A stretch of DNA of 58,900 nucleotides, filler included, from Bipalium vagum (Eukaryota): the NCBI GenBank assembly GCA_037834085.1. It is 3 parts of 3 records of this genome, joined end to end, with 100 filler letters (N's around TTAATTAATTAA, not from the genome) between each part and the next. Parts side by side here need not be neighbours in the genome. Positions count along the whole stretch, not along the records: positions 1 to 16,883 come from JBBMKC010088243.1; positions 16,984 to 35,758 come from JBBMKC010015835.1; 1 more part is not named here. The stretch is one strand, 5' to 3'. The notes under the pieces were generated by a model. It did no database searches. It was not told the origin of the DNA and was given only the letters and a program-made list of their open reading frames with translations. A program made the position numbers and the translations under genes. Shown here piece after piece: positions 1 through 58,900 of the stretch. Each line of letters begins with the position of its first letter. Position 1 is the stretch's first letter.

Positions 1-278
1 TGTTAACATTAAAACAATTTTTTACAATAAATATATTTTAAATTTAAATATACATGCTCATAACAGTAACAAAAAAATAAATAAAGTTTTTTAGATACAT
101 GCACATATACGAAGGATGATGATCACAAAGGTAAATAAAGTTTATAGATGATCACAAAGTTAAAGTTTTGGATTTGCAGGATTACTTGTCTTTGATGCCG
201 TTGCTGTTGTCGAGGTTGTAGCTTTGTTTGGTCGAGAGGTTGAAGCTTTGTTTGGTCGTAGTCTCCACAAAATGACGG

Positions 279-1778
279 CAGATTACAGGTGTACCAGTAT
301 TTGACTGCGAACTAATAGAGTTCGGTCACATATTTTCATTGGTAGATACAAACCAATGCAATCATTTAATTCCTCAAAATGTATCTAGTCAACAAGTTCC
401 CTATTATGTGTATTAGGAAGCAGAGTACTTCAGAACAACTGTAAGAGAATGTAGAGCCAAAATATCTACATTTGTATTTTATTGAGGAGGAAGATATCAT
501 GCTTACATCTTGGGAACAAAAATGATGCCTCGTGAATTGATGATTAGTAGAGAGGAATGTGAGAATGCCTTCAAGTACAATAACCTGTTTTGATATATCC
601 AAGTTGCACCAAATACGATCTCACGAGAGACAGTGGTCAGAGGAATTATTTATGCAGGGGGAAGTTGCCAATGAAAAACGGTTAATTGGCAAGGTCAGCA
701 ATTAGATAACGTAGTCCTAATAGAGCACTACGAAGTCGAGTTATTGACTTATGAGGATACATTTAATACAGATACAGGAACTCTAACAAATTGTCCATCA
801 TGTCAAAGCAAAAAAGAATATTGTAGGACATCAGGGGCTACACTATTGTACAATGCTCCGCCAACCGAATGTAATCTCAGACTCCTAAAAAGAAGTCAAT
901 TCACAGAGATACACGGAGTCCTATTCGTACCTAAAGCCAGTAGCCTACCAAAACTAGACAAAGCCTTTCCCTCACAAGGTGTCAGGATGACATAGTCAAA
1001 ATAACAAGTTACCCATACTGTTTTAATACAACAAAAAGAACAGATGAGATTTGTCAGAAAGGACAACATATTTAAATGTGGACAGAATATGTTCACAACC
1101 AATTATAAGGGGATACCTGTATCACAACAACCTGCAGAAGGGGCACAGAAAAAAGATACAATAGACGTCAAATTAGCCCAATATGTAAACAATAAACTTG
1201 ATTTTGTTTACCATGATTTGCAATCACAATTAAAGGACATGTATACGGAAGCAGTCCTCAATGATTGTAAATTAGCCCAAGAAATACTGCGAAACCGATT
1301 ATTGATACCAGTAAATAATCCAGAATTAGCATCACTCTTTTTATTAAAAGAAGGAGTGTTTGGGAGAGTGATGGGAGAAGCGTTATATACATACAAATGT
1401 CAAAAGTATGACGCACCAGTAGCAAAGTATAATTGTTGTACAAGTGATTTAAATATTGTACATAACGGTGAATTATGATTCGCCGCACCAATCACTAGGA
1501 TACTACTTAAGAAGGGTCTCCAACCAGTCAAATCTGTATGTGGACCTGTATTATCACCCTTATATAAATTTGGAAGTCAATGGGTGTCTCCACCGGAAAG
1601 AAAAAGACCGCATGAAAAAGTATATCCGCTCGAAGGAATTAATTTAGACAGTAATGTCAGATTCCGACCAATAAACAACCTCAATGAAGGAGGTATTTAT
1701 ACTGAAAAAGAATTAGAGGAAGTCAGGCAGTCAATACTATTTCCTCCAGATCAAGAAAGAGCATTCACGAAAACCGTG
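279..1778 (+). pseudogene. Chuvirus-like (class III fusion) envelope glycoprotein ectodomain, lacking signal peptide and TM
   Basis: One reading frame (codons at 282, 744, 1044, 1584) with at least 7 internal stops: ITGVPVFDCELIEFGHIFSLVDTNQC...ECRAKIS...YVNNKLDFVYHDLQSQLKDMYTEAVLNDCKLAQEILRNRL...GEALYTYKC...FAAPITRIL...GGIYTEKELEEVRQSILFP. Cys spacing and the YVNxK, GExxxxxKC and GIYTxxELxxxRxxILFP motifs match chuviral glycoproteins as I recall them. Confidence 0.8.
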
Positions 1779-4700
1779 AATTTCAGAAAACCGTTATATC
1801 CAGTTCATAATATAAAAACATTAAACAGGCAATATGAAGAGGAAAAGAGAAGGTTGGCACAAGGCATTCCTTCACATTGTTGTTTTATAGCTCTAAATCC
1901 GATAATGAATGAAGATTTAAGACCAACAATAAAAATCCGAATAAATAAGCATCATGTACATGCACTAATAGATACCGGTTCACAATCAACCCTATTAGAT
2001 GCCAGAATGCTTAACCAACAAGAAAAAGAATAAATGCAGAGAACGGACAGTACAATAATATGGATAGATGGTAAACGAATGCCACTATTAGAAACCCTTG
2101 AGTTTATTGTCACGATTTTAGATCAAAAAAGTATTACATAATGTGGATATAATGGAAAATAATTCCAACGAAAAAATAAAGCTTGTAAATTGGCAGAAAC
2201 AGTAGTAATTGAAGAGATTACTAAAATTCCACCTAGATCAGAACAAATTTGTCTAGTAAGTACAAATTTGAAAGAAGGAGACGAATTAGTCTTTGAACCA
2301 ACCATAATAAACAATAAAAATGAATATATTGTGGTATGTGACAGTGTTGGCATAGTAAAAAATGGAAAACTTACAATCAGAGTAGCCAACCTGGATATAA
2401 AACCAGTAGTGTTATTACCTAATACAGTAAATAAATACGAATTAGTTGTTCATACCACAGAAAAGAGGAAATATAAATATTATGAGCCTGTAAAAGTAGA
2501 AACTCCTACCTTGACAAAAGAACAGCAAGAAAAATTTACCTCTTTGTTGCGAAAATATCCAATAGTGTTTGCAAAACACGACTATGACATTGGACAATCC
2601 ACAATTTTGAAACATAAAATTCCTCTATTAGTTCAAAATCCCATTAAACAAAGGCCATACAGAGTGCCATATGCTCTAATACCCGAAATGGAAAAGACTA
2701 TTGACACTTGGCTTGAACAGGATATAATCAGACATAGCTCATCGCCATGGTGTTCACCTATGTTATTGATAAAAAAAGAAAGGATGTGAATGGCGACTAT
2801 GTATTGACTTTCTTAAAATAAATGAGGTAACAATCAAGGATAACTATCCTTTACCACTTATTGACGAAATGTATGATACATTAGGACGGTCTACTATATT
2901 CTGTACGATCGATCTACAAAGTGGGTACCTCAATATCGAAATAGAGGAGGAATCAAAACCAATAACCGCTTTTGTGACCAATAAAGGGTTATTTGAGCTT
3001 AATAAAATGCCGTTCGATCTCACGAGCGCACCAGCAACTTTTCAGCGGTCCATGAATATAATGTTAATGGACATAGATCATGCTATGGTGTATATTGATG
3101 ACATCATAGTTTATTCAGAATCCTTTGAGCAACAATTAAAAGATGTTGAAAATGTGTTAAAAAGGATAAAAATAGGAGGTTTTAAAATAAAACCATTCAA
3201 ATGTGACTGGGGAAAAAACTTAGTCAAATATCTCGGACATGTAATATCAGCAAAAGAGATAGAAACAGATCCCGATATTGTAAAGAAAATTATCGATACA
3301 CCAAATTCGAAAACAGTTAAAGATGTACAAACTGTATTGAGAATCGGTAATTATTACAAAAGGCAAATAAAAGGATTTGCATCCATAGTAGCCCTAATCA
3401 CAAGAAACACCATTCGTATGGGAAAAGGAACAAGATGATGCGTTTAAATTATTGAAACAAAGGTTATCTGAAAATCCAGTTTTAAGATATCCAGATTTTT
3501 CTAAACCTTTCCCACTCATGACAGACACTAGTGGTGTGGCCATCGGAGCTGTATTAGACCAAAAGGACAACAACGAATATGCTATAGCTTATGTAAGCCG
3601 TGGTCTTAAAAATCATGAAAAACACTATGCGGCAGTAGAATTGGAGTGTCTTGCGATCATTTTCGCTATTGATAAATTTAGAACATATCTATAGGGACAA
3701 GATAATAATTCTTACCGACCATAACCCATTACAATATTTATTGAAACATAAAGACTCGATATCCAAGCTCATCAGATGGACACTTAATTTGCAACCTTAC
3801 GATTTAGAAATACAATATCGTAAAGGAAAAGGAAACCTCAACGCCAATGCCATGTCGCGACCACCGATTGCAACAGAAAATGATTTGGTGACAAACCTAG
3901 TAAAAACAGTCTGTGCAGTACAACAGACTATTACTATGAATAAGTAAATTAATTAATAAATAAATTAAGGAGAACAACGCTGCCTTAAACAAGATAAAAG
4001 ATCAGAGTATGCTCAGTCCAAGGATAAATCTCAATTAGAAAAGGTTTAGATATCCGAAGCATAGATACTCACATTTCGCGAAAATTTGGATGCAGTAAAT
4101 GTCATCCCAAAGGCATTACAAGATATAATATTACTTCAATACCATGATAGTACTCTCGGTGGACTTTTATCCATTAGAAAACATTGTCCCGTGTACGACA
4201 AAAATATTACTGGCCAACATTGTGCGAAGATATTAAAAAATGGTGTAGAACATGCCCAGTATGTCAAACACGGAGAAACACGGAGGAAAAGTTTAAAATG
4301 CCATTAAAGCCAATGCCAGTACCACAAGCACTCATAGAAACAATCGCAATGGATATAACAGGACCATTTCCCGTATCCATAAATTGGAATGCTTATATTT
4401 TGGTCATGTGAGACTATTTTACTAAATGGCCTGAAGCTTACGCCATACCAAATCATCAAGCTAGCACAATAGCCAAAATATTTGTGGAAGAAATAGTGTT
4501 CCGATATGGAGTACCAAAGAAACTCCTAACTGATAGAGGAACAGAATTCATGAGTAATTTACTGGCAAGTATCAATGAATACGTCGGTATATTGAAAATT
4601 AATACTTCACCATATGACCCTCAAACCGACGGGTTAGTTGAACGATTGAACTACACACTAACAAGCATGTTAGCTAGTCATGTAAACTCATCTCAAAGAG

Positions 4701-5290
4701 ACTCCCTTCCTGTCTCTTTGCATATCGCAATGCGGTACATTTAGGAACACGATATACTCCATATTATCTAATGTACCTTCGAAATTCTAACATAACCGTA
4801 GACCTAATATGGCATACGCCCGTATCTCATCTCTCTGATGAAGAAAATTATCTATATCAAATGCGAGAAAGATTGCAGAAAACATGACCTCAAGTAGGAC
4901 TTTCTTTATTATATAGTCAAGAAAATATGAAAGACTACTACGATAAAAAGGTTAACAGTCAGCCATTAAGAGTTGACGACTTGGTCATGTTAGAATCCCC
5001 AGTGATCAAGAAAGGGCAAACTCAAAAACTAAATAGACCATTCAAAGGTCCATATAAAGTTCTAAAGGCTTTAGATGTAAATGTAGTATTAATTGATCCA
5101 AGAAAACCACAAAAGGAACTGATAATGGTTCATATGAATAGATTTTTAAAAGTTGAATCATCACCACTAACTGACAAATCTATTGATCAACCAAAGCAGA
5201 CTAAAAAGCCTACAAAGCCTACAGCAGAAGAGGTAGACAAATCACCTCACCGATATGAATTACGGCCACCAAAACCATCAAGAGTTTTGT
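1779..5290 (+). pseudogene. pol: Gypsy pol polyprotein pseudogene (aspartic protease, RT, RNase H, integrase)
   Basis: Protease ALIDTGS (~1962); RT PIKQRPYRVP..SSPWCSP..IDLQSGY..MPFDLTSAPATFQ..YIDD (~3091); RNase H TDTSGVAIGAVL..ELECLAI..TDHNPL; integrase YYWP..CRTCPVC, MDITGPF, LTDRGTEF, PQTDGLVERLN and GPYKV. Multiple stops and frameshifts. Confidence 0.95.
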
Positions 5291-6319
5291 TTTCCTTACC
5301 CATTATAACTATGATGTATTTAATAACAACCATCGAAAGATGGATTCAATATATATAAGGACGATGGAATAGTATATGTCAATATATCAACCACGAAAGG
5401 AATGCAAAAGCGTAATTTAACTAAAAAGCGCATCAGTTTTACTTTTACAGATATACAACCAGGTGTATAATATGGAATTTTTATCAATGCTAAGATGCCT
5501 GGAAAATGCGCCAATTACCCTGGTAACAATCTCTATTGGGAGGTCAAAACTCAAAAAACGTCTAGTGGATTGGTATAAAATGAGTGATAAAAAATATCTT
5601 CTAAGAATATCCGGAAATATATATGAACAAGTTAGATGCCATTGGGGACAATCAGGAAATCGAATAGTGATCTTGACTCATAAGTATCCATGGACAATAG
5701 TGGATACAAAAGAGGATACGAAAAAATATGTACACATACAAATTTACGAAGATCAAAAATGGCAATGTAAAGAGGAAAAAAAAATTACTGGTTAAATGAA
5801 ACGGATATCATAACCACTCAGGTGAACAAAATAACGGAGAAGAGTATAATAACTACTCTAAAATATGGTAACTACGCAAAAGAGTAGTTCAGTCATAATA
5901 AAGGAAATTAATACAGTATTATCCATTACATTCACTAGTAGAGTGGTACTCAAATGGAAACTAATAAAGCGTTAACTACGAAAACACAGAAAGTTACCAT
6001 GAGTGTAACTATTTCCACAAGAAAACCTGCGAGTTATAAAACTAAAGCAGTAGTTTCAACAACCACAAGAACTAAACTTGTGCAAAATCCAATTAATTGG
6101 CACATTGAGCCTCAATTGAAAGATCAGCATTCACCACTTAGATCATATGAATTGAATATGCAAAAGAGTGAATTACATCTGGTCAAAGAAAACCACGAAG
6201 AATCATCTAAATCAACTAAGATAATAAAAATTATTATTATAATAATAATGACATTATTAATCTCTTTAAGCATAATTTCTATAATAATATTTCAAAAGAA
6301 ATCGATGCGTAATTTATGA
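5280..6319 (+). pseudogene. Env-position type-I membrane protein: signal peptide, FN3-like motif, Thr-rich stalk, TM helix, short basic tail
   Basis: Hydrophobic VLFSLPIITMMYLITT in frame after the integrase tail HRYELRP; RISFTFTDIQPGV*YGIFINAK at ~5430-5495; Thr/Ser-rich 5800-6080; TM IIKIIIIIIMTLLISLSIISIIIF followed by QKK. Frameshifted. Confidence 0.65.
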
Positions 6320-6418
6320 CAATTACAGAAATCCCCATCACAGACACTGACTCAATGGAAAAATTCTGAATCAGTTAATAAATATGTTAATATTTTAATT
6401 TTTTTTCTACTTTTAGAA

Positions 6419-8098
6419 ATGAATATCACAGAATTCGAGAAAATTCCACTGAGCCAGTATTTGGGCAAAACAGATTCGTAGTTGCTCAAATACCGAGAAG
6501 AAATGAAACGTGTGAAGAAAATGTCGGGACTATGCACTATAGTTTATAGATCACCATAAACCATTCCAAATGCCACAAAATTCAAAGAAACAGGCAAAAG
6601 GGAAAGATGGATGTTTCTAGAAAAAGAAAAACAAACAGGTTTTCTAAAGGATCTCATCCCAGAATTATCAAATCCAAACTTTTTGGAGGATATTTACGTT
6701 CACATAGTAAAAATAATCCAGTCAGACTCCATATAGGAGGAGTCGACACTGCTTTAGAGATAGATAAAGAAGAATCTCTACAAGTATTCAATCTCAAAGG
6801 GAGAACAAAACAAATAGGGATAGAAATTAAAATCCCTGGATGTGTCTTTGTTATTGAGGCAAAACAATGCGAAAGTCCATTGCCACCCATCAACACTTCA
6901 CAAGAGGCTTTTCCCTTCCTACAAGATTTTAATAACGGAAAATCCTTTGTTATAAACAGGGACTCCCATTTATCCGATCATGTCATAATGAGCACGTTGA
7001 CATCTAAAGATGGTCGAACGGGGATAACACATTTAATAGGAATTACTTTGATGCGTTTATCTACAAAAATCATTATGAACTCGGTGGTAACACCCAGAAA
7101 ACAAATATTAAATATCAACACTCCACAAGTTGGGTTGTCGAAAAAAGATTTATTAAATCAATAGGGCGAGCTACAATGCAAACATGATTTGCGAGACGCT
7201 CTCAAGGATAAAGTATTGATCGGATTCAAAGTCAATGAAATGTTAAGACTGTGCTCGGTACCTTTCTTCATTTTAAAAGAGATAAGAGAAATTGGAAATT
7301 GTCCTTATATCAATTCAATTGGAACTTATGGTCAAAAGCGACTGGGTTTATAAGTAAAACAGTCGAAGCCAGAGAGGTGCAAGATTACTTCCTCAAGTGC
7401 GAAAAAGAAGCGCGCATCATTCGAGAGATATACAGAGTAGTTTATACTAAATGGAACGAGCATGATTCAAAACCACCAATAGCAATACCTACTCAGCCAA
7501 TAACGAAACCAGCCAGAAATGAAACAGAAGAAGAGATACTAGAGATAGAAGATAAAATTGAAGATGAATAGGTATCTCAAACCCAAAGCACAAGTACGAG
7601 CACTAGTCGATTTAAAAAAAACTGGTTAGAACCATACGAAATGATCTGTATGATAAACTAGTCATTGAACAACCAGCAAAGAAAAAGCAAAGGTTGGAAA
7701 AACCCTCAATCAGGTACAAAAACGACTACCAGCAAATAACACCCATCGATACAACAGATGTCGATGGTCCGCAATTACCAATCACGAAATTCGGAAAACG
7801 AAAAATCCAATTTCAATTTGAATTGGGTAATGACGAAAAATCAATTTCAGCAGCCTTACCACTTGGGTTCAAGCTGCAAGCTGCAATATACAAAAATCAA
7901 AAAGGACAATATCTATATGCAGCAATTCCTTCTCGGGACGAGAAAGCTTCGGAGGAGTGAGAAGTGTTGGGATCCATAGAAAAAGAGGTCCCAGCACCCA
8001 TCAATTCAAATCCAAAGTCCTCAAAGGAGCCGGAGCCACTACAGCCAGAACAAGAGCTTATGGAGGATGATTTTCCAAAGCTCATAATTGACACTTAA
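6419..8098 (+). pseudogene. Orphan retroelement accessory ORF (~550 codons, broken into 6607-7164, 7251-7571, 7694-7960 etc.)
   Basis: ATG 6419 follows a polypyrimidine tract and AG (6415-16); successive long + ORFs; NLS-like PAKKKQRLE at 7673-7699; acidic/Pro-rich C-terminus ending TAA 8098, overlapping AATAAA. Confidence 0.55.
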
Positions 8099-8389
8099 TA
8101 AACATTTTAATTGTGAAAATTTGCTTGAAAAGGCCTTGTTAGGCTTACTTTCTTTTATATTTTGATTCCTTTTATGTTATTTTATATATTTCAGTTTATA
8201 TTTTATAAAAATAATAATATTTAAATTATATGTCAGTTTTTAATTAATATAAATAAATAAAATAATAATAACATAAATTGTGGGTTGAATTTAATTAAAA
8301 CTTAACCCACAAAATTGATAAAAATAATTTTAATGAGTAATAATAAATCAGAAAATAACTAAAATTACATTAGTATGAAAAAATATTAA

Positions 8390-8967
8390 TATGTGGGAGG
8401 TAATATTTAGTAAGTTCTATAATATAAGAACTTTCCTAAAATAGCAAAAAACCCCATATTACTCTATTAATGAAAAGTTTTATTTCCACAAATAAAGGGA
8501 TCAGGAATATGAAAATCAGGAGTATATAAGCTCTTGGTTTTCTCATTCAATTCGCAATTAGATTCGTATTAGACAAGTTAAGCTGGTAAAAGGTAATAAA
8601 TACGCTTCGGCTATTTAAATCATACATCGATCTCTTTTGAGAAAATTCGAAATAATTAAATAATCATTAACGTATTCAGAGCAAATACTCTGCAATACGT
8701 TCTTTTTATTATATTCTCTCGTTTCTGTTTTTTGTTATCTTGGCAATTCGATTTTGCTTCGCTCTAGGCGACTAAAAACGTATTTTTAACATCAGGGATT
8801 CTTCGGTCATCCTAAAACCAAGGAGACTTTAATTAAGTAATATTATAATTGTGATAAGAAAGTTAGTTTGTATTTGTTTTACAAAATATATTTTTTTGAC
8901 AAAAATCGTGTCATCTCAGTTGATTTAATTAGACTTAGTTCGTATCTTAGAACACTCATTTGTTACA
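8390..8967 (+). repeat. Putative 3' LTR
   Basis: Follows the last ORF; purine patch GGGAGG (~8395), TATA-like GTATATAAG (~8522), AATAAA (~8595), ends TGTTACA 8961-8967. No second LTR in the window, so the 5' boundary is uncertain. Confidence 0.4.
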
Positions 8968-9299
8968 CTACCTTTGACGTAGTTGGTGAGCTCATTTCTA
9001 ACATATATTAATAGTGTTAGCATTTTTATATTTTCGAGATTAGATCTCGCAGTAAGCGTCGAACTAAACACTTACATACCCTTATTTTAATATATATCCC
9101 AGTAGTGGGCAAATGACTATTTTGTTTTGATTTTTTCAATATCGATTATCGAACAAGCTCAATTTTGTTTTACGATTTTCAATTTTATGAATTTTGAAAA
9201 ATGAAGGTGTTGCGTAATATTACTGTTTTACATATTTCAAATTCACTAGGTTTTAATTCCCATTATAATTATAATTCTATAAATCTTTTTATTTGTTTT

Positions 9300-10260
9300 A
9301 TGTCATATAATCTTTTTTATTTCACCCATCATGATTTTGACTAAATTTATAAGCCATTTATTTCTGAATTTTCTTTTTTGGAAGCATAGCTCCCAAAGCT
9401 TTACTCGCATTTGGATTAAAACATGGTTGAAATTTTTTTGTTATTTAGTTTATTTCTCAAGAAAATATTGTATTTTTTTCTTTGTATTGTTGAAATATCT
9501 GAAACACTTTATAATCTTTTAATTCTTCTTGACAATATATACACTTTCTTGGATTTAAATAATTGATTTTTTCATCTTCAGATATTATTATCTTATCTTT
9601 GAAAAAATTACTTGTCCTTCTTACTATTGAAGTTAAAATATTATTTATTTCATTTATAAATTCTTCTAATACATTTTCCCATAAAATTCAAAATATTTTG
9701 AGTTAAACAATTCTGGATAATCTCATAAAATCCTGCTGATAATAATTTTTATTCTATTATAAATTTTGTGTCTTCAGAAATATTTTTATTTATAAATGTA
9801 TCATAACATTCAAAATCACTGTGTATTAGAAATGAAATTCATTTCTAAAATAATGAGCTTTAAATTTACAATAATCTTCTTTTGGAAAGCTAACTTTTAT
9901 CTCTTCTTGTTTTTGGCATAATCTTATATGTTTATCAAGTAGATTTTCCGATAAATATGAATTTAAACAATTAAGATAAATGTGATTAATATTAAATTTT
10001 TTAAATGAAAATAAATTTATATTTTTACATAATACAATGACTATTAAAATAATAACAATTTTCATTTTTCTTTCTTCTATAATTGGATAAGCTATAAAAT
10101 GTTCAATATGGATTGATAACATTATTTTATTTTCATTTGTACTCTTTTCTGCTAGTTTAAATACATTTACACTAATATTATTTTGATAATTAAATTTTAT
10201 ATCTTCTAATTTCATTGGAAAATTTATATCATTTATATTTAATTCATTTATATTATATTC
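9300..10260 (-). mobile_element. Degenerate Polinton/adintovirus-like PolB-associated ORF fragment
   Basis: NNISVNVF..CLNSYLSENLLDKHIRLC..FKAHY..IHSDFEC (YADFE-like)..IISEDEKINYLNPRKCIYCQEE (CxxC typical of the endonuclease-VII-like region preceding protein-primed PolB). Confidence 0.6.
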
Positions 10261-10959
10261 ATTTATTATTTACTATGAACACTTTCGTAACACTTAGCTC
10301 GCAAAGTCTACTGACCCTTTCACTTTTGTCAATACGTGTACGCAAATGAATGAGTCAAACAACTACGAACAACGCTATTGCTAAAATAACAATAACAAAA
10401 TGTTTCCAAATAATCAATAAAATGTCTGCAATCAATCACACTGAAAATCAACGTCAAGAATAATAATCAATTAAATTAAAATTAAAAAATCAAATACCAA
10501 TATCATTAAATGTCAGCAAAGATTAAATATCAATTAATTTAAAAAGAGAAAAACAAAATCAAGATATTCTCACCACTTGTGACGACAGGTCTGGAAGAAT
10601 CCTGGAAGAAACAGGTGTGAGCCCAATCCTGTCGATAATACGTTTTGGACCAAGCATTTTAAATCTTCATCTTTTATCTTAACACAATATCGTGATGAAC
10701 TAAATGATAAGTTAACATATGAAGAACCAACTTATTTATGGTTGGGTGAGAGTGTTTGGTAAGACTGCCTGCTGCAGTTTGTTTGTTTATTTACAAGGGT
10801 CTCACTCTCATTAAATAAATTTTTATTTAGTGTGTTTTTGTGTTTCTTTTGAAGGGTGAGGTGCGAGCTCGATAGTTAGGCCCATAGCAACCATAGTAAT
10901 GTCAGGTACGCTAAGGTGGTAGGTTTGCGCCAACAATACTGTGTTGAAGTAGCTTAGGC

Positions 10960-11160
10960 TTGTCTACCAGTAACTCCTCACTTTCATAATGTTGTTCCCG
11001 TTATTCTGTTACACTCAACTTGAATCAAAATTATCACAATAAAACCTTATCTGTCTTCTAACTGAATCAAATCACCCACAATAATACTCTATCCACGCCC
11101 TGAGAACTGAATCAAAACACTCACTATAAAACTCACTATAAAATTCAATCAATAAGGAGA
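10960..11160 (+). repeat. Dispersed repeat with internal ~45-bp subrepeats (related copy at 57790-57945)
   Basis: cataatgttgt...actcaacttgaatcaaaa...caataaaaccttatctgt aligns by eye to cataatgttgt...actcaatttgaatcaaaa...caataaaactttatccgt. Confidence 0.55.
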
Positions 11161-11616
11161 AGACTGAAAGAGATAATTACTAAAGATAAAGTTCAGAAAG
11201 TAACAAAAAAATAAAATCGAATGATTTCACCAGGACCAACTAGGGGTCCTCGGGTTGCACTCTAGGCCTTTCGCATGTCACCTAGGGTTTCCCAAGCTCG
11301 TTGGTAAATCTTGAGATGGCATGTTCACTTATTCAAACCTTGAATCAGAAATTGGGAATTCGGTCCTTTTTGGAGTTGAATCTTTGAAAATATCGTCCGA
11401 TCGTCCTCGAATCTTTAAAATTGTTGTTTTTTGAGCAGCTTTCTGGGAATATCCATCTCTTTATACAGCCGTAAGGATTGGGCTACGATCAACAATCCAT
11501 ACGCTTCGAGGAGGCTATTTCCATCAATAACCACTTTTATTACAAAGATATATGCGACCGAAAGTAGTATTGTCCAAGAAGTGGATTGTGTGCCGGCAAA
11601 CAGAAGGAAAATAGTA

Positions 11617-11978
11617 CAGTTGAGTCTTGATATAACGAACCTGTGTGAAACAAATGGTTGGCCGCACATCATATATATACAAATTAAACTATGATACAGC
11701 AAATTTTGATATAACGAAAATTTATGAAACATTTAAATTTACATAATATGTATACTTCGATTTAACGAAACTTTGATATAACGAAGTAATTTGATCGGTC
11801 CCTTGAAATTCGTTATATCGAGACTGAACTATAAATGGAATTTGATACGCTAAATACATTATATATGTATGACGTCATATACATGTTACATAATGTGTAT
11901 ACTTCTATTTAACGAAACTTTGATATAACGAAGTAATTTGATTGGTCCCTTGAAATTCGTTATATCGAGACTGAACTG
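11617..11978. mobile_element. pogo/Tigger-type MITE with duplicated right end
   Basis: TA flanks (11615-16, 11979-80); 23-bp TIR CAGTTGAGTCTTGATATAACGAA / TTCGTTATATCGAGACTGAACTG (2 mismatches); ~91-bp right end present twice (11741-11831, 11888-11978). Confidence 0.85.
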
Positions 11979-12419
11979 TATATATTGACTGAAATAAAAT
12001 CGATGACAAAAGAAATTATCCCTGCTAATTCTTATCCTTAAATTTTAGATTCCGAGTCTATTTCTCCGAAAACAACCAGAGAGACTTTTTCGAAGGTCTT
12101 AGGAACTCAGCTGCCATCATCACAATCTCATTTAGAGAACCAGGTTGGGGTTGTGGTCTTTGAAAACAAGGTCTCGCTTAGTAACGACATAGAATCCGAT
12201 TACGAGGATTCAAATCTGATCATCTATCTACTGTAGTCGTCCGTTAAAATATTATAGGCCACATCCCCAATTGGCTTTTTTACTAATATATTTTATTATG
12301 AAAACTTTTTCACAATCAATACTTGTTTTCATGAAAATTTTAATTGAATCAATATTATTAAAAATTAGTTTCAAATTAAAATTTTTTAAAATAAATTACT
12401 TATTCAATGTTTCAGGATA

Positions 12420-12630
12420 CAGGGTGTTTCATAAATAACTGACTATTTTATTTTTTAAATATCTTTTTATAAAAATGAAAACTAAGACAGATTTTTTCTA
12501 TAAAAATTTATTTAGATATTTAAAAATTTATGATATGATGAATATATAAACAAATTATTGATTACAAGAATTAAAAATTTAATAATAAATCATTCATTTA
12601 AAAAATGTCAATTACTTATGAAACACAGTG
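12420..12630. mobile_element. Tc1/mariner-type MITE (211 bp)
   Basis: TA flanks; TIR CAGGGTGTTTCATAAATAACTGAC / GTCAATTACTTATGAAACACAGTG. Confidence 0.8.
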
Positions 12631-13970
12631 TATTATAAAAATATCTTATTTCATCTATTTTGCTTTTATAAAAATGAAAAATTTTTTATAAAAATTAATT
12701 TAAACAAAAATACCTATTATCAAAGTTTAAAAACTAAAGTATGTGAAGGACCAAACATGATGTTTATCCTTGTAGAAATGTTAGAAATTGCAGATTTTTA
12801 AGGTTTACGAGGGGTTATGATTTTTTTTTGATAATTTAAATACCAAATTTGATTTTGGATTTATAACCAGTCAATTAATCTATATTTTTGAAAATTAACA
12901 GTAATTTTCTTTGAAATAACTTCAGTTTTAACTTTCGTAAACTATAACTTTTCTATAACTATAAACTTTTCCAAAATAAATTTTTCCTAGTTCAGTTTTT
13001 AAAAATTGTTTTCATCATCTAAATGTGACTGAATTTTATATAACAAAATTTAACAAATACAAAAACGATTATTCCGGAACACTAATAGTAACCAACGACA
13101 TGAATTAATAACTTAACATTTCTCGAAACTTATCCAAGAACCTTGAACGTTCAAAAAAACCTTAGGTTGATAAGAATCTAGCCTTGTCATTTGAAAAATC
13201 CTGAACTACTGTCGGCTCTATCTCTTTATTTTACTGATTTACGATGCATTGGAGAAGATTCTGAACAGTTTCTTTGAAAACAAAGATCGATTGTTCTGAA
13301 GAAACAGAACTGGGGTACAACACAAAAAACTTATTTCATATTATATATTTTCTTGGAACCTGGTTTTCTTTTCTACAAAATAAAATAATATCATTTTGCG
13401 TTTTTCTTTGTTACTACTATTTATGAATTGATAAAAAATTAAAGTAAAAAAGAAATGAGTATTGTGAGAGATTTAAGATTATCCTCTGTTCATAAAACTT
13501 CGTAAAGCGTGCAGTATATCCGGTGAATTATTATTCAGAATAATTCGAATTACTGAAATAAAAGTATTAGATTTATATTGACAAATTTTTATTAAAATCA
13601 ATTAATGATATTTTCATTCTATTTCAATTATTAATTTAATTATTATAAATGAATTAAAGCAAGATAAATCTTTTGTGATTTCGAAACAAAAAATATAACG
13701 GCTCTCACGCAGTTTACACCAATTATGCAATAATGCATTGTTTCATAAATGAATATGGTAAACATTATAACTCGGCAATAGAATAGATCATACAATTGTC
13801 GATAGGAAATACTAATGTAAATAAGTCATTTTTTACCAGGAATAAATCATGGAAATGAAAAACGTGTCCTCCATTCTAATCACATATCGAAACCATGTTT
13901 CAAAAAAATTGAAACAGGCTCAAAAAGATACGAAACACTATAGTTAGGTTAAAATCTTAACTGTTTGAAA

Positions 13971-14793
13971 TTAGGTCCCGTCAAAAGATTGTTCCTTATT
14001 AAGAAAAACATCACTACATAATGAGTAAGATCTAGGCTGCATAAGTGCCAAAATAACAATAGTAAACCAGAAGAAAATTACTTTCGGTATCCTTTCTTGG
14101 ACAGTCCTATTCCATTCTTCTCGAAAACTGTCGGGTAGTTGTTTAAGAATGACTTCTACGCAATTTTCGACAATTATGTTGCGTGAGGTGTTCTCAATAT
14201 CGTGCTGGCACAGTGGACAACTGCCTCCACCATATCTTGTTCTAAGGGCCCACTGTTCTAAACAGTGTTGACAAAACGTATGCCCACAGTTAGTGATTAA
14301 CGGGTTGATGAAAAATTCACAACAGATTTGACACCGCAAAACGTCCTTCAATGAACTGTTTTCCGAACATTTTCCAGTAATATTTAACAACAAATGGTTC
14401 ATCATGTTTTGACTTTCTTTAAGTTTCACATAGTTCTCATGATCTGTGAATATAAGCTGATATTTTCCGCAATCTCCCAGAGAAATTATGTCGTTTGTGT
14501 TTATTACTACACTGTCGTCAACCGCCAATGGGATTTTGTTTAATCTGGTAAGATTTGTTTTCTGAAATTAGTTTAAGATACATAAGATTTTAACTATAAA
14601 ATCTAACACTACGATTTACAATTTCCCAATGATCGATCAGATTTTTAAGGACAAATTGTTCGTGAGATAAAATGATGAGACCGATATTTATATCATTCTT
14701 TTTACCACGACCTACTGAAACCTCGTTTTTATCAAGTTTATACCTCATTCTACAAAACGAAAATTCATTCTTCCCAAATCCTAATAAATACAT
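13971..14793 (-). CDS. RNF8: FHA + RING E3 ubiquitin ligase, RNF8-like (exons 14793-14608 and 14561-14082 or -13971)
   Basis: FHA-like VSVGRG..ND..LS..F..W.IVNRS|KTNLTRLN..NDIISLG joined across a 46-nt GT-AG intron (14607-14562, phase 0); C3HC4 RING CQICCEFF..NCGHTFCQHCLEQW..CPLC followed by an RNF8-type helix. 3' end uncertain (possible donor at 14081). Confidence 0.8.
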
Positions 14794-15528
14794 TCTAAAA
14801 AATGAAAATATTTGAAATACAAAATTTTAATATTTAAATTTAATAAGTTCAATATAAAATAGTAGAGAACATTTGAAATATATAAAAAGTAAAACAAATT
14901 TTTTTCACTTTGAAATTTGCATAATAATTCTCGTTTTTTTTTAATTAGGAAATTTTTGTAATTTTCAATTCTTTCAATAAATTTTGATAAAATGTTTTAT
15001 TAAATCTTTAAAATTTGGATTTTATATTGTTTTAAAAACAAAATTTGTTATCAAAGATGACATTCTTAACATACTGAAAATAGTAATGCATTTGTATATT
15101 AAAATTTATCAGAATAACAAATATCATTTAATACAATACATTTTATTCTAATATTAGGTTATTTTATGAAAAACTAGTCTTGAATTTAATAACTTTGATA
15201 ATGTAATTATAAAACTATCTACACTTATAAAGTATTCTAAAATATTTTGTAAGTCAAAATCCTAAGTATTGGATTTTTTAACTGGCAAAATGAATAAAAT
15301 AGCATTTTACTAACCAAGTCGGCTTTAAAGTGTATAATATTTGTTCATTTTCAGAATAATATATATTTATAATATATTATTAGGTTATGAAACAACACTC
15401 AAAATCTTAAATTGAATTTAACCAAAAATAACAAGTTATATATTAACTGTTGAATTAAAATTTTTTAAATACTATTAATATTTGAAGTAATGAAGACAGA
15501 TTCAATCCAGTTTTATATTTGAAAAGAA

Positions 15529-16049
15529 TTAACGTTTTCCACCAACTCTTGGAGCTTTAGCTTGAGGATTTTTGTTAACTGTCTTTGGAGCTTTAGTTGC
15601 AACCTTTTTAAGTTCAGCAATCTTTCGGCTCTTCTTTTCGATTTCCTTTTTCTTATTTATTTCTTTTGCAGCTCTGATAATTGTTATGATTTAAGTATTA
15701 AATTATTTTTATTGTACCTGACTGCTTCTTCTCTCATAGCTTGACGAAATTCAGGCTTTTGGTTTCTCTTGAGCAAGATGTCATCTTTTGTGACTCCGGC
15801 AACAGCTCTTATGGGCTTAACATAACGTTTAGAACGTTTCTTGGTCTTCTCATCTTCTTGGTTACCTTTTCTATTTTTACGTCTATATAAAACAGTCCAA
15901 GATACTTCCCGAGGATTTCTTTTCATACCAAAAGACCTTTCGGATTTCTTATTAATGAAAAAGTGTATTTTACCATCAAGTCTAGCAATTTTTTTACCAT
16001 GACCTGGGCTTGCCTTAAATCCACTAAAATTACAAACCTCGTATTTCAT
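15529..16049 (-). CDS. RPL24: 60S ribosomal protein L24 (eL24), 2 exons 16049-15718 and 15673-15529, 158 aa
   Basis: MKYEVCNFSGFK..PGHG..RLDGK..KRNPREVSWTVLYRRK..KG; 44-nt GT-AG intron; canonical C-terminus KAPRVGGKR*. Confidence 0.97.
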
Positions 16050-16672
16050 TATGATTTAAAATTTCGTAATTTGACTTTTTGCAACAATTAAAACAACTTA
16101 TGGCTTTAAAATATTAGTATTTAAATCATTTATAATTTCTTATTTTTAAATTTCCGAAATTTCAGAATGTCAAAAAATATTAATTAGTTTATTAATTACT
16201 AATTTAATTTGACTTTAACTTGATTTAATTATTAGGCGTTTTTCTATTTATTTAAATAATAAGATTTGAAGGGGTTCAATCAATATACACATAGTAAAAT
16301 GAATTTTTTAAAAAACCAATTTGTTAGTTTTTAACATTTTATTTTTTGACAAAATTAAATGTTTCACTTCATTATATATTAATTGATTGATTAGTCTTAA
16401 TATTTAAGTTATAAATATTTACTATTTTTACTAATTATGATAAAATTATAATTATTATTTCAAAATAAGATTTCTACTGATAATCTACTATTGATTTCAT
16501 AATTATATAAATATGTATATAAAGGTGATAAGTTATTTACTTACATCAGGACAAAAATTTTCAAACGTCAACATATATTTTATTTATCTTTCAATATTTT
16601 GTCAGTCTAAGTTTTTACTGTCATCCGCACATTTAGGTGGTCCCATTAAAAGAATTGATTATTGTCACCACT

Positions 16673-16882
16673 TCAATCCAGTGGATTTATCAAAATATAA
16701 GCATTTTTTATTTCTTTTGATTTGTACTGGTTGAATTCCTCAGGCATTGATTCAGTTTGGAATGGGTTTTCGGCAAAGATTGCTTCTACAGCTATTATTG
16801 TATCGCTGTTCAGGACTTCGAAACACAGACTATTCTGACGTCCTTTTAGGTTAAAGGCCTTAATTGATTTTTCTTGTCCTAC
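16673..16882 (-). pseudogene. Diverged homolog of the retroelement orphan ORF (fragment, cut by assembly gap)
   Basis: VGQEKSIKAFNLKGRQNSLCFEVLNSDTIIAVEAIFAENPF aligns without gaps to IDKEESLQVFNLKGRTKQIGIEIKIPGCVFVIEAKQCESPL of ORF 6607-7164 (13/41 identities by hand). Confidence 0.7.
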
Positions 16883-16927
16883 TNNNNNNNNNNNNNNNNN
16901 NNNNNNNNNNNNNNNNNNNNNNNNNNN

Positions 16928-16939
16928 TTAATTAATTAA
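16928..16939. other. Artificial scaffold linker TTAATTAATTAA inside N gap (also 35803-35814)
   Basis: N44-TTAATTAATTAA-N44 makes a 100-nt spacer; the same linker occurs at a second gap; it encodes stops in all six frames. Confidence 0.9.
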
Positions 16940-16983
16940 NNNNNNNNNNNNNNNNNNNNNNNNNNNNNNNNNNNNNNNNNNNN

Positions 16984-17052
16984 TTAATAATTTTAATAAT
17001 TTTAATAATTTTAATAATTTTAATAATTTTAATAATTTTAATAATTTTAATA
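16984..17052. repeat. 9-bp tandem repeat (TAATAATTT)n at gap edge
   Basis: About 7 consecutive units visible. Confidence 0.85.
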
Positions 17053-17689
17053 AATCTTTAATGCATTTAGCATCATTACTTATAGAAAAACAGAATAAAT
17101 AAAAAAATGTGAAAATTAATCAATTAAAACCTTTTAAGAAAATTTCTCAGAAAATCATTAAAGAAAATCATAAGTGGGTTGAAAATTAAATTATTAATAG
17201 CAAATATAAATATAAAATATTTGCAAAATTTAATGAAAAGAATGTAACCTGATAAACTAAAAATATTACTCGAGCTATAGATCAAAATATATAAGTAAAA
17301 GAGAATCGTCACGAATGGAATATCCCGAACAAATTCCACTTGAGATCGGTGTATTAATACAATTATTTTTGTTTTTATTGCTCTTGAGCGTTCCTTCTTT
17401 ACCTCTCATCGAAAAGACAGGTTTTATTTTATGCAGTAACTATTGCAGATCAAATTAGCTGGAATGAAAATTCCCTTTTATGAAACGCGTGGGTCATATC
17501 ACAGATCCATATAATATTTCTTGTTTGTATTTCTTCAATTTGATTTATCGTTACGTTTTATTTATTCCATTATTTCTCTTTTTTTCAAAAAGTTTTAATA
17601 TTTAATTAGTTGTGTCTAAGGTTATTTTCCATATCTTGACTTGTGAATTAACCCTACAGATTATTACCATGGTGATTTCTTTGATTTTG

Positions 17690-17775
17690 TGTTTTGTTTT
17701 TACTGGGTCTCCATTCAATTTTACAGCTTCTACACCAATCTTTGACTGTCCAAGTTATGGCCAAAGGTAGTTAAT
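17690..17775 (-). mobile_element. Gypsy integrase zinc-finger remnant
   Basis: NYLWP*L..VKDWCRSCKI resembles YYWPTLCEDIKKWCRTC of the element at 4184-4411. Confidence 0.4.
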
Positions 17776-19329
17776 TTTTCAAAGTCGATCAACAAATGTT
17801 TTTAATATTTTTCAAAATTTAAAATCGACTGTTAACTTCCAAGAAACTAAGATCAACTTTGATTTAGGTTTCCAAATCGATCAACAATTTTTAATCAGAT
17901 ATTTAACAAGTCCAATATTTAATCAAAAAAAATATAAACCCTTTTAGTTAATATTTACTCTTATACCCTTAAATAAATTACCTTAATGACGACTTACCCG
18001 ACTGTTCACTGTAACTGTTTATTGAAATGATCGTTTTCTCAATAACCGCTTTTAATATAATCTTTTCATCAATTAATGTTTTGCACTATTTTCATTCTTC
18101 TTTCTTTTCCCTCTCTTCCCTAGCGTGATTTGATTATATAAATTCACCTATGAGTCAATCAGGCCACCATATCTCAGAACTGAAAGCTGATTTGTTCTTC
18201 CTCTGTTTTTAGGCAGTAATAAATTTACCCTAAATTACACACCGATCAAAGCAAACTAAGAAGAGTAATTATCTAATGAAGCTATTGCTGCAAAATTAAA
18301 ATAATTGACATTATATNNNNNNNNNNNNNNNNNNNNNNNNNNNNNNNNNNNNNNNNNNNNNNNNNNNNNNNNNNNNNNNNNNNNNNNNNNNNNNNNNNNN
18401 NNNNNNNNNNNNNNNNNNNNNNNNNNNNNNNNNNNNNNNNNNNNNNNNNNNNNNNNNNNNNNNNNNNNNNNNATATTAATAAATCTTATTTGATTCATTA
18501 TTAATTTTATTTTAATTTTCTTTTTGCATAGGGAAAACCTCAAAAATTATTATTATTATTAATTTTATCAAATTAGTAGAAAATTTTAAAAATATTATTA
18601 TATTATTTAATTATAACACAGTTTTAAATAAAATTAAAATGCATAATGTATAAAAATCAGAAAAGATTATAATTGTGTGGATTAATTATATTTAATAAGA
18701 ATCCTTAATGAAAAATATTGAAAAAATGAATTTCATATTTTTGCATTGTCAGACATTATTTCCGTAAAGATTACAGAAAATTTTTAATTAATGAAATAAT
18801 CCTTTTAATCACTTTTCACATTTTACTTTTGTCATTTAGCAGTGAAATATTTTTTTATGATTTTTAATTTTTTGATGATTTTTCTACAAAATTATCCAGT
18901 ATACAACTTAGCATTATTATTATTGTTTTTTTCTGTATGTAATTATAAGTGTTAATTATACTGTTCCACCAAAAAAATCAGTTCAGAAGAAACAATATTG
19001 AAGATGTTCTCTATTTATAATCATTAAATATCAATTTTAATTTCTATTAATAATTTTAAATAAATAAATATATAAATAAAAAATAATTTCATTCGACTTT
19101 AAATATTATTTATCTCAGCGTATCTCTTAAAAATTATTTTCTCGTGTATGTGTGTATTATTATGATTATTAATATAATTATAACTATTATTATTTTTATA
19201 ATTAACATTTTATTCATCGCACCTATCCTAATCCATAAAGAAAATCACCCACTAACACCAATACTTTCAAAAATAAATTGTACCAAATACAAAGCTACAA
19301 AAGTTTAATTCTTGTTAAATAAGTCCTTT

Positions 19330-20280
19330 AAAGAACAACAAATCTGAAGTGAAAAAAACATTTGAATTTTAAAACTTCATAAATACTTATGGGGAAAATC
19401 AAATAATGAAATGCTGATATATGAAATCGCTTCCAATGAGCTTCCTTCAATATTTTGCAACGATTGAAAGTACATTTGATATATAAAATCTTGTATCAAA
19501 AGATGTTTTTGCAGGTAAGAATACAGGTTTCGTCGGATCCTATTATGTCATTCCAACCCATATCATGTCTTTAAAAAGATATTTTCTCTTGGGAAAAAGT
19601 CCACCTTTTAAATTTGCATCTTTTCTAGACACAGCTTAAACGACATCTTTGCATGGATTAAACTGACAATCTGCATCAAAAGAATTTTCATCACTAAACA
19701 TAATTTTGTTCACTGCCTGTTTACTTCATCTTTTTCTTAACCAACATGAGCTTGTCTTTTGTCTATTGATTTGGGACTCAGATAGATAGGGAACTTTTAT
19801 TTTCCTGTAGCACCTAAATCCCAACTCATTATGCATAATATTTCCAATAGTTCCTCTTGAACATTTGAAATCTAATGCTGACTTTCTAGCTGGTCTCTTT
19901 TTTTTGTTTGAGATTTTTTTTTATAAATGTTTTCGCTCTTACGGTTCTTAGACGTCCAGGGGAATTTCGAGAAAGTAATGATTTTCCCTCTTTTATTAGT
20001 TTAGTCTATCTATAAATAGACTTTGGTACCGTTTTTGCTACAGCTTCATAAATTCCTTCCGTTGTTTTCCCATTTTCATAATGGGTTTTTATCATATTTC
20101 TTACACAGCTCTCATTCGTCATTATCTAAAAGAAAAGATTGCTAAAAATAACGTATGTTTATTTTGCAAGATAGGAAAAACCTTGGCATAAATTAAATCA
20201 ATTAATAATTCAAATTCAAATTTTTTTAGTTTAAAAATAATGTATTTAAACAATTTATCATTCTTTATTGGCCACCTGTT
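19330..20280 (-). mobile_element. Degenerate IS630-Tc1-mariner superfamily transposon
   Basis: ATG 20122 MTNESCVRNMIKTHYENGKTTEGIY..SPGRLRTVR..ARKSALDFKCSRGTIGNIMHNELG..IMFSDENSF..AVSRKDANLKGG; TIR-like ACAGGTGGCC end near 20280. Confidence 0.7.
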
Positions 20281-20404
20281 TGCACGGATTTTGAAATGAA
20301 AAGGGAATAAATTAAAATCATCGATTACATAGCTGTATGACAGTTACTAAAGTTTTTTGCCAAAATGTGACTTTTACTTTTGATAACGAATGATATAAAA
20401 AAGA

Positions 20405-20730
20405 CGAAGTAACTATGGGGTTGTGACCAGGGTCATCCTGATCATCAATTTTCATGAATTATTTAAAAATGAAAATCAAAAAATATCAGGGAAGTAACTC
20501 ATTGCCCTATGAAAGATACGTCGAGAATGTATTCTTAATATTCGAGTGTCCTTTTGGATGTATTTTTTCTTACATTCATGAATAGCTTACATGAGGATAT
20601 AAAATTCTTAATTAAGACAGAAAAAGATGAAAAACTGACATTTCCAGATATTATTATCAAAGAAGAGGAAGAAAATAAAAATTAAAGACCAGTATACATA
20701 GAAAAGAGACGAATACAGAACAATATACTT
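20405..20730 (+). mobile_element. Penelope-like element RT fragment
   Basis: YERYVENVF (RYVDD-like)..FMNSLHEDIKF..EKLTFPDIII..TSIHRKETNTEQY matches the PLE RT pattern LNSxHxxIKFT..LPFLD..TxVYRKPT. Confidence 0.65.
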
Positions 20731-21649
20731 CAAAAAAAGATTCTGTGAAATAATTTTAAAATGTCCTAAACATAATCTGATACAAAATTAATTTTATATT
20801 GAAAATCTTTTGTGAAAAAAATGGATAACATTTACTGTTGATATAGTTGAAATTAAGTTTCAAGGACATCTAACAATACTTCAGACAAGTGCAGTTGAAA
20901 AGATCCAACTGACTGGATTGAGTATTTAAACAATTATGCGTAAAAGAAAAAAGAAAACGTAAATAGATTTAAAAATTAAGTTTCAAAAACTCTTTTTCAA
21001 ATTTAAACAAAGATAAAAAGAATTCATTGTGATTTCTTTTTTTATTTAACAATGTTATCAATTTTCAAGGTGATACTGAGAGCAACTACCCACATTGTGG
21101 CATATAATATCACAGAGAATGAGAGCTTTACTCCTTTTATCATCGATCCTGCAATAATCAATTTTTAATTATATTCAATTATATCAATAATTGCAGGAAA
21201 ATAATTTATTAATTTAATATCTGAATATTTTTTTGGGATGTGATTGTAACTTTTAACTAATCTGTATACACTTTAAATAATTTACTTTGAAGATTCACTA
21301 TTATGATAAATGCATTAGGAATGTTCAATAAAATTCACAATTATAACTATTATCATAAGAAAAGATAATTATTTTAATTAAAAAAGATCAAAGAAAAAAA
21401 TCATTATTGAAAAAATAATATTTTTTTGTATACGATCTTATGAAAATATTTTGGATGTAAATAAACAAAACTTTTAAAATAAAAATAATAATAATAATAA
21501 ATCTTAACAAATATGGTTATTTTAAATTTCAGATTAATAATTTTCTTTAAACGTAACAAACCAAATTGAAAATTAAGCATTGATTCTCCTCTCCTTAAAA
21601 AATATAATACAAATTGAGCTATAATATAAATTTGTTGGAAAATAATAAA

Positions 21650-22862
21650 GTACGTGATTTATTACGAGAGCGGATCATTATTCGAGAATAATAGGGATTC
21701 TGAAATTTCATACTAACTCAGAAGATGCGAAACAAAAAAGAAGAAAAGCCAAAAACATCATTAAAAATTAAAGGAAATATTTTTTGTGTAAAAGAAAATT
21801 GAAGAAATAAAATTTTCACAATCTCCCAGAATATTAAATTTCGACAAAAGATGGAAAAGGAAAAAAAGAAAAAATTCAAAGCTTTATGAAAAAATTTTAT
21901 CCTCATTAAAAATATCACAGGGTTTGACAGTTAATTTTTAATTATGTGATATCAATTTTAAACTTGGACAAGCAATTTTTGATATCAGTCATTAATTTTT
22001 TAAATTTTATTTTAAAATATATTACTGATTAATTCATTGCAATTAGAAACAAACAATGCAATGTATTTGTATCCACATTACGATTTCACCTTTGTTCAGC
22101 AATTTTTGAAGGAATTATTGAACGATTTTTTTCCAGTTTCGTTTGGAGCTGTCATGTGAATAATGTATCAGCTATATTAATTGAATCGAGACAAAAAAGT
22201 GTATTGTCATAAAAATATCTTTGCTTTAAAAAATCAATAAATCGAAATGAATGTGAGTGAAGTAATACAATAAAAAATTGTGGCTCTATTTGAAAAAAAG
22301 ATTATATAAAAGGAAAAATGCAGATATGGTTGTGTGTCACAGGCCAGCGTGACTCGTAAATACGCTTGTACTTGATATTCTTCGTATTGTGAAATGTCTA
22401 ATTTTAAAAATTGCTTGACAAAATTAAAAATTAACCTGTCAAACGCTGTATTACTTGAAATGAGAAATGAATTATTATGTTTAAAAGAAACAAACAAATT
22501 TCAAAATTGAACTTTGTTTCTCCTTTCCAAAAATCTGAGACACATTTTAAATTACAATATAAATTCTCATAAGAGTAATAATAAAACCCGTGCTATTATT
22601 GCAAGATCAGATCATTATTCGATAATAATAGATATATTCTAAAATTCCACCCTAATTCTAACGATACGAAACGAAAAAGAAGAAAAACCAGGGGGAAAAA
22701 ATCATTAACGAATGAAAAGAAAATATTTTTTTTGTTGTATAAAAGGAAATTAAAAAAAATTAATAATTTCCCAGAATATTGAATTTCGGCAAAAGATGTG
22801 AAAGGGAAAATGGGAAAAAATCGTCAAAGCTGGAACTTCAAAAAAGAATTTTATCCCCCATT
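21650..22862 (+). repeat. Pair of diverged ~260-bp direct repeats (21650-21908 and 22586-22862)
   Basis: Shared collinear blocks gatcattattcga.aataatag, cgaaac.aaaaagaagaaaa.cc, cccagaatatt.aatttcg.caaaagatg, tcaaagct, ttttatcc. Confidence 0.75.
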
Positions 22863-23344
22863 GTTGCAGCAGTGGAGCTGGGGGTTTGGGAATTTTTCGA
22901 CCATTCAGAAAGAGTTTGACAACCTCAGAACGAAAGGCAATAAATAACGAATACAATTTATTGGTTACCTACAAAAACTGCATTTCATAATAACTCAGCT
23001 GGAGCAGCGTTGGTTTGTTTCTAGTTTTGTTTCGTCGTTTCTTTGCTGCTCAGAATTTTGTTTCGTAGGATTTCTCCAATAACAAGCAAGAAATATTGCC
23101 ATTCTTCATATTTAACATACAATTTGATTTATTTCCCTTTAACACAACTGATTAAGCCTGTTTCTATATTGTAATTATGATTCTGTCTGTATGTTTGCCA
23201 TAATGTTTACAACATTTGATTATGGCTCATTTGTAATTTAATTATCTTATTATATCAATTATACACATATATATATATACATATAAATATATATGTATAT
23301 GAATAGAGAATTTTATTGTCTAAACAATAATTTGTTTCCCAACT

Positions 23345-23710
23345 AAAATCCACAGTGTGGACCAAATGGTCTTAATGGTTTTATGGGTTTCAAGAATCGA
23401 AACCGTCTTCATTTTCCTCATTAATTGTCTTGTTGCTCTGATTGTGAGACCGTTAGGATTTGCTGTCGTTTTTCCCATTGTTTGGAATTATTTTCATGTT
23501 GGATATAAATGGAAACTGATTTCTATGGTTTACATAATCGTGTCCCATCAATTTGTATTTGCTCAATGGCTGTGGAGTTTTCGTTATGAAGTCATGAAAG
23601 AACATTTAGGCAAAGCAGGTATACCACCTTTCCTTAACAGTAATAATATTTTTCGTTCATGCCAGTTGAAAGCTGTTGAGACATTTAGTTCGTTACGAAT
23701 ATATCTTATT
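23345..23710 (-). mobile_element. Highly degenerate Tc1-like transposase fragment
   Basis: Minus-strand WDTIM*TIEISFHLY resembles the Tc1 W..VIFSDESxFxL motif, preceded by HTH-like pieces; weak. Confidence 0.3.
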
Positions 23711-24119
23711 TGAAAAATTATTATTTTATTTTCATTAATATTAAAAATAGTAAATTTTTCGTTAAAAAGACAAAAATAGAAACTGAAAATTTTTCTTATA
23801 ATTAATGGTAATTGTTTTAATTTTTTAAAAGTAAAAAAAGTTATATTATTTAATTATTTTATTTTATCACAAATCATAGAAGTTATTTAGAAAAAAATAA
23901 TATCAGAATTTTTTTAAAAATTATCATTGACATTTTTAGTATTGTTAATTACCGTTGTTATTAAATTATGAAAATATATATAGAGAAAAAATCAATTTTT
24001 ATATATCATTATTATCATGTAATATTTAACAGGATTTACATAACAATTACTGTTAATGTATTTTGATTTAATTATCATAATTACAAATGTATTAAAAAAA
24101 CAAGTATTTTAAAAAGAAG

Positions 24120-24160
24120 TAATTATTAATATTATTAATTCTTATTATTATAATTATAAT

Positions 24161-24204
<44 letters not shown>

Positions 24205-24205
24205 A
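24120..24205. repeat. (AAT)n/(ATT)n microsatellite with inverted halves
   Basis: Direct reading of the sequence. Confidence 0.85.
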
Positions 24206-27200
24206 ATTATCATATGATATTTTATAATAATATTTCTCGAATTTCTTTTGCAAGAAATAAAAAAAATCTAAAAATAATTGAATTTTCTTTCATCTTAAAA
24301 ATTATTTTAAATAATGTATTATTTTGTCTTTTTAAGTTTTCAACCTACAAAAGTAATAATATTTAATTTGAAAATTGGATATTTATTTGTTTATATTTTA
24401 TATATTTTCATAATTCTCAAATCTCTACTTTTAATGCAAATATTTACTTAGAAGTCTTGCTTACATAATTCTCGAACCTATATCTTGGAAAATATGTTAA
24501 AAATATTTTATCAATATTTTTACAAAAATATTGATACACATTAGTATAGATTTTTATTTGATATTATTTTGACAACGAATTAATCCATTAATCCGTTTTT
24601 TTAGAAAATCTTGAATTAATAGAAAAATGAAAAACAGAAACTATTATTAGAAAATGTTCTTAATTATTTTAAGACTTCTAAAATATTAGGAAAGAAATTA
24701 AAAAATATTTTTTCTGTCAAATATTATTATTATTTTAATATTTAATAAAATAAAATGACAAAAAATGCAAAATTTATCTTTTTAAAAAATTATAAAATTT
24801 TTCCAAAAATAATTTTTTTCAATTAATTATATAATAATAATATATTAAATTCGTAAAATACATTAGAAAATATTTGGGTATAAAACTTATTAATTCTACA
24901 GAAAAATATTAAAGTAGTCGTTATAGTTTATACATCAAAATGACAGGAATTTATTTACGCGCCCAGAGATATTGCAGTTCTTTATTGTCATAGGTAGTTA
25001 ACTTTTATGAAAATTGAATATAACCAAAAGGGCAGTGTTACCATGCTCTTATGAAATTTTTCTTTTGAAAATATGTAAACCTCATTTATATTTAAAAAAA
25101 GACAAAATTTCAATTTTTTTCAATATAACCGATATAAATAGGCACAGTTTTGTGTTAATATTTTACTGAACATGCAAGGGAATAAATTTTTTGATAAAAT
25201 TCACCTGGCATAGAATATACCAGCTATTTTTAAAATATTTCTCTCCATATCTATGATTTTAATTGAATCACTGTAATTTAATGTTAATTTTTTAAATTAA
25301 AGAATTAAATAATTGTAAATTAAATAATTTTAACCAATTATAATTATAAATAATTTTCTAATAATAATAATAATAATCCAGATTACACTGTTTATATTTA
25401 GATCAATATTTTGAATATGTCAAAAGATAAATAAATAAAGAAAATGAAAAATAAAAATTTAGAATATATAACAATATTTATATAAAATTAAGTAATATAT
25501 ATATAATATTTTATTTATCATTAAGTAAATAATATCCATTCAAACGAAATAATTATATAAATTAGATTCGTCTGAAAGGACAAGACAAAAATTCAGATTT
25601 AAAACTCAATTCGCTTAAACCATCTTTTATTGAAATTGCAATTTAATACTCCATACTGTTTTCTTCTCAAAAAATAATCAAATTATTTGTCATAAAAACG
25701 AAACACAACATTTGAATTTTACTTTACCCATTAAAAAAATATTCAAATATGATTTTTCAAAGCCTATATTTTTGATATTTTATATGCTAATTTTAAAATC
25801 AATTAATAACACTATTTTCACTGTATCTATATTTAGATATTATTAATTATCTATATTAGTGATTCTCAACAATTTTATCACGGCACACTTTTAACAATTA
25901 CAAAATTTGGACGAACACTAACAAAATAAGTGTCACAGATTTAATAATATTCTGTTCAATGTTAAATGGTTCATTCTGTTAAATGGTTTTTGAAAATAAT
26001 TTTCAATGTAAAATAAATCCAATGCAAAAAATGAAGGATAATGTTTATTTATTAAAGCTTAAATGAGTTACAAAATATTATTGATCAGATTATAATTGAT
26101 TAATTGATTAATTATCAATTAATGCGAATGATTGAATATATAATAAATATTATTCTATATATTGCACCATTTTCCAAAAATTGAATGAAAAATATAAATA
26201 ACAAAAGTTAATCTCATTTTAAGGTTTTAACCTTTGAATTAAATTTTTTTTGAAAGTCTATATTATTAAATACTTTTAAAATAAAACAATTTGTTTAAAT
26301 TATTCGGATTTAATTTAATATTAATATAGAAAAGTCTGTTTTGTTAAATAATTAATTTATAAATATTTTTGGCAAAGAATAAATTTGCAATAATTTATAT
26401 TTTGTTAAAAAAATATGAATAATATTATTTTAAGTTACATTCTAATAATGTTAATTGAAGCAGTTAATAAATTGAAATTAATAAATAATAATTAAATTAA
26501 TAAATTGTTAAAAATTAGATTAAATAAATGTTAATTAATTTAGAATTTAATTAAGTTACTTTATTTATTAGTTAACAATTGGTCAATTGAAACGCTTCAA
26601 AATCAGTAATAAATATTTAAAATTTTAAGTTTTTATATAATTCAATGAATAATAAAAGTAAAGTTAAAAACTCAAAGGGTTAATATTTGATCATCATATG
26701 GTCATCACACTGACATTTCATAACAGAAAATATATATAACAGCCAGTTTAATACAAATAATGTCTTACAAATATTTAATAAAATTCGGTAACGTCCTATT
26801 GTAGTAAATCAAGAAAATGGTTCATCTTTTTACAGAACCGAACAGCGAAACAATGATTTATGAGTTATATGGAACAGATTACTTGACATTAGAGGAGATA
26901 ATTAGAAACCCATACCATAATTTATTCATACTCCGATTGAAAGTAAAGTAAATTAATACAAGACTCTCCAATCTTAATTGTAACCCATTAGCAATTCTGG
27001 CATTTGTATATTCCATACATAAAACCAATTATCTATTGTTCTTGGGTAACTTGATATTAAGATTATACAATTAAATCATATTTTCATATCGCCTCTCATA
27101 TTCCAAAGGAAATTCATCAAATGGTGAAACAAGATTTGGAAAATGAAAGTCGAAACACTTTTGGAATGAGTTGCGACAGAAATACGACACAAAAACCAAT

Positions 27201-27589
27201 TGAGTATTCCAGGAGAGAGAATAATTAAAATGATTGATATAGGATTGAAAATCATTAGAAATAAACGACAAAATCCATTACGATGTTAAGAGGGATCCAA
27301 GGAAAATTACATAATAATTAATAAAGGAAATCATTTCTCCAAATGTTATCACATTAAGGCATGGCTGATGTTTTGCTGAAGCAACAAATTAATCAACGTA
27401 GATTCAGTAAAACAAAAAATTTCATTCTTGAGATTGATTCAAAGTTCAGCTCGCTGAAATCTTTAATTCCTTGAAAAGAAGCCAAAATATCATTGGTCTC
27501 ATTAATTTCGTTGTCCACAATGCTACTATAGGAATATAAATAAATAATTAACGAATTGATTTATAAATTTAAGTATGTTTATATCAATC

Positions 27590-28420
27590 AGTGCAATGTT
27601 CAAAAAGTTTCGAGGATTTTCAAATAAAACAAAATTCTTTCTGTTCTAATGACTGAAAACCATATCCGCGAAGTGATGGTTAGAGCCAAGGAAAAGGAAG
27701 AAGTCATATAGCGCCATATCAGATGTATATAGTGCTGGAGGAATAGTTTTGGTTTGAGTTATTTACCCCTAAATTCGGTATTTTTTATGAACTGGTTTTC
27801 TCAAACGGCACATAACTTACAAATAATATTCTTTATTTACAGTTTGACCAACAGGAAATAGTTAGCATTGAATTAGACTACGATGTTACCAAGATACATC
27901 CAAATTGATTTTGATTTGGGAATGGCTTAGACGAACTCTTTTTGGTTTTGTTTCATTTCTGCACCATCTTCACTATATTATCAGCGTGTTTTTGCATGGT
28001 AGTACTATACAAATGTCTCATTACCGGTAATAATGTTTTCCAAGATTTTTGATAAGAAGCATTTCTTTCTTCAGCGAAAAATGCAAGGTGATATTTTTGA
28101 AAAAACTTTTGAATGCTTCGGCACAAGCCAAGATCTATTTCATTTCCAATTTATCCATCTAAAACGATTGGCAAGATCAAATTGATACTCTACAGTGTTC
28201 AGATTCACATTGTAATCATTGAATTGCACCACGTTTTTTAAAGCACCTCTCGTCGGTTGATGTGGAAAAATTGAATGAAAACTATTTATCTTCCACGAAT
28301 TCTCTCCTACATTAAAGATTTTTTATCAGTAACAAATCTGTTTGAGACAAAACTGCTGACCCATTTCCAGCAGTTTGGAACACGAGATATGGATACATTC
28401 AATACAAATCCGTTGACCTA
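27590..28420 (-). mobile_element. Degenerate mariner element
   Basis: LENIITGNETFV*YY (ITGDETW-like) and PALYTSDMALYDFFLF (YSPDLAPSDFFLF-like); TIR-like tgttcaaaaagtttcgagga at ~27597. Confidence 0.7.
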
Positions 28421-30480
28421 CAAAAATTCGAATTTAAAAAATCACTGATTGATTTTGTTGACCGATGACTTAAACAAAGATTTCTTTTATATAATGTGCT
28501 TAATAGCGTAACACATTTGATTTAAATTAGCGAAAGTTCAATAAATCAATCCAAAAACGATTTTTTGAAATTCTATTGTGGGAAATTTTAAAATGAGATT
28601 TTCTCGGAAATTTTTGAGCACAGTAATGTATTTAAACTATAGTTGAAAAAAGGATAATTTTAAAAGAATTTTATATATTTGTTTAAATATAATAAGAATA
28701 AATCAAACAAATTTACACAATTTTTTAATAAAGTTAATTTATTATTTTCTTGAAAATCTGGAGAAGCTTCTTTATTTTTTTTTCATATATTTAATATTAA
28801 ATCTAAAGTTCTTATGTTAGGAAAACTGTTTCTTATTCGACTATTACACAAATAAATTATAAATAGAAAATTTATTATATATAATTTTTAAGGTTTCTTA
28901 GAAAACCAAAATTATTTTTTAATATATTTCTTATATCCACAAAGTCTGGAATATTACGTCTAAAAGCTGAATTTGAAGTCATACAAATACGTAAAAATGC
29001 TAAATCAGACAATCATTTTTTGATTATTTTTATTATCATATATAGAGTAAAATTAATTATTATTGCTATTTTATTATTAATATTAATATATATGGTTTTA
29101 AATTCAAAATTATAAATATATATAATTTCATTTATAAAATAATATTATCAATTATTCTTTTGAAATCCGTAAATAAAGTATTATAATAATTGGCTTCTTT
29201 CTTACCAGGTATCAATTGAAAATAATTCTTTAATAAATAATATATAAGCAATCGAAATTAACTCTTGTCAATATACTACCTCCAAACCATGAAAATGTGG
29301 AATTCGTATTTTACAGTAATAAGGAAAGAAAAGTTATTGTTGAGATATATCAGCAATTATATAACATTAATAAAAGTCATTCATGTTTAATATTTACAGC
29401 GGTTACTGTGGAAGCACTAATCTGGTTAAAAGTACAAGATTTCGGGCTGCAAAGAGAAGTAAATACTTCTTCGTTGCTAGACTAAATTTCGGTTTGTAAC
29501 ACAACCCACAATTTATCCAGGTTACTGTGCGTGGCTTTTTGCCATTGTTTACTTAAAGAATAAAAAAATACGATTTATTACTCTTCCTGGTTTTTCATAT
29601 ATAGTTTTTTCAAATCATATTTTTTTTAAATAATTTTTTTATTAGTTTTTTTACATAAGTGCCTTGCATAATTCTTGGAACTCTGCGTATTTTGGTTCTA
29701 GTTTTCTCATCCTAATCAGTAATCTATCATAATTGAGAAATAAAAGCACTTTAGCGTTTTCTGATAGAATTGACATTTAAAAATTCTTCTTAAAATCAAA
29801 CGAAAATAGCTTTTTTAAACAACATGGAAATGATTTGAAGAAAGCAGATAAAATGAAAATATTCTTCTTTTATGGTTTTGACGTAGTATAAAATCTGTGA
29901 TAACAAAATAAATTTTAATACATAAAAAATTTAAGCAAAATTTAAAGAAATATACATTTTTCCCAAAATCACTCGTTCCTCAGTTTTGGACATCAGTGTT
30001 ATTTTATATTTTATATGATTGGATTTATCATTTTTTATTTTGTTTCAATTGTTTAATTTCAGTTTTTGAAAAATTGAATCATAATCATTTTTGAATTGTC
30101 TTTCTCTATAAAAGGTATTTTCAGTAACCTTTATTCTTTCAAAGAAAGAAATTTCCAATTGTGTTTTAATGTCTAATTATTTATTTCATTCAAGAGGTAA
30201 TCTTAAAATATATAATTAAGTATATAATTATTAACTAATTATTTTTAATTACCCAAGTTAAAGAGAATCACCATTATATTTTCTACTTTTAAAAAAGAAA
30301 ATGAAAAAAATTTAATCAATGAAAATATTATTTATAATTTTTATGTAATATATTTTCAAAAAGTTTAAAATACAAAACTTAATTTTTAAATCAATTAAAT
30401 TATTCTAAATTTTTTGGTGCTTAGCTTCATAAAAAGAATGTTTGTAATTAATCAATTTTATTGTTTTCACTTTTAAATAG

Positions 30481-30910
30481 AATTTTGTATTGATTTCTTC
30501 TGTTGATGAAGAATTAACTCTTACTTTTGAAAAAAGACTTCTTAAAGATTCACAGAAATTAGAAGAACTTGAAAAACCTCAAAATTACCACATCAATTTA
30601 AAAAAGGAAGATAATCAAAAATATATGATGGGTTATAAAACAGTTATATTTTAAAAAAATAATTAAAAATGTGATGTGCGAAAAAATTAAACAGAAAGAT
30701 TTTTTAGAAATTGAATTTTAATGAAAGTACTACAAAATACCTTCTGGAGGTGAAGATTGTAAAAAAATATAAATAGTTTCTTTTACGAAATAGGTAACTA
30801 AGAAATATGTGATTTACTTTAAGAGATTTTAGATGCAGCTAGACATGGAAAATATTTTTAAAACGTTCTTCAAAAGGAAAGTTTTACCAAAGTTAATGTC
30901 TGAAGTCTAA
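30481..30910 (+). CDS. Possible 3' exons of an unidentified gene (30481-30642, 30708-30749, 30833-30910)
   Basis: Three open segments joined in phase 0 by GT-AG introns of 65 and 83 nt, ending at TAA 30908-10; no recognisable domain. Confidence 0.3.
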
Positions 30911-33220
30911 TATTAAGATAATTAAGCAAAAATCATAAATTTTTTAAAATCGATTTTTCTTTGGTAATGAGTAATTTCCATAAAGACAAAGAAAGAAAAA
31001 TCTATGAGTAATTGTAATCAAATAAATCAAAAATGGGATTGCCACACACGGGAAAGAGCAGCAACATAATGGATTGATATTTTTAAAATTATTTTTCTAA
31101 TTAATTTTTAAGAACATTTATTATTTTTGTAGAACATTTTAATTGATCAAAATATTTCTTTTAAGTTAATTATCTGCACAATTAAATTATTTAAATAAAA
31201 TTTTTAAAATATTCACTGAAAATTTTATTAAATATTTCGAATTTAAAGTAAATAATACCATGTTTTCTTAGGTCATAGTAAAGTTTTGTTTTTAAAATAA
31301 TAAGCCATAGTGATTCAAAAAAAAACCAATTATAGAACTCTTTTTTTTATAGTTGAAAAAAGATGATCTGAAAGAAAAAAACTGTATTTTCATTTAATAT
31401 ACGAAAAAAACTTATGAATTTCTCACAGTTGAAAGGCATTTAAATTACTTTGGTTGATAAATAGATACAATAATTGAGTTCCACATGTATTGTCAGAAAA
31501 CACATATAACGCATTTCTGCTTGCACTTATTTCCTGAATTGAGATAAAACGAGACAATTTAAAGACTTTAACGAAGACAAATAATATGAGAATACCTACA
31601 TTTATTGGAAAATGAGAACAGATGCAAAAGCAGACTTACGTCAAAAGACGTTAGTGTTATGGAATTTGTGGGATTAAAACGTTTTAGAACATCCTAAATT
31701 CAATTTCCATCAGTTTTCTTCTTCAAATTCCGCAACAAGTCTAATTGAATAGAATTATGAGGCTATCTTAAGGATGACATATGATCACTAAACATAATAG
31801 TCAACATCGAAATGATCAAAAATTGAAGAAATATAAAAATTGCAGTTGTTTTTCTTTTAATTCGTCAAAACATTTTGCACCAAGACATATAAAAATGATG
31901 TTTTATTATGGTTCTCAATAATTACTTAAATAATTTTTTAACAAACCATTACAAAGAAATTAAGTTTTGTTTATTAATAGAAAACAAACGGCTTACGTCA
32001 ATTTTCCAAGAAACCTGTTTAAATATTTATTTGGAAAAATTATTCTAAATATTCCTATATAAAGAAAAATGATTAAGTTCGGTTTGGCCCTGTGTTGTTT
32101 TAACAGATTAATTATAATTATTTTTTATGTGAAATAAGATAAATTTCTAAAATTTGTGTTTAATTTTTGTTTTATGATATTAAGCAAGTTATTAATTTTT
32201 ATTCAAATATGTTATTAGTAAGGTGAGAGTTCTGTCAGAGCTACAAGTATTGATTGTTACAAATTGTATGTAGTTAGTATGTGAATAAAGTATCTAATTT
32301 CAGAGATGTAATAAGTATTTTTCAATCTGAAGAAATAGCAATCACTTATTTAATGGTAAAAATTGTTTTAAAACTACATACTTTGTATATGTGGTCAAAT
32401 TTTGCAAATAGTTTTAAATAGAAAATCATAAGTGTGATATGATAGATGTCAAAAAGAATTTGGTAGTGTACTGCTCTGCAAAATAGGAATATAAAGCCGA
32501 AAGATTTTCTTTTATTATTTTATCTAAGAATATGTGAAACGCAACAAAGAAATATTAATTTGATGACTACATTCAATTATATTTCATATAAAATAATTTT
32601 AATATTTTCCATCCAGGCTGTATCTTTTTCGTATTACCAAGTTTTATGTGACCAACTGTATTCAAGCCCTCTAAAATTCTAAATAAATAAATATCTTTGT
32701 TATAATCAATAATTTGTATAAACCATATCATTAAAATAGATATAAATAATTATTTAAGTTTGAAAATTTCTCAATAGCCAGCTTAAACAAAACGGGGCTA
32801 AGCCGATTCTCAATAAATAAATAAATACTAATATCCATGAATCAATTTACAATTTTCCGATTGCTTTTTACAATATTATTTTACAAGAAAAAAAGTAATG
32901 TGGAGCAAAGAAATTTATTTCATTTTCTCAAATTTTCCAAATAATTTATTACTTTTATGTGTTTTGTTTAATAAAATATTTTAATACAATGAGATGCTGA
33001 TTCAATTTGAGAATTTATCTGAAAACTGATAGCATTCTAGAGAAACTGAAGTTTTGGATTTAATAAATCCTTTCAATTCATTGATTTTCAATTGAAATTT
33101 AATGCGCTATATAAATAAATCCATATATAAATATATAAAATAATTAATAAGTGTAATAAGAAAAGAGAATTATATTTTTAGTTTATTGATATGGACGAAA
33201 AAAATGTTAAACTTTAAATT

Positions 33221-33234
33221 ATTTATTATTATTA

Positions 33235-33281
<47 letters not shown>
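33221..33281. repeat. (ATT)n microsatellite
   Basis: Direct reading. Confidence 0.9.
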
Positions 33282-33282
<1 letters not shown>

Positions 33283-33894
33283 TAATAATATCAAATTAAA
33301 TGTAAAAAAATATATTGCAAAATAAGAATTTCGAAGCTGCCTTTGAAAGAGATTGAAGTCACTGATAGTTGACAGATCGTAGTCTGAAATGTTAAATATT
33401 TAGCGATCTTATTCAATAATAATTTATAATTAATCTTTCTAATTAAATAATTACATCATTTAAATGTTTGAAGAACAAATATTTTACTAATGAATTTCTT
33501 TTGCAATCCTGTTAATGTATGTATCATAAAAGAATCTTTATCAATTATTTTAATGCAATAATATTTCAGTAAAATCGTGATATTGTCTTTTTATTATGAT
33601 CTGTTTAATATTTATTCAATAATAATAATAATTATGATGATAATATGTTCTTTTATGTGAATTCAAAATTTAATGAATTTGCAGCTATGGCTTTTATTTC
33701 TTTTTAAATGATTTTACATGATTATTATAAATGACATTTTATTAAAAATATAAGAAATTAACCGAAAAAAATTCCTTATTTTAAAATTATTTAAAAATAA
33801 CTTATTAAAACAGTTATTCATGTAATTTTAAAATACGCTTCGATTAAAGTGAGTTTTAATTTTGACTTTAAAAAATATAATTTATTATAATTTT

Positions 33895-33947
33895 TATAAT
33901 TATTATTTTTCCTATTTTTATTTTTTTTATTTTTTATTATTATTATC

Positions 33948-33999
<52 letters not shown>

Positions 34000-34000
34000 A
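33895..34000. repeat. (AAT)n/(ATT)n microsatellite with inverted halves
   Basis: Direct reading; explains the low-complexity ORF 33818-34009. Confidence 0.85.
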
Positions 34001-34399
34001 TTTATGCATTATTAATATTTCAATTTTTAATTTAATTTTTAGATATATTTTCTTTAAAATGATATTAAGTATTATTCAGTAATTATTTATCACTTATTAA
34101 ATTATTAATATTATTAATGTTTTTATAAAATATTTGAATAGCAATTTGAGTTCCAAGAATGCTTTTGTCAGTATCACCAATTGATAATTATTAATAATAA
34201 ATATTATTATTAAGGAATAAATAAAAGTCCAAAGACACGAAACTGTTGTTCGCAATATGTAACATAAGTAATGAAAATCAAATATAATTTACAACAATTA
34301 ATTAAATCTAATTTCAATTGTAATATTTAGACGTAGAACATTTGTTTGAACTAGATTGGGATTTTAAACAAACAAATTAAACGTCCATGAAATTTATTT

Positions 34400-35650
34400 A
34401 ATTATAACATTTCTCATAAACCAGCAGCTCAAAGCTCTATATGAGAATACGTAATTCTACACCTCAAATATTTACCCGTGCCCGATTACCATCAATGTAT
34501 TTAATAAATCATCGCAATTGATTAATTCTAATAAATTTTGATTTTTGTCATGTAGAAATAGACAAAACGAATAATTTTTTAACCCACACTTTGATCGGAT
34601 TTAAATAAAAACTTGAGGATAATGACTTGAAAAATTTTCTAATGATATATTTGAGACATTTGATAAAAGTATTGAAAAAAAATTGAAAAAGTAACAAAAT
34701 TATAAAGAAGTATTTAAAATTGTTTCAATAAACTAAAGGGAATTCAAAGGGGTTGAGTGCTGAATTCAAAAGATATATTGTTGTGGGTCATGTTTTAAAT
34801 TTAAAACATATTTGACATAAACTAAAAGACCAAATAAAGGGTTTACTATGCTATAATAGCATTCTTTCGAAATAACAATTGAAAATTTTGCTATTGGTTA
34901 TTTGTTTTAATTGATTAAAAGTATAAGAATTAATTTATATATTGAAAAATTAGAATCAAAACTTTTTTCAAAGAGAGAAAATCTCAAAATGAATGCAAAA
35001 TTTGAAAATTTTCAAAATGTGAACAGGCAGCGAGACATAGGTTGATCACTATAAGCAAAAGCTGAGAAGTTTAAGAAATGTGTAGAAAACAAAAGATGCC
35101 AAAAACTGAAAATATTCAGTCTCAAAATTTATTTAAAAACTGACCAATTTATCGATTCTTTAAAGTTCTCTACAAGTAAGCATGATTGTAAGAAGTTACA
35201 GCGCACTTCATGAAGCAGTGCACTTTTTAGCCATTGTATTTTTGCTTATGGTTATAACAAGGAATCCACTTTTCATCGGAAGTTATGATACTTCTTTCTT
35301 TAAGAGAAAAAAAAGTTTATCGATTTATATGATGAAAATAAAAGCAAATTAATAATTAATTACAACTATTTCGGAATTGAGTGAAAAATGGTTTAAATAA
35401 TGACATCGATTGCCAAGTTGTTTATATATCGAGAATTTCATAGATGAATTCAAGTTTGAGAAATAAGATCTAAAAATAGACAAGAAAAACTTAAAGACGG
35501 TGACTTGAAAAGTAATGCAAGCTCAGATCGTTTAAAAATTTCAATGTCATCGATTTGATCATCTGTACAAAATGAAGACACAATGTCGTTTAAAATTCGA
35601 ATCAATAAAAAATCCAAAAACTATTTGATAGAAGGGAAATGAAATATGCA
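34400..35650 (+). mobile_element. Degenerate hAT transposase remnant
   Basis: Frameshifted YCCG/HVLNL (CxxHxLNL-like) at ~34775-34803, an SxKR-like segment near 34980 and NASSDRL (A.xERxFS-like) near 35515. Confidence 0.45.
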
Positions 35651-36408
35651 ATGGAAAGTGAATTTTCTTTAATAATAACCAAGAAAGAGAATTATAAAAA
35701 ATAATGAATCGGCGATGATCAAAAGAATAAATTAAATAATAATTTTATATAAGAACAANNNNNNNNNNNNNNNNNNNNNNNNNNNNNNNNNNNNNNNNNN
35801 NNTTAATTAATTAANNNNNNNNNNNNNNNNNNNNNNNNNNNNNNNNNNNNNNNNNNNNTAGGTTCGCCATTGTCAAGATTAGATCCTTTTTAGAAATAAT
35901 TAATTGCCCATTTTTGTACTTTTTAATTAATTAATAATTATTTTATTATTATCATTATTATTATTTATGACCCTCTTGCGGTCTTAATAATTAATTGATC
36001 AATTAAAACCCTATTGCGGTCTCAGTTAGCAAGGATATGTCCTTGGCTAACCCAACATTATTATGATTATTATTACCGAAATACAAAAGATTTTATTTAA
36101 AAATAAATATAAAAATTTGCAAGATGACAAATCCAATTTTAACTCATTAACTAATTTTGGCTTCTTTCATCCGTAGTTGATAGGCTAAGTTTATCTAAGT
36201 TATCTGATTCGCCCACGTTTTGAAGAATAAATTTTTCGCAATTATTTTTTGAATTTCTATTGTTGACTTTACAGATCTTGATCTTTGATCATCGTTCGAG
36301 GTTTGATCTTAATTCTGGGGTTTTTCAATGTCGTTGATGCGCCGGCGATCGAAAGTTTTTTGCCAAATTAAAGTGATTTTGGCCTCCAGTGCATCTAATC
36401 TTCTGGTG

Positions 36409-36694
36409 TTGGAGTACTCTTCCATTNNNNNNNNNNNNNNNNNNNNNNNNNNNNNNNNNNNNNNNNNNNNNNNNNNNNNNNNNNNNNNNNNNNNNNNNNN
36501 NNNNNNNNNNNNNNNNNNNNNNNNNNGCTTTAAACAGCTTGACACTCCTCAACTATCGCACTTCTTTTTATAACTTTTTAAAAATTATTATGTAATTTTA
36601 CTTGGAGTACTCTTCCATTGCTTTAAACAGCTTGACACTCCTCAACTATCGCACTTCTTTTTATAACTTTTTAAAAATTATTATGTAATTTTAC
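36409..36694. repeat. 93-bp tandem repeat straddling a 100-N gap
   Basis: ttggagtactcttccatt | gap | gctttaaacagc... reappears contiguously at 36602-36694. Confidence 0.85.
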
Positions 36695-37939
36695 TTTAAA
36701 AAATATTTGAAATTTTGAATGAAATTATAATTAATTAAGCTTTAAATTCAATTTATTGATATTAAAAAATTTTTAAAAATTAATTTAAATTAATGTAAAT
36801 AGGTATATTTATATTAAAAATATTTAATCAAACACTCCATTAAAAATTTTAAATAATTAACTCTAAAATTAAAAGACAAAGTTGACCTTGGGTTTTGAGG
36901 TTGGTCCAAAGCTTGAAGTAAGAAATGCCGATTAGTTTGTGTAAGTAGCCAAAAGTTTTACTCTTCTCCAAGCAATCAAAGTAGGCAATATTTGGATTAG
37001 TGATCTCTGACTGTATTTTGATTTCTATTCTGTTTTGGCTCATTTGGAATTGTTTATTACATTAATCTCAAATTAATAAATATCGAAAAAATCCTCTATT
37101 CCAACACCCTGTTTTCCATTAGGTGAGGAGAGAGTTTGTTTGTTAATGATCCTGTTTCTCAAGTGAAAGAGCAGCCTTGATTGTAGAAAAAAAGGTTAGT
37201 GAATATACCAAAACCGGAATATCTTTGTACATTTTTTGGTTTCGCTAATATTCCATTGAAGACTGTGTTTATTTCAAATATCAGATTTCGTGAAATGATA
37301 CCATTTATCGGTTTATTTCTTCAACCAGTTTCATTTTTTCTAAGTATTTGAGGCACTCTACACACTTTTCTTTTAAAGTCGAGCTCGATAAAAGTCTATT
37401 TATAGTTTTAAGTGCCAAATTTTCTCATCATTTTCATTTAGGTCTTTCATATTTTCTGCGGTATAGATCGGTTTCAGAAAACCAATATTCCTCAGATGTC
37501 TTTTCACAAATTAGGCAAAATAGTAATTCCTCATTGTAAATTGACGGGATAAAGGCATATTTCAGGTAATCCACATTAAATCACCTGTATTTTTTCTTCC
37601 AACTTACATCTGTGATTTTTGATGTCTACAAATAATAAATTAATTACGATAAAAATTAATGATTCAATTTTTAATGAGATTTTATTAAAACAAATTGTAA
37701 TTATTTATTTATAGTTAATAATTAAAATTAACTATTGCATAAAATTATACAAAACAATTAGTAATACTATTTAATACTTAATATTTAACAATTACAGTTA
37801 GTTTATTTGATAACTCAGTCTTATCCATGGACCCCTGGTCTTTCAAAGACCTCTTCAATGTTCTCCATACGGACCACTTTGAGAACCATTAATTTAAATG
37901 ATCATGATCTTGAACTTTATCCACATTTTATTGTTAAGA

Positions 37940-38560
37940 GCTCCGCTCGCTCCTTTGAATAATTAATTTTTTCATCTTCAGATATAATTATTCTATTTTT
38001 ATAATAATTACTTTCATTTCTTACTGTTTGATAAATCATTTTTTTTGCATTAATAAAATCATCTAAAACATTTTTTCCGTAAAATTCAAAATATCTTGAT
38101 CCACACAATCCATGTAACTTTGATTTAATATAAATTCTACTCTTAAAGAAAGTTGTTCAGATATCAATTTTGTATCATTTAAAATATTTTCATTTATGTG
38201 TATTATAACGATTTAAATCACTGTAAATTACACATGGTATTTTATTTCTAAAATAATGATTTTTATATTAACAATAATCTTCTTTTAAAAATCTAGCCTG
38301 ACCTCTTCTTGTTCTAGACAATCTTATATTTTCATTAAGTAGATATTCTGATCTACATGAATTAAAACAATTAAGGCAAATATAATTACTTTTAGACCTT
38401 TTATTAGAAAATATTTTCATATTTTAATATTTTTACATAATACACAATGATTATTATATTATAATCAATTATATTTTCTTTCTTCTATAGCTGGATGTTA
38501 TAAAATTTTCAAAATAGTATTTCTTCTTTCTTCTTTCATACTTATTTTTCCTGGTATAGG
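37940..38560 (-). mobile_element. Second Polinton/adintovirus-like PolB-associated fragment, same family as 9300-10260
   Basis: Shares IISEDEKINY, CLNCFNS and KNKIPCVIYSD segments collinear with the first copy. Confidence 0.6.
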
Positions 38561-52700: not shown

Positions 52701-55700
52701 CTAATCAAATTGACGAAGACTTTATTTTGATGATTATTTTAGATATCCTATTATTACCAAAACTACTTAAATATAATTTTAAAATTAAAAGTTCTTTCGT
52801 GGTATGATTGCACTTCTTATAACGAATATTAGCTGTAATAATAATCTGTGCTTGGTATACATTCTAAAAAGTGCTAATAAATAATATTAACAAAAATTTA
52901 TTTTTTTAATTTAAAGGAGTCTACATTTCCTCTCATCCACTCAACTTAACGCTTGTATTTTTAATTTTATTGATTTTTTATACTTTAAAATCTGAAACAA
53001 TTCCCCTGGTAAATTATTTTTTAGTCAATAAATTATTGGAAAAATAGAAGGGTGAGTAATTATTTGAGTTGTTTTGTAAAAAAAGGGAAGATTAAATAAA
53101 AATGTTTATTCATATCATTCTTTGAATAAACAGGTCCATGTATCTTATATTAAATTATTGGTTAAAAAGACTTCGTTTTTGTGATTTCGAATTATAAAAT
53201 ATTTCACTAAATTGTGAATTTTGCGAAATTATTTAATCACTTTAGTTATCAAGAAACCATTTATTAAAATTCTTTGAAATCGATTCTGAATCTAAAGTAT
53301 TCCATACAGTTAGAAATCAGCTTAAAATGATTTCATTGGAAAGGACTTTAATGTTTCCTGTTCTTGTTTTTTTCACTGAAAATAATCTAATTTAAAAGTG
53401 CGAATTATAGATTTAATCGATTTAAAGTAGAAAACTCATATGCCATGACAACTTAAATCACATGACTCCCAAGGAATACCAACAAAAATATTAAGTCGGA
53501 ATCTGTTAGAATTTTTCAAGTTCTGAGTTAATCCTTACTCTTGACATCCTCCTGTCAATTTTATTTTTTTTGCAACTTCACAAAGATTTCCACTAATTCC
53601 ATACTCAATTATAATTCTTAGCTTTTTATTGTTTGTATAGGTTTTGTATTTCATGAAAATTCGATTAGTTTTATTGATGGACCCTTAATTTGATGGACCC
53701 TTAATTTTTGATTGAGGTTTTCCAGCAAAGAACGGTTCCGATTTCATATTATCCATGTTCAAAATTGATTTCCCAGACAAAAAAGTTAACAATTATCTAA
53801 TTAAATAAAAGCTAGATGGCACAAAATAGGTAGAAGATTTACAAGGTATTCCTATTTCAATTCGTTTAAATATTGCATAGATTTATTTGCATTATATAGT
53901 TTGGCGTCGTCATGGTGAAATATTACTTTTTCAATATTGATTGATGTTTGCCGCTTACCTGAGAACGACTGCAAAATGAATTAATTGATTGTAATGTCTA
54001 GATTAATGACCTTACCTTTTTCATATGAATTATTCCCCCGTAGTCCTACCAAATACACAATAGAGCTTTCTTTGGGTGTAACCGCGAATTGGAAGTAGGA
54101 TTGTTACTGACTTGGAGATATCCATTGATTTTTTCTTTAAGGGTTTTCATACATCCCCGTTTCCTATCTTCTAACACTATTATATTTGGTTCCAAAACGA
54201 CTCAGTTTTTAAAATGAAAAGTAATCATTATGACAAGCACTTTGTTTTACTCCAAATCATTTAAACTAGAATTAATGAACTACTTTAAAAAAAAGAAAAT
54301 TTCAAAAAATCTCTCTAAGAATTGAACCACCGTCACAATTTTGAAGGGTACGTTATCACACCAATCGTACTTTGATCGATAGAAATATCAGTGATTGGGA
54401 GATCTTATTAATAATAAACATAAATTTCCGTGAACCAAAAATTTCTGAAAACAATTGGTAGCCCACCAGAAGTCATATTTGAAAGAAAGATCTATAATCA
54501 GGTTTGGATCAATAACTCGTAATAAACAGAAAAAAATTAAAACATTTTAAAAATTAAAATTTGATATTTTAAAACATTAACTTTAAATGTTGATAAGGGT
54601 ATCCTTTCCATAAGGAACCCTTAAAACCGAGATGTAATCTTTTCACTCTTTCAAAAATAGATTAATAATTCTACTTTCAATGATTTATGATTTCCGCAAC
54701 ATCAATGTTCACCGAATTATCAGTCAACGACCTATTAAAACAATAATATATGACTAGTAAAAAATAATATTTGTTTTTCGTTTTAGTTGGCACAAATATT
54801 ACCCATGGAAGAAAATTTTCTCCTACTTTTCCGACGAGACAACCAGCTAGAATCCAGTGTTGATTTTATTAGGGTAACATTCTGTGAAATAATGATTCAC
54901 AAAATTTATATTATTTTAACATTTCAATTAAATGTGGAAAATTAGTTATAATTAATATTTTTAATCTGCTTAAAGAAATTTTTCAGTTTAAGCCAAATAG
55001 AAAACGTATAAATATGAAATAATTGTTTGTTTGAATTATCAAACAAATATTCTTTAAAATATATTAAATATTAAAACAATGACAACTTTAAATAAAGAAA
55101 TACATTATTGTTTCACTTTAAATAATCAAGAATCAGTATGAAGAATTAAATAAACTTTGCGCCAAAATTATCCCCCCTCCGACTTTAAAATTTATTTTAA
55201 AAACAATGATTTCAATTTTATAATTCCTATTAAGTTAACCTTGCTTAAAACAAATATACAAAAGTCAATAAAACATTTATTGATAAAACTTCCATCATTA
55301 GGATGTATGAATACCATTATTTGCAGCACAATTTCGCAATTCAGAATGTCATCCTGTCGAACAAAGGCTTGACTGTTTTAAAAGGATTTACGTTCCACTG
55401 CTTTTTCAGTTGATGTTTTAACGATTCCTGGGAGGCAGTTGAATCCCATACTCCATTTGCAATCTCCTGTAAAATACATCCCATAACTACTCTATAATGG
55501 AGAAATCCGGAAAGTGAGAAGGCCATGGAATAGTATTGATGTTTTTTTCTTTTAAATCACCTGTCAACTTTACAAACACTTTGACGTGCGCTGTCATGCT
55601 GGAGCCAGAATGATTTAAAAATGACAATGATTTCTTTGACATGCTTCTTACAATTCAAAGTCCCATCAATCATTATCAAAGGGCCTAATTGTTGAGTAGA

Positions 55701-58411
55701 CATTGGCGTCCACAATATAATTGAGCTTCCGCCAAATCGTTAGTGTTGTACGATGCAACAATCCACAAACTGTTCTGTAATTTGCCGTCTAACTTGAACT
55801 CTTCCATCCTGCATATCCGAGTAGAACATTGATTAGTCGCTAAAACTACTTTCTTCCAACTTTCGATTTAGTCGAGTCCATGAAATTTTAATAATCGGCT
55901 GAAATGATCGAAAACCTAATTGAATGGAAAGTCACTGTAAAAGAGATAGGCTTTGTAAAGCTAAGTTCTGCTGTCTATGAAACCTGTAAGATGTGAATCT
56001 AGATTGTCGAATAGAATGACAAATTGTTCTCTCCATGAGCTGAGTATGAAGACTATGTCGCTTTTGAACTTCTTTACGCTCAAGACTCCAACTTTCTTTC
56101 CACCTAGTCCATCAATATGATACAGTTTTGTGGTCTCTACACAACCTGCGTTAAACCTCTAGCTGGTGAATCCAGTTTCAAGCATATCAACAGTAGTTCC
56201 TTTTTCAAAATCGCTAAAGTCACGATGAGCAATATTAGCCATTTTATACTATATAGAAATCCACATGATTATAAAATCCATATAAAATCAATATACATTA
56301 CCTTTATATAAATTATGTCTGGAGCAATAAAAATTCAGTATAACTATCAAATAAATGATTTTAATATCGTTAACTATTTCAAAGAAATTCATCATATAGT
56401 TAAAAGCATTTAAATTAATTGAGTTATATATTACTTTGAAGATAATTAAATATTCTATAAGTAATATTTATTAGGTAATATACCATATCCTGTTCAAATC
56501 AATATTCAAGTTTTCGATATTTTCTTAGGAAATTTGTGATTATGATTTTGTTGGGTAATACAAAAAATTAAAATCAGTTTTTTATGAAAATTACCAAGTA
56601 GACAGTTTTCCTCATCTTCATTTTGTTCATGAGATTCATAAAACTGATTTTCATATTAATTCTAAACAATTATTTTCCTTTGAAAATTGTTGTGTCTTTT
56701 GATCAAAAAAAAGATCGAAGTTTTTAACCTCAACAGTTTTTCCTCTTTATATTTATAACTTTATATTCATAAAATCTCGAATTTTTTTTTATATTATGAA
56801 CTGAAAAATATTATCATTTTAATTGTGAACTTTAGGTCTGGCGTGTATTTGATAAAAATCAAAGCGGTTACATTGAAGCGAATGAATTGAAGGTTTCGTC
56901 GTTAATTCTTTTTCTACTACCTTTTCATTTACTTAACAGGACTTCTTAACACATCTTCTACGAGAGTCGAAACCACGAGAAGAAGCAACAAAAGAGAAAA
57001 TAGATGAGTATACCAGAATCATAGTAAAAAAAATGCTTAAATCTTATTTTTAATAATAATGTTTTAATTACATTTATTATTACTTTTTGATTCATTGATG
57101 ACTGGTAAAAAATGATACACAGTTTTCCAATATTAATGATACTCTAAATCACGTTTAATACATCATTGTGTACTCACTGATTTGGGGTAAACAAGTTTTT
57201 TCAGTTTTTTTGATTTTTTAATAATTATATATAATAATTCAAATTATTGTTTAGAAATATATTGGATGTTTACTAATGTTCCCCAATATTCACTCCATTT
57301 TAATCTCATGAATTAACATATCAATCACATATCTCCACAAGAACAGGGTTGATTGGTATTAATAAAGTATTGGCCCTTTCTCAGTATTATTAATACAGAC
57401 AAACTTGAAGTGCTTATACTCCCTCCTTTTACCATTCGATTTTTTGATGCATAGAATTCTAAATAAATAAATAATATCAAAGTTATTAATAATTTATGTA
57501 TATATTAGTATTAAAAAAACATTTGAAACTGAACTTTTTTATCAAACTGAACATTTTTTATCAAATCTAAACTTACTTCCTCCAATAAAAAAGTGGATTT
57601 AATAAATGACTATTGTTTACGTTATTCGATTGTTTTAAGCAATTAATTTTGTTTATTTCATTGCTAATCTTTTAAATTAAGTAACATCTTTCGGAGGATC
57701 AAAAATTTTTATTATTACTGAATTATGAAAGTTCGTTGGTCAAAATTGTTACTATTATACCTTAATAAAGTAACTTTCGCTCGCAAATCAATAAGTCATC
57801 ACTACATAATGTTGTGTTTGTTTTACTGTTGAAGCTGCACAAATTTTAACTCAATTTGAATCAAAACCCAACAATAAAACTTTATCCGTACCCTAAATTG
57901 AACCAAAACAATCACGATTAAACTTATCTTATTATCTTTACACTCGTCGCAAAATTACAATCAAAATCGTTCAACTGTCTAGAAATCAATAATAAAAATT
58001 GTTCAAATGTCTCAAAATCAAAACTGTTCAATTATCTGAAAATCAAAAACCAAACACAAACAATTCACATGACAAATTCAAAATAATATGGAAAGGTGGA
58101 ACCAGAATATGCTACGGTCGAAGACTTATGCGAGTCTTTCAATGTCAACAAAAGCTGCCAGAAAATTACGTGATCAGCTTTTTTAACGTGGTACATTTGA
58201 TAGGGAGCAAGAATCTGACATTATATTGAAAATTAAGTATATATTTATACAATTTTTCTATATTTTTATTAATTATCATTAATATCACACAATATTATTT
58301 GTAAAATCAAAATACCTATTGTGTAAAAATCAATAATTTCAATTATACCCTTTAGTTACAACTCTTTGATTATAATAAAGACGGGAGACTGCAACTAAGC
58401 GAAATGGCAAG
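43766..58411 (+). CDS. Cbp53E: Calbindin-32/calretinin/secretagogin-family hexa-EF-hand protein, 3' incomplete; exons 43766-43883, 44111-44205, 49803-49895, 54787-54873, 56836-56892, 56940-57023, 58356-58411
   Basis: All introns GT-AG and in phase. Spliced product MSSQKDFNFLSQFRDPKTKKLRNFTATQFADVWNHYDKDGNGYIEGDELD..AYDENIDGRIEIYELAQILPMEENFLLLFRRDNQLESSVDFIRVWRVFDKNQSGYIEANELKDFL..LFDYNKDGRLQLSEMA closely follows Drosophila calbindin-32. Confidence 0.93.
44590..44840 (+). mobile_element. pogo/Tigger transposase C-terminal remnant (intronic)
   Basis: Ends ..RKFRQTTIDEYFVKQ*, like the QxxIxxFF tail of pogo-family transposases. Confidence 0.35.
45430..45715 (-). mobile_element. Tc1 transposase C-terminal fragment (intronic)
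   Basis: VFPCPSISPDMSSIENVR matches WPxxSPDLNPIENVW. Confidence 0.7.
46390..46540 (+). mobile_element. Tc1/Tc3 N-terminal HTH fragment (intronic)
   Basis: LSDFGRCQIVAFHEG*ISFREIARSLGRNH*TI. Confidence 0.65.
46850..47602 (-). mobile_element. Degenerate mariner element (intronic)
   Basis: HHDTTRPHVSLMTQKKLKYLDWEFLLHPPYSPHITTSDYRLFCSLQNFL; TIR-like tatttggttgtctaaaaagtttccg at the 5' end. Confidence 0.85.
47923..48580 (+). mobile_element. Degenerate mariner fragment (intronic)
   Basis: TIR-like gggttgtgaaaaaacttcgt; MSSIWQNFEGTVLWDLVP (MLCVWWNFEGVIHFEL-like). Confidence 0.55.
48830..49039. mobile_element. Tc1/mariner-type MITE (210 bp) inserted in a (TA)n tract
   Basis: ~50-bp imperfect TIRs (ggtgtttcataaatatgtaaacgcgtttaaa / tttaaacgcgtatacatatttatgaaacacc); the terminal ~17 bp nearly match the MITE at 12420. 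Confidence 0.85.
50277..50360. mobile_element. 84-bp mini-MITE, Tc1 type
   Basis: TA flanks; TIR CAGTTATGGTCATACAATTAA / TTAATTATATGACCATAGCTG. Confidence 0.8.
50400..51700 (+). mobile_element. 5'-truncated RLE-type non-LTR retrotransposon (R2/NeSL/R4-like), pseudogenised, intronic
   Basis: LYVPSALGGFGI (RT thumb), CCHC knuckle CRLCGTVAENQAHILNHCP, KHNHV (RHN motif), KYQNLA, and GSWDLENDRIFKKLGL of the restriction-like endonuclease. Confidence 0.85.
53100..53950 (-). mobile_element. Scrambled CR1/jockey-type LINE RT remnants (intronic)
   Basis: HDDAKLY (YADDTKLY-like), EYGISGNL and VWNTL (WNxLP-like). Confidence 0.5.
55290..56243 (-). mobile_element. Near full-length degenerate Tc1 transposase (intronic)
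   Basis: MANIAHRDFSDFEKGTTVDMLETG (HTH start) to WPSHFPDFSIIE*LWD (WPxxSPDLxPIExLW). Confidence 0.75.
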
Positions 58412-58809
58412 GTACATTTAATTATTAACTTAAAATATCATTATTTAAATTATTTTATTGCTAATAACTCATTATTATTATCAATTATTATTATTTTATT
58501 TTGTAATTTTTTAAAATCTTTTTACAAATAAAGGTATTAAAAAATTAAGGGATAATAAAAATATATTGAAACTTTTAAAAATAATAAAACATTTCCTTAT
58601 AAACTAAAAATAATCAGTGACAATTAAAATCGTTAATTATAAACTTAGAATTAATAATCTAAGTGCCAGAGAATTGATAAAAATTAACAATAAGAAATAG
58701 AAATAAAGTAGTGTGATCTGTATAGTTCTGCTACCATTATACGTAGCAGTATTTAACATTTTATTTTAAGAATGCTGTTTGACATAAGCATATTTGCACT
58801 TTTATTAAT

Positions 58810-58823
58810 AAATAATAACTTCT

Positions 58824-58883
<60 letters not shown>

Positions 58884-58900
58884 TATTATTATTATTATTA
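58810..58900. repeat. (AAT)n/(ATT)n microsatellite with inverted halves
   Basis: Direct reading. Confidence 0.9.

Follow-up and report, generated by a model that had tools for sequence, protein, structure and literature searches.

Giant gypsy elements of the Burro/GYPSM1 type from dugesiid planarians are among the closest described counterparts of the elements analyzed here; in the portion of the account available to us, the two have in common a CCHC gag, a ubiquitin-like part and accessory ORFs, as well as a mononegavirus-type env that lies in frame between gag and protease within one long polyprotein (PMC6431247). The same portion describes no exonuclease-like ORF, no readthrough junction and no post-integrase membrane module, and gives sizes of >30 kb and 4873 aa for Burro, as against ∼12 kb and a 3184-codon ORF in the element that we call L001 below. 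The gene order and the gB-type env are also shared with the GAG-ENV-POL errantiviruses of Platyhelminthes that carry an HSV/gB-type env (e.g., Smed_errantivirus_1-6), as far as the accessible parts of that study go (PMC13524379). The words exonuclease, DEDD and readthrough occur nowhere in its main text, and neither FNLKGR nor FDLKGR occurs in the accessible supplements, the rows of which are env domains and say little on this point.

An exonuclease-like extra ORF downstream of pol has a precedent in the bdelloid Juno/Vesta LTR elements and in Terminons, where a DnaQ-like ORF3 is described, in the sections at hand, as an RNase D-like DEDDy protein with an intact DEED (PMC5408684). Those sections also name Maelstrom and EXD1 as inactive DEDD derivatives that act in piRNA biogenesis. 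Single in-frame stop codons between retroelement ORFs are known from SIRE1 (pol/env), MuLV and Tca2, and 3′ contexts and hairpins matching those reported below from TMV (CAR-YYA) and the alphaviruses (UGA-C followed by a stem-loop); the available text on Tca2 indicates that junctions of this kind may involve something other than simple readthrough (PMC2194720, PMC8310308).

We analyzed a 58,900-nt stretch of Bipalium vagum DNA (the window), in which an earlier note had flagged a minus-strand frame as a diverged second member of an orphan accessory family with an FNLKGR motif, the first member being an ORF at 6607-7164. Our reading is that the flagged fragment (copy B) is probably a truncated, multicopy piece of the accessory gene that comes last in Burro-like GAG-ENV-POL Ty3/gypsy elements, and that this gene encodes an ISG20/REX4-type fold, predicted to be dead and likely RNA-binding.

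The fragment beside the assembly gap

The minus-strand frame 16882-16676 begins at the edge of an N gap and runs through 69 codons without a stop. Its ungapped alignment to ORF 6607-7164 has 13/41 identities (BLASTP E=5e-7), and the local score of 73 was reached by 0/200 shuffles (mean 45.9, max 63) when shuffled ORF 6607-7164 was scored against all six frames of the window. Identity at the three codon positions is 21, 27 and 12 of 41, which indicates conservation at the protein level. The homology that the earlier note proposed is thus real, and the alignment stands up to the shuffled controls that it had called for.

The extent given in that note, from 16600 onward, does not hold. The similarity ends near 16718-16722, where a repeat also ends, and 16600-16721 is unique flank: contigs identical to 16722-16883 are found at depths of 1093 and 1201 and the flank at a depth of 21. 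This ∼50-fold contrast was measured in one public run that contains the window DNA and probably gave rise to the assembly; it should not be read as a copy number. Additional copies are 85-95% alike. The coincidence of the depth boundary at 16722 with the end of protein similarity marks copy B (16722-16883, minus strand) as part of a multicopy repeat of which 162 bases are visible. The piece breaks off at 16722, ahead of the exonuclease-like domain described below, and holds only part of the N-terminal FxLKGR module; its other end runs into the N gap (16884-16983), which we read as an assembly gap and which consists of two N runs (16884-16927 and 16940-16983) with 12 bases between them. Over the 41 residues, copy B has 19 identities to L001, 17 to L002 and 13 to the copy at 6607-7164 (copy A), and an HMM built from L001 and L002 matches it with E=3e-8. 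We are therefore highly confident that the fragment is a piece of the accessory gene of Burro-like elements. Its own junction, linkage to pol and exonuclease domain we infer from its relatives, and the rest of its element may sit within the N gap.

That copy B might instead be a host exon or a domesticated gene is suggested by its position ∼680 bases upstream of, and on the same strand as, an exon of the gene for ribosomal protein L24, yet the ∼50-fold depth, the several diverged copies, the truncation in mid-domain and the finding that the relatives all lie within retroelements make this extremely improbable; the possibility raised in the earlier note that other homologs would be single-copy host exons is not what we found. 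Copy B is neither a host exon nor a gene by itself, but ordinary transposon debris. A closer question is whether it belongs to the same insertion as the integrase zinc finger that the earlier note had placed upstream on the same strand. A remnant of an H2C2 finger is probably present there (17778-17717, minus strand): ∼60 bp, split between two frames by a frameshift, with scores for two queries reached by 0/100 and 1/100 shuffles, and ranked first by nhmmer outside the element of copy A (E=0.1), although Pfam finds nothing at this site. The remnant is probably real, albeit old. In elements that have both features, the zinc finger lies 2.5-3.3 kb ahead of the FxLKGR motif and is followed by the integrase core, whereas in the window the nominal distance to copy B is ∼0.87 kb, the N count not being the true gap size, so the linkage of remnant and copy B is unproven. 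A single element with its parts in order and at least 2 kb missing inside the gap would account for the shared strand and order, the VKxWC..C signature that matches the clade and the faint core-like words that follow the finger collinearly. We nevertheless find it doubtful: the core, conserved elsewhere, is barely detectable (the collinear chain is reached by 7/200 shuffles), a comparison of 1.26 kb with RT-RNase H and the tail gave no match (28/40 and 29/40 shuffles), the remnant carries a frameshift whereas contigs identical to copy B stand at high depth, and a simple repeat borders the gap on the remnant side. Of the earlier claim, the finger has weak support, and a common insertion with copy B is doubtful.

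A candidate second exonuclease remnant at 17748-17623 was rejected (1/40 and 7/40 shuffles; negative HMM domain score). Host exons lie nearby on the minus strand, one for a divergent ribosomal protein L24e (15684-16046) and one for a C3HC4 RING protein (13971-14567).

The elements that carry the accessory gene

A search of 1.84 billion representatives returned two matches, one of which is a true relative, the 585-aa protein P0001; the other, P0002, is a bacterial Ig-repeat adhesin that matches by chance. Word-indexed homolog searches found none among longer proteins with ORF 6607-7164 as query, P0001 itself only when started from P0001, and P0001 plus a 72-aa fragment when started from the alignment. 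Among viral contigs, 0/4 candidates were confirmed. Metagenome contigs gave 460 pattern matches and four confirmed loci (L001-L004), all four in the same element type.

L001 has a single 3184-codon ORF, followed by the accessory ORF, which ends at a purine tract, all within ∼12 kb. The polyprotein encodes, in order, a CCHC gag, a gB-type env, protease (PR), RT, RNase H (RH), integrase and a membrane tail; the env lies in frame between gag and protease (PF24664, E=1e-90), and there is a weak UBX-like match (E=0.006). By eye, this env resembles the "Platyhelminthes_C1a" rows, most clearly Smed_errantivirus_4, in the accessible part of the errantivirus data (PMC13524379). No BIR, BCL2, MATH or ankyrin Pfam matches were found in L001, unlike in Burro proper. 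L002 runs from pol through the tail, the accessory ORF, a purine tract and a long spacer, which we read as the LTR, to a primer-site-like motif and a gag-like ORF; within this presumed LTR lies a ∼64-bp tandem repeat array (5977-6558). The remaining two loci are partial and 87-92% identical to L002, L003 comprising tail and accessory ORF and L004 accessory ORF and purine tract. An integrase is thus on the contig in 2/4 loci and the polyprotein tail in 3/4, the fourth locus starting inside the ORF. Both L001 and L002 have purine tracts after the accessory ORF and primer-site-like motifs before gag, and their contigs look circularly collapsed (with a 15-base end overlap in L001), which is why no pair of LTRs is seen. 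The relatives show that the accessory gene is the last gene, between the polyprotein and the presumed 3′ LTR. By gene order and env, the elements appear to belong with the planarian Burro-like/GAG-ENV-POL errantiviruses, and their host is likely a planarian flatworm.

Copy A, located at 6320-7350 (plus strand) by tblastn with P0001 and by HMM scan, is a broken copy of the gene directly behind a decayed Ty3/gypsy element (element A). Three in-frame stops (6479, 6557 and 7162) and a change of frame within 6694-6709 interrupt it. P0001 matches the window with E=6e-26 over 6563-7350 (6434-7311 under a second setting); the match is spread over two frames and reads across the stop at 7162. ORF 6607-7164, taken in the earlier note for a family member, is therefore the middle piece of a broken gene and not a complete one: some 30 codons at its start lie out of frame, and the homology continues beyond its stop. 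Copy A may extend to ∼7960, with ORF 7616-7960 as its C-terminus, but the motif likeness there is by eye only and not significant.

Upstream of copy A, on the same strand, element A retains a decayed gB/Monjiviricetes-type fusion glycoprotein (env) at 288-1800 (PF24664, E=8e-20 and 3e-11), 46% identical to the L001 polyprotein and placed ahead of a decayed protease-RT-RNase H-integrase region at 1900-5350, recognized by Pfam and piecewise 40-74% identical to L001. The PR-RT-RH-IN order is the same in L001 and element A. ORF translations then reveal a decayed polyprotein tail after the integrase (5300-6316), with a signal-like hydrophobic stretch, an ectodomain and a C-terminal transmembrane stretch, a layout that is intact in L001 and L002, although tblastn gives no significant match between the tail of element A and theirs. 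In these two relatives all three parts are in frame with the rest of the polyprotein (L001 residues 2855-3184; L002 residues 576-1101), and the ectodomain has no Pfam or PDB match. The tail would place a further membrane protein where env usually lies, besides the gB-type env, and possibly as an attachment partner.

Pairwise, the four lineages represented by copies A and B, L001 and L002 share 13-21 of the 41 residues compared, and copy B is nearer to L001 (19) than to copy A (13). Between L002 and L003/L004, dN/dS is 0.068 in the N-terminal module (196 codons) and 0.092 in the exonuclease-like domain (166 codons), which shows the accessory gene to be under purifying selection, as judged from substitution rates. 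L003 and L004 have the same in-frame TAA inside the exonuclease-like domain (at 2466 and 401, respectively), which indicates that truncation of the accessory gene did not stop the spread of one sublineage and that some sublineages tolerate the loss. With 13-21/41 identities and dN/dS of 0.07-0.09, the proposal in the earlier note of an old, selected family common to several retroelement lineages is borne out, as is the linkage of its members to Gypsy pol.

Elsewhere in the window, 9554-10109 and 37954-38515 are two copies of a repeat, 74% identical. A frame at 9826-10269, which by eye resembles the N-terminal remnant of a Polinton-type polymerase, and plus-strand frames at 50505-51721, which by eye resemble the end of an R2/NeSL-type non-LTR reverse transcriptase, have no Pfam match. 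The first exon of a probable calbindin/calretinin-like EF-hand protein was recognized by eye at 43616-43924 (plus strand).

The accessory protein and its expression

The accessory protein has two parts. The N-terminal FxLKGR module of ∼190 aa is the sole part present in copy B. A PDB profile search with the module returned neogenin only (E=0.48), and PHROGs gave weak matches, the best to an exonuclease family (E=0.078). We dropped as noise an aspartic protease reading (Asp, PF00026; BEL/Pao or pepsin-like), for which the atlas scored the ORF fragment at 0.90 with low recognition (2093) and 97-106 shared features; the module in P0001 has no usable aspartic protease match, and hhalign gives 0.4% against the element's own protease region.

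The C-terminal half is, as modeled, an ISG20/REX4-type DEDDh exonuclease fold. Residues 266-430 of P0001 match RNase_T/REX4/ISG20 clusters in the atlas by language-model features (0.94, 192/256 shared) and, in the same single source, by predicted structure (TM 0.83 over ∼161 residues). A profile of four copies searched against PDB sequences has ISG20L2 (E=8.3e-5), SDN1 (0.03) and ISG20 (0.39) as the top three of four matches. In copy A the domain corresponds to 6970-7350 (plus strand), as placed by the alignment and the ISG20L2 profile match. The label "orphan" used in the earlier note is thus unsupported, since the C-terminal half has this fold; it is the FxLKGR module alone that is without assignment. 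Pfam did not detect an exonuclease domain (PF00929 branch), AlphaFold models were poor (pLDDT 34 for ORF 6607-7164 alone, 45 with an eight-row alignment), and fold searches with the eight-row model gave a best Z of 5.8 and no Foldseek match with E<0.001.

The catalytic DEDD residues and the general-base His are not found: K, I or M stands in the ExoII Asp column and N or Y in the ExoIII His column, and neither Asp nor Glu occurs in the first strand of the three lineages represented by L001, L002 and copy A. The register of ExoI, the first catalytic motif, was set partly from sequence typical of the family and is to that extent provisional. One Asp is invariant, in the loop after the first strand. 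The domain is, in all likelihood, a dead enzyme, as predicted from these columns.

In all four loci that have the junction (L001, L002, L003 and copy A, representing three of three lineages), the accessory ORF is in frame with the polyprotein after a single UGA-C, a combination that makes up 2-5.5% of stop-like triplets. The bases that follow UGA are CGG-UUA in L001, CAA-UGG in L002 and L003, and CAA-UUA, a TMV-type CAR-YYA context, in copy A, where stop and context lie at 6317-6325 (plus strand) between the polyprotein tail and the accessory gene. The position of the stop, after a whole polyprotein and its membrane anchor, differs from that in SIRE1, MuLV and Tca2 in the parts of those accounts at hand (PMC2194720, PMC8310308). 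The linkers from UGA to the ATG that follows an acceptor-like AG measure 33, 38 and 53 codons, are in frame and stop-free, and would be open by chance with probabilities of 0.059, 0.036 and 0.004, which are not simply multiplied because the three lineages share ancestry. A hairpin follows the stop in L001-L003 (z=-2.7 to -5.9) and is not alignable across lineages; in copy A, z is about 0 at 60-100 nt and -2.0 at 150 nt, and in L001 the hairpin is missing at 60 nt. Between L002 and L003, 0/31 codons after the stop have synonymous changes, significantly fewer than the 23/74 of the codons beyond (p=1.5e-4) and not significantly fewer than the 12/104 of the upstream tail (p=0.07). The linker has eight non-synonymous changes and one synonymous change, the pattern expected where non-coding sequence is constrained; splicing may be the reason for the constraint. 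In all three lineages, a T-rich tract and an acceptor-like AG precede the in-frame ATG, by 2, 11 and 13 nt, with UGA-to-AG spacers of ∼97-146 nt; in copy A the tract occupies 6400-6421 (plus strand), with the AG at 6415-6416, 2 bases ahead of the ATG at 6419. Donor-like AG/GTAA sites are seen 29-37 nt upstream of the acceptor-like AG (L001 10052-10080; L002 3374-3410; L003 1602-1638). They could be a possible micro-intron or trans-splicing signal, removal of which would break the frame.

Two further alternatives concern the activity of the domain and the way in which the gene is expressed. A nuclease that is still active through a rearranged site, and that trims the ends of element RNA or cDNA in the manner proposed for the bdelloid DEDDy ORF3, would fit the strong purifying selection and the invariant Asp in the loop, and has the bdelloid proteins as a precedent, these having intact residues in the text at hand (PMC5408684); the aligned catalytic columns hold no Asp, Glu or His in any lineage, however, and we regard activity as improbable. 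The gene might also be expressed only from a spliced or spliced-leader trans-spliced mRNA, in which case the UGA would be left over from an ancestral split, and RNA processing would be what the hairpin and the conserved spacer signal. The acceptor-like AG before an in-frame ATG in all three lineages and the constraint on the linker at the nucleotide rather than the protein level both favor this, and bdelloid ORF3s are said, in the available sections, to derive from spliced messages (PMC5408684). Left unexplained would be three linkers of different length that are all multiples of three and stop-free, and a stop that is UGA-C each time. We consider exclusive splicing rather unlikely and lean toward the view that UGA readthrough occurs, which the junctions suggest with somewhat better than even likelihood.

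A proposed role and its implications

A spliced or trans-spliced short mRNA would be the main source of the product, as a free protein, and occasional readthrough of the UGA would add a version fused to the membrane tail of the polyprotein. By analogy, the protein may act as a non-cutting RNA-binding protein for the element, one that binds the 3′ ends of element RNA and shields them from host exonucleases or small-RNA trimming. Strong selection in the absence of catalytic residues suggests that the domain most likely binds nucleic acid ends or a partner. A role in shielding RNA, or as a decoy that distracts host trimming or silencing enzymes, is a tentative proposal that we put at somewhat less than an even chance. 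Maelstrom and EXD1, which retain a catalytically inactive DEDD fold for RNA binding, offer a parallel at the level of function only; as described in the portion at hand, they are host genes from other DEDD branches, and no sequence link is claimed (PMC5408684). Compared with bdelloid ORF3 as described there, the present accessory protein belongs to the ISG20/REX4/SDN1 DEDDh class, is predicted dead, is fused to the 190-aa module and lies behind an in-frame UGA; class, lost residues, fusion and UGA position together make an independent capture likely. In a bolder version, which is speculative and which we judge unlikely as a whole, a planarian errantivirus would have taken up a host exonuclease of the ISG20/REX4 type, disabled the active site and retained the protein as a pseudo-nuclease for anti-silencing or RNA protection, in a free spliced form and in a UGA-readthrough form tethered to the cytoplasmic tail of the second membrane protein, a possible partner of the gB fusogen.

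The element class and the active DEDDy exonuclease ORFs of rotifer elements are already known; the accessory gene is apparently undescribed. In the literature consulted, neither an ISG20/REX4-type pseudo-exonuclease nor a UGA readthrough junction is reported for planarian elements; other sources, such as Grohme 2018 with its supplements and Repbase, could contain an annotation of such an ORF. Few retrotransposons are as rich in genes as the planarian Burro-like elements, and the majority of these extra genes lack an assigned function. One of these can now be named as a selected pseudo-exonuclease, apparently dead as judged from its residues, of the same class as the antiviral nuclease ISG20. 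The junction ahead of it would be a new and directly testable readthrough site, and the protein is a concrete candidate for how such elements may cope with host RNA decay or piRNA silencing.
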